Sequence record: DRR723986_11201
Reading direction: 5' to 3' (one strand)
DNA length: 62,686 nt
In this document: positions 1 to 62,686 of the stretch, one piece after another
Layout of the letters: every line of letters starts with the position of its first letter
Numbering within the stretch: position 1 is the stretch's first letter
Notes under the pieces: generated by a model
What the model saw: only the letters and a program-made list of their open reading frames with translations
The model's database searches: none
Told to the model about the DNA's origin: nothing
Position numbers and translations under genes: made by a program

Positions 1-2
1 CG

Positions 3-506
3 AACCAGCAGCCTGTTGCGGTACCCAACCAGGTGCCGTCCCAGGTGCCGCAGCAGGTTCCAACGCCACAGCCGGTGCTTGTACCGCAGTTAGTCCATGC
101 GCCGCACCCGACCCATGTACACGTAACCGGCAACGGTTCAGGTGCCAAACCCACAGTGTCCCCGACCGGTCAGCGCCCAGTGCTTGTGTCACATAAGCCC
201 GTGACAGCCCCAGGGAAACCACTGGTTGTGAGCGTACCGGGCAAAAACACGCCGACTGTCACCCCGGGGCAAGTTCCCGCTACGGTTACACACCAGGTCA
301 CTCCCGTGGTGACCAGGGTTTCGCCCCCAACTGGAGGCGCGGAACTCTGGATTGCGGAGGTTGTAGAACCGGGTATTAACAATCGCGAGGTAGAGCTGTA
401 CCGCAGCGAGGACGCGGAGGAAGTCCTGTATAAAGATGTGATCCCTATGGACAAGACCGGGTTCCATCTCACAGTCGTGGGGATCAGGCCGCCTTCCTAT
501 TACTGA
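3..506 (+). CDS. C-terminal part of a Pro/Val/Thr/Gln-rich low-complexity protein with a short globular C-terminal domain (5'-truncated by window)
   Basis: Frame is open from base 3 (NQQPVAVPNQVPSQVPQQVPTPQP...) to TGA at 504-506; repeated QVP/VTP units are followed by ~55 aa of normal composition. Confidence 0.7.
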   Translation, partial: NQQPVAVPNQVPSQVPQQVPTPQPVLVPQLVHAPHPTHVHVTGNGSGAKPTVSPTGQRPVLVSHKPVTAPGKPLVVSVPGKNTPTVTPGQVPATVTHQVTPVVTRVSPPTGGAELWIAEVVEPGINNREVELYRSEDAEEVLYKDVIPMDKTGFHLTVVGIRPPSYY

Positions 507-560
507 CGCTGGTCGTAGGCTTGGAGCTATTTCCAGCGTTTCGGGGATTGCTGTGCGGCT

Positions 561-1952
561 TCACTCAGCTTTAAACGTCGTCGAACCATACTCTTGCGCA
601 GCCAAAGCGGTCTTCGCAACAAGGTAATCCGCAACAGCCTGATAGGCGGGTAGTGACGTTGGATCGATGAGCCCGTTTTGCGGAAACGGTGAGGATGCCA
701 GGCGAACGATGACCATGTCCGCCGCCGGATCAATATAGATAGTCTGCCCGTGTACGCCCCGCGCAGCGAAAGCGCGATTCTGGTTGTGGAAGTGCCACCA
801 TTGGCTGGAATAGCTGCCGTCCGCAATGGTGGGGAAGCCCTCGAATTTTGCAGGATCGCCTCCCGCCCGAATGGCCTTCACTACTTTTTCGGGAAACAGG
901 CGCTCGCCATTAATCACACCGCCATTGAGCATCAACAGCCCCAGCCTGCCGAGATCCCGAAGCCCTGCTGTGATACCTCCACCCGCGAACGGCACGCCTA
1001 TGCCGTCGACGGTCTGGTAGGCGTCCTGTTCAGCGCCCATGCGCCGCCAGAGCCGGTCCGAAGCGAGGTCTGTGACGGACTTGCCGGAAACCCGGCTGAC
1101 GATCCACCCGAGCATGTCCGAGTTGATTGTCTTGTAATGGAAGGCCTCTCCATGATTGCCCTCGGCCTGCACCTGCTGGAGGTACTGCCAATAGCCGTTG
1201 GGACCTGTATAGCCAGGTGGCCTGGATATGGGGCTGGCGGCGCGGGAATAGATCCAGACGTCGGCGTTCGGATCAGAGTAATCCTCCGAGTACTTCACGC
1301 CGGTGGTCATGTCCATAACCTGGCGCACGGTCGCGTTGGCAAAGGCGCTGCCGTCGATCTCCGGAATGATATCAACGACCTGCAGGCCGTCGTCCAACGC
1401 GCCTTCTGCTATGAGTATTTCCGCCAGCAGGCCGGTAACCGATTTCGTCATCGACATGATCGCGTGCTTGCCATCTTCTTCCAGACAGCCGAAATACCGC
1501 TCATAGACTATCTCACCACGATGCAGCACAAGCATGCCATCCGTGTAGTTGGCATAGAGCGATTCCTTCCAGGTCATGGCCTCCTTGCTGTTCATCGGCA
1601 GGAAACTGAGTGCATCGATTGCATCCTCATCGAGTGCCCGCGGTATCAGGCTCGGCGCACCCAGTCCCCGGCTAATTTGCTCAGTGGGCAGAAACTCACG
1701 CAGATGGCAGACCGACCAGCGCAGCTTTGGAAACCGGAAATAGTTTGAATCTGGCTGCGTAATGAGCCGATCGTCGGCTGGCGGAAAGCCCTGCATCCAC
1801 CCCATCACCCGGGGGTCGGACTCTTCGGCACTCAGAACCCTGCGAGCCGCCTCAGATTCGTTATCCGTGGGCTCACCCGCCAGCGCTGAAGCTGCTCCCC
1901 AGATGCCAGCAAAAGTTAAAAAAAGCGCGACTATAGTGGGATGGACTTGCAT
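561..1952 (-). CDS. Serine hydrolase, beta-lactamase/class C fold (NylB 6-aminohexanoate-dimer hydrolase-like), secreted
   Basis: SxxK motif (SMTKS), FHYKT tyrosine motif, ARGVHGQ; N-terminal signal peptide; GGAGG RBS upstream. Confidence 0.85.
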   Translation of the reverse strand: MQVHPTIVALFLTFAGIWGAASALAGEPTDNESEAARRVLSAEESDPRVMGWMQGFPPADDRLITQPDSNYFRFPKLRWSVCHLREFLPTEQISRGLGAPSLIPRALDEDAIDALSFLPMNSKEAMTWKESLYANYTDGMLVLHRGEIVYERYFGCLEEDGKHAIMSMTKSVTGLLAEILIAEGALDDGLQVVDIIPEIDGSAFANATVRQVMDMTTGVKYSEDYSDPNADVWIYSRAASPISRPPGYTGPNGYWQYLQQVQAEGNHGEAFHYKTINSDMLGWIVSRVSGKSVTDLASDRLWRRMGAEQDAYQTVDGIGVPFAGGGITAGLRDLGRLGLLMLNGGVINGERLFPEKVVKAIRAGGDPAKFEGFPTIADGSYSSQWWHFHNQNRAFAARGVHGQTIYIDPAADMVIVRLASSPFPQNGLIDPTSLPAYQAVADYLVAKTALAAQEYGSTTFKAE

Positions 1953-2401
1953 GACCTACCTCCGTCGAGAGTGTTGTGAACCTACATGAAAAACCTGGCT
2001 GCGTTGCGCCTTGGGCCGACGATTACAAGTCCCATGATGCCTGACGGACTATAGCTATCTAATTGCTTTCAATGGCTTTTTGACAAATATGCCGACCAAG
2101 GCCCCGTCATCTGCACCATTATAGTGCGGCGCTTTCCAAGCTGACGCCTCATCAACAGCACCAACCTGCCCCGCTGCACCTGAGCCACCAGGCCCCTCCA
2201 CTGCGCTAATACTTCGATCGCGCTACTCGACCTTCCAGGCGCTTGAGCCGAGGGCCTTGCCTTACACAATTTTCAATTGGCAGGTCCAGGGTTTAAGGCG
2301 TAGACTCCCCGAGTGGAGAATTAACCGGACAAAACCTGGTCAATTAACGCGCGCAAAGCCGAAACTCCCAAAAAACGGCTCTTAGCAATGCTAAAGCCCC
2401 T

Positions 2402-4366
2402 ATGAGTTCTAATGATAGCTTGTTTGCAGTACCTACTTACAGATTACTAGCCGACAGACGGGCCAGTGCCGCTAAGCCTGCGGAACGCACTGCCCCGCTT
2501 CTACTTGTTCTGACACTTCTTACATTATTAATGGTATTCCCACGGCCCGCGGCAGCGACGGTGCCGGTCTGGGAAGACGAGGCCAAGAACCTAACGCCGC
2601 AAGAGATATTCGAACAAAGAGACCTGCTATTCCACGAACAATCACCCAAGATCGAACGTCTTTCGAAATCCTATTGGTGGTTTCTTGTTGAAATTAGCAA
2701 CGAAGGGCAACAACCCGAACTGCGCTACATCGTCTTTACAGTGCCTTCTGTAAAGCCAACACATGCTTTTGAATTTCGTGATGGAATCACGAGTGAGCAG
2801 ATATTCGCAACAAGCTCAAAGAATTTGGTGTCGACCAACAGAACGCATCTGACGACTTTTGAATACCTTCTTGGGCCAGGCGAAACTCGCACCGTATTAA
2901 TTAGAAAAGAAGCAGGTTTGGATACGTCTAGCGTTGACTTTGAAATTCTTGATAACGAAGGCTATAAAACCAGACTAATCTCCAGCACGGCAAAGCTTGC
3001 TATCCCAGTTGGCCTACTGGCCGCACTGCTCATTTGTAATCTTTTTTACTTTTTCTCGACAAGAGATTCCTTATTCGCTTTCTACTCCCTTTATCTGGCT
3101 TCCTCGATGCTCCTACCGGTAGCCCGTTTTGGCGGCCTTCAGTACATGGAACTGCCAGACAGCCTGGAGCAATCCATGACAGTGGTAAGCGGCGGCCTGG
3201 GGCCGGTGTTTTTTGCATTGACACTACATGGCGTGCTACGAGACTTGCAGTCAGCGGTAATCAAGTGGTTGTGTTTCGGCTTAGTCATCCCAGTTTCCAC
3301 TTTGATAGTGTTGATAGGGCTCTTCGACCCGGGTCTGGGCGTCATGATCTTTCTCTCGTGGGGTTTAGGGCGGTTAGCGGCTTTTGCGCTCTTGCTCATC
3401 GTCATTATCGGGCTCGTACGACGCCATCCTCTATCTCCTTACTTGGCGCTTGGATTTTTGGCATTGTTCACGGGCTATTTTATTGGGAGTTTGCGGTCGC
3501 AGGGCATAATCGGAGTCGAATTCAATGGCGCCGCTATCGCAGGCATCATTGTTGAAGGTTTTATTTTTACTTTTTTGCTCGCTTTACGTTTTCAGATTCA
3601 GCTTCGCGAGCGCCAGACTGAAGTTGAACAACGCGCTAAGCTGGAGCGTACCGCGCAAATGGCTTTGCTTGGCGAGATGGCGGCAAGTGTGAATCATGAA
3701 CTCAAGCAGCCCTTAAGCGCTATCAAATTGCTGGCTGAGAATCTTAAGCGACAAGCACAGGAAAACCCTGAGTCAGCGCTTGAGCGACTCCCCGTAAAGC
3801 TTGAACGCATCGCCTCACTGGTCGATAAAGCAGCGGGTATTGCTGATCATATGCGGCGCTCTTCGAGGTTGACTAGCGATGAGAGCGAACACGCGGATGT
3901 CAACAAAGCCATCGATGGCTGTCGCCTGATCATCGATCCGCAACTGATCGCAGGCCAGATCCAGCTAAAGATTAATGTTGAAAACAACCTTCCCTTGATC
4001 GCGGTTCATCCCCTGCGCTTCGATCAGGTTATTTTAAACCTTTTGACAAATGCCAAGGACGCACTGCTGTCAGTTGACCCTGGTACTAAAACGATTCAGG
4101 TCACAGCGCAACGCCTGGGTAAAGGCGAGGTTGAAATTCTGGTGGAAGACTCCGCAGGGGGTATCCCAGACGACGCGATAGCGCACGTATTCGAAAAGTT
4201 CTTCACGACAAAAGAAGCTGATGAAGGAACGGGCATAGGTTTGGCTATCTGTAAGGACATCATTGAGGACTCTGACGGCTCGATAACAGTCGCCAATACG
4301 GAAAACGGGGCGCAATTCAGGATTGTATTACCTGCCGTTCCGAGCGACCCGCCTCGGAAGGATTAG
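2402..4366 (+). CDS. Membrane sensor histidine kinase with 7TM-DISM-type extracellular and 7TM input
   Basis: H-box VNHELKQPL, N-box QVILNLLTNAKDA, EDSAGGI, FFTTK, GTGIGLAIC; periplasmic domain followed by ~7 hydrophobic helices; start codon uncertain. Confidence 0.88.
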   Translation: MSSNDSLFAVPTYRLLADRRASAAKPAERTAPLLLVLTLLTLLMVFPRPAAATVPVWEDEAKNLTPQEIFEQRDLLFHEQSPKIERLSKSYWWFLVEISNEGQQPELRYIVFTVPSVKPTHAFEFRDGITSEQIFATSSKNLVSTNRTHLTTFEYLLGPGETRTVLIRKEAGLDTSSVDFEILDNEGYKTRLISSTAKLAIPVGLLAALLICNLFYFFSTRDSLFAFYSLYLASSMLLPVARFGGLQYMELPDSLEQSMTVVSGGLGPVFFALTLHGVLRDLQSAVIKWLCFGLVIPVSTLIVLIGLFDPGLGVMIFLSWGLGRLAAFALLLIVIIGLVRRHPLSPYLALGFLALFTGYFIGSLRSQGIIGVEFNGAAIAGIIVEGFIFTFLLALRFQIQLRERQTEVEQRAKLERTAQMALLGEMAASVNHELKQPLSAIKLLAENLKRQAQENPESALERLPVKLERIASLVDKAAGIADHMRRSSRLTSDESEHADVNKAIDGCRLIIDPQLIAGQIQLKINVENNLPLIAVHPLRFDQVILNLLTNAKDALLSVDPGTKTIQVTAQRLGKGEVEILVEDSAGGIPDDAIAHVFEKFFTTKEADEGTGIGLAICKDIIEDSDGSITVANTENGAQFRIVLPAVPSDPPRKD

Positions 4367-4518
4367 CTTCAAAAGCGTCACGACCCCTGCTTCAATTTGC
4401 CCTGTACTTGCCAACCGTCCCGACGACTATTGTGCTATCAAAAACGTCTTGATTAGCGTCATAGTGCTTACGTAATCTATCCCCTTTGCGGACACTCAAC
4501 TCACGAGGAGATTTGCGT

Positions 4519-5748
4519 ATGCAAAACCTGATGGAGCCTGAGGTGCAGGCATGCCCTTATCCGCTGTATCGTCAGCTGCGTTCAGAGGCACCCATCTATC
4601 GCATGCCCGAAACCGGGTTCTTCCTGGTCACAAATTTTGACCTCTGCAATGAGATTATCCGGCAGCCCGATCGGTTTATCAGTGGGGTGTCTCCCATGGC
4701 CCTGAATAGCGACGGCGTCCCCAGCGAGGTGATGGCCGTCTACCAGGACCATGGCTGGGTTCCGGCAGCCTCCTGCTCGACCTCGGACAGGCCACGGCAT
4801 ACCAAGGTCAGAGGCTTGTTATCGCAACTGTTCACCCTGGCCAAAGTTCGCTCCATGGCGCCTTACATCGAACACACCGCCAACACTCTGTTGGACGCCT
4901 TCGTTCAATCCGGTGAGTGTGAGTTTGTGAAGGCCTTCTCGCATCCACTACCCATGATCGTGATCGCCGAGCAGATCGGCGTTGACGCCAACGATATCGA
5001 GCTGTTCAAGCGCTGGTCAGACGCAATCGTTGAGCCTTTCGGCATGATGATTACCAGGGAGCGGGAAGTGGAATGCGCGCGCCTGGTTGTGGAGATGCAG
5101 CACTTCTTCAAGGAACAGATCGATATTCGTCAGTCACAGCCGACCGACGACATCCTCTCTCAACTGGCTAACGCCGAATATGCGGGTGGGGAGGCGATAC
5201 CGATGAATGAACTGCTAACGATTGTTACGATCGATCTGCTGGCGTCAGGCAACGAAACAACCACGGCCGGGATTTCATCTGGCATGCTGCTGCTTGCCGA
5301 ACAGCCAGAGCTGCTGGCTGCCATCCAGGAAGACGCCGAGCTGATACCAACATTTGTTGAGGAAGTGTTGCGGCTCGAGTCTCCGGCGCAGGGCATGTTT
5401 CGCCAGGTAACCGAAGATACGACCATTGGCGGCGTAGAGCTCCGCGAGGGCGATGTACTGAGCCTGCGCTTCGGTGCCGCGAATCGAGACGAGGCTGCCT
5501 TCCAGAACGCCGATCAGGTGGACCTCCATCGCAAGAAGGCCGGTGGCCATCTCGCGTTTGGCGTCGGCAGGCATCATTGTGTCGGCGCGCCATTGGCCCG
5601 CCAGGAGATGCTGATCAGCTTCCAGATTATTGCCCAGCGCCTGCGCAGCATCAGGCTGAAGAATCCGGGCGCACCGCTCAAGTACTCACCCAGTTTTTTT
5701 GGTCGCAACCTGGAATCCCTGGAGATCGAGTTTGAGCCCTCGCGGTAG
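4519..5748 (+). CDS. Cytochrome P450
   Basis: I-helix ASGNETT, ExxR (EEVLR), heme motif FGVGRHHCVG; ATG 4519 preceded by GAGGAG. Confidence 0.95.
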   Translation: MQNLMEPEVQACPYPLYRQLRSEAPIYRMPETGFFLVTNFDLCNEIIRQPDRFISGVSPMALNSDGVPSEVMAVYQDHGWVPAASCSTSDRPRHTKVRGLLSQLFTLAKVRSMAPYIEHTANTLLDAFVQSGECEFVKAFSHPLPMIVIAEQIGVDANDIELFKRWSDAIVEPFGMMITREREVECARLVVEMQHFFKEQIDIRQSQPTDDILSQLANAEYAGGEAIPMNELLTIVTIDLLASGNETTTAGISSGMLLLAEQPELLAAIQEDAELIPTFVEEVLRLESPAQGMFRQVTEDTTIGGVELREGDVLSLRFGAANRDEAAFQNADQVDLHRKKAGGHLAFGVGRHHCVGAPLARQEMLISFQIIAQRLRSIRLKNPGAPLKYSPSFFGRNLESLEIEFEPSR

Positions 5749-5838
5749 AACACGTTGCGCCGCAGAGAGTCCACACCCAGTGAGCACTCACATCGAACGC
5801 GCCCCTTATTGGTCAACGAATAAACCCGGTACTCAACT

Positions 5839-6318
5839 ATGAACACGCCATTCAGTGACGCCGAAATCGCACAGCTTAGAACCTTGCTGGAAATCGAGGC
5901 AATACGCCAACTGCATATCGACTACTCGATGGCCATGGATGAGAGAAACTTTGACAAGCTGGCCCGGTGTTTCGCCGATGACGTCGTGTGTGAGTACGGG
6001 CCATATGGCTCCTGGTCAGGCAAAGACACCGTTATGACCAATTACCGCAACGCCCTGAGCGGGGATCTCGCCGCGCCCTTTACTTCCCAGCATATCAATA
6101 CGAATCACAGCGTAGAGTTGCTCTCCCCGACGGAGGCCAAGGGCCGATGTTACCTGTTGGATGTGGCCACCCATGTTGCGCCAGAAGAAAACCCCATACT
6201 CTGGTTTGCGCTCTATGATGAGGAATACCGAAAAGAGCATGGCCACTGGGTCTTTACCCGGTCCAGCCTCCAATTTTTCTGGCCGGAGCGACATATCACG
6301 CCGCCATTCCCGGAATGA
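5839..6318 (+). CDS. SnoaL/NTF2-like protein (BaiE/LinA-like)
   Basis: EIEAIRQL...YSMAMD...CFADD, QHINTNH and YDEEYRK..G.W pattern typical of the SnoaL_4 family. Confidence 0.85.
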   Translation: MNTPFSDAEIAQLRTLLEIEAIRQLHIDYSMAMDERNFDKLARCFADDVVCEYGPYGSWSGKDTVMTNYRNALSGDLAAPFTSQHINTNHSVELLSPTEAKGRCYLLDVATHVAPEENPILWFALYDEEYRKEHGHWVFTRSSLQFFWPERHITPPFPE

Positions 6319-6340
6319 GTGAACCTTAGCGCGTGGAAAG

Positions 6341-6395
6341 CCAGCCCCTCCAGGTCACTGGAGCAGGCTGGGCGTGGCGGGCTAATTTCTTTTCG
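6341..6395 (+). terminator. GC-rich hairpin after the SnoaL gene, possible terminator or stabiliser
   Basis: CCAGCC-C-CTCCAG/GTCA loop/CTGGAG-CA-GGCTGG, with a T-rich tract at ~6386-6393. Confidence 0.4.
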
Positions 6396-6519
6396 CCAAA
6401 GCATTTTCCATAAGAATCAGAGCGTTAGGGATACGCTCAAGGACCGACTAATAGCGCGGAATGGGTTACACTGGCTAACCCAGCTCGGGTAGGCAGATGA
6501 CAGGAGAGATGAGGCAAGC

Positions 6520-6864
6520 ATGGCGTACGAATTAACCGGCAAGATCAAGCTGATCCAGGAAGCCAAGACCTTCGACAGCGGTTTCACCAAGCGGGAAATG
6601 GTAGTCATCGTTGAGGACGGGAAGTACCCCCAGGAGATCAACCTGGAATTCGTACAAGACAAGGTTGCCCTCCTCGATGCCCTGCAACCGGGCCAGGAAG
6701 TGACCGTGAGTTTTGATATTCGTGGTCGTGAATACAATGGCCGCTATTTCAATAACCTCCAGGGATGGAAGGTCGTCAGTGCTGGGGACAACCAGACCGC
6801 ACCGCCGGACGATTCCCATTACCCGACCCCCTCGGACTTTGACGATCAGGATATTCCGTTCTGA
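6520..6864 (+). CDS. DUF3127 family OB-fold protein with SSB-like acidic C-terminal tail
   Basis: ELTGKIK...FTKRE...YPQEINLEFVQDK...VTVSFDIRGREYNGRYFNNLQGWK matches DUF3127; ends DFDDQDIPF; GAGG RBS. Confidence 0.85.
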   Translation: MAYELTGKIKLIQEAKTFDSGFTKREMVVIVEDGKYPQEINLEFVQDKVALLDALQPGQEVTVSFDIRGREYNGRYFNNLQGWKVVSAGDNQTAPPDDSHYPTPSDFDDQDIPF

Positions 6865-6966
6865 GCGAGGCTCGAGTCCGTTCAGGTCAACGTCGCCTTT
6901 CACCAGAAGAAGGGATTACGAGAGTAAACCACTGAGCACATAGTGGCCGCTGCCTGCCGGTGCATT

Positions 6967-6995
6967 TTGACTTTGACCATTGCCTGCTCTAGCGT
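6967..6995 (+). promoter_or_regulatory. Candidate sigma70 promoter of the Rieske-CoA ligase operon
   Basis: TTGACT (6967-6972)-N17-TAGCGT (6990-6995). Confidence 0.45.
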
Positions 6996-7037
6996 GAGAT
7001 AAGCCTGTAATTGCGCAAATACATATTGGAGCCCGGC

Positions 7038-8003
7038 ATGAATATTGCGACTGACAGCGGCGCCCGCTTTCCCTTTCCACTACCGTTCGGCTGGTTTCAT
7101 ATCGGCTTTACTGACGATCTCGCGGCCGGCGAGATCAAGAATATCCGACGATTCGGCCTGGATCTGGTGTTATGGCGCTCTGCTGAGGGCCAGTACACCT
7201 TGCAGGTAGCCTACTGCCCGCACCTGGGGGCCCACTTCGGTCACGGTGGCGAAGTCACTGATCAGGGTATTAAATGCCCATTCCACCACTGGGTTTTTAA
7301 CAACGCCGGGCGCGTCGTCGCCATTCCCTATGCCAAAAAGCTGAACGAGAAGGCCTGTGTCAGAACGTTTCCGTTGGTGGAGCGCCATGGGATCCTCATG
7401 GGCTGGTATCACCCCGATGGCGAGGCGCCGCTTTACGAGCTACCCACCCTGCCGGAACTGGAAGACCCGGCTTACACCCGTCTGATCTCTACTGAGCATC
7501 GCATTGCCACCTGTCTTCAAGAGATGGGAGAGAACGCCGCCGACGGCGCGCACTTTGTCACTGTGCACGGGCATCCGGGAGACGCCGAATACAGCCGCTT
7601 CGACTTCGAACCCTATCGCATGATTATGGAGAGCACCCAGTTATTCCCGAGCTCCGGCGGGCCGGTAGAGGGGACCCTCAAGAGCACCAGCGTCGGCTTT
7701 GGCTGGGCGGAAGTGCGCTATAAAACGCTTATCGAAGTCTGCATGCTGACCACCAATGCACCTGTCGACGACAAGACCGTTGTCCAGCTCTTCCACGTGT
7801 CCTGGAAGAATCCCGATGGCGACCCCAGGATTGATCGTATCGGCCAGGCCTTCAACAAAGAAGTAAATCGCCAGCTGACCGACGATGCCAAGATCTGGGA
7901 GCACAAACGCTTTGAGCCGAATCCCGCACTCTGTGATGGCGATGGCCCCATAGCCAAGTACCGGAAATGGGCAAGCCAGTTTTACCAGCAGGCGACTGCA
8001 TGA
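7038..8003 (+). CDS. Rieske non-heme iron oxygenase, KshA/Neverland (cholesterol 7-desaturase)-like
   Basis: Rieske CPHLGAH...CPFHHW; mononuclear Fe motif ENAADGAHFVTVH; C-terminal DAKIWEHK...DGPIAKYRKWASQFY; GGAG RBS before ATG 7038. Confidence 0.88.
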   Translation: MNIATDSGARFPFPLPFGWFHIGFTDDLAAGEIKNIRRFGLDLVLWRSAEGQYTLQVAYCPHLGAHFGHGGEVTDQGIKCPFHHWVFNNAGRVVAIPYAKKLNEKACVRTFPLVERHGILMGWYHPDGEAPLYELPTLPELEDPAYTRLISTEHRIATCLQEMGENAADGAHFVTVHGHPGDAEYSRFDFEPYRMIMESTQLFPSSGGPVEGTLKSTSVGFGWAEVRYKTLIEVCMLTTNAPVDDKTVVQLFHVSWKNPDGDPRIDRIGQAFNKEVNRQLTDDAKIWEHKRFEPNPALCDGDGPIAKYRKWASQFYQQATA

Positions 8004-9574
8004 CCACCATAGACCTCGGCAACACAGAAAACCGTTTACTGGGGACCGTGCTGACCCACTATGCCGCGACCATTCCTGATCGCTGTTTTCTGAGAACAGA
8101 GACCGAGTCTGTCAGCTATCGGGAGATGCTGCACACGGCCCAGACCTATGGCGCCGGCTTGCAGGCGATGGGCTTGTCGTCCGGCGACAGAATCTGCCTG
8201 CTCATGGACAGCTGCATTGACTACGTTGCGCTGACCCTGGCGGCAAACCTGATTGGCGTGATCTGGATTCCGGTAAACACGGACTACCGGGGTGAGTGGC
8301 TGGAAACCACGCTGACCGACAGCGATCCCGCCCTGCTGATCTGCGATGCGCAATTCAATGAGCGTGTCGATGCGACTGCCTGCAGTACGCTTAAGAGAAT
8401 TAACCGCGAGGCACTCGCTGCCGAGCTGGCTCAAGCCGGCAGTGAACCCACGCTGCCCCAACTGCACTATGGCGACACCGCATCGGTGATGTGGACTTCC
8501 GGTACTACCGGCAAGGCCAAGGGGGTTATGCAGAGTCACAACGCCTGGATACGCAGCTCCCTGAGCGCGGCAGAGATGGGCAAGATGGCCACCGGCGACG
8601 TAGCTTACAACGTGCTGCCCCTGCACAACTCAGCCGCCTGGGTAACCAACATCTACCCTGCCCTGCTGACCGGCGCCACCTGCGCCATGGATCCGATGTT
8701 CTCAGCCAGCAACTTCTGGGAGCGCACCCGCCACTTCAGTGCGACCCATACCTTTACCCTCGGCGCCATGCACATGTTTCTGTGGGCAGCCCCACCACGG
8801 GAGGATGATAAGGATAACCCTGTCCGCAGCACCAATATGGTACCGATGCCGGATGAGATCAGAGAGCCCTTCAAGCAACGCTTTGGTATCGATGAGATTC
8901 ACCAGGGCTTTGGCCAGAGCGAAGTCATGCTGCTGATGAGGCGACCCGACTGGGGCGACAAGACCTGGCCACCCAATGCACTCGGTACCGTGGCCAGCGA
9001 TATCGAGATCATGCTGCAAGATGATGAGGGCAAGGCCGTGGCGCAGGGCGAGGCCGGCGAACTCTGTGTGAAAGAAAAGGAACCTCACGTCCTGTTCAAC
9101 GGTTACTTCAACAATCCCGAGGCGAATGAAACCGCCTTTCGCGGCGGCTGGTATCACACCGGCGACCTGCTGCGCCAGGGTGAGGACCACAACTACTTCT
9201 TCGTCGACCGCAAGAGCGACCTGATTCGCTATAAGGGCCGTTCGGTAAGCTCGCTGGCGGTTGAAGCAATTGCCAGCCGCCATCCAGAGGTGGAGTCAGC
9301 AGCCGCCTATGGTATTCCATCGGCAGAGCTGACGTCCGAGCATGAGATTATGCTTGCCGCGATTTGCAGTAGTGGTGCCAGTATCACTCCCCGCGAACTT
9401 GCCGAGTTTATTAATGCGCATGCGCCCTACTATTTCGTGCCACGCTATATCGACTTTGTTGACGTGCTCCCGGTGACCCCAACGCAGAAGGTGCAAAAGA
9501 AACTGCTGCGCGAGCGGGGGGTTACTGCCACCACCTGGGATGCCCAGGCAGAGGGCTTTGTAGCTAGCCGATGA
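8000..9574 (+). CDS. AMP-binding acyl-CoA ligase (CaiC-like)
   Basis: TSGTTGKAKG P-loop, GFGQSE, YHTGDL, PVTPTQKVQK; ATGA overlap with the Rieske stop codon. Confidence 0.92.
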   Translation: MTTIDLGNTENRLLGTVLTHYAATIPDRCFLRTETESVSYREMLHTAQTYGAGLQAMGLSSGDRICLLMDSCIDYVALTLAANLIGVIWIPVNTDYRGEWLETTLTDSDPALLICDAQFNERVDATACSTLKRINREALAAELAQAGSEPTLPQLHYGDTASVMWTSGTTGKAKGVMQSHNAWIRSSLSAAEMGKMATGDVAYNVLPLHNSAAWVTNIYPALLTGATCAMDPMFSASNFWERTRHFSATHTFTLGAMHMFLWAAPPREDDKDNPVRSTNMVPMPDEIREPFKQRFGIDEIHQGFGQSEVMLLMRRPDWGDKTWPPNALGTVASDIEIMLQDDEGKAVAQGEAGELCVKEKEPHVLFNGYFNNPEANETAFRGGWYHTGDLLRQGEDHNYFFVDRKSDLIRYKGRSVSSLAVEAIASRHPEVESAAAYGIPSAELTSEHEIMLAAICSSGASITPRELAEFINAHAPYYFVPRYIDFVDVLPVTPTQKVQKKLLRERGVTATTWDAQAEGFVASR

Positions 9575-10821
9575 ACAAGCAGAGCCTGCAATCCTTACAC
9601 CAGCGCACCGGACAATTCGACTGGGGCGAGGCGGTACCTCTGGACGACATCCGAGGCGAGGTTGCCATCGTCGGCGTCGGCGAAACCCAGTACAGCGGAG
9701 CGTCCGGCCGCGACTGCAAGGCGATGGCGCTGGAAGCCATCGCCAATGCCCTGGCAGACGCGCAACTGCAGCCTGACCAGGTTGACGGTTTGATGGTGAG
9801 CTTCGGGATAGCGGAGCAACTGACTCCCGATGACTATCGTGCACATTTTGGCACGACTGGCGAGATCTGGTTTAGTGACCAGGGCGGGGCCATGATCTGG
9901 GGCGCGACCTGCTGCCACACGGCGGCGCAGGCTTTCAGGGCAGGTCTGGCGGGTACAGTGGTCAATGTGTTCTCGGTGGATTGGGCATCCAAGCGCAAGG
10001 CCGGTACCGGCTCACCCGGCGACTACCATGCCAATGAGTCACTGAAAGCGGCTCTGGAGGTTCCGTTCGGCTGGTACCCCCAGCCGCTGTACTTCGCCCT
10101 GTTCATGAATCGCCACATGCATGACTACGGCACAACGCCCGAGCAACTGGCTGCACTGCCACTAACCTTTCGCGAGCATGCCAATAGCCACCCCGGCGCC
10201 GTAATGAGGGACAAGTCGCTCACCCTCGAGGACTATCTCGCGCAGCCGATGCTGGCAGACCCATTTCGGGTTAACGATTGTTGCCTGGTGTCAGATGGTG
10301 CAGGCGCGTTCGTGATTACTACTACCGAAAGAGCGCGAGACCTGCCCACGCAAACCATCGTCGTGGACGGTGTTGGCCAGGGAAGGATTGGCGGTGCGCC
10401 GTATATCAGCCAGCAAAAGATCATCACCGCGACGCCGCAGACATTTTCTGCACCCTGGGCCTATGCGATGGCTGACCTTAGCGCCAGCGACATCGATGTC
10501 ATTGCCATCTACGACTGCTTTTCCGGTACCGCGCTGATGCAGATTGAGGATATGGGCTTCTGTGACAAAGGCGAAGGGGGTGCGTTTGCCCAGGCCGGCA
10601 AGCTGCATTTCAAGCAGGACCGCTCAAAGGGCGGCATCCCCTGTAATACGCACGGCGGCCTGCTCTCTCACGCCTATGTCCTGGGTATTGCCCATGTGAT
10701 TGAGCTGGTTCGCCAGCTGCGCGGCGATGCCTCTAATCAGGTGGTCAACGCCAGGGTAGCTGCCTATGCCGGCTTCACCGCAGAAGAATCGTCCACCTTG
10801 ATTCTGCGCAGGGAGGATTGA
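9571..10821 (+). CDS. Thiolase-superfamily SCP2/Ltp2-like protein (probable retro-aldolase)
   Basis: VAIVGVGET, DCCLVSDGAGA, IYDCFS, NTHGGLLSHAY; ATGA overlap; followed by a DUF35 gene. Confidence 0.88.
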   Translation: MNKQSLQSLHQRTGQFDWGEAVPLDDIRGEVAIVGVGETQYSGASGRDCKAMALEAIANALADAQLQPDQVDGLMVSFGIAEQLTPDDYRAHFGTTGEIWFSDQGGAMIWGATCCHTAAQAFRAGLAGTVVNVFSVDWASKRKAGTGSPGDYHANESLKAALEVPFGWYPQPLYFALFMNRHMHDYGTTPEQLAALPLTFREHANSHPGAVMRDKSLTLEDYLAQPMLADPFRVNDCCLVSDGAGAFVITTTERARDLPTQTIVVDGVGQGRIGGAPYISQQKIITATPQTFSAPWAYAMADLSASDIDVIAIYDCFSGTALMQIEDMGFCDKGEGGAFAQAGKLHFKQDRSKGGIPCNTHGGLLSHAYVLGIAHVIELVRQLRGDASNQVVNARVAAYAGFTAEESSTLILRRED

Positions 10822-10822
10822 G

Positions 10823-11230
10823 GTGATCGACCTGCTTAATCACCCGGTAGCGGGACCGTTCTGGCGCGGTGCAGCACAGGATAAGCTGCTAATGTGCCAC
10901 TGCCTGGGATGTTCCATGGATGTCTGGTACCCGCAGGCGAGTTGTCCGGTGTGTTCAGCAACTACCGAATGGCGTGAGCTGACCGGCCAGGCAAGCCTGC
11001 TATCGTGGACCGTTGTACGCAGGCAGGTGAACGATCTGCTGGCAGTGCCTTATGTTTCAGCGCTTGTCAGACCGGATGACGCGCCGACGACGCAGTTAAT
11101 CGCGCTGCTGCGATGCGAAGACACAAGCAAACTACGTTGCGATATGCCGGTACGGGTTGTTTTCACTGACATCACGCCCCTATCAGGCGCAAGCTATCGC
11201 GCTCCGGTTTTTATTCCCGGCAATCACTAA
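10823..11230 (+). CDS. Zn-ribbon + OB-fold DUF35 (ChsH2 C-terminal-like) protein
   Basis: PFW...CLGC...YPQASCPVC, SWTVV, GMPV-like end; adjacent to the thiolase-like gene. Confidence 0.85.
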   Translation: MIDLLNHPVAGPFWRGAAQDKLLMCHCLGCSMDVWYPQASCPVCSATTEWRELTGQASLLSWTVVRRQVNDLLAVPYVSALVRPDDAPTTQLIALLRCEDTSKLRCDMPVRVVFTDITPLSGASYRAPVFIPGNH

Positions 11231-11250
11231 CTCAGGGCGAGGACACTGCC

Positions 11251-12150
11251 ATGCATATAACAGCGCTTGAAGGTGGTATCGGCGCGAGCGTCGACGGCCT
11301 GGACCTGAATCAGGCGATATCAGCGGAGGATCAGCGTGCGCTGGTCACTGCCTGGCAGCAATACGGTCTGCTGCTGATACCCGGTGCCTGCACGACGCCA
11401 GAAGAGCAGATCCGATTCAGCCGCCTGTTTGGTGACCTGGAAGAGCATCCGCTGAAGACCATTCGCAGTGATGAATTCCCCGAACTGATGGAGCTCAACA
11501 GCGAGGACACCCGAACGAATCCCGTATCCGAGTGGGGTGGGGAGAAGTGGATAGGCCGGCTCGGCTGGCACACGGACCAGATTTACTCCGGCAACCCGAA
11601 TCTTGGCGCCGTGTTACGCGCAGTCAGGCTGCCAACTCACGACGGCCAGACCGGCTTCTCAGACCAGGGCGCGGCCTATGACGCGTTACCTGCACGCACC
11701 CGGGAGGAAATCGACGGTCTGGAAGTCGTTTACCGGTTCGAGGTCAATCTCTACAAAATGCCCTATCTTGATACCTCCGACTATATCGCCGGCCCGGACG
11801 CACCGGACAAGCCTTCCGACGTCGGCTTCCCGGACTTCCCTGACAGTATCTACCCCCTGGTACTGACCCACCCCCATACGGGAAGGAAATTACTGAACAT
11901 CTGCCCCATGTTTCTCAATCATATCCACCAGCGCGAAGATGAAGCCGGTGACCGCCTGCTGCGGGAACTTGTCAGCCACGTGACGCGGCCGGAGTTCAGC
12001 TACCACCACCAGTGGCAGCAGAACGATATGATACTGTGGGACAACTGGCGAATGATGCACTGCGCCCCCGGCATACGACCCGGGGATCAGCGCCTGATTC
12101 ACCGCACAACCATTATCGATCACAACGTACTGGGCAGGGCCGCAGCCTGA
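11251..12150 (+). CDS. TauD/TfdA family Fe(II)/2-oxoglutarate dioxygenase
   Basis: GWHTDQ (HxD), HPHTGRK, WDNWRMMH, RLIHRTT. Confidence 0.92.
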   Translation: MHITALEGGIGASVDGLDLNQAISAEDQRALVTAWQQYGLLLIPGACTTPEEQIRFSRLFGDLEEHPLKTIRSDEFPELMELNSEDTRTNPVSEWGGEKWIGRLGWHTDQIYSGNPNLGAVLRAVRLPTHDGQTGFSDQGAAYDALPARTREEIDGLEVVYRFEVNLYKMPYLDTSDYIAGPDAPDKPSDVGFPDFPDSIYPLVLTHPHTGRKLLNICPMFLNHIHQREDEAGDRLLRELVSHVTRPEFSYHHQWQQNDMILWDNWRMMHCAPGIRPGDQRLIHRTTIIDHNVLGRAAA

Positions 12151-12180
12151 GGCTCAACGACAGCGCACGAGAGTAATAAT

Positions 12181-12939
12181 ATGAACGAAGAGCTGATGGC
12201 GGTGCTGGCGCCGGTGCCACAAAAACGACCACTGCTGCCCGAGATGAGCAATCAGGCCAAACTGGCCCTGCTGTGTCATGCCCTCTACGCCGAGGGTTAC
12301 AGCGATCACATCGCCGGGCATATCAGCTGGCGTCAACCGGATTCGTCCTTGCTGGTTAACCCATGGGAGCTCGCCTGGGACGAGCTGACAGCGGGCGATA
12401 TTCTCAGCCTTGATTCAAACGGCTCGGTAAGCGACGGGGGATGGAACGTCACCCCGGCCATCAACCTGCACACAGCCATCTATGCGCGCCGGCCGGATGT
12501 CAACGTGGTTATCCATAATCACTCGCGCTACGGCACCGTGTGGGCGAACGCGGGTCGCATCCCGCCGATCTACGATCAAACCTCGTCCCAGGTTAACGGC
12601 GAGCTGCGGCTTATCGATGAATACAATGCGCCGGTCAACGACCAGAGCGAAGGTGAGCGCTGTGCCGATTTGCTGGGTGACGCCAAATGGGCCCTGCTGG
12701 CAAACCATGGCGTGATCGTGGTTGGCGCGAGTATAGAGCAGGCCTATTTACGCGCGGCCACCCTGGAATGGCGCAGTCGCGTGGCCTTTGAGGTCGAGGC
12801 ACTGGGGGCCAGCTCTGCCCTGCCCGCCAGCGTGACAGAGCCCCTGGGCGACATGATTGACGGCAACGGCTTTCCTTTCCTATGGGAAGCCATGGCGCGA
12901 CGGGTCATCCGGCGGTTTCCGGCTGTACTCGACTCCTAG
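12181..12939 (+). CDS. Class II aldolase/adducin family protein
   Basis: GHIS, LHTAIY..RPDV..VIHNHS, LLANHG metal-binding motifs. Confidence 0.9.
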   Translation: MNEELMAVLAPVPQKRPLLPEMSNQAKLALLCHALYAEGYSDHIAGHISWRQPDSSLLVNPWELAWDELTAGDILSLDSNGSVSDGGWNVTPAINLHTAIYARRPDVNVVIHNHSRYGTVWANAGRIPPIYDQTSSQVNGELRLIDEYNAPVNDQSEGERCADLLGDAKWALLANHGVIVVGASIEQAYLRAATLEWRSRVAFEVEALGASSALPASVTEPLGDMIDGNGFPFLWEAMARRVIRRFPAVLDS

Positions 12940-13045
12940 AGTAGCTAGTCCGTCCATGCCGCTTCCACCATAAAAGCGCAGGTTCGCCCTGTTCGACAGT
13001 AAAACGCTTGCCCCTTTTGTGGGATCTTCTCCCGCAGCTCTCAGG

Positions 13046-14728
13046 TCACCGGGTCAATGGGAGCGGTTCCCGCAACCAGAGGCGCCGAACCTCGTCATCC
13101 AGCCCGGTGAGATCCCAGCGAAGCAGCGACAAGGGCAACAGCCCTGCGGTCATGATGTAGTCATGAAACGCCTTTAGCTCGAAGTCATCGCCCAGTTGCC
13201 GTTTGCGGTCTGCCAAAAGACGCTCCATCTGGAGTTTGCCCACGGTATAGCCGATCCCGTAGCCGGGTGGTCTGCGCAGGTAAATCTCTGCATCCACTCG
13301 CGCGACATCTGCATCCAGATAGGGCACCCGCTCCATCCAGTAGGTCACGGCGGCGTCAGCGTTCATGCGATGGGTTTGCAGCCAGACGTCGGCAGGAATC
13401 CGCGCCGCGCGAAATATCCCGAATATCTGGATCAACTCCCTAACCCGGGGCTGGTCTTCGAACAAGCCAGCTTGCAGCATGGCCTCCTCGAGATAGGTCG
13501 CCCAGCCTTCCACCCGCGCCCCTGAATAGATCTTGCTGCGGATCGGGTGCGCCTGCCGCTCGGCCATCAGGATGTCAAAACGGTGCCCGGGTATCACCGC
13601 GTGCAGATGGTCTGGCGATGGGTCGCGGAACTGCACCTCTTCCCAGAAATTGCGCCCCTTGGGTCGAACCAGCCAGGGCACGTTGGTGTCCAGTATGCCC
13701 ACGTCGTCGGGAATGGTGATGATCGATTCGTCGCGCAGGAACGTGCGTATGCGAGTATCGGTTGCGGCTATACGGCTCGCATAATCCTCGCCGTCAGCCG
13801 CAGGTTTCAACTCGGACAGCCCGCGGTTGCGATGTCGCTCAAGCGCATACAGGCCCCACAGTCGATCCAGTTCACGCTCTCCCAGTACCACCAGATCGTC
13901 ACTGTCCCAGGGCATCATCTTCACGTGTTTCAGGTACCAGTCGAAGGCCGCCTTGCCTGAGCCGGCACTGGCACTCCAGGTGGGGCGCTGTTCCTGCAGC
14001 CAGTCCTTAAAAGCGGTTACTGCTTCCCCAGCGGCGACAATATCGTCCACCAGGTCTGGCTGGGTTTTTTCCGCGCGCGCCAGCAGGTCCTGGTACCAGC
14101 CTATAACCCCTGCCGGCGGCGTCGCTCGATACGGGTGACCGTGACCGACACCATCGCTGTGGGACAAGTTGTGCAGCGCCAGGTCGGCATAGTCGGCGGC
14201 GACCTCGTCCAGCGTTTCCCGGGCCTGGGCAATCAGCACCGGCATTGATCGCAGCTCCGCCAGCAGACGGGTCTTTTGCTCACCGCTGACCGGCAGCTCG
14301 GTAAAAGTCGGCCACAGCATCTTGTCGACATAGAAGCCGGGGTCGCGCGCCCAGGGTCTGGAAAGCCTTAGCAGGTACTCCTGCTGGTCCAACCGGGAGC
14401 GCACGGCAAGCCAGTCTACCTGCTGTGCACGGGGCCAGCTGGCGACGTTCATGGTCGTCAGCTTGCTTTGAAGTAGTGCCAGCGCCTCAAGGCGCGTGGC
14501 GATATGCGATGGACTATTGTTCGCGACCGATGCAATCGCTTGCCCGGCACCGTTCACGGTAATGTTGGCTAGCGGATCGGCGGTGCTGGCTTTCCAGTCT
14601 TCAAAAGACTCGACTAAGGCGATCAGTTCGCTGTAACTGCCGGTTCCGGCAGGCGGACCAACGCTCGGCGCCGCCAGGGCAACGCTCACATTGAGCGACA
14701 AAAGGAGGCTGAATAACAGTGTCCGCAT
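13046..14728 (-). CDS. DUF885 family secreted protein (metallopeptidase-like fold)
   Basis: Signal peptide MRTLLFSLLL..ALA; HAVIPGH, EGWATYLE, PGYGIGYTVGK, FELKAFHD..G.LPL motifs. Confidence 0.85.
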   Translation of the reverse strand: MRTLLFSLLLSLNVSVALAAPSVGPPAGTGSYSELIALVESFEDWKASTADPLANITVNGAGQAIASVANNSPSHIATRLEALALLQSKLTTMNVASWPRAQQVDWLAVRSRLDQQEYLLRLSRPWARDPGFYVDKMLWPTFTELPVSGEQKTRLLAELRSMPVLIAQARETLDEVAADYADLALHNLSHSDGVGHGHPYRATPPAGVIGWYQDLLARAEKTQPDLVDDIVAAGEAVTAFKDWLQEQRPTWSASAGSGKAAFDWYLKHVKMMPWDSDDLVVLGERELDRLWGLYALERHRNRGLSELKPAADGEDYASRIAATDTRIRTFLRDESIITIPDDVGILDTNVPWLVRPKGRNFWEEVQFRDPSPDHLHAVIPGHRFDILMAERQAHPIRSKIYSGARVEGWATYLEEAMLQAGLFEDQPRVRELIQIFGIFRAARIPADVWLQTHRMNADAAVTYWMERVPYLDADVARVDAEIYLRRPPGYGIGYTVGKLQMERLLADRKRQLGDDFELKAFHDYIMTAGLLPLSLLRWDLTGLDDEVRRLWLREPLPLTR

Positions 14729-14911
14729 ATCGGAGAGTCCTTTACAACGGGTAGGTAGCACTATCAGGCACAATGAGTATAGCCTTATCACTCGCAGCGC
14801 CAAGTTACTGTAGAGGTAATATCAGCCACGCCATCTCAGGGAGGCTATCTGCTTGTTCCAGGGCTGGTATTTAATCCAGCGGCCAGACCTCGAAGCGGAT
14901 AGAATCACGAC

Positions 14912-15721
14912 ATGATCGCCCTTATTCCCATTGGGGCCGCGCTGGCGGCCTTTCTCTCCTACATCGGCTACCTGCGGTGGCGGGACTGGTCTGTGCGCCG
15001 CCGCCCTTTCCCGCCGGAGTGGCTGGACACGCTGAGCACTGGCTTGCCCGTCTATCCAAGGCTTTCCCCTGAACAGCAAACGCGACTGCGGGACATGGTC
15101 AAGTTCTTCATAGACCGCAAACGGTTTTACGGCTGTGCTGGCTTAACGGTCACTGACGAGATGCGCGTGATCATTGCCGCGGAGGCCTGCCTGCTGGTTC
15201 TCAACCGGGGTGGCGCCCTGTATCCCAAACTGAAATCAATCCTGGTGTATCCGACAGCATTTCGGGTCAATAGGGATGAACATCAGGCAGATGGAACAGT
15301 CGCCGAGGGCGGCCATAACCTGCTGGGCGAGTCGTGGAACAATGGTCGCGTGATACTGTCCTGGGATGACGTCTCACGGGGTGTGGCCGACTTTTCAGAC
15401 GGGCATAACGTGGTACTGCACGAATTCGCGCACCAGCTGGATGCCGAGTCCGGGGTGACCAATGGGGCTCCGCCATTGCGCAGCAACAGTTACAAAGCCT
15501 GGGCCGCCATCTTCACCCGGAATTTCGAGGACCTCGAGGCACGCAGTATTCGTGGCCTGGATACGGTGATGGATGAGTATGGCGCTACCAATCCAGCGGA
15601 GTTCTTCGCCGTTGCGACGGAAACATTTTTCGAAAAGCCCAACGAATTACACAGCAGACGCCCTGAACTTTACGAGCAATTGAAAAAGTACTACCAGGCT
15701 GACCCACGGGAATGGCACTGA
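14912..15721 (+). CDS. mtfA: Zinc-dependent peptidase M90 (MtfA-like)
   Basis: IAAEACLL, GESW, GHNVVLHEFAHQLD, YGATNPAEFFAVATETFFE. Confidence 0.88.
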   Translation: MIALIPIGAALAAFLSYIGYLRWRDWSVRRRPFPPEWLDTLSTGLPVYPRLSPEQQTRLRDMVKFFIDRKRFYGCAGLTVTDEMRVIIAAEACLLVLNRGGALYPKLKSILVYPTAFRVNRDEHQADGTVAEGGHNLLGESWNNGRVILSWDDVSRGVADFSDGHNVVLHEFAHQLDAESGVTNGAPPLRSNSYKAWAAIFTRNFEDLEARSIRGLDTVMDEYGATNPAEFFAVATETFFEKPNELHSRRPELYEQLKKYYQADPREWH

Positions 15722-15745
15722 ACTCTTGACGAGAAAGCAAACCGC

Positions 15746-16381
15746 CTAGCGACGTCGCAACCTCTCGACAATCACCCGGCCGTTGTTATCCAGCAGCCCG
15801 CGGACTTCAACATAGTCCCCTGCGCGCGGTGAGTCGTCGATCCGGGTACGGGAATCAATGCCCAGCTCCAGACCATCCAGGCTTCGCTCCTTATCGAGCG
15901 TGCCATGCAAACGCACGGTGGCACCGGCCGGAATATCGGCCGCCTTACCCGCGCTATCTTTCGCACCCTGCGCTATCCAGCTTTCGATCAGGCGGATCTC
16001 ATCCTCCGCAAGGTAGGGTGGGCCGTCAAACGGCATCCTGGGCTTTGCCTGCCCCCGAATACGCCTGACCAACTCACTGGCATCGGGGCTTCCCGCTACC
16101 ACCCGGACCCTGTCAGTGACCGACATCGTCGCAGCATAGGATGTGAGCTGGTAACCTTCCGGTGCGCTGCCCATCAAACCCTGTTCGGCATGGCACTTGG
16201 CGCAACGTATCGCAAGTATCGGGGCCACATCCTGAAAGCTTATCTCGGGCGTAGGCTCAGACCTGGCGGCCTCAACCAGGCAGAGCGGCAGCAATAACAC
16301 CAGCCAAAACCTCAGTGCGGTAAGCCTATCGCCCCTCACTGATCGCGCGCTGCCAATACTCCTTGTGATCAACTCATGCAT
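15746..16381 (-). CDS. Monoheme c-type cytochrome (planctomycete cytochrome C-like domain) with C-terminal DUF5666-like beta domain
   Basis: SFQDVAPIL..RCAKCH (CxxCH), SELVRRI..RMP, EIRLIESWIAQGA; C-terminal GDYVEVRG; signal-like hydrophobic stretch; start taken at ATG 16381. Confidence 0.75.
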   Translation of the reverse strand: MHELITRSIGSARSVRGDRLTALRFWLVLLLPLCLVEAARSEPTPEISFQDVAPILAIRCAKCHAEQGLMGSAPEGYQLTSYAATMSVTDRVRVVAGSPDASELVRRIRGQAKPRMPFDGPPYLAEDEIRLIESWIAQGAKDSAGKAADIPAGATVRLHGTLDKERSLDGLELGIDSRTRIDDSPRAGDYVEVRGLLDNNGRVIVERLRRR

Positions 16382-16478
16382 AGAGCCCTCTCTTAAGGCG
16401 TTTTGAACTCCCGCAACAGGATACCCGTTTCTGTCACCGGCGCCACGGTCGCTTCCCGCTGCTAAGGCGTTTCGACTG

Positions 16479-17567
16479 TCAGCTAGCGAAGCGCGAAAGC
16501 CGAAGAAATTCGTAGTCACAGCGGGGAACCTGCTGCGTGGCCATATCAACAAGCAATTCACCGAGGGCCGAGGCAAACTTGAAGCCATGCCCGGAAAGCC
16601 CAGCGGCAAAAGCAATATTGTCACTGCCTGGATACCGGTCAATGATGAAATGCTCGTCCGGCGTTCGCGTGTAAAAGCAGGTTTGATGAGCCAGGCGCTG
16701 CAGGCTGACACCGGGCAGGTGGTCACGAACGAAGGCCTCAATCCGTTGATTATCAACCGGGTCCGGCTCTCTGCCCGCGTTAAGTGGATCGCTCACCAGT
16801 TCCCCGCCCGAGTGCTCGGCGACCTTCAGACGCCCGTCCTGTGCAGGAAAGCCGTAGAATTGACCGTGGGGTAGATCGAAAAAGAAGCCACTTCGATAGC
16901 GGGAATCGTCGCACTGGAACCAGTGCAGGTGTTTACGATTAACCAGAAGCGGCAGCTCAAGCGCTGGCAGCAACTCAGCATTCCAGGCTCCGCCCGCAAT
17001 CACCAGGGAATCAGCGCTATAGCTCTCGCTGCCAACCGATACAGTCACGCCGGAGCCATCGCTTCGCCACTCACTAACAGCCTCGCCCCAGCGGTGCAGC
17101 GCCCCGTCAGCACTCGCCTGATCGAGATGAGCGCGAACGCAAGTCTCCACCGGCAACCAACCCGCCTGGGCCTCATGCAGTGCTGTGAAGTTGTCTGGCA
17201 CCACAAAGTGAGGGGCCGCTTCAGGGGCGACCGCTTCGATTTCCAACTGGTGCGTCCTGGCGGAATCCAGCACACCTTCAATAATCTGGCCGCCGTCTGG
17301 GCCAAAATACATCACGCCACTGCGCTGTAACAGCGTTGGGTCCAAAGCGTCCCACAGTTCGTAGCTACGCTTCAGCAATGGCACGTAATCTGCGTGCTCA
17401 AAATACGACAGACGGATGAGCCGGGATTCGCCATGTGAACTGCCGCGGTCATGCGCAGGAGGAAAGCGATCAATACCGAGGCAGCGCAAACCACGCTGTG
17501 CGGCATGATAAAGGGCGGCGCTGCCCACTCCGCCCGTACCGAGAACGATAAGATCGAAATGCTTCAC
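16479..17567 (-). CDS. solA: N-methyl-L-tryptophan oxidase / monomeric sarcosine oxidase
   Basis: GTGGVG FAD motif, GSSHGESRLIR, CFYTRTPDEHF, GLSGHGFKF. Confidence 0.9.
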   Translation of the reverse strand: MKHFDLIVLGTGGVGSAALYHAAQRGLRCLGIDRFPPAHDRGSSHGESRLIRLSYFEHADYVPLLKRSYELWDALDPTLLQRSGVMYFGPDGGQIIEGVLDSARTHQLEIEAVAPEAAPHFVVPDNFTALHEAQAGWLPVETCVRAHLDQASADGALHRWGEAVSEWRSDGSGVTVSVGSESYSADSLVIAGGAWNAELLPALELPLLVNRKHLHWFQCDDSRYRSGFFFDLPHGQFYGFPAQDGRLKVAEHSGGELVSDPLNAGREPDPVDNQRIEAFVRDHLPGVSLQRLAHQTCFYTRTPDEHFIIDRYPGSDNIAFAAGLSGHGFKFASALGELLVDMATQQVPRCDYEFLRLSRFAS

Positions 17568-17623
17568 AAGGGCTACTCGTGACTAGTTCGCTAACGGGGA
17601 CCAACTATAAGCAACTTCAAATA

Positions 17624-19075
17624 CTATGGCGATACTCGCGCCTCGGTCTCCGCCAGACGGGCCTGCAGCCAGTAGATTTCGTAATCATTCTTCACGCCCG
17701 CTTCGGCACGGTGCACAAGCGTTTCCAGAGCTTGCTTGCGCAGGGTCAAGGCGGCCTTGTTGTCCGGGTTTGCCGCCAGTTCCATCTCCACCAGGTGAAG
17801 CGTCTTGACCGGCTCGCCCTGTGCCAGGTGATTGGTCGCCAGGCTCAGCAAGGCCTCACTGCCAGCAGCCCGCGCCAATTCCGCATAGACCTCGCTGACC
17901 GGCACGGGATATAGCTCGGTCGTACTCTGGAAATGGAACCAGGTCGCGTAATAGTCGTAGATGCTGCGCACCGCCCAGTCGACCTTGCCGTGGTTCTGCA
18001 CCAGCTCCAGTTCCGGCGGCAGCTGGATCTCCTTCATCAACTGATGCACCGGCTTGCCCGCATTCATTCCTGCTACCGTGGCGTCGTGAACATAACGCAC
18101 CGCATCACGAATCCGGGTCATACCGGCCCGTATCTCCGCTGCCCCGGTCGTCGGGTTATGGTGACTGGGGAGAATAATATCTGGCTCCAGCGCAATCAGC
18201 AGGTCCAGCGAGCGGATATACTCAGCCGGTTTGCGCACTTTCTCTCCGCGCATGGTGAATACATTGGGGAACTGGGGGAACTGCGGACCGAAGAAGTCGC
18301 CGCTAATCAGGATCTTCTGTGCTGGCAGCCATAGCACCGCATTATCGGCGCCCTCAGCGCCCGGGGTGCCAATCACCTGAAATTCCACGCCGCCAAGCGC
18401 GAAACGGTGGCGCTCCCAGTCACCCACGGTAATAGTCGGCTCAACGCCACCGTAGCGCATCATCGCGATGTCTGGTCGGTCTTCCCAGGCGGGCATCCAG
18501 GGGAACAGCGTGCGATTGCGGCGATACTGGTAGGGCTCAAGCTCGCTGAGGTAACGCTGCTCTTCGAGAAAATCCTCGTGAGCGATGATGTCCGTCGCCC
18601 CCTCCTGCCAGTAGCGAGTTCCGCCGATATGATCCGCGTGGGAGTGGCTGAGCACGATATAGCGCACGGGACCATCGGACACCGCTTTCAGCGCCTTCCT
18701 CTGCGCGGCCACCTGCAGCACCAGACCGGTATCGAATACCACATTCCCCTCGTCCGTGGTGACCATGACGGTATTGGCCACCCCGGTGGCATAGTAAATA
18801 TTGTCCGCCAGCTGTCGCACCTCTATCGGGCGCTTGATCAGGTCAACCGCGCTGCCGTGGGTTGCCGTACCCTCATCGCCGGTTGCCAATCGGCTGACCG
18901 CCACCTCACCAACCACCTCCAGGGTCTTCAGCTCTGCCTGCTTTTTCAGCCCGGCGCCCGCTTCCTCGTCCAGCACCAGCCAGACAGCCGGTAACGCGCC
19001 AATGGCAAGCAGGACCAAAAGCACCCTGCCGATTCCGCCTGCTTCGCGGGTAAAGGTCATAGCTTGGTATCTCAT
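17624..19075 (-). CDS. MBL-fold hydrolase, alkyl-sulfatase (SdsA-like) with dimerisation domain
   Basis: SHSHADHIGG (HxHxDH), SGDF..FPNVFTMRG, HGKVDWAVRSIY..Y.TWF. Confidence 0.85.
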   Translation of the reverse strand: MRYQAMTFTREAGGIGRVLLVLLAIGALPAVWLVLDEEAGAGLKKQAELKTLEVVGEVAVSRLATGDEGTATHGSAVDLIKRPIEVRQLADNIYYATGVANTVMVTTDEGNVVFDTGLVLQVAAQRKALKAVSDGPVRYIVLSHSHADHIGGTRYWQEGATDIIAHEDFLEEQRYLSELEPYQYRRNRTLFPWMPAWEDRPDIAMMRYGGVEPTITVGDWERHRFALGGVEFQVIGTPGAEGADNAVLWLPAQKILISGDFFGPQFPQFPNVFTMRGEKVRKPAEYIRSLDLLIALEPDIILPSHHNPTTGAAEIRAGMTRIRDAVRYVHDATVAGMNAGKPVHQLMKEIQLPPELELVQNHGKVDWAVRSIYDYYATWFHFQSTTELYPVPVSEVYAELARAAGSEALLSLATNHLAQGEPVKTLHLVEMELAANPDNKAALTLRKQALETLVHRAEAGVKNDYEIYWLQARLAETEARVSP

Positions 19076-19183
19076 CGCGTGTCCTCAGGCTGGCATAGCG
19101 CCCGCCGAGCCTTGCCGGGCTGAAAAGTGAACGAGCTGACGCCGAGGAATTCGACGCCGGGGAAGACGGTACCTGATATCGGT

Positions 19184-19963
19184 TCAGGCATTGCGAATCG
19201 TCAGGCCACCGTCCACCAGCAGCGTGGCGCCGGTGATAAAGCTGGACGCCGGCAGAACCAGGCTGAGCGTCGCATGGGCCACTTCCTCCGGTTCGCCATA
19301 GCGACGCAGGCAGGTGCGGCGATTGGCGAAGGTCTGTTTGTCCTGTTCGGGTATCCCATCTGTGATGCCCGTGCGGATCGGCCCCGGGCAGATGCAGTTC
19401 ACCGTGATGCCCTCCTTGCCCAGGTCGACCGCCATGGCGCGGGTCAGACCCATCGAGGCGTGCTTGGCCACGCTGTAGGCACTGTTAAAGCGCGTGGCAC
19501 CGTGGGCCTCGGTGGAAGCGATGTTCACAATTCGCGGATGCCGCGCCTGGCGCAAGGCTGGCAGCGCCGCCCGAATCGCCCAGGCCTGTGCCTCAGCCAT
19601 TACCGCCAGCGACAAATCCCAGACCTCGCCATAGCCCTCGGAATCAATAGCAGCAGGCAGGGCGAAACCGGCATTGTTAACCAGGATGTCCAGCCCGCCG
19701 AAATGGGACACGGCCTCGCCCACGGCAGCGGTTACGGCCTCCCTCGAAGACAGGTCCACTGTGATCGGTAACGCCTGCCCACCCACCGATGCTATCTCGG
19801 CAACGACCGCCGCCAGCGCATCCCCGTCGCGATCCAGCAATGCCAGCCGGGCACCCTCGTCAGCAAACAGCTGCGCGGTCGCGCGGCCCATGCCACTGCC
19901 AGCGCCGGTTATCAGGGCAACACTGCCCTCTATGGATCGACTGAGTTGACTGAGACGGGTCAT
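19184..19963 (-). CDS. Short-chain dehydrogenase/reductase
   Basis: TGAGSGMG, NNAG, YSVAK (YxxxK), CPGPIRT. Confidence 0.93.
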   Translation of the reverse strand: MTRLSQLSRSIEGSVALITGAGSGMGRATAQLFADEGARLALLDRDGDALAAVVAEIASVGGQALPITVDLSSREAVTAAVGEAVSHFGGLDILVNNAGFALPAAIDSEGYGEVWDLSLAVMAEAQAWAIRAALPALRQARHPRIVNIASTEAHGATRFNSAYSVAKHASMGLTRAMAVDLGKEGITVNCICPGPIRTGITDGIPEQDKQTFANRRTCLRRYGEPEEVAHATLSLVLPASSFITGATLLVDGGLTIRNA

Positions 19964-20287
19964 CGTAGCTCCTGTATGCCGCGGTCAACTGCCGCAGTGC
20001 TTACCGATGGGTTCACGTTTTAGCGCAAGATACCACGATCAAGGGCTGCGAAGGGCCGGGGTCATGGTTCCAGCACTCCCGTTCGGTACAGGCAGATGAC
20101 GAAGCGGCCGTGGGCGGCGAGGTGCCGGAGAAAATCGTCGGGGTCTGGATAATCACGGCGGCGGTCTTTTGCCGCCAGGCCGCGGAGGCTTATTTCGCCA
20201 ATGTCACGCTCAGCGATGCTACGGGAACCCGGTCCATACTCGACTGAACCGGGGTCACCGCAGCAACTGAGTAGTGCTGAGAAGCCG

Positions 20288-22588
20288 CTAGCGGAAACTC
20301 TTGCGCAGGGTAATACCCCAGGTCGTTGGCTCGTTGTAGTAGGCGATCATTCGCCCGGGCTGGACGACCGCGTCGGCGATGGTGTTGGTGTACTCTTCGT
20401 CACCGATGTTACGACCCCAGGCCGTGATCTCGAAATCCCAGCTCTCGACTATAAGCCCGGCCCGCAGGTTGATGATGTCGTAGGCGTCCGCCAGTTTCAG
20501 CGGATCGTTGTTTACATCGGTCATACGCTCGTCGGTCCAGATGTACTCACCGTAGAGGAATGCTGTCAGGTCGCCACCGAGTGGGAACTCCTGGCGCAAC
20601 GAGGTCACCACAACGTTCTCCGGGTTGCCGGACAAGCTGCCGCCAGAACGGTTACAGGAACCATCACCATTGTCACCCGGATCGGGCTGGCCCGTATGGA
20701 AGGGCGTGCTGACCCAGCAACTGCCGGCCTCAAAGTCCGCGTACTCCGCATTGTTGTAGGCATAGGCCAGGGTAAGCGTGGTGTAATCCAGAGGCTGCCA
20801 CAGCAGATCCATCTCGCCGCCCCAGGTCTCCGCCGTTCCCGCGTTCTGCAGGGCAAAGCCGGCCCCCTGGAACGAGATGGTCTGCAGGTCATCGGTGTCG
20901 GTCTTGTGCAGGGCAAGGTTGACCCGCAGTGCCTGTTCGGGGAAGTCGGCCTTCATGCCGAGTTCAAAGGCTTCGGATTCCTCCGGCTCAAACACCACGC
21001 TGAGGGTTTCCTGGATCCTGTCTGTGTTGACGCCACCCGCCTTGTAGCCGGTCCCATAGGAGGCGTAGAGCATCGTGTTTTCACCGGCGAACCAGCTCAG
21101 TTTGACAGTACCGGTTACCTGTTCGTCATTTATCTCTTCGTCCACATTCGCGCGCGGAGCCAGCGGCGGGAAAAACGCAAAGCCGAGACCGGGGTTTTCC
21201 TCGGTGAAGACATTGGTCATGTCCTTTTCTTCCTTGGTCCAGCGCAGGCCCGCGGTAAGCAGGAGGGAGTCCGTCAGGCTGTAGTCGATCTGGCCGAACA
21301 CCGCGTAGGAAGTGCTGTCCTGCTCGGAGACATCGCGGGCAAAGCCGCCGGCCGGGAAGAGAAAGGCGGGCACGCCAACCAGCGGGCCGGTATCGGCACC
21401 GACGATGGTATCGACTTCAGCCTCCAGTTCCTGGCTGAAATAAAACAGGCCAGCGACGTACGTCAGTTTCTCGCCGACATTGCTGATGCGAAGTTCCTGG
21501 GAAAGCTGGTTCTGTGATGCGTCATTGGTGCGCACCAGGGCATCGATGTCGTAAAAATCCGCATCGATCCGATCGAAGGAATTAAACTCGCGGTAGGCGG
21601 TGATACTGGTCAGGTCGAAGTTGTCGAGGTACCAGTCCACCTGCATGCTGAGCCCTTCGTCCTCATTCTGCGACTCTGGCAGAAAGCTGGAAGCGACCCG
21701 GTAATCATAAAAATCGTCCTGGTCGACCACCGTGCCACCAAGGGCAACCACGTTGTTGTCGCTGCCAGGTACCGGCGCTGAGCCCGGCGGCAGGCTTTGC
21801 GCTTCGAAGTTGTTTACGTAGTTACCAACCCCGCAGCAGATCTCATCAATCTCCGAGCGGTCGGCTATCACGTGCACGCTGATGGCGTCATTGGGCATCC
21901 ACAGGGCCTGCAGTCGTCCTCCCCAGCGATCGCGGTCTTCAAGCACCTCATTGCCGATACCGATCACGTCCATGAAACCGTCGCGCTCCATGTAGAAACC
22001 GGTCGCCCGGATGGCCAGTTCATCGTCAATCAACGACAGCGACTTGGCGCCGTTGACGCTCAGCAACCCGTAGTCGCCACCGCTGGCTTCGAGGTAGCCG
22101 GTACCCTCAAAGTCCGGCTTGGTACTATTCAGCAATACCGCACCCGAGGGCGTGTTGCGCCCAAACAGCGTGCCCTGGGGACCTCGCAGCACTTCGACCG
22201 CAGCGATATCCACCAGGTTATTGATCATTGCGCTCTGCCGTGCGCGATACACGCCATCCACGTACAAGCCGACCGAGGACTCCAGACCGAAGTTCTGGGA
22301 GCTGGTGAACACCCCGCGGATACTGAACGTGGCGGTTGTGGAAGTCTGGCTCTTGCCCACGCTCAGCGCCGGGTCGATATTGGACACCTCGAAAAAGTCC
22401 CGGACACCGCTCTCCTGTAGTCGCTCACCGGAGAATGCGGTCACCGCAATGGGCACGTCCTGCATACTCTGTTCACGCTTCTGGGCGGTAACCACCACCT
22501 CTTCCAGGATTTTCTGGGCAGAAACAGGACCCGCACCGCAAAGAGTGGCGGCAATCACCGCACAGCTGAGTAACCGTGGCTGAAACAT
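20288..22588 (-). CDS. TonB-dependent receptor
   Basis: Signal peptide, LEEVVVTAQKREQ, EVLRGPQGTLFGRN, C-terminal beta-signal. Confidence 0.95.
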   Translation of the reverse strand: MFQPRLLSCAVIAATLCGAGPVSAQKILEEVVVTAQKREQSMQDVPIAVTAFSGERLQESGVRDFFEVSNIDPALSVGKSQTSTTATFSIRGVFTSSQNFGLESSVGLYVDGVYRARQSAMINNLVDIAAVEVLRGPQGTLFGRNTPSGAVLLNSTKPDFEGTGYLEASGGDYGLLSVNGAKSLSLIDDELAIRATGFYMERDGFMDVIGIGNEVLEDRDRWGGRLQALWMPNDAISVHVIADRSEIDEICCGVGNYVNNFEAQSLPPGSAPVPGSDNNVVALGGTVVDQDDFYDYRVASSFLPESQNEDEGLSMQVDWYLDNFDLTSITAYREFNSFDRIDADFYDIDALVRTNDASQNQLSQELRISNVGEKLTYVAGLFYFSQELEAEVDTIVGADTGPLVGVPAFLFPAGGFARDVSEQDSTSYAVFGQIDYSLTDSLLLTAGLRWTKEEKDMTNVFTEENPGLGFAFFPPLAPRANVDEEINDEQVTGTVKLSWFAGENTMLYASYGTGYKAGGVNTDRIQETLSVVFEPEESEAFELGMKADFPEQALRVNLALHKTDTDDLQTISFQGAGFALQNAGTAETWGGEMDLLWQPLDYTTLTLAYAYNNAEYADFEAGSCWVSTPFHTGQPDPGDNGDGSCNRSGGSLSGNPENVVVTSLRQEFPLGGDLTAFLYGEYIWTDERMTDVNNDPLKLADAYDIINLRAGLIVESWDFEITAWGRNIGDEEYTNTIADAVVQPGRMIAYYNEPTTWGITLRKSFR

Positions 22589-22810
22589 AGAAACCTCGTC
22601 AAAGAAAAGCAGTCAGTAGAATTTGAGACGCCCAACAGTAGGCGGAGATTATGAAAATTACTACCGTGATCCGAAAAAGGACCAGAAATTAAGCTGGTCC
22701 GAACATGGGTTTCGCAGCAAACACGCCAGTTCAGCCATCACCGGTAAAGGGCAAGCCAGCAAACGGTCCGCTGCGGCTGTCTACCAACCGCCCCAGTTAC
22801 TGCCGCCGCG

Positions 22811-23593
22811 TCAATCGATGCGCGCGATGATGCGCAGAGGCCCGCCACTACCGCCGCGTATTTTTACCGGCAAAGCGATCACATAGACGCCAGTCGGCGG
22901 CAGCTGGTCCAGGTTGGCGACATTCTCGAAGGCCGGAATATCATTGGTCATCAGTGCCACATGGGCAGAGAACGTCTTCGACTTGCCGTAATCGATGCTC
23001 GCAGTGTCGATTCCGACCGCCTTGATATGCCGCTGCTGGGTCAGCCAGGTGGCGGCGGGCGCTGACAGGCCGGGAAATGACAGGGCAGCCGCGCCCTCCG
23101 CTCCGCGCAGGGCGGTACCCAGGTACTGGGCCGCGTTTGGCCAGTAGCGGCCAAAGCCGGTCCGCAACAACACAATGCTGTGCTCTGGAATGCTGCCATG
23201 CTGGGCCTCCCAGGCCTCAAGATCCGCCACTGAGATCAGGTGGTCACGGTTTTGTTCAACCTGCGCCGACACATCTACCACCACCGCGGACCCGATCAAC
23301 TGGTCCAGCGGTATCTCGTTCACATGCCGTTTGCCGGCTGCAAAATGGATAGGGGCATCAATATGGGTACCGCCATGCTCTGCGGTGGTAAAGGAATAGG
23401 CCGAGTAGTAATAGCCTCGCTCAGTCACTCCCTCGAAATCCGTAGTCAGTGCGAAAGGGGCAGCCGTAGGCCAGAAAACCGCCTCCGCCGAGAGATCGTG
23501 GGTGAGATCTATCCACTGCGACTCCTGGGCATGGAGGGTGTGAGCGACTGATAGCAAAATGGCGCAAAGGCAGGCGCATAGACGCGTTGGCAT
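22811..23593 (-). CDS. Cyclase family protein (kynurenine formamidase-like metal hydrolase), secreted
   Basis: EHGGTHIDAPIHF, VLLRTG, GIDTASID, ENVANLDQLP, GGSGGPLR; signal peptide from ATG 23593. Confidence 0.9.
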   Translation of the reverse strand: MPTRLCACLCAILLSVAHTLHAQESQWIDLTHDLSAEAVFWPTAAPFALTTDFEGVTERGYYYSAYSFTTAEHGGTHIDAPIHFAAGKRHVNEIPLDQLIGSAVVVDVSAQVEQNRDHLISVADLEAWEAQHGSIPEHSIVLLRTGFGRYWPNAAQYLGTALRGAEGAAALSFPGLSAPAATWLTQQRHIKAVGIDTASIDYGKSKTFSAHVALMTNDIPAFENVANLDQLPPTGVYVIALPVKIRGGSGGPLRIIARID

Positions 23594-23744
23594 GGCTTTA
23601 GTCCTCTGTTGAGCGGTGACAGGATGAGCATAGACCACCGCGGGATGCGGTGGAAATTTTCGGCTATCAGCAGGACTATCCTGCATACTGGTACAACAAT
23701 CAGGATGGGACACCGTCGTCGAGAGGAATACAGGAATTAACAGC

Positions 23745-25298
23745 TTGAAACGTCTACTCAAGGCCCTGCTATTTATTCTGGTAATTGCCACGTCGTGCCT
23801 GGGCCTGCTGGTTTACCTGCCACTGCCCTCGGCGCCGAACGTGGGCATACCTGGAAACTACGCCATTAGCCACGTCAGTATCGTGGACACCATCAGCGGC
23901 GAGATAGCCAGGGACAGGACCGTGCTTATCGCTGAAGGGCGGGTTAGCGAGGTGCTTCACAGCTCGGAGACCTACCCCAGGGACCGGTTCGCCCAGATAA
24001 GCGGAATGGGCAAGTTCCTGATTCCCGGTTTATGGGATATGCACACCCACAGCCTGAAGCTGTCTCCACAGCTCCACCATCCATTGTTCCTGCGCTGGGG
24101 GGTGACCGCCGCGCGCGACATGTCGGGCTGCCTGGGTGTGGACGATAGCTACTGGGCGTGCCCCGCAGACCGGCGGCGGTGGGAGAAAACGGCCCTCGCC
24201 GGGGAGCGTGTCTCACCTCGCTACCCCTTGCAAAGTAGTTACCAGACCAATGGCGGCGATGAAGTTCCGGCGGGCTACCCCGACTTTTTCCGCTTACAGA
24301 GTGTCGCTGACGCCCACAAACTGGTGGACTTCTACGCCGGGCAAGGTGTCGATTTTATCAAGACCTATTCCGGACTGACGCCAACGCAGTTCGACCAGCT
24401 GTCACGGGCGGCCAGCGCGCGAGGGATAGCGCTTGCCGGCCACAAGCCGCTGTCTGCCTCCCTGCACCAGGCGCTGGCCAGCCAGATGACGAGTATCGAG
24501 CATGGCCGACTGTTCATGTTCGAATGCTACAGCGGCATCGAGGCATTCAGACGCCTGGAAGACCCGGTAGCCCACTACAACGCCAGGTTCATGCGCGAAC
24601 TGATTGAAGGCCAGGACGCGGCGACCTGCCAGCAACTCATGGCCCAGATGGCGGGCAGCCCGGCGAGCTGGGTTCCCACGCTCACCACCCTGAAGATGAG
24701 CGCTATGGCCAATGACCCGACCTTCCGTGAGGACTCCCGTCTGGCTACCGTCCCCTATGTGGTCCGCAAGCTGATCTGGGAACCCGATATCACGCGCGCG
24801 GCGACCCGCGGTTATGACGACGAGGGTCGTTTTGTGCATACGGACTTTTTTAATCTCGCGAGCCGGCAGATCGGCCTCGCCCAAAGGGCCGGGGTTCGGG
24901 TGCTGGCCGGCACCGACAACATTGATTCATGGGTTTTCACCGGCTCCAGCCTGCACGACGAGCTGGCCATGCTGGTCAATGCGGGGCTTTCCCCGCTTGT
25001 GGCACTGCAGGCGGCGACCATCGAAGCCGCGCGGTTCAGCGGCCTGGCGGACGAATTCGGTAGCGTGGAGCCCGGGAAGCGCGCCGACCTGGTGCTGCTT
25101 AGCGCTGACCCGCTCGCTGACATCAACAACACACGCCAGATCGAGGCCGTGCTGTTCGCAGGGCGCTATTTCGACCGGTCTGCGCTTCAGTCGTTAGAGT
25201 CTTACGCGACCACGATGGCCCAGAGCGTCAGGGTCAACCTCAGGTACCTGTACACCATGCTTGCCAGCGCGTCGATGCGGAAACAGCTCGCTGACTGA
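23745..25298 (+). CDS. Amidohydrolase family protein, N-terminally membrane-anchored
   Basis: IPGLWDMHTH, IKTY, SIEH, LAGTD, GSVEPGKRADLVLL. Confidence 0.9.
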   Translation: MKRLLKALLFILVIATSCLGLLVYLPLPSAPNVGIPGNYAISHVSIVDTISGEIARDRTVLIAEGRVSEVLHSSETYPRDRFAQISGMGKFLIPGLWDMHTHSLKLSPQLHHPLFLRWGVTAARDMSGCLGVDDSYWACPADRRRWEKTALAGERVSPRYPLQSSYQTNGGDEVPAGYPDFFRLQSVADAHKLVDFYAGQGVDFIKTYSGLTPTQFDQLSRAASARGIALAGHKPLSASLHQALASQMTSIEHGRLFMFECYSGIEAFRRLEDPVAHYNARFMRELIEGQDAATCQQLMAQMAGSPASWVPTLTTLKMSAMANDPTFREDSRLATVPYVVRKLIWEPDITRAATRGYDDEGRFVHTDFFNLASRQIGLAQRAGVRVLAGTDNIDSWVFTGSSLHDELAMLVNAGLSPLVALQAATIEAARFSGLADEFGSVEPGKRADLVLLSADPLADINNTRQIEAVLFAGRYFDRSALQSLESYATTMAQSVRVNLRYLYTMLASASMRKQLAD

Positions 25299-25312
25299 TG
25301 CCCGGCTGCAGC

Positions 25313-26284
25313 TTATTCGACCAGGAAGCAGGCACTACGGTGGTCGCCATCCACCGCGATAAGCTCTGGCGATGACGCACTGCAGCGGTCCATGACCTCG
25401 GGGCAGCGCGGGTGAAAGTGGCAGCCGGTAGGGGGGTCGATCGGTGAAGGCACATCTCCCGACAGCACCTGCCGCTTCGCCTTGTGATGTGGATCGGGTA
25501 TCGGGATCGCCGAGATCAGCGATCGGGTATAGGGGTGCTGCGGATTGCGGTAGATCGTTTCCGAGTCAGCCGTCTCGACCACCTTGCCCAGATACATGAT
25601 GGCCACCCGATCAGAGATATGTTTCACCACAGCGAGGTCGTGGGCGATAAACAGATAGGACAGCTTGAACTCCTGCTGCAGATCGTTGAGCAGGTTCAGG
25701 ATCTGGCTCTGGATGGAGACATCCAGCGCGGAGACCGGCTCGTCGCATATGATCAGTCGCGGGTTTAGGGCGATGGCCCGGGCAATGCCTATCCGCTGGC
25801 GCTGGCCACCGGAAAACTCGAAGGGGTAGCGGGTAGCGGAGCGAGCCGGAAGGCCGACGATATCGAGCAGCTCCCGCACCCGCCCGCTGCGGAAGGCTTT
25901 ATCCCCCATTTTGTGAATGATGAAGGGCTCCTCCAGGATCTCCCCCACGGTATGTCGGGCGTTGAGGGACTCCATCGGGTCCTGGAAGATCATCTGGATG
26001 TGCTGGCGGAAAGGCAAGAGCGCCTTACCCCGCAGATGCGTGATGTCTTCACCTTCGAACAGTACGTTGCCGCCGGTGGGTGTGTACAACCGGCTGATGC
26101 AGCGACCCAAGGTGGATTTCCCACAGCCAGACTCCCCGACCAGGCCGAGGGTTTCGCCGGGCTGTATCGACAGGGAGACGCCATCGACCGCGCGATTGAA
26201 CTTGCTCGCCCGCAACAGGATGCCGGCACGAACCGGGAAATGCATCTGCAGGTCCCGAACTTCCAGCAAAGGGGTGGCGGTCAT
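25313..26284 (-). CDS. Peptide ABC transporter ATP-binding protein (OppF/DppF-like)
   Basis: GESGCGKST, FSGGQRQR, ICDEP, HPYT, C-terminal Cys cluster. Confidence 0.95.
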   Translation of the reverse strand: MTATPLLEVRDLQMHFPVRAGILLRASKFNRAVDGVSLSIQPGETLGLVGESGCGKSTLGRCISRLYTPTGGNVLFEGEDITHLRGKALLPFRQHIQMIFQDPMESLNARHTVGEILEEPFIIHKMGDKAFRSGRVRELLDIVGLPARSATRYPFEFSGGQRQRIGIARAIALNPRLIICDEPVSALDVSIQSQILNLLNDLQQEFKLSYLFIAHDLAVVKHISDRVAIMYLGKVVETADSETIYRNPQHPYTRSLISAIPIPDPHHKAKRQVLSGDVPSPIDPPTGCHFHPRCPEVMDRCSASSPELIAVDGDHRSACFLVE

Positions 26285-27252
26285 AGCTCACTCCAGCGGA
26301 TGCAACCCACCCTGTGTTCTCCGGCAACCACCTCGACGCCCGGCGCCTGCTCAGCACAGGCGTCGATTGCATGCGGACAGCGATTCTGGAAGCGGCAGCC
26401 GGAGGGCAGGTCCATCAGCCCCGGGACCATGCCTTCAATGATACTGAGCCGGGATTTGGGTTGGGTTTCCAGGCGCGGGATAGAGGCCAGTAAGCCGCGG
26501 GTATAGGGATGAGCGGCACGGTCAAAAATATCGTAAACACTGCCTTGCTCCGCCACCCTGCCTGCATACATAACCAGCACGTCATCGCTGGTTTCCGCGA
26601 TAACCCCGAGGTCATGGGTAATCATTATCACGGCCATTCCCAACTCTGACTGCAATTCGCGGATGAGTTCCAGAATCTGTGCCTGGATGGTGACATCCAG
26701 CGCCGTGGTCGGTTCGTCGGCGATCAGCAGGGCCGGTTCACAGGCCAGGGCAATGGCGATAACCACCCGCTGGCGCATGCCACCCGATAACTGGTGGGGA
26801 TACTCCCCCATGCGAACATCGGGCGACGGGATACCGACCCGGGCGAGCAGTTCGACGCCATCGCGAATGGCGACCTCCGGGGCAATATCCCGGTGCAGCA
26901 GCATCACCTCGGTCAGCTGCTTGCCAATCGTTTGCACCGGGTTCAGGGCGGTCATCGGCTCCTGGAATACCATGCCGATATCCTTGCCCCGCACCTTCTC
27001 CATGGCCACAAGCGGCAGCTGGGTCAGGTCGGTGCCGCGAAACTGTACCGATCCGCCGGCAATACGGCCCATCGGCTGGGGCAACAGGCGCATGATGGAA
27101 TGCGCGGTGACGCTCTTGCCGCAGCCTGACTCACCCACGATGCCCAGGGTCTTGCCCGCTTCCACGCTAAAGCTGACCCCGTCGACAGCGCGCACGATTC
27201 CCTCATCGGTATCGAATTCGGTGACCAGGCTGTCGACTTCAAGCAGGGGCAT
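26281..27252 (-). CDS. Peptide ABC transporter ATP-binding protein (OppD/DppD-like)
   Basis: GESGCGKS, LSGGMRQR, IADEPTTALD, HPYT. Confidence 0.95.
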   Translation of the reverse strand: MPLLEVDSLVTEFDTDEGIVRAVDGVSFSVEAGKTLGIVGESGCGKSVTAHSIMRLLPQPMGRIAGGSVQFRGTDLTQLPLVAMEKVRGKDIGMVFQEPMTALNPVQTIGKQLTEVMLLHRDIAPEVAIRDGVELLARVGIPSPDVRMGEYPHQLSGGMRQRVVIAIALACEPALLIADEPTTALDVTIQAQILELIRELQSELGMAVIMITHDLGVIAETSDDVLVMYAGRVAEQGSVYDIFDRAAHPYTRGLLASIPRLETQPKSRLSIIEGMVPGLMDLPSGCRFQNRCPHAIDACAEQAPGVEVVAGEHRVGCIRWSEL

Positions 27253-27261
27253 GCGCGCGAC

Positions 27262-29244
27262 TCAGTCTTTCCACTGCTCGTAGTAATTGATCTGGGGCCC
27301 GAAGCTGACCCCGTTCTTGCGCGCTTCGAGGGTCTCCTTCTTCATCTCTTCATCTACCCAGTGCACCCAGAACTGGCCCGCGCTGCGGGTGTGCTTATGG
27401 TTGAAATACTCCGGGTAGCGAATCCAGCGCCAGCTACCTATGCGGTAAAAGCCCTGGTAAAAGCCGGGCACATAGGACGCATAGTCATGGTGGATGCGCG
27501 TGATCTGGTTAGCGATCTCGATCATCTCCTGCTTATCCGAGGACACGCGATAGCGATCGATCAGGGCATCGACCTCGGGCATGGCGAACACCTCGAGGTT
27601 GTTGGTCTGCACCTTCAGCTTGCGCTCCGGGTTGACGCTGCCGTCTTCCAGGTAGGGTTTATCGAAGGCATTGTCCGAGTGATAGTGCTCCCAGAAACGC
27701 GGGTACATTTCCAGGAACACCCCAAACCCGGCAAGGTGCAGTTCATGCTGTTTCTCCTGCACTTTCTTCCAGCCGGCGGTGCCGTCCAGCACCTCTACCC
27801 GGTACTCCAGACCCGCCTTGGCGGCTTCCTCCTTGAGGATGGTCAGCACATCTTTCATTGACTGGTAGCCGGTGGAAACCGTGAAGGCCAGACGCTGGCC
27901 CGCCGCGTTTACCAGGATGCCGTCGGCTCCGCGTTCGGTGAAGCCAGCCTTCGCAAAGTGCTCCTGGGCCTTGTTGATATCGTATTCACGCGCCCGGGTA
28001 CCCGACTCGGAGAACTCGCCAAACCCGTCGTGCGGCGTCTGCAGGCGGCTGTAATCACCACGGAAGAACTTGTCGATTACCAGCTGGAAGTTGGTGGCGT
28101 ACTGGATACCGAGGCGCACCTCCAGATTGTCCAGCAGCGGTCGGTCGGTGTTAATCCATAAGCCGATATTTGGTCGCGGACGCTGATTATAAAACACGGA
28201 CTTGTGGATATAACCCGCCTGCACCTCGGGTGCATCATCCGGCAGCTTCTCGTACCAGTATTCCGCCAGGTTCAGGCCGGACTGGTCAAGATCGCCCCGA
28301 CGAAACGCCTCAAAGGCCTTCTCCAGATCGCGGATGACAGTGAACTGGACGCGATCGGCATTGAAGCGATAGCGGTAATGCTTCTTGTCACCGGCCCACC
28401 AGTCCTTGACCCGGACCAGCGAGATCGAGCGACCCTTTTTGATGGTTGCCTCATCGACAGTGTAGGCACCCGTGGTGGGCGGCACTCGCCACTGGTAACG
28501 CTCGACGAAATCTTCACCGACCTCCTTGTAGAAGTGCTGGGCGATAGGTACCAGTTCCAGCACCTTGGAATCCGCGTCCGGCCGGGCTGATGTATTGGTA
28601 ATGGAAAAGGTGCGATCGTCAAAGTGCGTGATGTTAGTGAACTGGGTGCTGTAGAAGTTGTTGTACCAGGGTGCGGTCACGTAGGGCGAGCGATAGAACC
28701 AGAACATGAAGAAGAAGTCGTCAGTCGTAACCGGCTCCCCGTCGGACCAGGTGGCCCTGGGGTCCAGGCGCACATAAACCGTTTTGCCGTCTTCCCCGAT
28801 AGCCCATTCGTCAGCCAGGGCGGGAACAAAATCAAACGCATCCTGGTGACGGAAGGCCACACGCATGGCGATGTCATCCAACAGGAAAGGACGGAAGCTT
28901 CCGTTCGAGTCGGGGCCAACCGTGCGCAGCGTGCGGGGAAAGTCCTGAAGAGTGTGGTACTCGGTGCCGCCCTTGATCGCCTCAGGGGAGCCCATTTCGG
29001 GCAGGCCCTCGCCACGCTGCCAGGGCAGGTCCGCAGGCAGGTCCTCAATGCTTTTGAAGCTGAAAAAGTCGGGGTTAGCCGCATAATAGGCCTGCACTTC
29101 TTCGGTATTGTCATGTGCCGCAGAAGCACCCCCTTCTGCCACTCCAGGTTCGGAATCATCGCCGCCACAGGCCACGAGAACCAGGCCCATCGCCCCCAGA
29201 AGGAATGTACGCAGCCAGGTGCTCATGCCGGATGATGTTTTCAT
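27262..29244 (-). CDS. Peptide ABC transporter substrate-binding protein (YejA-like, family 5), lipoprotein
   Basis: KGGT, WSDGEPVTTDD, TGAY; lipobox LVAC; start ATG 29244 with GAGG RBS. Confidence 0.9.
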   Translation of the reverse strand: MKTSSGMSTWLRTFLLGAMGLVLVACGGDDSEPGVAEGGASAAHDNTEEVQAYYAANPDFFSFKSIEDLPADLPWQRGEGLPEMGSPEAIKGGTEYHTLQDFPRTLRTVGPDSNGSFRPFLLDDIAMRVAFRHQDAFDFVPALADEWAIGEDGKTVYVRLDPRATWSDGEPVTTDDFFFMFWFYRSPYVTAPWYNNFYSTQFTNITHFDDRTFSITNTSARPDADSKVLELVPIAQHFYKEVGEDFVERYQWRVPPTTGAYTVDEATIKKGRSISLVRVKDWWAGDKKHYRYRFNADRVQFTVIRDLEKAFEAFRRGDLDQSGLNLAEYWYEKLPDDAPEVQAGYIHKSVFYNQRPRPNIGLWINTDRPLLDNLEVRLGIQYATNFQLVIDKFFRGDYSRLQTPHDGFGEFSESGTRAREYDINKAQEHFAKAGFTERGADGILVNAAGQRLAFTVSTGYQSMKDVLTILKEEAAKAGLEYRVEVLDGTAGWKKVQEKQHELHLAGFGVFLEMYPRFWEHYHSDNAFDKPYLEDGSVNPERKLKVQTNNLEVFAMPEVDALIDRYRVSSDKQEMIEIANQITRIHHDYASYVPGFYQGFYRIGSWRWIRYPEYFNHKHTRSAGQFWVHWVDEEMKKETLEARKNGVSFGPQINYYEQWKD

Positions 29245-29254
29245 GCGGAAATCC

Positions 29255-30322
29255 TCAACGGTAAACCGTAAATTTCTTGGGGTCGAAGGACTCACGCACG
29301 GCCTCACCAATAAAGGTGACCACAGTGAGTAACAGGACCAGGGTTGTGAAAGCCGCGGACACAATCCATGGCGCGGTGCGCAGGTTGGCGGTGCCCTGCT
29401 TCAATAACTCGCCCAGGCTGGGGGTGGGCGGCGGCAAGCCGAAGCCCAGGAAATCCAGCGCGGTGATCGCCGAGATTGCCGACACCACCACGAAGGGCAT
29501 AAACGTCACCAGGGTGGCGAGCACATTGGGCAATATATGGCGAAACACGATCCGGGTATCAGAAGCGCCCAGGATGCGGGCGGCGGCGATATAGTCCCGG
29601 GATTTTTCCTTATAGGTCTCGGTGCGCATGTTGTAGGTCATGCCGGTCCAGGAGAACAGCACCATGATCGCCAGCAGGATACCGATACGTGATGGAATAG
29701 AGAGGCTCGCTGGAATCACCGAGAACACGATGATCACCATGTAAAGAAAGGGAATGTTAGACCATATCTCGATAACCCGCTGGAACAGCAAGTCAAAGAC
29801 GCCACCGAAATAGCCCATAGCGCAGCCGACCGAGATACCGATGAGGTACACCCAGGCCGTGAACGCCAGGGAAAAGATCAGTGCGATGCGGGTGCCATAG
29901 AACAGCCGGGCCAGGATATCGCGACTGGTGGTATCGGTACCGAGATAATGCTGGCTCTCCATCGAGGGCGGGCCGGGCCGGAACACGCCATTTTCGGCGT
30001 CATTTTCGTAGGGGTTGTAAGGCACCAGTGGCATAAGCACCCAGTTGCCTTCACCCTGCTTCTCGAAATGCACTTTCAGCTCGCGATAGTTGACCTCGTA
30101 ATCGTAATCAAGGCCAAAGTCGGTACCCGGGTGGAAAGCAGTGTAGGTGGGAAAGTACAGCTCGCCGTCATAGCTCACCACCAGCGCCCGGCTGTTAACC
30201 AGCAGCTCACCCAGGGCAAGGACCACCAGCAGCACCGACAGAAACAAAAAGCTGTAATAGCCGCGCTTGATATGGCGGAAGCGCCGCAGCTTCTTGAGCG
30301 TCTGTGGATTAAATTTGAACAC
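29255..30322 (-). CDS. Peptide ABC transporter permease (YejE/OppC-like)
   Basis: RRF..IKRGYYSF, HYLGTD, AARILGAS EAA loop, LDFLGFGLPPPTPSLGELL. Confidence 0.93.
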   Translation of the reverse strand: MFKFNPQTLKKLRRFRHIKRGYYSFLFLSVLLVVLALGELLVNSRALVVSYDGELYFPTYTAFHPGTDFGLDYDYEVNYRELKVHFEKQGEGNWVLMPLVPYNPYENDAENGVFRPGPPSMESQHYLGTDTTSRDILARLFYGTRIALIFSLAFTAWVYLIGISVGCAMGYFGGVFDLLFQRVIEIWSNIPFLYMVIIVFSVIPASLSIPSRIGILLAIMVLFSWTGMTYNMRTETYKEKSRDYIAAARILGASDTRIVFRHILPNVLATLVTFMPFVVVSAISAITALDFLGFGLPPPTPSLGELLKQGTANLRTAPWIVSAAFTTLVLLLTVVTFIGEAVRESFDPKKFTVYR

Positions 30323-30325
30323 GCG

Positions 30326-31348
30326 CTACTGGAACCTTATCCGCGGATCAACCACGGCGACCAGCAGATCGGAGAGGATATTGCCGATCAACAGCAGCAG
30401 GCTACTGATCAACACCACCCCCATGACCACGGGATAGTCCCGATCGAGCACCGCGGTGAGCGCCAGCAGGCCGAAGCCGTCAATATCGAAAATGGTTTCG
30501 ATCAGGAAGGACCCGGACACCAGCAGGGTAATGTTCTGGCCGAATGTGGTGGCAATAGGGATCAGTGAATTACGCATCGCATGCCGGGTCACCGCTCGCT
30601 TGAAGGAGACGCCCTTGGCCACCGCCGTGCGCATATAGTCCGCAGCCAGGTTGTCCATCAGGTGGTTCTTGAGCAGCATGGTCACCAGGGCGAAGGCGCC
30701 CACCATATAGCAGATCAGGGGCAGCACCGAGTGCTGCAGGAGATCCAGCGCCTGCTCACCGAACTCTTTGCTGTGGAAGTCGTAACTCACGAAGCCCCCC
30801 ATCGGGAACCATTCCAGCCGCACCGAGAAGTAGAGCAACAGCAGTGAACCCAGGGCATACCCAGGGATGGCGTAGCCAATAAAAATCAGGACCGACGTGG
30901 CGTTATCAACCACCGTGCGGTGCCGGATAGCCTTGACCACGCCCAGCGGGATACAGACCACATAAGTGAGCACCAGGGTCACCAGCCCGTAATAGAGCGA
31001 GACCGGGAAACGGTCCACGATCACATCCCAAACGGGTTCGTTGTAGCGGTAGGAGCTACCGAGGTCACCCGACAGCACCTTGCCCAGCCACTCACCATAG
31101 CTTTGCAGGAGGGGCTTGTCGAAGCCGTAGTATTCCTTGAGTTTCTCTAGCTGGGCCTCAGAAATCGCCATGCCCTGACCCGCCGCCTGACTGCTGATGC
31201 CCGTCGCGGCGTCCATCTGCTGCGCCTCCATGATGGCACGCTCAAGCGGGCCACCAGGCACCAGGCGGGTGATAGTGAAGACGATGATCGTGATACCGAG
31301 CAGGGTCGGCGGAATTAGCAGCAGGCGCCTGAGGAAGTAATCGCGCAC
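30326..31348 (-). CDS. Peptide ABC transporter permease (YejB/OppB-like)
   Basis: YFLRRLLLIPPTL, GDLGSSY, AVAKG, RDYPVV, DPRIRF. Confidence 0.93.
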   Translation of the reverse strand: MRDYFLRRLLLIPPTLLGITIIVFTITRLVPGGPLERAIMEAQQMDAATGISSQAAGQGMAISEAQLEKLKEYYGFDKPLLQSYGEWLGKVLSGDLGSSYRYNEPVWDVIVDRFPVSLYYGLVTLVLTYVVCIPLGVVKAIRHRTVVDNATSVLIFIGYAIPGYALGSLLLLYFSVRLEWFPMGGFVSYDFHSKEFGEQALDLLQHSVLPLICYMVGAFALVTMLLKNHLMDNLAADYMRTAVAKGVSFKRAVTRHAMRNSLIPIATTFGQNITLLVSGSFLIETIFDIDGFGLLALTAVLDRDYPVVMGVVLISSLLLLIGNILSDLLVAVVDPRIRFQ

Positions 31349-31713
31349 TCAGGGCTTGCCGCCGAGGGTCGGGGCAGACGGCAAGGCTCGACGCTTTGTA
31401 CAACTGCTCATGTGCATGGCCGCCCGGTGCCCGTTGTCAGGAAGAAACGTGGTGGCAGAACGAGAAATGATGGTGCCACATCGCCGGGACGCGATAAAGG
31501 GCAGCCGGGAATTAACTTCACCCGAGCCGGGCAGCTGCGGGGGATCAGGCCAGTTCGGGGCGAGGGACCGGCTTTACCCGTATAATTTACCCATGATCCA
31601 TTCACGACCATGAGCCTCAATAGCTGAATAGCTTCCAGACAGCGCGTCTATCGCCATGCTCGAACGCGCCGGGTTTAGACTTGCGCAACAACACTATCTC
31701 GGTGATCCCCACA

Positions 31714-31884
31714 CCCTGCTCTATGTCTGCGAGTGTAGCAACTGATGAAAGACACACTGCCAAATGCGCAAGACCAGGAAAAGGCCCTGTTTTCATTCAT
31801 ACCATGAAGTTAGAAACAGCGCATATTCGCGATTGTCTCTTTCATCGAATTGCAGTAGCGTAAGGACAAGCTGTCCGAGCAGGG
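31714..31884 (+). ncRNA. Putative structured RNA (5' leader or ncRNA) immediately upstream of the HNH nuclease
   Basis: Nested complementary pairs: CCCTGCTC/GAGCAGGG, TGTCT/GGACA, GCAA/TTGC, GATGAAAGA/TCTTTCATC, ATGCGC/GCGCAT, CTGTTT/AAACAG, TTCAT/ATGAA; G.U pairs favour the + strand. Confidence 0.6.
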
Positions 31885-31888
31885 GTCT

Positions 31889-32440
31889 ATGCAGACCATT
31901 CTCAAATTGGACCTGGCCGGCCAACCTCGCGGTTGGCTAAGTGTTCAGGAGGCGGTTTCCGCCTATGCCCGCGGCGATGTCGTTTACGGCATCGGGGACA
32001 CGCTACCCCCGGTATTCGGCGGCATCCAGCGCATCAGCGGCCAGCGCTCCCGTATTGACCTGCAGCCGATCATCGCCCTGCAGGGACGCATCATGAAGGG
32101 CTTCACCCCACCCCTGTGCAACCGGACCCTGTTCCGTCGCGACGATCACCGCTGCCTGTACTGCGGCGACCAGATGGCGCGCTCCGACCTGACCCGCGAC
32201 CATGTCCTGCCCGTGTCACGCGGTGGCACCGATCGCTGGGAGAACGTGGTCGCCGCCTGCAAACGCTGTAACTGGCAGAAGGACAACATGACCCCGGAAG
32301 AGGCGGGCATGCCCCTGCTCGCGGTGCCCTTCCGACCCAACCCCTATGAATGGCACTTTCTCGCCAAGGACCGCATCCTGGCGGACCAGATGGAATACCT
32401 CTCCAGGCAGTTCAAGGCCAAACGCGCCTGGGCCAACTGA
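31889..32440 (+). CDS. Small HNH endonuclease (McrA/HNH_5-type, IshB-like architecture)
   Basis: LFRRDDHRCLYCG...LTRDHVLPVSRGG.DRWENVVAACKRCNWQK: two CxxC pairs and an intact DH..N..N active site; 183 aa. Confidence 0.93.
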   Translation: MQTILKLDLAGQPRGWLSVQEAVSAYARGDVVYGIGDTLPPVFGGIQRISGQRSRIDLQPIIALQGRIMKGFTPPLCNRTLFRRDDHRCLYCGDQMARSDLTRDHVLPVSRGGTDRWENVVAACKRCNWQKDNMTPEEAGMPLLAVPFRPNPYEWHFLAKDRILADQMEYLSRQFKAKRAWAN

Positions 32441-32515
32441 CCCCCTGCTCCGCAGCAAACTGCAAGGCTACACCCCCGAGTCCGCTGGCTCCGTGCCAGC
32501 ACCAGCCCAGGTGGC

Positions 32516-32521
32516 TATAAT
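32516..32521 (+). promoter_or_regulatory. Candidate -10 box of the MoxR operon promoter
   Basis: Perfect TATAAT ~30 nt before AGGAG-ATG of moxR; no clear -35. Confidence 0.4.
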
Positions 32522-32551
32522 GGCCGCTGTCTAAGCAGCCAGGAGCCGCCC

Positions 32552-33520
32552 ATGTCCGGCGAACACCTCACCGCCATCAACGCCATGATGGCGCAAATGG
32601 CCCGCTCGGTTATCGGTCAGGAAGAGGTGGTTCGTACCCTCACCCTGGCCATGCTGTGCAATGGCAACGTGCTGCTGGAAGGACTGCCGGGGACCGCCAA
32701 AACCCGCTCGATCAAAACCCTTGCCCGCGTGCTTTCGGCACGCCTGGGCCGCATCCAGTTCACCCCTGACCTGCTGCCCTCCGATGTTACCGGTAACGAG
32801 ATTTACCAGGACAACCAGGGCAGGTCGGAACTGTGTTTCGAGCCCGGGCCCATCTTCAGCGAGCTGGTGCTGGCTGATGAGATCAACCGTGCGCCGGCCA
32901 AGGTCCAGTCGGCCCTGCTGGAGGCCATGGAAGAGCGCCAGGTCACCGTCGCCGGCAAGACCTACCCGCTGCCCGAATTGTTCATGGTGCTCGCGACCCA
33001 GAATCCGATCGAACAGGAGGGCACCTACCCCCTGCCGGAAGCCCAGATGGACCGCTTCCTGATGAAAATCCGGGTGGACTACCCCGACACCAGCGCAGAG
33101 CTGGATATCGTGCGCATGCTGCAGGCCGAGGAAGGCAAGGCCGGACCGGAACTGACCATGATCGGCCAGGAGCACATCTTCGCGGCCCGCGAGACTATCC
33201 AGCGGATGTCGCTGACCCCCGCCATCGAGCAATACCTGGTCGACCTGGTGATGGCGACCCGCCAGCCCGGTAGCTACAGCGACAAGCTGGGCAACTGGAT
33301 CGATACCGGTTCCAGCCCCAGGGCCAGCATCGCCCTGCACCGCACAGCGCGGGCCAGTGCCTGGCTGGCGGGGCGTGATCATGTCACTCCCGAAGATGTG
33401 CGCGCCGTACTGCACCCGGTGATGCGCCATCGCTTGATCCTCAGCTATGACGCGCTGGCGGATGGGGTCGGGCCGGACGAGGTTATCGACGAACTGGTGC
33501 AACAGGTCGCCGTGGCCTGA
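32552..33520 (+). CDS. moxR: MoxR family AAA+ ATPase
   Basis: LLEGLPGTAKT, RIQFTPDLLPSD, LADEINRAPAKVQSALLEAM, ATQNPIEQEGTYPLPEAQMDRF. Confidence 0.96.
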   Translation: MSGEHLTAINAMMAQMARSVIGQEEVVRTLTLAMLCNGNVLLEGLPGTAKTRSIKTLARVLSARLGRIQFTPDLLPSDVTGNEIYQDNQGRSELCFEPGPIFSELVLADEINRAPAKVQSALLEAMEERQVTVAGKTYPLPELFMVLATQNPIEQEGTYPLPEAQMDRFLMKIRVDYPDTSAELDIVRMLQAEEGKAGPELTMIGQEHIFAARETIQRMSLTPAIEQYLVDLVMATRQPGSYSDKLGNWIDTGSSPRASIALHRTARASAWLAGRDHVTPEDVRAVLHPVMRHRLILSYDALADGVGPDEVIDELVQQVAVA

Positions 33521-33525
33521 AACTG

Positions 33526-34464
33526 ATGGCCGATCCGCACCAGGACGACGTCTACACCAGCCTCAATGCGCTGGTCCGCCTGCGCTACAGCGCCCACGGC
33601 TTCAGCTATCTGCCCCAGCAGCCGGTGCGCTCCCTGCTGGCCGGGCGCAAGCGCTCGCGGCTGCGCGGGCGCGGCCTGGACTTCGACGAACTGCGCCACT
33701 ACCGTCCCGGGGATGACATCCGCACCATGGACTGGCGGGTAACCAACCGCACTGGCAAACCACATGTGCGGGTCTATACCGAAGAGCGGGACCGGCCGGT
33801 GATCGTGGTGGTAGACCAGCGCCTGCCGATGTTCTTCGGCAGCCGAAGCAAAATGAAATCAGTGGTAGCAGCGGAAGTTGCCGCGTTGACCGCCTGGCGG
33901 GTGATCGGCGTCGGTGACCGGGTGGGCGCAATCCTGTTCAACGATGAGCGCCAACTGGAGTTCCGCGCCACCCGCAACCAGAAAAAGGTCATGGGCTGGC
34001 TGGGCGAACTGGTTGCCATGAACAATGATTTGTCGGTCGCGCCCGGCCACCAGAGCCGCCCCGAGGCGCTGGCGGAGGCACTGGCACTGCTCGAACGCAG
34101 CATCGGCCACGATTACCTGGTGATTATCGTCTCCGACTTTTTCGGCTGGAATGACAAGGCACTGCTCGCCCTGCGTCGGATGCGGGAGCACAATGACATC
34201 ATCTGCGCCCTGGTCTATGACCCGCTGGAAAAGAATATTTCGGCCGCCAACCGACTGATCGTGAGCGACGGCCGGCTGCAACTGGCGCTGGATCCGGAAA
34301 AGCAGGGCCTTGGCGAACGCTTTGAAGCCAGTTTCGAGAGCGCGGTGGCAACCGTGGAAAGTGCCCTGCGACGCTATGAAATCCCCATGCTGCCCGTACA
34401 TACCACCGCGCCGGTGACTGAGCAGCTGCGGGAAAAACTCGGCGGCGCCGGGAGATTCGGGTGA
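33526..34464 (+). CDS. DUF58 domain protein
   Basis: GRGLDFDELRHYRPGDDIRTMDWRVT, YTEER, MFFGS, IVSDF. Confidence 0.93.
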   Translation: MADPHQDDVYTSLNALVRLRYSAHGFSYLPQQPVRSLLAGRKRSRLRGRGLDFDELRHYRPGDDIRTMDWRVTNRTGKPHVRVYTEERDRPVIVVVDQRLPMFFGSRSKMKSVVAAEVAALTAWRVIGVGDRVGAILFNDERQLEFRATRNQKKVMGWLGELVAMNNDLSVAPGHQSRPEALAEALALLERSIGHDYLVIIVSDFFGWNDKALLALRRMREHNDIICALVYDPLEKNISAANRLIVSDGRLQLALDPEKQGLGERFEASFESAVATVESALRRYEIPMLPVHTTAPVTEQLREKLGGAGRFG

Positions 34465-34967
34465 GCGCACCGGCCCTGCCGCCCAATTTTGGCAACTACG
34501 CCCTGGGTGAAATGGTGGAAGTTATCGCCCCGCCGGGAATCGACTGGCTACCACAAACCCCGGGCTGGTACCTGGTACTGGCTATTGGGCTGCTATTCGC
34601 CTGCCGCGCGGGCTGGCGTGCACTGCGCAAATGGTATCGCAATCGCTATCGCCGGGAAGCGCTGAAGCGCCTGCGCGAACTGGAGCATCGCGGTGAAGAC
34701 GGCTTTGCCCTGGCACAGAGCGCCAACACCTTGCTCAAGCTCACTGCCATGGCTGCCAGCACCCGGGCACAGGTTGCCAGCCTCACCGGGCAGGACTGGG
34801 TCGCCTGGCTTAATGCCCAGTGCCCGGCTGCGGTGTTCGATGAACAGCCGGCCCGGTTATTGGCAGAGGGCAGTTATCGCGCCATTCCCGTGGACCCCGC
34901 CACCCGGGCATCCCTGTTCAGCGCCATGGCACGGTGGATCAGCGGGCACCGGGACCCGCAGGCATGA
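34461..34967 (+). CDS. DUF4381 domain protein
   Basis: P..IDWLPQTPGW, TM helix, NRYRREAL, ASLTG..W; position in the MoxR/Bat operon. Confidence 0.85.
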   Translation: MSAPALPPNFGNYALGEMVEVIAPPGIDWLPQTPGWYLVLAIGLLFACRAGWRALRKWYRNRYRREALKRLRELEHRGEDGFALAQSANTLLKLTAMAASTRAQVASLTGQDWVAWLNAQCPAAVFDEQPARLLAEGSYRAIPVDPATRASLFSAMARWISGHRDPQA

Positions 34968-35956
34968 TTGAACTCAGCCACCCCTGGGCCCTTACCCTGA
35001 TGTTCCTGCCGGTGCTGATGCGCCTCGTGCCTGCGTATAGGGAGAGTCGCGACTCGGTCAAAGTGCCCTTCTTCGACAAGCTGGTGGAACTGAGCCAGGA
35101 ACGACCGGAGACTGGCGCCATGATCCTCAGGCGCAACCGGCTGCAGCGGGTGCTGGTGGCCGTCATGTGGCTGGCGCTGGTCCTGGCGGCCGCGCAACCG
35201 CAATGGATCGGCCCGCCCATCGAACAACAGAAGTCCGGCCGCGACCTGATGGTAGCGGTAGACCTCTCCGGCTCGATGGACACCGCCGATTTCACCCTGC
35301 CCGATGGCAGCGCAGTGGATCGGCTGCAGGCGGTGAAATATGTGCTGGCAGAGTTGGCTGACCAACGCCCTTCAGATCGACTCGGGCTGATCGTCTTTGG
35401 CAGCGCGGCCTATCTGCAGGCGCCCTTCACCGATGACCACGCTGTGTGGTCCAGCCTGCTGACCCAGACCGAAATCGGCATGGCCGGCCAGAGCACGGTG
35501 TTCGGTGATGCCATCGGCCTGTCGATCAAGCTGTTCCTGGAGTCCGATTCCGACAACCGGGTACTGATCATTCTCACCGATGGCAACGATACCGGGAGCG
35601 TGGTACCGCCGGTGGATGCGGCCAAGGTGGCTGCGACCCATGCGATCCGAATCTATACGATCGCCATCGGCGACCCGGCGGCGGTTGGCGAGGAGGCGCT
35701 GGACATGGACACCATTCGCCGGGTGTCGGAGGTGAGCGGTGGCCGGGACTTCCAGGCCCTGGACCGGGCCCAGCTGGAGTCCGCCTACCGTACAATCGGC
35801 GAACTCGAACCCGACATCTACGAGACCGTCAGCTTTCGGCCACGGCAGAGCCTGCACTGGGTACCGCTGGCGATCGCCTCAACCTTGTTCCTGCTGTTCC
35901 ACAGCTGGAACGCCTGGCGCACCTGGCGCGGCTGGAGACAGGCCGATGTGGCCTGA
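34964..35956 (+). CDS. VWA domain protein (BatA-like)
   Basis: MIDAS DLSGSM, DRLGLIVFG, T.FGDAIG, LTDGND; ATGA overlap. Confidence 0.92.
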   Translation: MIELSHPWALTLMFLPVLMRLVPAYRESRDSVKVPFFDKLVELSQERPETGAMILRRNRLQRVLVAVMWLALVLAAAQPQWIGPPIEQQKSGRDLMVAVDLSGSMDTADFTLPDGSAVDRLQAVKYVLAELADQRPSDRLGLIVFGSAAYLQAPFTDDHAVWSSLLTQTEIGMAGQSTVFGDAIGLSIKLFLESDSDNRVLIILTDGNDTGSVVPPVDAAKVAATHAIRIYTIAIGDPAAVGEEALDMDTIRRVSEVSGGRDFQALDRAQLESAYRTIGELEPDIYETVSFRPRQSLHWVPLAIASTLFLLFHSWNAWRTWRGWRQADVA

Positions 35957-37577
35957 CGCTGCGGTCCTCGCGCATTTTCATTTCCTGCGGCCGGAGTGGG
36001 GGCTGATCCTGCTCCCCTGGCTGTTTATTGTCAGCGTGCTGAACCACCGCGCCGAGCGCCAGGACCAGTTTGGTGACATCATCGCGCCGCATTTGCTCGA
36101 ACACCTGCGGGTGTCGCGCTATCAATCACGCTGGTTCAATCCGCGCCGTTTTACCCAGGTGCTGCTTATCCTGATCACCATCGTGCTCATGGGACCAAGC
36201 TGGCGCCAGCAGCCATCCCCCCTCAGCCAGGACGAGTCGGCGATGGTAATCCTGCTGGATGTCTCCAACACGATGAACCAGCGCGACGTGCAACCCAGCC
36301 GCCTGCAGCGTGCCCGCCAGAAAATCGGCGAGTTGCTGGCCATGCGGCCCGACAAGCAGGCGGCACTTATCGTTTATGCGGGCACCGCGCACACCGTACT
36401 CACCCTTACTGCCGATCGCGAGATCCTCGACCAGTACCTGGCCGCCATCGAACCGCAGATCATGCCCCGCCCGGGCAAATTCCCCGAGTATGCGCTGGCG
36501 GAGATCGACACCGTGCTGCGAGACAGTCCTGCGCCGGCCAGCGTTGTGCTGTTTGCCGATGGTGTGGGCAGCAACAGTGCCGCACAGTTCAGCGCCTTCT
36601 TCGCCAGCCGGCCCCACCAGCTGCTGGTAGTTGGCGTGGGCAGCGAAACAGTGGGCGAGAACCAGGCGCCACTGGAACGCCGCGCCCTCAACGCTCTGGC
36701 CAGCGACAGCGGCGGCAGTTTCATCGAGCTCACCGTGGACGACGCGGACATGCGCAAAGTGAACCGGCGGGTCGACAGCCACTACGTGGTGCGCGAAGAC
36801 AGTGCCCTGCCTTGGCTGGATAGCGGCTATCCACTGATATTCCCGGCCATGCTGCTGTTCCTGATGTGGTTCCGCAAGGGCTGGACACTGACCTGGGCCT
36901 GGGTGCTTGCCCCTCTGTTGCTGGCGGTACAACCCGGCCCGGCAACTGCCGACGAGACGGAACCGGAGCCAACGGAAACTCACTGGTTCGCGGACCTGTG
37001 GCTTACCGGCGACCAGCAGGGACGCCTGATGATGCAGCTCGGGCAGTACCGCGAAGCCGCTGAACGCTTCGATGACCCCTTATGGAAGGGTATGGCCTTT
37101 TACTACGCCGAGGAGTTCATGCTGGCGGCGGAATATTTCTCCCGTTCGGATACAGACCCGGCACTGTTCAACGAGGCCAATGCTCGCGCCCATGCCCGGG
37201 ATTATGTGCGGGCCGTGCAACGCTATGACCGCCTGCTGGCCCGTAACCCTGAGTTCCCCGGCGCCGCGAATAACCGCCAGCGCGTGCAGGCCCTGATCGA
37301 CGAGATCAACCGGATGAGCGAGAGCCAGCAACAGGAGGCGGGGGTCAGCAGCGAGGAGGTGGAGCTGGGCAGTGAGGACGCGATACCCGCCCAGGGTGCC
37401 GAGGAGCTCAACTGGCAGACCGCCGAACTGGTGCAATTCAGTGCCGAGGAAATCCTGCAGGATCCCGCCACCGCCGAGATGTGGCTGCGCGGTGTGCAGC
37501 AGGATCCCTCGAGCTTCCTGGCGATTAAGTTCAGCATGCAGTTACAGCGGCGCGAAGACGGCGGGGAGGCGCCATGA
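35946..37577 (+). CDS. VWA + TPR domain protein (BatB/BatC-like)
   Basis: HFHFLRPEW, DVSNTM MIDAS, FRKGW, DLWLTGDQQG, TPR-like helices; start ATG 35946. Confidence 0.9.
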   Translation: MWPDAAVLAHFHFLRPEWGLILLPWLFIVSVLNHRAERQDQFGDIIAPHLLEHLRVSRYQSRWFNPRRFTQVLLILITIVLMGPSWRQQPSPLSQDESAMVILLDVSNTMNQRDVQPSRLQRARQKIGELLAMRPDKQAALIVYAGTAHTVLTLTADREILDQYLAAIEPQIMPRPGKFPEYALAEIDTVLRDSPAPASVVLFADGVGSNSAAQFSAFFASRPHQLLVVGVGSETVGENQAPLERRALNALASDSGGSFIELTVDDADMRKVNRRVDSHYVVREDSALPWLDSGYPLIFPAMLLFLMWFRKGWTLTWAWVLAPLLLAVQPGPATADETEPEPTETHWFADLWLTGDQQGRLMMQLGQYREAAERFDDPLWKGMAFYYAEEFMLAAEYFSRSDTDPALFNEANARAHARDYVRAVQRYDRLLARNPEFPGAANNRQRVQALIDEINRMSESQQQEAGVSSEEVELGSEDAIPAQGAEELNWQTAELVQFSAEEILQDPATAEMWLRGVQQDPSSFLAIKFSMQLQRREDGGEAP

Positions 37578-38641
37578 ACACCGGCAGCCGCCTGCTGGCG
37601 ATCCTGGCACTGCTGCTGCCAGCCTGGGTTCAGGCCATGACCCCCGCCGACCTGGTTCGCGACGGCAAGCTGGAACTTGCCACGACCCTGCTGCCGGAGA
37701 GCAACATCGTGCCCGGTCAGAAACTGCGCCTGCAGGTGGCGGTCGCTACCGCGACCTGGTTCACCGGCGGCACCCGCATCGCCATTCCTGAGGTGCCGGG
37801 CCTGGTCATCCTGCAGACCGAGCAGTTCGCCAGCAATGCCAGCGAGCGGCGCGGGGACGCGAGCTGGATCGTGCAGCGCTGGACCCTGGATATCTATCCC
37901 CAGCGGGCGGGCGACTTCACGGTGCCTCCACTGCAACTGACCGTGAACGTCAACGCCGGTGAGGCAGGCAGTATCCGGGGAGAAGTCAGCGCTCCCGGGA
38001 TCAGCTTCAGCGCCGTGGTACCGGAGGCACTGGCGGACACCGACAGCTGGGTGGCGGCGCCGGAGTTTTCAGTCAGCCAGCATTTCGATCGCGAGCTCAG
38101 CGGGCTGGCCGTGGGTGACGCCTTCGAGCGGACCGTCAGCTTCCGAGCCCGTGACGTGATGGCGATGATGCTGCCGACACTCCCCGCGCAACCGCTGACT
38201 GGCATTGCTGCCTACCCCCTGCCGCCCACCCTGGACAACCGAAGTAACCGCGGCGAAGCAATCGCGGAGCGGGTCGAGCGGATCAGCTACGTGGCGCAGG
38301 AAGCCGGCACCTATCATCTGCCGGCCATGTATTTTCACTGGTGGAACAGCAACAGCGGCGAACTGGCGCTGGTGTCGGTTCCGGCCGTGGACATTGTGGT
38401 GGGAGCAGGGACATCTGCAGCGAGCGGCGACCGCAACCAGCGGCGCCTGTTGACCGGTGTGCTGGGCCTGCTAAGCCTGGCAGTGCTCGCGCTGCTGCTG
38501 CGCTGGCTGCACCCCCGCTTACCCGCGCTGCCCCGGCAGCGGTTCCAGGCGCTGCCGCAACGTCTGCTGGCACTCTGGCACAGCCTGCGTCAGCCCGCCC
38601 TGCCGGTGAAACTCAACCCCGATAGTAGCGCTGGGGACTGA
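37574..38641 (+). CDS. BatD-like protein (short form)
   Basis: Signal peptide, IYPQRAGDFTVPP, VGDAFERT, FHWWN, C-terminal TM; last gene of the operon. Confidence 0.8.
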   Translation: MNTGSRLLAILALLLPAWVQAMTPADLVRDGKLELATTLLPESNIVPGQKLRLQVAVATATWFTGGTRIAIPEVPGLVILQTEQFASNASERRGDASWIVQRWTLDIYPQRAGDFTVPPLQLTVNVNAGEAGSIRGEVSAPGISFSAVVPEALADTDSWVAAPEFSVSQHFDRELSGLAVGDAFERTVSFRARDVMAMMLPTLPAQPLTGIAAYPLPPTLDNRSNRGEAIAERVERISYVAQEAGTYHLPAMYFHWWNSNSGELALVSVPAVDIVVGAGTSAASGDRNQRRLLTGVLGLLSLAVLALLLRWLHPRLPALPRQRFQALPQRLLALWHSLRQPALPVKLNPDSSAGD

Positions 38642-39725
38642 AGGGCATAGGACTTACCGTCACCGGTAGCAGCTTACCGCGCACGTCTACCTGCAGTGCC
38701 GTCCCCGGCTCGCCCAGCTCGCGCTGCACATAGGCCATCGCAATGGGCCCGCCCACGGATGCACCGTAACAGGCAGAGCAGATCTCCCCGACCGGCGTAC
38801 CGGCGGCATCAAGAACTGCCTGGCCCTCTCGCACGGGGCGCTTGCCCTCGACGCTCAAACCGACCCGGCGCAGGGGCGGCTTGTCCTCGATCCGGGCAAA
38901 TATCGCGGCGGCACCCGGAAATCCACCGGGGCGTTCACCGTCCGGTCTGCGAACCTTGCTGATCGACCACAGCAGGCCCGCCTGGACCGGATCAATCGTC
39001 GTCGACAGCTCGTGGCCGTACAGACACAGGCCGGCCTCCAGGCGCAGCGAGTCACGGGCACCGAGACCGATCGGCGCAACTGCCTCGAAATCCAGTAATT
39101 GACGAGCCAGCGCTTCGGCCGCCTGCGCCGGCACCGATATTTCGAAGCCGTCCTCACCGGTGTAGCCTGAGCAGGTGATGTAGACCGCCTCCCCGGCCAG
39201 CTCCGCCGCACAGCCAGTCATAAAGACCAGTTCCGCCGCCGCTGGGCACAGGGCGCGCATGACCTCGCGCGCGCCCGGACCCTGCAGGGCCAACAAGGCC
39301 TGTTTCTCCAGCACGGCGAGTGTCTGGCCCTGCAGTGCAGCCCGCAGGTGGGCAATATCAGCCGCCTTGCAGGCTGCATTGACCACCAGAAAGAAGCGGT
39401 CTTCGCCCCAGCGCGTGATAATAAGATCATCGAGTACGCCGCCGGCCTCATTGGTAAACAGGGCGTAGGTCTGGCCATCGACCGCAAGGCCCGCCACATC
39501 CGCCGGCACCAGCGATTCCAGAATGGCCGCGGCATCCGGCCCCTCGATAATCACCTGGCCCATATGGGACACATCAAACAGGCCGGCCTCGGCACGCGTA
39601 TGCAGGTGCTCCTTGATAATACCCGTGGGATACTGGACCGGCATGTCGTAACCGGCGAAGGGCACCATTTTGGCTCCAAGTTCGCGGTGCAGGGCATCGA
39701 GCGGGGTAGTCAATAGGGTCGTCAT
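38613..39725 (-). CDS. gcvT: Glycine cleavage system aminomethyltransferase T
   Basis: MVPFAGYDMPVQY, GLFDVSHMGQ, GYTGEDGFEI, GLGARDSLRLEAGLCLYG; start ATG 39725. Confidence 0.95.
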   Translation of the reverse strand: MTTLLTTPLDALHRELGAKMVPFAGYDMPVQYPTGIIKEHLHTRAEAGLFDVSHMGQVIIEGPDAAAILESLVPADVAGLAVDGQTYALFTNEAGGVLDDLIITRWGEDRFFLVVNAACKAADIAHLRAALQGQTLAVLEKQALLALQGPGAREVMRALCPAAAELVFMTGCAAELAGEAVYITCSGYTGEDGFEISVPAQAAEALARQLLDFEAVAPIGLGARDSLRLEAGLCLYGHELSTTIDPVQAGLLWSISKVRRPDGERPGGFPGAAAIFARIEDKPPLRRVGLSVEGKRPVREGQAVLDAAGTPVGEICSACYGASVGGPIAMAYVQRELGEPGTALQVDVRGKLLPVTVSPMPFSPQRYYRG

Positions 39726-39856
39726 GGCGTTGTTGTTACCTTGCGGGCCGGGGCAAGAGCGCAACTCTACCGAGCGCCCCCCAGCGGCGCAACAGCTGCG
39801 CTTGCGACGGCCGGCGACAGAGGGATAATGGCCGGCTGGACCAGGAGCGACACGAC

Positions 39857-40372
39857 ATGCCGACCCCTTCAAACCTGCCGACAACCATCAGCCTGATCGG
39901 TATGCCCGGTGCTGGCAAAAGCACGGTGGGGGTTATCCTGGCCAAACTTGCCGGGCTGGCCTTCGCCGATACTGACCTGGCCATCCAACTGCACGCCGGC
40001 AATACCCTGCAGGAAATCCTCGAGCGCGAGGGTTACCTGCACCTGCGAGAGCTTGAGGAAAGTATCCTGCTGTCGATCGACCTGTCCCATTCGGTGGTCT
40101 CAACCGGGGGCAGCGTGGTCTACAGCCCGGTGGTCATGCAGCGACTGCAGGCGGCAGGGCCGGTCGTCTATCTGCAGGCTGACCTCGACACCCTGGAGCA
40201 CCGGGTGGCCGCCGCTCCCCTGCGCGGCATAGCCAGCAGTCACGCCCAGAGCTATGCCGATGTCTACGCCGAGCGAACGCCGCTTTACCAGCGCTACGCC
40301 GACATCACCGTGGACGCCACCGCCGGCAGTGCCGATACGGTTGCCGAGCTGATTCGTCAGGCACTGGGTTGA
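39857..40372 (+). CDS. aroK: Shikimate kinase-like P-loop kinase (stand-alone)
   Basis: LIGMPGAGKST, DTD, STGGSVV, ERTPLY; not next to aroB. Confidence 0.8.
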   Translation: MPTPSNLPTTISLIGMPGAGKSTVGVILAKLAGLAFADTDLAIQLHAGNTLQEILEREGYLHLRELEESILLSIDLSHSVVSTGGSVVYSPVVMQRLQAAGPVVYLQADLDTLEHRVAAAPLRGIASSHAQSYADVYAERTPLYQRYADITVDATAGSADTVAELIRQALG

Positions 40373-40391
40373 CCTGCGGACAGCGCCGGAC

Positions 40392-40405
40392 GTGTCCGCG
40401 GACAC
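40392..40405. promoter_or_regulatory. Perfect 14-bp palindrome, candidate enhancer (UAS) for a sigma54 activator
   Basis: GTGTCCGCGGACAC, ~80-90 nt upstream of the predicted sigma54 start; extra half-site GCGGACA at 40376-40382. Confidence 0.5.
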
Positions 40406-40456
40406 CGCCACACGCTGAAAATCCCAGGTTTCAGGCAAAAAAGCGCGCAGCCCGGC

Positions 40457-40472
40457 TGGCACGGGTTTTGCT
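40457..40472 (+). promoter_or_regulatory. Sigma54 (RpoN) -24/-12 promoter
   Basis: TGGCAC-GGGTT-TTGCT, an exact match to the TGGCAC-N5-TTGCW consensus, in an intergenic region. Confidence 0.8.
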
Positions 40473-40482
40473 CCAGCATAGA

Positions 40483-40574
40483 TGGGGAGCCCGTCCCGGC
40501 GCGCAGCTCAGGGAAGAGCCAACGGCGCAGCGGCCCGCCGTGCTGCCAGGCCAGGGAAGCGGGCGGGCTCCCCA
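40483..40574 (+). ncRNA. Putative sigma54-dependent small RNA with AGGGAA motifs
   Basis: Starts at the predicted TSS; 14-bp closing stem TGGGGAGCCCGTCC/GGGCGGGCTCCCCA; internal hairpins GCTC-AGGGAA-GAGC and ACGGCG/CGCCGT; second AGGGAA at 40553. Confidence 0.6.
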
Positions 40575-40644
40575 CCCCCTCACCCGCGGTTTTTCTGGCG
40601 CAATGCGGCGCAGGTTTTTGGTACAAATCGTCATAAATTTTTAA

Positions 40645-40673
40645 TTGACTCCCCCACAGCGCTTAGCGATATT
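40645..40673 (+). promoter_or_regulatory. Candidate sigma70 promoter of the 73-aa protein gene
   Basis: TTGACT-N17-GATATT preceded by an AT-rich UP-like tract. Confidence 0.55.
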
Positions 40674-40713
40674 TGCCGCAGGATGACCTTGTTAAATCAT
40701 CGGAGGGTGATTT

Positions 40714-40935
40714 ATGGGTGAACGCAACCAGGAACCCGCAACATCGGACAGCATGGACGATATGTTCGAGCCGGTTCTGAGTGACATGATGGACGATGAC
40801 TTCGAGGAGCTAAGGCCGATTTCTACCGAGAAACAGCGCCTTGCGGAGAAGCGTCGTCGCGCTGAGCAGCGGCTTGAGGAAAAGCGCCTGCGAGACCAGC
40901 TCGGCTGTTACGACCTCGAGTTCGACGACTTCTGA
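40714..40935 (+). CDS. Small acidic/charged protein, PA3496-family-like
   Basis: GGAGG RBS; KRRRAEQRLEEKRLRDQLG.YD motif after an acidic N-terminus. Confidence 0.75.
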   Translation: MGERNQEPATSDSMDDMFEPVLSDMMDDDFEELRPISTEKQRLAEKRRRAEQRLEEKRLRDQLGCYDLEFDDF

Positions 40936-41108
40936 GTCTTTGCGCGGTCGAGGCCGCGCACTGCACTGACCACCGCCGCGGCCCGAGCCGGCCGCTGCGA
41001 CCCCGCTTCCCCTCATTTTCAGCCCCTGCCACACCCCACCGATAGCGCTTCAGAACGGTCAATTTCCGCGCTAGTATGAGGCTGTAACAACAACAGGGGG
41101 TCAGGCAC

Positions 41109-41315
41109 ATGCCAGAGATCAAGCGCGAGGTCAGGCCGGTAGAGGTCAACTACGTCTGTGACGCCTGCGGCCAGGGCATGATGACCCGCTCTGGAGAAAT
41201 GGATCCGAAAACCGGTGAGATCGAACACCGCTGCCTGATCTGTGACCACCAGCAGGTGTTCAAGTGGCGCGAATACCCGCGCATCGACCACATCGGCCTG
41301 GACGAAAAGATCTAA
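41109..41315 (+). CDS. Small zinc-ribbon protein, unknown function
   Basis: CDAC...CLIC pairs, AGGGGG RBS, host-like codon usage. Confidence 0.8.
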   Translation: MPEIKREVRPVEVNYVCDACGQGMMTRSGEMDPKTGEIEHRCLICDHQQVFKWREYPRIDHIGLDEKI

Positions 41316-41322
41316 GCCCGCA

Positions 41323-42171
41323 TCAGGCCGCTACAGCACCTTTCTGGCTGGTTTCGTACTGCCACTCGAATACATTGAGCTCGATGAAGATAAAGGCGAA
41401 CAGCCACAAGCTGGCGTCCCAGAAATCGAGGAAATCGCCGGCATAACCCCAGTAAGCAGCCGCCGCGAACAACAAGCCATAAAGGGCAAATTTAACGTAG
41501 CGGGTCAGTCCCATGATCCGCTCGGACAGGTTGCGCCGTAACTGCAGCCGTACTTCCAGTTCCAGTACGATAACCACCAGAATCCAGGCACCGGCGTTCA
41601 GCACATCGGTCCACGCCAGGTAGCGCACCGCCGAGAGGGTTTCGGCATCGGCGACGATGCGAAAGCTGGTGATCTGGTAGATCGGCCCGGAGGTCGCGGC
41701 GCAGTTGGCTGCGGTCAGGGTTTCGTATTCGTCGATGTCCATCAGCAATGACCAGCCGTGGTCCAGCTGGGCACAGAGTTCGATGCCGGGCAGCGCGTTT
41801 ACCGTATACAGCGTTGACAGCTCGGCATAGTAACCACTGAAGGCATAGTAAATAGCGACGTAACAGAGACCGCGCACGCCGTGCAGTGCCCAGCGCAGGG
41901 GGCCGTGAATCCGGCTGTCGTCCAGCACCGATGTCTCAAGCTCGAACAGCAGCAGCAGGATGACCCAGGCAGCCGTATCGATGGTGGCGGAGAAGACCTG
42001 GATCAGGTCGCCGGCGGGGATCCCGTCCGTGAACGTGTGCTGCAGGGCGAGCAGTTCCTCCTGCAGGAAAAAGTACACGTTAAGGCACAGCAGCAAATAG
42101 GTGAGGTACTTGACGACAGTGAAGACGCGGTAGCGGCTATCACTACCAAACCAGTTATTTGCATTGCTCAT
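41323..42171 (-). CDS. Hypothetical integral membrane protein
   Basis: ~6 hydrophobic helices with internally repeated AAWVILLLLFELE / AGAWILVVIVLELE / ASLWLFAFIFIELN motifs. Confidence 0.8.
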   Translation of the reverse strand: MSNANNWFGSDSRYRVFTVVKYLTYLLLCLNVYFFLQEELLALQHTFTDGIPAGDLIQVFSATIDTAAWVILLLLFELETSVLDDSRIHGPLRWALHGVRGLCYVAIYYAFSGYYAELSTLYTVNALPGIELCAQLDHGWSLLMDIDEYETLTAANCAATSGPIYQITSFRIVADAETLSAVRYLAWTDVLNAGAWILVVIVLELEVRLQLRRNLSERIMGLTRYVKFALYGLLFAAAAYWGYAGDFLDFWDASLWLFAFIFIELNVFEWQYETSQKGAVAA

Positions 42172-42184
42172 CCGCGGTGTCCTG

Positions 42185-43534
42185 TCAGACCTGTAACAGC
42201 AGGTGTTCCCGCTCCCATGAGCTGATGACCTGGTTGAATTCCTCGAACTCGTCGAGCTTTACTGCCGCGTAGGCGCGCAGGAACAGATCGCCAAACATAT
42301 CGCACAGCTCCGGCGTATCCCCGAGCTTGCGCAGGCCTTCTTCCAGGGTTCGCGCCACTTCCACATCCGCCTCGTTGGCGGTGCCCTGATGTGGCTCGGT
42401 GGGCTGCAGACCCTGCTCCATACCCAGCAGGCCGCTGGCCAGCGACGCTGCGAGCGCCAGGTAAGGGTTGGCGTCGGCGCCCGGGAAGCGATTCTCCACG
42501 CGCATTGCCTCGGGCGCGCTGTGCGGCACCCTGAACGCTGTCGTGCGGTTGTCGAATCCCCAGTTCAGGTTGATTGGAGCAGCAATCTCCGGCGCCAGTC
42601 GGCGATAGGAGTTGACGTTCGGCAGGTACAGGCTGATCAGCTCGGGGGTATAGCGCTGCAGTCCCGCGATATAGGCAAGAAAGGCATCGCTGGGATTGCC
42701 GCTGGCGTCGACGAAAATATTCTTGCCGGTTTCCAGGCTGAGCACACTCTGGTGGATATGCAGGGCACTGCCCGGCTCGCGCTGCATGGGCTTGGCCATA
42801 AAGGTCGCGTATATCCCGTGCTTATAGGCGGTCTCGCGCACGGTGCGCTTGAACACGAACACCTCGTCCGCCAGGCGCATGGGATCGCCATGCCGGAAAT
42901 TGATTTCCATCTGGGCGGCGCCGTTTTCATGGATCAGCGTGTCGACCTGGAGTTGCTGCGCATCGGCGTAGTCGTACATGTCTTCGACGAAGTCCTCGAA
43001 CTCCGCCACCGCATCGATGCTGTAGGACAGGCGCGCCGACTCGCGCCGACCGGAACGGCCCTTGGGAGGCATCAGTTCGTAATCCGGGTCGGTGTTCTTC
43101 GCTACCAGGTAAAACTCAACCTCCGGCGCAAGCACTGGCTGCAGCCCCGCGGCTTCATAGCGCTTGAGGATATTGCGCAGGACCGTGCGGCTGGCCAGCG
43201 GGTGCAGCTCACCATCCTGGGTATAACAGTCATGGATTATCTGGGCGGTAGGTTCACGGGCCCAGGGCACGACCCGCAGGGTGCTCACATCGGGCTTGAG
43301 GATCATATCGGTGTCGGTGGGCTCAACGAATTCCCAGTGATCCTCCGAGTACTCACCGGTCACCGTCTGCACCATGATGCTCTCGGGCAGCTTGGTTTCA
43401 CTCTCGTTGAGGAACTGGTGGGCGGGGATGAATTTCCCGCGAGCGTTGCCTGTCATATCCGGCACCAGGGCCTCCACTTCGGAGATCTGGTGCTCTTTCA
43501 GCCAATCGTTGATGGCTTTAATGTCGCTGTCCAT
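42185..43534 (-). CDS. puuA: Glutamine synthetase-like gamma-glutamylputrescine/polyamine synthetase
   Basis: DMTGNARGK, APEVEFYL, HENGAAQMEIN, FMAKP..PGSALHIHQS, RVENRFPGADANPYL, WEREHLLL; divergent from puuB. Confidence 0.88.
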   Translation of the reverse strand: MDSDIKAINDWLKEHQISEVEALVPDMTGNARGKFIPAHQFLNESETKLPESIMVQTVTGEYSEDHWEFVEPTDTDMILKPDVSTLRVVPWAREPTAQIIHDCYTQDGELHPLASRTVLRNILKRYEAAGLQPVLAPEVEFYLVAKNTDPDYELMPPKGRSGRRESARLSYSIDAVAEFEDFVEDMYDYADAQQLQVDTLIHENGAAQMEINFRHGDPMRLADEVFVFKRTVRETAYKHGIYATFMAKPMQREPGSALHIHQSVLSLETGKNIFVDASGNPSDAFLAYIAGLQRYTPELISLYLPNVNSYRRLAPEIAAPINLNWGFDNRTTAFRVPHSAPEAMRVENRFPGADANPYLALAASLASGLLGMEQGLQPTEPHQGTANEADVEVARTLEEGLRKLGDTPELCDMFGDLFLRAYAAVKLDEFEEFNQVISSWEREHLLLQV

Positions 43535-43649
43535 AAATGAGACCGGTTACCCAAAGCACCAAGTATCTCCCTGCGCGAAGTCCCCTACAAGGCCCGCTAA
43601 CCCTAACGTGTTATGCAGTTGATGGGGCCGCCTCGCGCATAATACGCCG

Positions 43650-44933
43650 ATGCAGAACAACCCCCATGTCGACTCCTGGTACGCCGCCAGCGCCAACCTG
43701 CAGCTGGCCTTCGAGCCCCTGCGCGGGGAAGCCAGCGCGGATGTGTGCATCATTGGCGGCGGCTATACCGGCCTGTCCAGCGCCATTCACCTGCGCAAAC
43801 TTGGCTACAGCGTCATCCTGCTGGAAGCCAACAAGATTGCCTGGGGGGCCTCCGGACGCAATGGCGGCCACGTGGGTACCGGCCAGCGCGCCGACCAGGA
43901 CCAGCTGGAGAAGTGGGTTGGTCTGGATCACGCCCGGGCCCTGTGGGACCTCGGACTCGAATCCGTGGATACGGTCTGCCAGCTGATTGCCGACTACGGG
44001 ATCGATTGCGAGCTGAAGCAGGGTAACCTGCACGTCGCCTCCAAGCCGAAAGACGCCGCCGGCCTCGAGGCGGAGGTCGAGCACCTGCAGCAGGTCTATG
44101 GCTACGATCAGCTGCGCTATGTCCCGCCGGCGGAACTGAAAGAGCTGACCTCGGGCCAGGGCTTTCATGGCGGCACCCTCGACAGCGGGGCCCGCCACCT
44201 GCATCCGCTGAACTATGCACTCGGTCTGGCCAGGGCTGCCGACCAGTTGGGCGCGCAACTGCACGAAGGCAGCCGGGTCCTGTCCTACAGCGAGTCAGAC
44301 CAGGTCGTGGTGCGCACCGATGCCGGTCAGGTGCGGGCGAAATACATGGTCCTGGCCTGTAACGGCTACCTGGAGAAGCTGGAACCGCGCACCGCCGGTC
44401 GCATCATGCCGATCAACAACTATATGCTGGCCACCGAACCCCTGCCGGAAGCCACCGCCCGGCGCCTGATCCGGGATGACAGCTCCATGTCCGACAGCCT
44501 GTTCGTCATCAACTACTGGAAACTGTCGGCAGATAATCGGCTCCTGTTTGGCGGCGGCGAATCCTACACTCGCCGCTTTCCCGCCGACATCAAGGGCTTC
44601 GTCCGCCGCTACATGCTGCGTATCTACCCTGAGCTGGCTGACACCCGAATTGACTACGGCTGGGGCGGCACCCTTGCCATCACCATGAACCGGATGCCGG
44701 ATTTCGGCCGCCTGGCCGGCAATGTGTTTTACGCCCACGGGTTCTCCGGTCACGGGGTGCCTACCGCGACCCTCGCCGGCAAGCTGCTGGCCGAGGCGAT
44801 CAACGGGACGGCAGAGCGTTTCGATGTCATGGCCGGCGTGCCATCGCACCAGTTCCCGGGCGGCACCTTGCTACGTTGGCCGGGGCTGGTCGCCGGTATG
44901 CTGTTTTACAGCCTGCGGGATCGGCTTGGATAA
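43650..44933 (+). CDS. puuB: FAD-dependent oxidoreductase, gamma-glutamylputrescine oxidase-like
   Basis: DSWYAAS, GGGYTG, GASGRNGG, HLHPLNY, GFSGHG, FPGG. Confidence 0.88.
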   Translation: MQNNPHVDSWYAASANLQLAFEPLRGEASADVCIIGGGYTGLSSAIHLRKLGYSVILLEANKIAWGASGRNGGHVGTGQRADQDQLEKWVGLDHARALWDLGLESVDTVCQLIADYGIDCELKQGNLHVASKPKDAAGLEAEVEHLQQVYGYDQLRYVPPAELKELTSGQGFHGGTLDSGARHLHPLNYALGLARAADQLGAQLHEGSRVLSYSESDQVVVRTDAGQVRAKYMVLACNGYLEKLEPRTAGRIMPINNYMLATEPLPEATARRLIRDDSSMSDSLFVINYWKLSADNRLLFGGGESYTRRFPADIKGFVRRYMLRIYPELADTRIDYGWGGTLAITMNRMPDFGRLAGNVFYAHGFSGHGVPTATLAGKLLAEAINGTAERFDVMAGVPSHQFPGGTLLRWPGLVAGMLFYSLRDRLG

Positions 44934-45160
44934 GGTTTCGCGACGGAAAATGCGGCTAATTTCTGCGATATTGGCGACTATTGGGACTAAAACCGCTGAT
45001 TTTACGCAAGCGTCACCGCCATAACGTAAATTTTACCACTATTTACTTTTCAACTTACGGCCCCCGCGCGGTACGGTTAGTTCAGCGGAGTCAAACCTAT
45101 AACAACGACACGCCCAGCCGTAACAAAATCAACGACAACAAAGAACCCAAGGTAGGTGTA

Positions 45161-47674
45161 ATGATGAAAGCCTTCACCCCCAAGACTATGGCACTGGCCA
45201 TTGCGGCACAGGTAGCACTGACCGCCGGCTACAGCCAGGTCGTGTCCGCACAGGATGAATCAGCACTGGAAGAGGTTGTGGTAACCGGTACTCGCCGGGA
45301 AGCTCGCTCCGTGTACGACTCCGCTGCCCCGATCGATGTGATCGGCGGCGAGGAATTCCGCAACCAGGGCGCCAGCGATATGACCACCCTGCTGCGCAAC
45401 TCGGTGCCCTCTTACAACGTGAACAACCAGCCGATCAGTGACGCGGCTACCGTGGTTCGGCCCGCCAACATGCGCGGCCTGGCCTCTGACCACACCCTGG
45501 TGCTGGTCAACTCAAAGCGTCGCCATCGCGCATCGGTCATTTCCTGGCTGGGTAACGGTGTGAATGACGGTGCCCAGGGCCCCGACATCTCCGTGATTCC
45601 TTCTATCGCGGTTAAGCAGGTGGAAGTACTGCGTGACGGCGCCGCCGCCCAGTACGGTTCCGACGCGATCGCCGGTATCGTCAACTTCATCCTCAAGGAT
45701 TACAGCGAAGGCGGCTCGATCGAAGCCAAATACGGCGAATACTCTGAGAACAGCTCGGAAACCCGCTGGTCAGTTGCCGGTAACATCGGCCTGCCCTTCA
45801 CCGCCAACGGTTTCGTCAACGCCAGCTTCGAATACGGCGAAGCGGACCCGACCAGCCGCAGCATCCAGCGCGACGACGCGGCTGGCCTGATCGCCGGTGG
45901 CAATACTGCTGTCGCCAATCCGGCGCAGGTCTGGGGTAACCCGGAAGTAGAAGAAGACATCAAGACCTTCTTCAATATGGGCCTGGCCCTGGATTCCACC
46001 AAGGAGTTCTACAGCTTCGGTAACTATGCGTCCAAGACGGTAACCGGCGGTTTCTACTTCCGGAACCCGGATACCCGCGGTGGCGTATTCAGCCCGGACG
46101 GTGGCGCTACCCGCCTGGTCGGCGATGAGACCTCCGACCTGTCCGGCAACTGCCCGACCAACCTCGCTGTAGGTGATGCCCAGGGCCTTGCAGACGTTAT
46201 CGCCGACCCGAACTGCTTTGTGTTTAACGAGAAGTTCCCCGGCGGCTTCACCCCGAGCTTCGGCGCCGACACCGAGGACATGTCTCTGGTGACTGGTGTG
46301 CGCGGCACGGCGGACAACGGCCTGGCCTGGGATATCAGCGGTGGCATCGGCTACAACGAGGCGGACTTCTTCATCGTCAACACGGTGAACGCCTCTCTGG
46401 GTTCACGCTCACCCACTGCCTTTGATCCGGGTTCCTACGCCCAGTTCGAAAAGAACTTCAACATCGACGTGAGCTACCCGGTTGCCGTGGGCTTCCTGGC
46501 TTCGGACCTGAACATCGCCGGTGGTTTCGAATGGCGTGACGAAGAGTTCGAAATCGGCATCGGCGACCAGGCATCCTGGGAAGTCGGCCCGCTGGCCGAC
46601 CAGGGCTTCTCCGCTGCTTCCAACGGCTTCCCGGGCTTTGGCCCGCTGGCTGAAGGTGAGTGGAGCCGCTCCAACGTCGCCATGTACGTCGATCTGGAAG
46701 CTGACATCACCGATAACTGGCTGGTAGCCGTTGCCTTCCGCTGGGAAGACTTCGACGACTTCGGCAGCACCACCAACGGCAAGATCGCAACGCACTTCGA
46801 GATCACCGATGGCCTCGCGGTTCGCGGTACCTACAGCACCGGCTTCCGGGCACCTACCCCCGGTCAGTCAAATGCGTTCAACGTGTCCACCGAGTTCAAC
46901 CTGAGCACGGGCGACCTCGAGAACAACGGTACCATTCCGTCGATCAGCCCGGTTGCACAGGAGTTCGGCGGCAAGCCGCTGGACCCCGAGGAATCCACCA
47001 ACTGGACCGCCGGTGTAATCGGCCAGTGGGGTGATTTCAGTGTCACCATCGACTACTTCAACATCGAGATCGAAGATCGTCTGGGCATCTCCCAGAACTT
47101 CGAGCTGACCGATGAGCAGCGTGATCGCCTGATCGCTGCCGGCGTAGCCGGTGCCGACAGCCTCGCGACCTTCCGCTTCTTCACCAACGGTGTTGAGACC
47201 AAGACCGAAGGCTTTGATGTGGTTGCCACCTATTCGCTGGACTCCAGCCTGGGTGTGACCACCTTCAACGCGGCGTACAACCAGACTGAAAACTCGGTTG
47301 AGAGCTTCACGCCCGGCATCATCGACGACACCCGTATCAAGGAGCTGGAAGAGGCCCTGCCGGAAACCCGGTACAACCTCATGGGTACTCACATGATGGA
47401 TAACTGGCGCTTCATGGCCCGTTACAGCTGGTACGACGACTGGTATGACTCGGAAGACACCCTGACCTATGACGGTTACGGTGTATTCGATGCGGAAGTG
47501 GGTTACACCTTCGACATGGGTCTGTCCTGGGTCATCGGTGCCGACAACCTGTTCGACGACGTTCCGGACGAAAACCCCAACGCCGCAGCCGGCGTGGGCA
47601 ACCAGTACAGCCAGTGGGCCCCGGCGGGCTTCAACGGCCGCTTCTGGTACACCCGCGTGATGTACGACTTCTAA
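45161..47674 (+). CDS. TonB-dependent receptor
   Basis: Signal peptide, LEEVVVTGTRR, EVLRDGAAAQYGSDAIAG, C-terminal YDF; strong codon bias. Confidence 0.95.
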   Translation: MMKAFTPKTMALAIAAQVALTAGYSQVVSAQDESALEEVVVTGTRREARSVYDSAAPIDVIGGEEFRNQGASDMTTLLRNSVPSYNVNNQPISDAATVVRPANMRGLASDHTLVLVNSKRRHRASVISWLGNGVNDGAQGPDISVIPSIAVKQVEVLRDGAAAQYGSDAIAGIVNFILKDYSEGGSIEAKYGEYSENSSETRWSVAGNIGLPFTANGFVNASFEYGEADPTSRSIQRDDAAGLIAGGNTAVANPAQVWGNPEVEEDIKTFFNMGLALDSTKEFYSFGNYASKTVTGGFYFRNPDTRGGVFSPDGGATRLVGDETSDLSGNCPTNLAVGDAQGLADVIADPNCFVFNEKFPGGFTPSFGADTEDMSLVTGVRGTADNGLAWDISGGIGYNEADFFIVNTVNASLGSRSPTAFDPGSYAQFEKNFNIDVSYPVAVGFLASDLNIAGGFEWRDEEFEIGIGDQASWEVGPLADQGFSAASNGFPGFGPLAEGEWSRSNVAMYVDLEADITDNWLVAVAFRWEDFDDFGSTTNGKIATHFEITDGLAVRGTYSTGFRAPTPGQSNAFNVSTEFNLSTGDLENNGTIPSISPVAQEFGGKPLDPEESTNWTAGVIGQWGDFSVTIDYFNIEIEDRLGISQNFELTDEQRDRLIAAGVAGADSLATFRFFTNGVETKTEGFDVVATYSLDSSLGVTTFNAAYNQTENSVESFTPGIIDDTRIKELEEALPETRYNLMGTHMMDNWRFMARYSWYDDWYDSEDTLTYDGYGVFDAEVGYTFDMGLSWVIGADNLFDDVPDENPNAAAGVGNQYSQWAPAGFNGRFWYTRVMYDF

Positions 47675-47697
47675 TCGCAGATCAGCGGTTCAGGAAT

Positions 47698-47724
47698 ACG
47701 GGAGCTTCGGCTCCCGTTTTTTTT
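47698..47724 (+). terminator. Rho-independent terminator
   Basis: ACGGGAGC-TTCG-GCTCCCGT followed by a T run. Confidence 0.92.
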
Positions 47725-47785
47725 GTCTCAACCCCGGCACCCGCTGCGTTATCATGTGCATTCTCCAACCAGCACAGCGATTGAG

Positions 47786-49348
47786 ATGAACGACCAGCAA
47801 CTCTCCATAGAACAGGCCATGGCGCTCGCCAAGAAGCACACGCGGGAGGGCCAACTGGCCACCGCGAAAGACATCTACCAGCGGATTCTGGCGCGGTTCC
47901 CTGATCACAAGCCAGCCCAGCGTGCCCTGAGTAAACTGCCGGCAGCCAAACAGGACAAACAGCACTTTCGCGCACAAATGGAGCACCTTATGACGCTCTA
48001 TGCCTCAGGCAATGCAGAGGAAGGGTTGGCAGCAGCGAGGAAGCTCTCAAAAAAGTACAAGGATCAACCCATGCCCCTGAATGTTCAGGGTGCGATATTG
48101 ACCAACACAGGGCAACTCGAAGAAGCCGTACGCTGTTTTCGCAAAGCGTTGGACATCGACTCAAGATATCCAGATGCCTGGAACAACCTGGGCTCAACCT
48201 TGAGCAAACTAGGCAACAGGGCTGAGTCACGGTCCTGCTTCCAAAGAGCACTGGGGCTCAACCCCAACGATCCAGAAGCGCTTCAAAACCTGGCTGCGTG
48301 CATGCGCGAAGACGGTGACTTGCAAAAAGCCATCGCGCTGTTTGAACGATCCATTGATTTACGCCCCAGCAGCGCAAGTGCCCAATGCGGCCTCGGCATA
48401 ACGCTTCGAATCGTAGGAAGGGCCAATCAGTCACTCCCTTACTTTCGCAATGCGCTAGATATTGATCCGCAATACAGTGAAGCATATCTGGAATTCGGTG
48501 AGGCTTTGTTGCAAATGAAGCTTTTCAGAGCAGCATTGGAAAATCTCGAAAAGGCAGCGCAATTGGATCCGGCAAGCTCCTACAAACAGTACCGCTTGGG
48601 TTTTGCACGATTCAACGCGGGGGATACCGAGGGTGCTATCAAGGCCTATGAGCAAAGCCTGGCAATATCCCCTGATACTGACGGAGTGCAGCACTTCCTG
48701 AATATCGCTCGCGGGGAGACCAGCGCCACCGCACCGCCGGGCTATATCAAGTCGCTCTTCGATGACTACGCAGCGCGGTTTGAACAGAGTCTGGTCGATA
48801 CCCTGGGCTACCACGGCCCCAAAGTCCTGGTCGAACTGTTGAATGAGAACATTGCGCCACGCCGATACAGTCACGCGGTGGATCTTGGTTGCGGCACGGG
48901 GCTATTCGGCGAGCTGCTTCGAGACATGACTGATCGAATGACGGGTGTCGACCTGTCCAGCGAGATGCTCCGCAAGGCTGGTGAGAAGAAAATCTATGAC
49001 GAGCTGATAGAGGAGGATCTCGTCTCTGCGCTGGCGCGCATAGACGGTCAACCCGACTTCTTCGGGGCTGCTGACGTGCTGATATATATTGGCGATCTAC
49101 TACCGGTTATGAAGGCGATCGCGAACGCTGCCGCAAGCGGAGCCATTATTGCCATCTCAACCGAGGTATTGCAGGAAGACGGCGAGATCAAACTCCTGCC
49201 CTCAGGTCGTTACGCGCATTCCAACGCGTACGTTGAAAAGATCATCGATGACGCTGGGCTGACTCTGATAGCGAGTAAAGAAGCACCACTGCGTATGGAA
49301 GAGTCGCAATGGCTAACAGGTGGGTATTACCTGATCAAAGCGCCATAA
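47786..49348 (+). CDS. TPR-repeat protein with C-terminal SAM-dependent methyltransferase
   Basis: Multiple TPRs (AWNNLG, ALQNLA), [39 protein letters not shown]. Confidence 0.92.
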
Positions 49349-49413
49349 CTCAGGCGGATCGGATCGTCCCGCCCGGTACTTACATGGCTTGGTTTTATTG
49401 ATTACTAGAAAAT

Positions 49414-49490
49414 TGGTCGGTGTGAGAGGATTCGAACCTCCGACCCCTTCCTCCCGAAGGAAGTGCGCTACCAGGCTGCGCCACACACCG
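49414..49490 (-). tRNA. tRNA-Pro (anticodon CGG)
   Basis: Reverse complement CGGTGTGTGGCGCAGCCTGGTAGCGCACTTCCTTCGGGAGGAAGGGGTCGGAGGTTCGAATCCTCTCACACCGACCA; cloverleaf, TTCGAA T-loop, encoded CCA. Confidence 0.97.
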
Positions 49491-49507
49491 AGATTTTGAG
49501 GAGCGAG

Positions 49508-49536
49508 ACTATACCAGACAGGGGCTTTGTCGCCAA
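49508..49536 (-). promoter_or_regulatory. Candidate sigma70 promoter of tRNA-Pro
   Basis: TTGGCG-N17-TATAGT on the minus strand, 17 nt before the tRNA. Confidence 0.55.
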
Positions 49537-49548
49537 TGCCCCCAGCCC

Positions 49549-49761
49549 CTAGTAAATCCCCGCCCAGTTAGCGATTAACTGACTGAAAATACTGAAGAAA
49601 GTAACGATGGCGATGAGGATCAGCAGCAGCCGGAAAGGCCGGAACGGCTTGCGTTCAACCGAGTTAACGCCGCGGGATGTGAACGCATCTACCTTGGCCT
49701 GATCCTCTGGATACAGGCGGTTCTCATAGCTGCTGTCGCGCTTGTCTGTCTCGTCCGTCAT
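49549..49761 (-). CDS. DUF3094 family small membrane protein
   Basis: [11 protein letters not shown]...[10 protein letters not shown] followed by a TM helix. Confidence 0.85.
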
Positions 49762-49852
49762 ACAACATCCGGGGGAGGAATCAAGCCAGTATTCTCTCCC
49801 CTAAGACCAGCAATGTCACCCCGCTTTGCGCCACTTCCCCATCGCAGCCGGG

Positions 49853-51646
49853 TCAGAAGTCGAACATCGCTTCCGGCATCTGCATCAGGTTTTCAGCACC
49901 GGACTGCAGGGCCTGCTTATGGGACAGGGTGCGCGGCAACAGACGGTCGTAGTAGAACCGCGCCGTCATCAACTTGGCCTCATAGAACGACGCATCTCCC
50001 TCGGCGGCGGCAATCTTCTGCCTCGACAGCACCGCCATCCGGGCCCAGAAGAAGGCCAGGGTGACGTAACCGCTGTACATCAGGTAATCCACCGCAGCAG
50101 CGCCCGCCTCGTCCGGGTTTTCCATCGCCCGCTGGCCGATTGCCAGTGACATCTCCAGCCACTCATCCTTGTAAGCCTTGAGCACACTGATGAACGGGGC
50201 ATCCGCCTCATCGGTATTTGCGGCGCAGAAATCGTCGATAATCTGGGTGAAGCCCATCAACAGCTGGCCACCGCTGCCGAGTACCTTGCGTCCGATCAGG
50301 TCCATCGCCTGGATGCCGGTGGTGCCCTCGTAGAGCATGGCAATCCGGGCATCGCGCACGATCTGCTCCATGCCCCACTCCTTGATGAAGCCGTGACCGC
50401 CATACACCTGCAGGCCGAGGTTAGCTGCTTCGAAACCCGTCTCGGTGATAAAGGCCTTGGCGATCGGCGTCAGGAAAGCCATCAGGTCATCCGCTGCCTT
50501 GGACCGCTCCTCATCGCCGGAGTCGACCACGTCGCCCAGCTGCGCAAGGTAGTAGATAAATGCCCGGCTGCCTTCAATGATGGCCTTCTGGGTAAGCAGC
50601 ATGCGGCGCACGTCGGCATGGACGATGATCGGGTCTGCCGGGCCCTCAGGGTTTTTCGGGCCGGTAAGGCTACGCATCGACAGACGGTCGCGGGCGTAGG
50701 CCAGCGCACCCTGGTAGGACAGCTCTGCGTGGGCGAGACCCTGGATGGCTGTGCCGATACGGGCAGTGTTCATAAAGGTGAACATGCAGTTCAGGCCCTT
50801 GTTCGGCGGGCCGATCAGGTAACCTTTGGCGCCATCGAAGTTCATGACACAGGTCGCGGATGCCTTGATTCCCATCTTCTTCTCGATCGAGGCACAGTGC
50901 ACGGCATTTCTCTCGCCGACGCCGCCATCGGCGGTGACGTTGTACTTGGGCACGATAAACAGGGAGATTCCCTTGGTGCCAGGAGGTGCATCCGGCAGGC
51001 GCGCCAGCACGATGTGGACAATGTTCTCCGCCATGTCGTGTTCACCGGCGCTGATGAAAATCTTGGTGCCGGTGATCGCATAGCTGCCGTCGGCCTGCGG
51101 CTCGGCCTTGGTGCGCAGCAGGCCGAGGTCGCTGCCGCACTGGGATTCGGTCAGGCACATGGTCCCGGTCCAGCTGCCCTCGACCAGCTTGCTCAGGTAG
51201 GTCTGCTTCTGGTCGGTGTCGCCGTGTTCTTCCAGGGTCTTGATCGCCCCGTGGCTCAGGCCCGGGTACATCAGCCAGGACCAGTTGGCGGTGCCGGCCA
51301 GTTCGTTGAGGACAATGCCCAGCAGGTTGGGCATACCCTGACCGCCGTATTCCGTTTCCGCCGCCAGAGCCGGCCAGCCGTTTTCGACGAACTGGCGGTA
51401 CGCCTCGGGAAATCCTTCCGGTGTCTTGACCCCGTCCTCACTCCACTGACAGCCCTCATCGTCACCGGACTGGTTGAGCGGCGCGAGCACGTTCTCGGAG
51501 AACTTGGCAGCCTCTTCCACGATGGCATCCATCAGGTCCCGGGTCGCCTCTTCGTGGCCCGGCAGGGTCTGGTAGAAGTGCTCCGACTCAAGCAACTCGT
51601 TCATTACGAAACTGATATCGCGCAGGGGGGCCTTGAATTCTGGCAT
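49853..51646 (-). CDS. Acyl-CoA dehydrogenase (long, C-terminal domain type)
   Basis: GTMCLTESQCGSDLG, GTKIFISAGEHD, EKKMGIKASAT, QVYGGHGFI, LYEGTTGIQA; start ATG 51646. Confidence 0.95.
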   Translation of the reverse strand: MPEFKAPLRDISFVMNELLESEHFYQTLPGHEEATRDLMDAIVEEAAKFSENVLAPLNQSGDDEGCQWSEDGVKTPEGFPEAYRQFVENGWPALAAETEYGGQGMPNLLGIVLNELAGTANWSWLMYPGLSHGAIKTLEEHGDTDQKQTYLSKLVEGSWTGTMCLTESQCGSDLGLLRTKAEPQADGSYAITGTKIFISAGEHDMAENIVHIVLARLPDAPPGTKGISLFIVPKYNVTADGGVGERNAVHCASIEKKMGIKASATCVMNFDGAKGYLIGPPNKGLNCMFTFMNTARIGTAIQGLAHAELSYQGALAYARDRLSMRSLTGPKNPEGPADPIIVHADVRRMLLTQKAIIEGSRAFIYYLAQLGDVVDSGDEERSKAADDLMAFLTPIAKAFITETGFEAANLGLQVYGGHGFIKEWGMEQIVRDARIAMLYEGTTGIQAMDLIGRKVLGSGGQLLMGFTQIIDDFCAANTDEADAPFISVLKAYKDEWLEMSLAIGQRAMENPDEAGAAAVDYLMYSGYVTLAFFWARMAVLSRQKIAAAEGDASFYEAKLMTARFYYDRLLPRTLSHKQALQSGAENLMQMPEAMFDF

Positions 51647-51702
51647 GGTCGTATCCTCTAGGAAGTGGGCCTGAAAAAAGCAACGCCGGAACAGGCGCAG
51701 GC

Positions 51703-51749
51703 CAATGTGTTCGCTGTACACATTGTCACCTAATTTCCCGCCAAGTCAA
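51703..51749 (-). promoter_or_regulatory. Promoter with overlapping inverted-repeat operator upstream of the acyl-CoA dehydrogenase
   Basis: Minus strand TTGACT-N16-GACAAT; perfect IR CAATGTGT-N7-ACACATTG (51703-51725) overlaps the -10. Confidence 0.55.
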
Positions 51750-51873
51750 ATATCTTTTTCGGATGAGGGCGGGGAGCGATGCGCCAAACTGGTTATATTC
51801 AATGCCTGCTGTTGCTTAAGTCGCCGCTTCTGATGGATTACAGGGGGACGCTCGGCGGCCGATTCGAGCCAGA

Positions 51874-52671
51874 ATGGACAGGTTCCTGCCCTGCCCCGAA
51901 AGCCGACCCGGAGACCCCCTGCCCACTCTCATGCAACGCGTCCGATCCAAGACCGGAACCCGGCTGCTGGACAGCCTGTTTCCGCATATCTGCCAGCTGT
52001 GTGTGCTGCCCAGCAAGCGGCCTGTTCCGCTATGTCACAGCTGTGAGGCCAGCCTGCTCACCAACCCCGTGCACTGTCAGCAATGTGCCCTGCCGCTGCC
52101 CCCGGCTACCGGGAACACGGGGCCGCGCCTGTGCCCCGCCTGTCTGGCGGCACCACCTGCCTACACCCGGGTCAGGGCGCCACTGGTCTACGAGGACAAC
52201 CTTGCCTACCTGATCAGCCGCTGGAAATATCACCGGCAACACAACCTGACCCCCTTACTGGCACATCTCTGGCTCCATTACGCGCCAGAGGTGGCACCAC
52301 CTGATCTGCTGCTGGCGGTACCGCTGCACTGGCGGCGCCTGTTGCGCCGCGGCTTCAACCAGGCGGAGCTGCTGTTGCGAGCACTGACCTCGGCGCACCC
52401 GGAACTGCGGGATGTGGAGCGCTGCCCGCGCCTGCTGCGCAGAACCCGGTCAACGCCCGCGCAGGCCACCCGGGGGGCGAGCGCGCGAGGGACCAACCTG
52501 CACGGCGCCTTTACTGTCACCCGGCGCTGTGACAACCTGCGGGTCGCAGTGATCGATGACGTGCTGACCACCGGCGCCACGGCGTCCGCGACCGCTGCAG
52601 CACTGTTGAAGGCCGGTGCCGCAGAGGTCGAAATCTGGTGCCTGGCGCGTACGCCGGCACCTCCCCGGTGA
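51874..52671 (+). CDS. comF: ComF family amidophosphoribosyltransferase-like protein
   Basis: Double zinc ribbon CxxC x4, VPLH..R..RRGFNQA, VIDDVLTTGAT; start uncertain. Confidence 0.9.
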   Translation: MDRFLPCPESRPGDPLPTLMQRVRSKTGTRLLDSLFPHICQLCVLPSKRPVPLCHSCEASLLTNPVHCQQCALPLPPATGNTGPRLCPACLAAPPAYTRVRAPLVYEDNLAYLISRWKYHRQHNLTPLLAHLWLHYAPEVAPPDLLLAVPLHWRRLLRRGFNQAELLLRALTSAHPELRDVERCPRLLRRTRSTPAQATRGASARGTNLHGAFTVTRRCDNLRVAVIDDVLTTGATASATAAALLKAGAAEVEIWCLARTPAPPR

Positions 52672-52695
52672 ACCACTTGGTGAACAGAGCGCACG

Positions 52696-53412
52696 ATGCA
52701 AACCCCTTCGCCGATAGCTATTCTCCTGTGCGCCTGCCTGCTGCTGCCCGCCGTGGCCGCTCATGCGGAAACCGTACGCGTCGCGGTCGCCGCTAATTTC
52801 AGTGCCACCGCAAGGACGATCAGCGCGGAGTTTGAAGCTCGCCACCCCCACAGCGTCAGCAGCAGCACCGCCTCCACCGGTGCACTGGTTAGCCAGGTTC
52901 TCCACGGCGCTCCCTATGACGTGCTCTTGTCAGCCGATGAGCGGGGACCGGCAGCACTGGTATCCGCCGGCCTCGCCGATGCCGGCAGCCAGGCCTGCTA
53001 CGCGGCCGGTCGCCTGGTACTGCTGGGGGGCCAGGTAGACGATCTGGCAAATCCTGACCTCAGCCTGGCCATCGCCAACCCGCTGACGGCACCCTATGGC
53101 CGGGCCGCCGAACAGGTTTTGCAGCGGCCGGAGTTTGCCATCGCCCGGGAGCGCAAACTGCTGCGCGGCAGCAATGTGCTGCAGGCCTACCAGTTCTGGA
53201 TCGCGGGTGCGGATCTGGCCCTGGTTGCCGACGCCCTTGCTCCCGGCCAGGGAGTGCCGGTACCCGAGGCCTGGTACGAACCCATCGAACAGCACGCTGT
53301 GCTGCTGGCAAACGGGCAGGAAAACGCGGCCGCCGCCGATTATCTGGCATTCCTGCATAGCAGCAGCGCGCGGGATATCATCCGCGCGGCGGGTTACGGG
53401 GATTGCCCATGA
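52696..53412 (+). CDS. modA: Molybdate ABC transporter substrate-binding protein
   Basis: Signal peptide, VAVAANF, STGAL..Q..GAPYDVLLSAD, IANP.TAPYG. Confidence 0.9.
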   Translation: MQTPSPIAILLCACLLLPAVAAHAETVRVAVAANFSATARTISAEFEARHPHSVSSSTASTGALVSQVLHGAPYDVLLSADERGPAALVSAGLADAGSQACYAAGRLVLLGGQVDDLANPDLSLAIANPLTAPYGRAAEQVLQRPEFAIARERKLLRGSNVLQAYQFWIAGADLALVADALAPGQGVPVPEAWYEPIEQHAVLLANGQENAAAADYLAFLHSSSARDIIRAAGYGDCP

Positions 53413-54089
53413 CCGGCGCTGAGCTGGAAGCGATCCGCCTGACCGGCCTGCTCGCCGCAGTGACAACCATTATCCTGTTACTGCTGGGTACGCCGCTGGC
53501 CTGGTGGTTGGCCCATCGCCGGGGAAACCTGGCGGCACTGGTGGAAGCCCTGGTGGCCCTGCCCCTCGTCCTGCCGCCAACCGTCCTCGGGTTCTACCTG
53601 CTGCTCATGCTGGCCCCCGATACACCCATTGGTGCGCTGTGGCAGTCTGTCACCGGCTCCACGCTGGCCTTCAGTTTCGAGGCCTTGGTGATCGGCTCCG
53701 TGGTCTACTCGCTTCCCTTCGTGGTGCAACCCTTGCAACAGGCTTTCAGCCGGGTTCCCGCCGGTCTCAGCCAGGCGGCCGCCACTCTGGGAGCCAGCCC
53801 GCTGGACCAGTTCCGGACCATCGTCCTGCCGCTGACCCGGCGCAGCTTCCTGGTTGCAGCCGCACTGGGTTTCGCCCACACGGTCGGCGAGTTCGGTGTG
53901 GTGCTGATGATCGGTGGCAACATCCCGGGGGAAACCCGGGTGCTGTCGATTGCAATCTACGATCAGGTTGAGTCCCTGCAGTTCGCCGAGGCCCACCGCC
54001 TGTCCCTCGGCCTGGTGATCCTGTCTGTTTCTATGCTGTTCCTGCTGTACCGCTCCGCACCCGACGCGCGCTGGGGCGTGGGCCGATGA
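53409..54089 (+). CDS. modB: Molybdate ABC transporter permease
   Basis: LPLVLPPTVLGFYLL, FAHTVGEFGVVLMIGGNIPG; ATGA overlap. Confidence 0.95.
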   Translation: MTGAELEAIRLTGLLAAVTTIILLLLGTPLAWWLAHRRGNLAALVEALVALPLVLPPTVLGFYLLLMLAPDTPIGALWQSVTGSTLAFSFEALVIGSVVYSLPFVVQPLQQAFSRVPAGLSQAAATLGASPLDQFRTIVLPLTRRSFLVAAALGFAHTVGEFGVVLMIGGNIPGETRVLSIAIYDQVESLQFAEAHRLSLGLVILSVSMLFLLYRSAPDARWGVGR

Positions 54090-55177
54090 GTCGGCTGGAA
54101 CTGGAACTGGCCTGGCAGGGCGCTGGCGAATTCCGCCTGCAACTCGCCACCACCCTGGACCTCGGCGGGGTCACCGCCGTGTTCGGTCCCAGCGGCAGCG
54201 GCAAGACTACCCTGCTGGAGTGCATCGCCGGCCTGCGCAAACCCGCGGCGGATAGTCGCATCTGTTTTGACAGCGCCGAGTGGCTCAGCGTCGACCGTGA
54301 CATACCCGCCTGGCAACGGGAAATCGGTGTGGTATTCCAGGATGGCCGCCTGTTCCCGCACCTCAGCGTGGCCGGCAACCTCGCCTATGCCGAGCAGCGA
54401 CGGCGCGGTGGTGCGTCCTTCTCCCGGGAAGACGTGGTCAGCTGGCTGGAGCTGGACAAGCTGCTGGATCGCGCCGCCAGCCAACTCTCAGCCGGACAGG
54501 CCCAGCGGGTCGCCATTGCCCGGGCCCTGCTCAGTGGTCCCAGGTTGCTGCTGCTGGACGAACCGCTGGCGAACCTCGATGGCGCAGCCCGGCGTCGCTG
54601 CCTCAGCTGCCTGCACCGGGTGCGCGAACGGACCGGCCTGCCGATGATCTACGTCAGCCACGACATTGAGGAGGTCAGCCGGCTGGCTGACCAATTGCTG
54701 CTGCTGGAGGACGGCAAGCTCGTTGAACAAGGGCCCCTGCTCGAACTCGCGGGTCGGCTCGATACCCGTTTCTCCCATCACGCGCAGGCCGCGGCCATCC
54801 TGATGGCCCGGGTCAGCGCCGACGATGCCGACCACGGCCTGACCGAACTGGATCTCGAAGGACAGCCTGTGTGGGTCAACCACTTCCCGGGCGTCACCGG
54901 GAGTCGGCTGCGGTTGCGCATTCCCGCCCGGGACGTGAGCGTCTGTCGCAGCCGGCCGGACGATAGCAGCATCCTCAATATCCTGCAGGTGACCCTGGTC
55001 GAGATCGAGGACACAGACGACGCCCGGGTCCTGTTGCGGCTGGCTGTCGGCGAGCAATTCCTGCTCGCTCGGATCACCCGCAAATCCGCCGGACAACTCG
55101 CACTGCGCCCCGGCGACGCGCTGTTCGCGCAGGTGAAAAGCGCCGCGCTGCTGAACGAGGCATTGGACCCGGCATGA
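54086..55177 (+). CDS. modC: Molybdate ABC transporter ATP-binding protein with TOBE domain
   Basis: FGPSGSGKT, LLDEP, SSILN, ARITRKS...AQVKS. Confidence 0.95.
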   Translation: MSRLELELAWQGAGEFRLQLATTLDLGGVTAVFGPSGSGKTTLLECIAGLRKPAADSRICFDSAEWLSVDRDIPAWQREIGVVFQDGRLFPHLSVAGNLAYAEQRRRGGASFSREDVVSWLELDKLLDRAASQLSAGQAQRVAIARALLSGPRLLLLDEPLANLDGAARRRCLSCLHRVRERTGLPMIYVSHDIEEVSRLADQLLLLEDGKLVEQGPLLELAGRLDTRFSHHAQAAAILMARVSADDADHGLTELDLEGQPVWVNHFPGVTGSRLRLRIPARDVSVCRSRPDDSSILNILQVTLVEIEDTDDARVLLRLAVGEQFLLARITRKSAGQLALRPGDALFAQVKSAALLNEALDPA

Positions 55178-56154
55178 ATACTCACCCCTATGATCGCCTG
55201 ACACCGGACCGCGTCATTGCGGCGGTGGAATCCGCGGGCTACCTCAGTGATATGCGCCTGCTGGCGCTGAACAGTTATGAGAACCGGGTCTACCAGGTGG
55301 GCATCGAGGACAGCGAGCCGGTTATCGCCAAGTTCTACCGACCCGAGCGCTGGACGGATGCCCAGATTCTGGAAGAGCACAGCTTCAGCATCGAGCTGCA
55401 GGCTGCTGATATCTCAGTCGTGGCACCGCTGGTCAACGAGGCAGGCGAGACCTTGCACAAGCACGACGGCTTCCGCTTCGCCCTGTTCACCCGCCGCGGC
55501 GGTTATCCACCGGAACTGGATAACCTCGACAACCTGCTGGTGCTGGGCCGCACTCTCGGCCGTATCCACGCGGTCGGACGCAGCGCCCCATTCCAGCAGC
55601 GCATTACCCTGTCAGTAGATCGCATGCTGGGGGACAGCCGCGAGTTCCTGCTGGCGAACTTCATTCCCGAAGGCCTGCGCACGGCCTACGACACGCTGAC
55701 CCGGGATTTACTGCAGGCAGTAACTGAGGTGCTGGCACCGATGCAGCCGGATACCATGATCCGGGTGCACGGTGATTGCCACATCGGCAATATCCTGTGG
55801 CGGGACGATGTCGCCCACTTTGTCGATCTGGACGATTGCTGCATGGCGCCGGCCATCCAGGACCTGTGGATGTTTCTCAACGGTGAGCGCCACGCGCGAC
55901 AGCTGCAGCTGGCTGAACTGGTGGAGGGCTACAGCGAGTTCTGCGATTTCGAACCGCGTCAGCTGCGCTGGGTAGAAGCCTTGCGCACCTTGCGCCTGGC
56001 CCACTACGCCGCCTGGCTGGGACGGCGCTGGGAAGACCCGGCGTTCCCCCACAGTTTCACCTGGTTCAACACCGAGCGCTACTGGGCCGAGCACATTCTC
56101 GAACTGCGCGAACAGCTGGCCAACCTGCAGGAGCCGCCGCTGACCCTGTTATAA
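55174..56154 (+). CDS. srkA: Stress response Ser/Thr kinase (SrkA/RdoA/YihE)
   Basis: LNSYENRVYQ, AKFYRP.RW, HGDCHIGN, DLDD, QDLWM, WEDPAFP. Confidence 0.93.
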   Translation: MNTHPYDRLTPDRVIAAVESAGYLSDMRLLALNSYENRVYQVGIEDSEPVIAKFYRPERWTDAQILEEHSFSIELQAADISVVAPLVNEAGETLHKHDGFRFALFTRRGGYPPELDNLDNLLVLGRTLGRIHAVGRSAPFQQRITLSVDRMLGDSREFLLANFIPEGLRTAYDTLTRDLLQAVTEVLAPMQPDTMIRVHGDCHIGNILWRDDVAHFVDLDDCCMAPAIQDLWMFLNGERHARQLQLAELVEGYSEFCDFEPRQLRWVEALRTLRLAHYAAWLGRRWEDPAFPHSFTWFNTERYWAEHILELREQLANLQEPPLTLL

Positions 56155-56877
56155 CTGTTGCCGGGACCGCGGATAGATAAGCGACCAGAGCCAGCGGAAG
56201 AAGCCGTTTCCCTCCAGCACGTCCCGGTCCACCTTGTCGAAGAAGCGCTGCAAGCCCGCAGGATCGGCAAAATAATCCATCCGCGTGGTAAACCCTCGCT
56301 CGGGGTCCAGTTCCTTGACGATTTTGGCCGGGTTACCGGCCACCACGACATTCGCCGGCACATCGCGACTGACCACGGCACGCGCCGCGACCACGCTGTT
56401 TTCCCCAATCGTCACGCCCTTGAGCACCGTGGCGTGATCTCCCAGCCAGACATTCCTGCCAATATGCACCGGCGTCGGCCTGTCACTGCGGCAGGTGCGA
56501 TCATAGATCGTGTGCCAGTCGGAGTCGGTGACATAGGTCCCGTTGGCCATCATCACCCCATCACCAATGACGATCTCGTCACTGGCGCTCAGTCGCGAGC
56601 CGGGGCTCATCAACACGCAGTCGCCGATATCGATCCGCCCGGCACCGGGCTCCCGACCCCAGACGCCAATCTCCACCCGATGCATGGGCTCCCCGATCGC
56701 GGTAAAGCTGTGGCCGATGCGGATATTGGGGCCGGAGATGTGGACATACCAGGGTTTCATCACCGTCTCGTAGGGCCCCATGAAGGCGCACTCCGGTCGC
56801 AGAAAGTAATCGGTGTACCAACGCCGAAATGCCAGGTAGGTTTTTTTGACCCAATAGGGCCGCAGGTCATCGCGCAT
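56149..56877 (-). CDS. Hexapeptide-repeat acyltransferase
   Basis: Left-handed beta-helix repeats IGDCV, IGDGV, IGRNVWLG, IGENSVV; VVAGNPAK. Confidence 0.9.
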   Translation of the reverse strand: MRDDLRPYWVKKTYLAFRRWYTDYFLRPECAFMGPYETVMKPWYVHISGPNIRIGHSFTAIGEPMHRVEIGVWGREPGAGRIDIGDCVLMSPGSRLSASDEIVIGDGVMMANGTYVTDSDWHTIYDRTCRSDRPTPVHIGRNVWLGDHATVLKGVTIGENSVVAARAVVSRDVPANVVVAGNPAKIVKELDPERGFTTRMDYFADPAGLQRFFDKVDRDVLEGNGFFRWLWSLIYPRSRQQL

Positions 56878-56981
56878 GCAGCTGTAGATCCGGCTATGGA
56901 AGGTAATTGTCTGGGGCTTTATGATCGCAGGGCCAGGGTGTCACAGCAAATTCCACCCTCCAACCCAAATCAGGTTCACCT

Positions 56982-57638
56982 GTGTCCGAGCTTTCCCGCC
57001 CTGTATCGAGCAGCCAGCAGCGTCCCCACGACAAGCTGCCGGACGTCCTGCGCCGCCACCGGGCTGCCCCCTGGCGCCCGCCGCCGGCGCCGCACAACCT
57101 TGCAGCGCTCGCCACCCTCGAGCAGCAGTTACAGGCGAACACCCGGCCACTTATCCTCGATTCGTTCTGCGGCACCGGGCACAGCACCGCCGAACTGGCT
57201 ATCCGCCACCCAGGGCACCTGGTCATCGGCATCGACAAATCAGCCCATCGCCTGCAGCGGCACCCGGGGGGAGCGGCGACAAACTACCTGTTGCTGCGGG
57301 CCGAATGCGAAGCCGTGTGGCGCTACCTGGTAGATCGCGGCGCAGCTGTGGAGCATCACTACCTGCTTTACCCCAACCCCTGGCCAAAGCCGGGGCACCT
57401 GCAACGGCGCATCCATGGCCACCCCGCTTTTCCCCTGCTGCTCAGCCTCGGGGGGACAATTGAGCTGCGCTCCAACTGGCAACTTTATGTGGAAGAATTC
57501 GGCCTCGCCATGCAGCTTTCGGGAATACCGGGCGTCATTCGACGCATCGTGGCGGACTCACCGCTGACCCTGTTCGAGCGCAAATACCGCGACAGTGGCC
57601 ACGATCTCTGGTGCTATCAGGGCCAATTGCGGATGTGA
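56982..57638 (+). CDS. SAM-dependent methyltransferase, TrmB-like
   Basis: LDSFCGTG, GIDKS, LLYPNPWPK, LRSNW, TLFERKY. Confidence 0.82.
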   Translation: MSELSRPVSSSQQRPHDKLPDVLRRHRAAPWRPPPAPHNLAALATLEQQLQANTRPLILDSFCGTGHSTAELAIRHPGHLVIGIDKSAHRLQRHPGGAATNYLLLRAECEAVWRYLVDRGAAVEHHYLLYPNPWPKPGHLQRRIHGHPAFPLLLSLGGTIELRSNWQLYVEEFGLAMQLSGIPGVIRRIVADSPLTLFERKYRDSGHDLWCYQGQLRM

Positions 57639-57688
57639 CGGAAACGCAGAGATGGTCTACAGTGCCCATTCGATAGAGAGGCCGATTT

Positions 57689-58516
57689 ATGTCCGCAGCA
57701 AAATCAGACCCGGTGTGGGAACGCATCCTCGAGGAAACCCGCCGCCACGCGGCGGATGAACCCATCCTCGCCAGCTTCCTGCACGCGACGATACTCAATC
57801 ACAAGAAGCTGGAGCGTGCGCTCAGTTTTCACCTGGCTAACCAGCTGGACAGCGCGACCGCATCGTCCCTGCTGCTGCGCGAGGTCATGCTGGAAGCGTT
57901 CAAGTCCGACCCTGAAATCGGCCGCGCAGTGCGCGCCGACCTGTGCGCGGTACTGGAGCGCGACTCCGCCTGCCACGAGTTCTACATTCCTTTCCTGTAC
58001 TTCAAGGGCTTTCATGCGCTGGAGACCTACCGGGTGGCGCACTGGCTGTGGCAACAAGGGCGTGAATCCCTGGCCCTGTTCTTCCAGAACCGGATGTCCT
58101 GTGTGTACGGGGTCGACATCCATCCGGCGGCCCGCATGGGTCGCGGTATCATGCTGGACCACGCCACCGGGCTGGTTGTTGGCGAGACCGCGGTGGTTGG
58201 CGATAACGTCTCCATCCTCCAGTCGGTAACCCTGGGCGGTACCGGCAAGGACGAGGGCGACCGCCATCCAAAGATCGGCAATGGGGTACTGATCAGCGCT
58301 GGCGCCAAGATCCTGGGCAATATACGGGTTGGCGAGGGCGCCAAGGTAGGCGCCGGCAGCGTGGTGCTGGAGGAAGTCCCAGCACATACCACCGTGGCCG
58401 GGGTGCCGGCGAAAATTGTCGGCCGCCCGTCATCCGACCAGCCGGCGCTGGAGATGGAGCACGATTTCTGCTGCGACGAAGCCGCTGCGGAGGCCGAGAG
58501 CCGCTCCGCGGGTTAA
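57689..58516 (+). CDS. cysE: Serine O-acetyltransferase
   Basis: FKGFHAL, VDIHPAA, DHATG, TLGGTGK..GDRHPK. Confidence 0.96.
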   Translation: MSAAKSDPVWERILEETRRHAADEPILASFLHATILNHKKLERALSFHLANQLDSATASSLLLREVMLEAFKSDPEIGRAVRADLCAVLERDSACHEFYIPFLYFKGFHALETYRVAHWLWQQGRESLALFFQNRMSCVYGVDIHPAARMGRGIMLDHATGLVVGETAVVGDNVSILQSVTLGGTGKDEGDRHPKIGNGVLISAGAKILGNIRVGEGAKVGAGSVVLEEVPAHTTVAGVPAKIVGRPSSDQPALEMEHDFCCDEAAAEAESRSAG

Positions 58517-58519
58517 GCG

Positions 58520-59587
58520 TCAGCCCCCGTGATACTGCGGTGACAGTTCCTGCACGGCATCAACGAAAGCAGTAACGTGATCCGGGTTCACCCCCGGCGT
58601 GATACCGTGACCGAGGTTGAACACGTGGCCGCTACCATGGCCAAAGCCCGCCAGGATAGACCCGACCTCTTCCCGGATTCGCTCGGGCGAGGCAAATAAC
58701 ATCATCGGGTCCATATTGCCCTGCAGCGCCACGCTGTCACCCACCTGGGCGCGCGCGGTGCCAATATCGGTGGTCCAGTCGATGCCCACGGCCTGCGCAC
58801 CGCAGGCTGCAATTGCCGGCAGCCACTGGCCCCCGCCCTTGGTGAACACAATAACCGGCAGCTTACGACCTTCCGATTCCGTCGGCAGGCGGGCGATCAC
58901 CCGCTGCATGTACTTGAGGGAAAACTCCTTGTACCCGGCGGCACTCAGGCTGCCACCCCAGGTATCGAAGATCTGCACCGCCTGGGCGCCGGCGGCAACC
59001 TGGGCGGAAAGGTAGTCCGCCACCGCATCCGCCAGCAGCGACAGCAGGGCATGCATCAGCTCCGGCTGGTCATAGGCCATGGTTTTCACCTGGCTGAAAT
59101 CCTTGGAGGAGCCTCCTTCAACCATATAGGTCGCCAGGGTCCAGGGGCTGCCGGAGAACCCGATCAGGGGCACGCTGCCACCCAGTTCGCGGCGGATGGT
59201 CCGCACCGCATTCATCACGTAGCCCAGATCGTCCTCGGCGCGGATCGCGTTGAGTCCCGCGATGTCCGCCTCGCTGCGCACGGTCTTCTGGAAACGGGGA
59301 CCCTCCCCCTCTTCGAAGTACAGCCCGAGTCCCAGTGCATCCGGCACGGTCAGGATATCGGAGAACAGAATCGCAGCGTCCATCGGATAGCGCCGCAGGG
59401 GCTGGAGCGTGACCTCGCAGGCCAGCTCCGCGTTCTTGCACAGGTCGAGGAACGATCCCGCCTGCTGGCGGGTGGCGCGGTATTCCGGCAGGTAGCGACC
59501 CGCCTGGCGCATCATCCATATCGGCGTGCGGTCTACAGGCTGGCGCAGCAGCGCGCGAAGGAAGCGGTCGTTCTTTAGTTCGGTCAT
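58520..59587 (-). CDS. hemE: Uroporphyrinogen decarboxylase
   Basis: [40 protein letters not shown]. Confidence 0.97.
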
Positions 59588-59690
59588 ACAGGAGCCTTGT
59601 TCCAGTTCTGTTCACAACACCCCGGGGAAAGTCAGGTAGCGCCGCAGCGGGTCGTCGCCTGACTGCCGTCGGGTCGTAGTTGCGGGCGAC

Positions 59691-62686
<2,996 letters not shown>

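Follow-up and report, generated by a model that had tools for sequence, protein, structure and literature searches.

The window analysed here is the whole stretch of 62,686 nt, and the element described below lies in it between two open reading frames. The upstream ORF of 171 aa, for which the sequence-only reading had used the name aroK, encodes a protein with a shikimate-kinase fold; among NCBIfam models it is matched best by one for homoserine kinase (170 bits, below the cut-off of 197). The 73-aa ORF downstream matches the PA3496 family (NF046101) with 48 bits against a cut-off of 22. The features that concern us are the following.

40378..40404, no strand assigned: candidate upstream activator sequence (site for a bacterial enhancer-binding protein, bEBP), from the enrichment of GGACA/TGTCC motifs
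40457..40472, + strand: sigma54 (-24/-12) promoter TGGCAC-GGGTT-TTGCT, the sole exact consensus match in the 62.7-kb window
40483..40574, + strand: structured RNA domain of 92 nt, closed by helix P1 and matched by a covariance model
40483-40496 with 40561-40574, + strand: P1 closing helix, TGGGGAGCCCGTCC with GGGCGGGCTCCCCA, 14 bp including one G.U
40506..40519, + strand: H1 hairpin GCUC-AGGGAA-GAGC, its loop carrying CAGGGAAG, a CsrA-type site; read from the sequence, with covariation in the homologous H1
40522-40527 with 40536-40541, + strand: H2-equivalent hairpin ACGGCG/CGCCGU, from the family alignment
40552..40559, + strand: second CAGGGAAG motif, abutting the 3′ strand of P1, with no stem of its own evident in this copy
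40575..40644, + strand: spacer with TTTTT at 40590-40594 (15 nt past P1), in which a clear terminator hairpin is absent
40645..40673, + strand: sigma70-like promoter TTGACT-17-GATATT of the downstream gene, from a promoter scan
40694..40713, + strand: leader hairpin AAAUCA-UCGGAGGG-UGAUUU immediately 5′ of the ATG, a predicted fold and putative CsrA target
40714..40935, + strand: 73-aa ORF for a PA3496-family putative envelope integrity protein, from the NF046101 match

Most of these elements had been pointed out before from the letters of the window. Direct reading recovered the exact sigma54 consensus, the closing helix with its single G.U pair (also returned by a helix search), the hairpins GCTC-AGGGAA-GAGC and ACGGCG/CGCCGT and the second CAGGGAAG, all where they had been placed, as well as CAGGATG (40679-40685) and CGGAGG in the leader of the downstream gene. 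Sigma54 promoters are marked by GG at -24 and GC at -12 in fixed spacing, with the consensus TGGCAC-N5-TTGCW, and the window promoter agrees with it exactly. This pattern is matched once in the window, against a mean of 0.12 in shuffled windows; because 12 of 100 shuffles also contain at least one match, the promoter match alone is only suggestive. The RNA element has a G+C content of 78%. When folded as a single sequence its + strand reaches a minimum free energy of -56.9 kcal/mol (z = +0.50 relative to shuffles), and the - strand gives z = -2.06. The element rises above chance because related genomes share its promoter, its helix and its motifs.

We collected such relatives through the 73-aa protein, using contigs from one genome per species. 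The search gave 90 relatives, and the best 80 were kept as loci; these 80 are labelled Halieaceae, Haliea, Halioglobus, Seongchinamella, Parahaliea or unclassified metagenome-assembled genomes, and their proteins show 51-78% identity. A sigma54-type pattern occurs 237-394 nt 5′ of the ORF in 62 of the 80 loci, and two of the 18 loci where it was not matched have less than 135 nt of flanking sequence. Among the 64 elements matched by the covariance model described below, 42 have no mismatch to TGGCAC-N5-TTGCW, 21 have one and a single element has two, so that at most one mismatch is present in 63 of 64 homologues. The 5 nt that separate the hexamers vary, whereas the hexamers themselves are conserved. 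Conservation of the promoter across related intergenic regions, with a spacer that is free to change, thus bears out its assignment, and it suggests that synthesis of the RNA depends on RpoN. The proposal that the structured RNA begins at the predicted +1 also stands, since the first base of P1 is located 12-15 nt past the -12 C, at about +1, in 64 of 64 elements.

In most loci a search for helices returned a long closing helix that starts 10-15 nt past the -12 GC and encloses 84-107 nt. To assess this structure we built a structure-blind seed alignment with MAFFT from 53 of 63 sequences, which were chosen for their long closing helix; outliers in length, offset or helix call were dropped (L023, L028, L030, L031, L032, L033, L035, L049, L054 and L076). 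Because of this choice the pairing in P1 is partly a product of selection, which does not apply to the compensatory changes. RNAalifold predicted only the closing helix from the MAFFT alignment, with compensatory changes at 11 of 11 pairs, and the three inner hairpins of the consensus structure were therefore specified by hand. Over the 53 aligned sequences the proportion of paired cells is 89.6%, compared with 30-47% when the partners are slid, and both sides change in 19 of 21 pairs; none of 500 shuffles reached the observed values.

A covariance model (R1) was then applied to 81 sources, and it matched the + strand in 65 of them at E ≤ 0.001 and in 67 at E ≤ 0.01. Scores on the + strand were 36-96 bits (E ≤ 0.001), and no score on the - strand exceeded 28.3 bits. 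The model-aligned set comprises 64 matches from the 81 sources; in this set, whose alignment leans towards the model, pairing is 97.3% for P1, 86% for H1, 88% for H2 and 83% for H4. Taking both alignments together, P1 shows compensatory changes at 11 of 11 pairs with 96-97.3% of its cells paired, and H1 shows such changes at 3 of 3 pairs. One further inner helix, P2 (columns 15-19 with 82-87 of alignment A3), was considered and rejected, being paired in only 55% of the 64 sequences. The compensatory changes seen in both alignments of related loci bear out the earlier suggestion of a structured RNA.

In the window R1 has a single match, on the + strand at 40482-40575 (39.4 bits, E = 9.5e-5), and this copy is among the weakest scorers. 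At E ≤ 1 the model found no match in L017 and L068, which have short flanks, nor in L050, L070, L071, L076, L078 and L080. Inspection by eye of the divergent or weak loci L050, L070, L071, L073, L075 and L078-L080 nevertheless revealed in each a sigma54-like site, a closing helix and two to five AGGGA hairpins; in L079 the sigma54-like site lies at the edge of the stretch that was read.

The element is present once per genome. Each of five related genomes carries one R1 match, and in a sample of 151 Halieaceae genomes at least 77 also carry one. The latter figure is a lower bound because the filters were stricter and only 27 candidates were scored per genome. In an order-level sample R1 was found in 3 of 151 genomes, all three of which are also in the family sample. 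These counts are those of a single-copy element and not of a repeat. As had been suspected, it also belongs to no known Rfam family: Rfam 15 gave no match in the window at the gathering threshold, none at E ≤ 10 within 40300-40800, and none at E ≤ 1 on the RNA of ten strong homologous loci. The covariance models for CsrB, CsrC, RsmX, RsmY and PrrB_RsmZ likewise showed no homology in the Rfam scan. On the comparative evidence, then, the observation made from one sequence is confirmed: the element is a real, conserved RNA feature, and the window carries one member of an RNA family of Halieaceae whose RNAs measure about 90-100 nt and occur once per genome. This structured RNA, previously uncatalogued, is by the same evidence conserved in one family of marine bacteria.

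The family also carries a set of GGA motifs. The pattern A.GGA (that is, A(N)GGA) occurs on average 3.27 times per element (n = 64), compared with 0.09 on the reverse complement and 0.60 in shuffles, and the longer CA.GGA.G occurs 2.38 times (n = 64), compared with 0.02 and 0.07, respectively. All 64 elements contain CA.GGA.G, and 56 of them contain ACA.GGA.GT. The motifs are arranged as CANGGANG in the loops of covarying hairpins, for which the family form of H2, CUACA-N-GGA-N-GUAG, is an example. Within CA-N-GGA-N-G the positions N vary among A, C, G and U, and CA, GGA and G are fixed; the commonest loop, AGGGA(N), is more restricted than the generic A(N)GGA. Three or four sites are the norm for the family. 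The maximum of about ten is found in L032, where a 15-nt hairpin unit, CGGCCAGGAAAGGCC, is repeated in 7.2 tandem copies, a modular growth of a type known from sponge RNAs.

The consensus that an excerpt from a published in vitro selection (SELEX) study gives for CsrA is RUACARGGAUGU, with ACA and GGA invariant and a preference for GGA in a hairpin loop (PMC4347634). The CANGGANG hairpins match the recognition pattern of CsrA/RsmA, and this likeness of motif suggests that they bind CsrA. The presence of CsrA-type motifs, originally proposed for the window alone, thus extends to the family consensus with its CANGGANG hairpins and its CA.GGA.G in every one of the 64 elements. The same reading had described the RNA as a minimal two-site element. 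This description fits the degenerate copy in the window, which has two CA.GGA.G motifs, one in a clear hairpin loop and the other next to P1 without its own stem, and it does not fit the family. In the window copy the ACA-N-GGA-N-GU loop of H2 has been lost (ACA.GGA.GT is absent), and the H4 stem of the family is not formed (alignment A3). What this copy retains, despite the loss of the central ACA-GGA hairpin, is the promoter, the upstream element, the closing helix and the two motifs.

The conserved upstream element consists of GGACA/TGTCC motifs. The window has GGACA at 40378, the palindrome GGACGTGTCC at 40388-40397 and a second GGACA at 40400, which places the motifs about 55-80 bp 5′ of the -24 element. 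Across 63 loci GGAC[AG]/[CT]GTCC occurs on average 3.33 times per locus in the interval from -120 to -20, compared with 0.32 times in a control interval and 0.54 times in shuffles. Two or more motifs of the GGACA/TGTCC type are present in 59 of 63 loci and in 1 of 63 controls; their frequency peaks at -55 to -100 from TGGCAC, and they often form GGACAYGTCC palindromes or repeats with a period of 10-11 nt. One complete genome has 18 exact sigma54 consensus sites, against a single site for a reversed-pattern control, and only the one before the RNA carries three upstream motifs. Activator sequences for a bEBP lie about 80-150 bp upstream. The tandem element is probably the binding site of an activator of the bEBP type, judging from its position and conservation.

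A gene for an activator with a GAFTGA motif was found neither in the window nor in the 3-kb flanks of the 80 loci. An exact search of five genomes for GGACRYGTCC-N0-2-GGAC returned four places, compared with seven for the reversed control, and missed the RNA loci because the motif is degenerate. PilR binds tandem (C/G)TGTC repeats, and we do not equate the putative activator with PilR. Csr/Rsm small RNAs typically, if not universally, have a GacA/UvrY box resembling TGTAAG-N6-CTTACA. In a search with this consensus, allowing up to three mismatches, no GacA-box-like site was found within 9 kb of the element; the nearest is at 30774, and matches in the window as a whole are at chance level. The model PRK11107.1, which we take to be BarA, had no match over its strict cut-off in the five genomes, where long partial matches reached 403-496 bits at best.

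The relatives encode two of the proteins that such a circuit would use. In five of five related genomes with the RNA, CsrA (PF02599), a canonical protein of 63 aa, and RpoN (PF04552) both score over their cut-offs. None of the five genomes was matched by the Rfam models for RsmZ, RsmY and CsrB, which is weak evidence because these models are lineage-specific. Searches of open-access papers and bioRxiv returned no sigma54-dependent CsrA sponge, no study of small RNAs in Halieaceae and nothing relevant on PA3496. The excerpted part of a study of P. stutzeri places RpoN boxes at nifLA and pslA, and not at the rsm genes (PMC8249394).

In every locus with a match, a PA3496-family gene follows the RNA and shares its orientation. 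The upstream neighbour is not constant, as 53 of 80 loci have a homologue of the kinase gene and 27 lack it; in a Halioglobus-like clade a conserved block had led us to suspect an upstream tRNA, and a search found none. Between the RNA and the gene the spacer varies in sequence and in length, with insertions of more than 100 nt in L037 and L060. Closer to the gene lies a block, TTGATTTACTC-N-GATATT, that is present with at most two mismatches in 74 of 79 loci at a median position of -75 from the ATG, and it is preceded by AT-rich palindromes. Together with the promoter-scan match at 40645-40673, this promoter-like block upholds the earlier claim that the downstream gene has a sigma70-like promoter of its own. 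A second block, ATCATCGGGAGGTGAT, which includes a GGA, is found at the ribosome binding site with at most two mismatches in 64 of 79 loci. The leader hairpin predicted there has a GGA and the Shine-Dalgarno sequence in or at its loop (z = -1.14, not significant), and because this GGA-containing Shine-Dalgarno hairpin is conserved, control of the PA3496-family leader by CsrA is possible.

A run of four or more T residues lies within 20 nt past P1 in 21 of 64 loci, and an 8-nt window with at least five T residues is present in 30 of 64. No universal intrinsic terminator was found past P1 among the 64 elements, and in the window a scan of the + strand found no terminator-like site after P1, where the 3′ structure is weak. 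As a universal terminator is absent, a transcript that continues into the PA3496-family gene may also have the RNA as its 5′ domain; the constant presence of the same gene in the same orientation makes read-through or a leader role possible. Among 28 loci of the same order, from genomes without an R1 match, three have sigma54 sites (at least 10 of 11 positions) 5′ of PA3496-family genes, compared with an estimated chance expectation of about 0.2. These sites, at -255 in L138, -261 in L132 and -122 in L141, occur without GGA hairpins, and they suggest that the gene itself may be under sigma54 control in some lineages.

We consider it reasonably probable, from the sequence features assembled above, that the element encodes a protein-sponge RNA of the Csr/Rsm type whose control lies with sigma54 and an enhancer-binding protein and not with GacA. 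In the mechanism we propose, an enhancer-binding protein encoded elsewhere would bind the tandem GGACA/TGTCC motifs about 80-125 bp 5′ of the start and, once bound, activate the RpoN-RNA polymerase at TGGCAC-N5-TTGCW; both steps are suggested by conservation. Transcription would begin at the first base or bases of the G+C-rich closing helix, which keeps its distance of 12-15 nt from the -12 C. The helix encloses hairpins that, as covariation and conservation indicate, present CANGGANG in their loops and at one junction. If the GGA hairpins are CsrA/RsmA-type sites of high affinity, the RNA would titrate CsrA dimers and so relieve CsrA-controlled mRNAs, as CsrB, RsmY and RsmZ do. Control would be exerted by sigma54 with a dedicated activator in place of GacA/UvrY.

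A different reading of the same data, which we regard as possible though doubtful, is that sigma54 drives the mRNA of the PA3496-family gene and that the GGA domain forms the 5′ end of a leader of about 230 nt. Such a leader would have its effect in cis, with CsrA controlling stability, Rho termination or translation in concert with the GGA Shine-Dalgarno hairpin, and the RNA might additionally be released as a small RNA derived from the 5′ untranslated region. This agrees with a sponge on the binding of CsrA and differs from it on the transcript. It would account for the linkage and orientation of RNA and gene, which stay the same in all matched loci while the upstream neighbour changes, and it is favoured further by the lack of a terminator in most loci, the conserved GGA-bearing ribosome-binding-site block and the sigma54 sites of the three R1-negative loci. 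Against a leader stand the promoter-like block that the gene itself has in 74 of 79 loci, with AT-rich palindromes before it, and the variable spacer with its long insertions. The GGA domain also lies at least 130-200 nt from the ribosome binding site and has a closed, self-contained fold from +1 onwards, with a U-run immediately past the closing helix in about a third to a half of the loci, and the expansion to about ten sites in L032 fits titration better than control in cis.

It is improbable, in our judgement, that the GGA loops are recognition elements for a partner other than CsrA, be it a protein or an RNA, or that the structured RNA has some other function. The narrowness of the commonest loop, AGGGA(N), relative to A(N)GGA speaks for such a partner, and the dedicated activator site suggests a specialised circuit. 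However, CA-N-GGA-N-G with free N is exactly the pattern of CsrA/RsmE-type sites, 56 of 64 elements retain the ACA and GGA of the selected consensus, the relatives encode CsrA, and the three Rfam models gave no other candidate for its sponge there. Finally, a chance origin (a fortuitous sigma54-like pair near a G+C-rich palindrome, a repeat, or the terminator of the upstream gene) would be compatible with the matches in shuffled windows and with a window fold no better than that of shuffles, but is already contradicted by the comparative data, since promoter, upstream element, covarying helix and motifs are conserved over at least 64 loci in many genera, the element is single-copy, and the promoter sits between the upstream gene and the helix.

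Gammaproteobacteria adjust how active the global regulator CsrA is mainly through Csr/Rsm sponges, and those known to us are driven by regulators of the GacA/UvrY type. If our preferred reading, a CsrA-titrating RNA under sigma54 and a bEBP, is correct, this RNA would be a differently wired input to the Csr network and the first candidate regulatory RNA of the abundant marine OM60/NOR5 (Halieaceae) clade. More speculatively, Halieaceae may feed a dedicated sigma54 bEBP, with a regulon of perhaps one promoter, into the Csr network, either replacing GacS/GacA or beside it; the sponge and a CsrA-repressed target of the PA3496 family would then form one conserved module, and the sponge could have evolved from an ancestral sigma54-driven leader of that gene. 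We offer this scenario tentatively and think it rather unlikely as a whole. The R1 model can be used for annotation, and the defined promoter and upstream element can be used to fish for the activator and its signal.

Several known systems share parts of this arrangement. Messenger RNA leaders that titrate CsrA, such as that of flaA mRNA in C. jejuni as described in an excerpt of that work (PMC4894983), resemble it in that the Halieaceae RNA, too, may serve both as a titrator and as the 5′ domain of an mRNA, and the linked PA3496-family gene has a GGA-containing Shine-Dalgarno hairpin. In contrast to such leaders, the Halieaceae RNA has its sites grouped within a closed 5′ domain at some distance from the ribosome binding site, and a promoter-like block stands before the linked gene itself. 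Small RNAs that depend on sigma54 include GlmY (activated by GlrR, a protein decoy), the Qrr RNAs of Vibrio (LuxO) and NrsZ of Pseudomonas (NtrC), each with a bEBP of dedicated or small regulon. The Halieaceae RNA would be similar to these (for NrsZ, see the excerpted account in PMC4253122) in combining sigma54 with a dedicated or small regulon; in one complete genome the upstream element accompanies only 1 of 18 consensus sigma54 sites. The partners of GlmY, Qrr and NrsZ are RapZ or Hfq with base pairing, and those RNAs have other structures and no array of GGA loops.

The proposed regulatory logic matches that of CrcZ and CrcY of Pseudomonas, where the two-component bEBP CbrB and RpoN drive a sponge that titrates a global translational repressor. 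A protein sponge driven by sigma54 and a bEBP would be common to both, as far as the excerpted source describes CrcZ/CrcY (PMC4063720). CrcZ titrates Hfq/Crc through A-rich motifs, whereas the Halieaceae RNA has GGA hairpins; the activator site and gene context also differ, and Rfam scans showed no homology.

With RsmY, RsmZ and RsmX of Pseudomonas and CsrB and CsrC of Enterobacteria the RNA shares several A(N)GGA motifs in hairpin loops and junctions, the modular gain and loss of GGA hairpins, the size of a small non-coding RNA and the presence of CsrA in the host genomes (here, in the relatives). Unlike these RNAs, to which the Rfam scan found no homology in sequence or structure, the Halieaceae RNA is wholly enclosed by one long helix from +1, has a sigma54-type promoter and a GGACA/TGTCC element with no GacA-box-like site nearby, and does not have a regular terminator hairpin; its role as a sponge is proposed from its motifs. 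The RNA thus resembles CsrB, RsmY and RsmZ in anatomy and differs from them in fold, in promoter type and in upstream element.

The region between the structured RNA and the small gene downstream of it, which encodes a PA3496-family protein of 73 aa, carries conserved blocks of its own. This region and the other features considered here are listed below.

Window 32552-38641, BatA-BatD/VWA/MoxR-like operon
Window 39857-40372, + strand, kinase gene (NCBIfam match), labelled aroK in the sequence-only reading
Window 40620-40713, palindromes, promoter-like block and leader of the PA3496-family gene, with homologous positions in L001-L080 (the best 80 of 90 related loci)
Window 49417-49490, - strand, tRNA gene
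L032:2746-2853, RNA homologue with a tandem array of GGA hairpins
L092:1383-1525, CGCGGACACGTCCGGACGCGTCCGCGG, a second occurrence of the upstream element, with a sigma54-like site (Haliea salexigens contig, G004:C20)

Both the window and L001-L080 have AT-rich palindromes, of the GATAAAATATTTTTATC type, directly 5′ of a conserved TTGATTTACTC block, and the leader of the PA3496-family gene, AAATCATCGGGAGGTGATTTATG, is almost unchanged. Together, the palindromes and the near-invariant leader suggest that the gene has an operator, and a ribosome binding site subject to regulation, at window 40620-40713. Halioglobus-like loci (e.g. L039-L045, L047 and L053) also carry a conserved block, TGCGTAAAACTGACAAAAC...TTGTTC, approximately 20-60 nt 3′ of the RNA, between the RNA and the promoter block of the gene.

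The kinase gene, which precedes the RNA in 53 of the 80 loci, is separate from any aroB. An NCBIfam homoserine-kinase model (shikimate-kinase-fold) scores best on it at 170 bits, compared with 106 bits for AroL.

The RNA itself is expanded in L032, where a 15-nt GGA-hairpin unit, CGGCCAGGAAAGGCC, is repeated 7.2 times in tandem and thereby places approximately 10 GGA sites inside a single closing helix.

The tandem GGACA/TGTCC element located ahead of the sigma54 promoter of the RNA recurs in L092, where a sigma54-like site, TGGCACAGTCTCTGCT, is found ~110 nt downstream of it and is oriented toward a small gene that by eye appears Cro/YdaS-like. From the appearance of the ORFs, the surroundings look like an integrative conjugative element. 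The same contig carries a CsrA-like paralogue ~18 kb away.

Sigma54 consensus sites also precede PA3496-family genes in three loci from same-order genomes, at 255 nt (L138), 261 nt (L132) and 122 nt (L141) upstream. The covariance model of the RNA (R1) found no match in these three genomes, and GGA hairpins are absent from the leaders of the three genes. These leaders are AT-rich, with upstream repeats of another kind.
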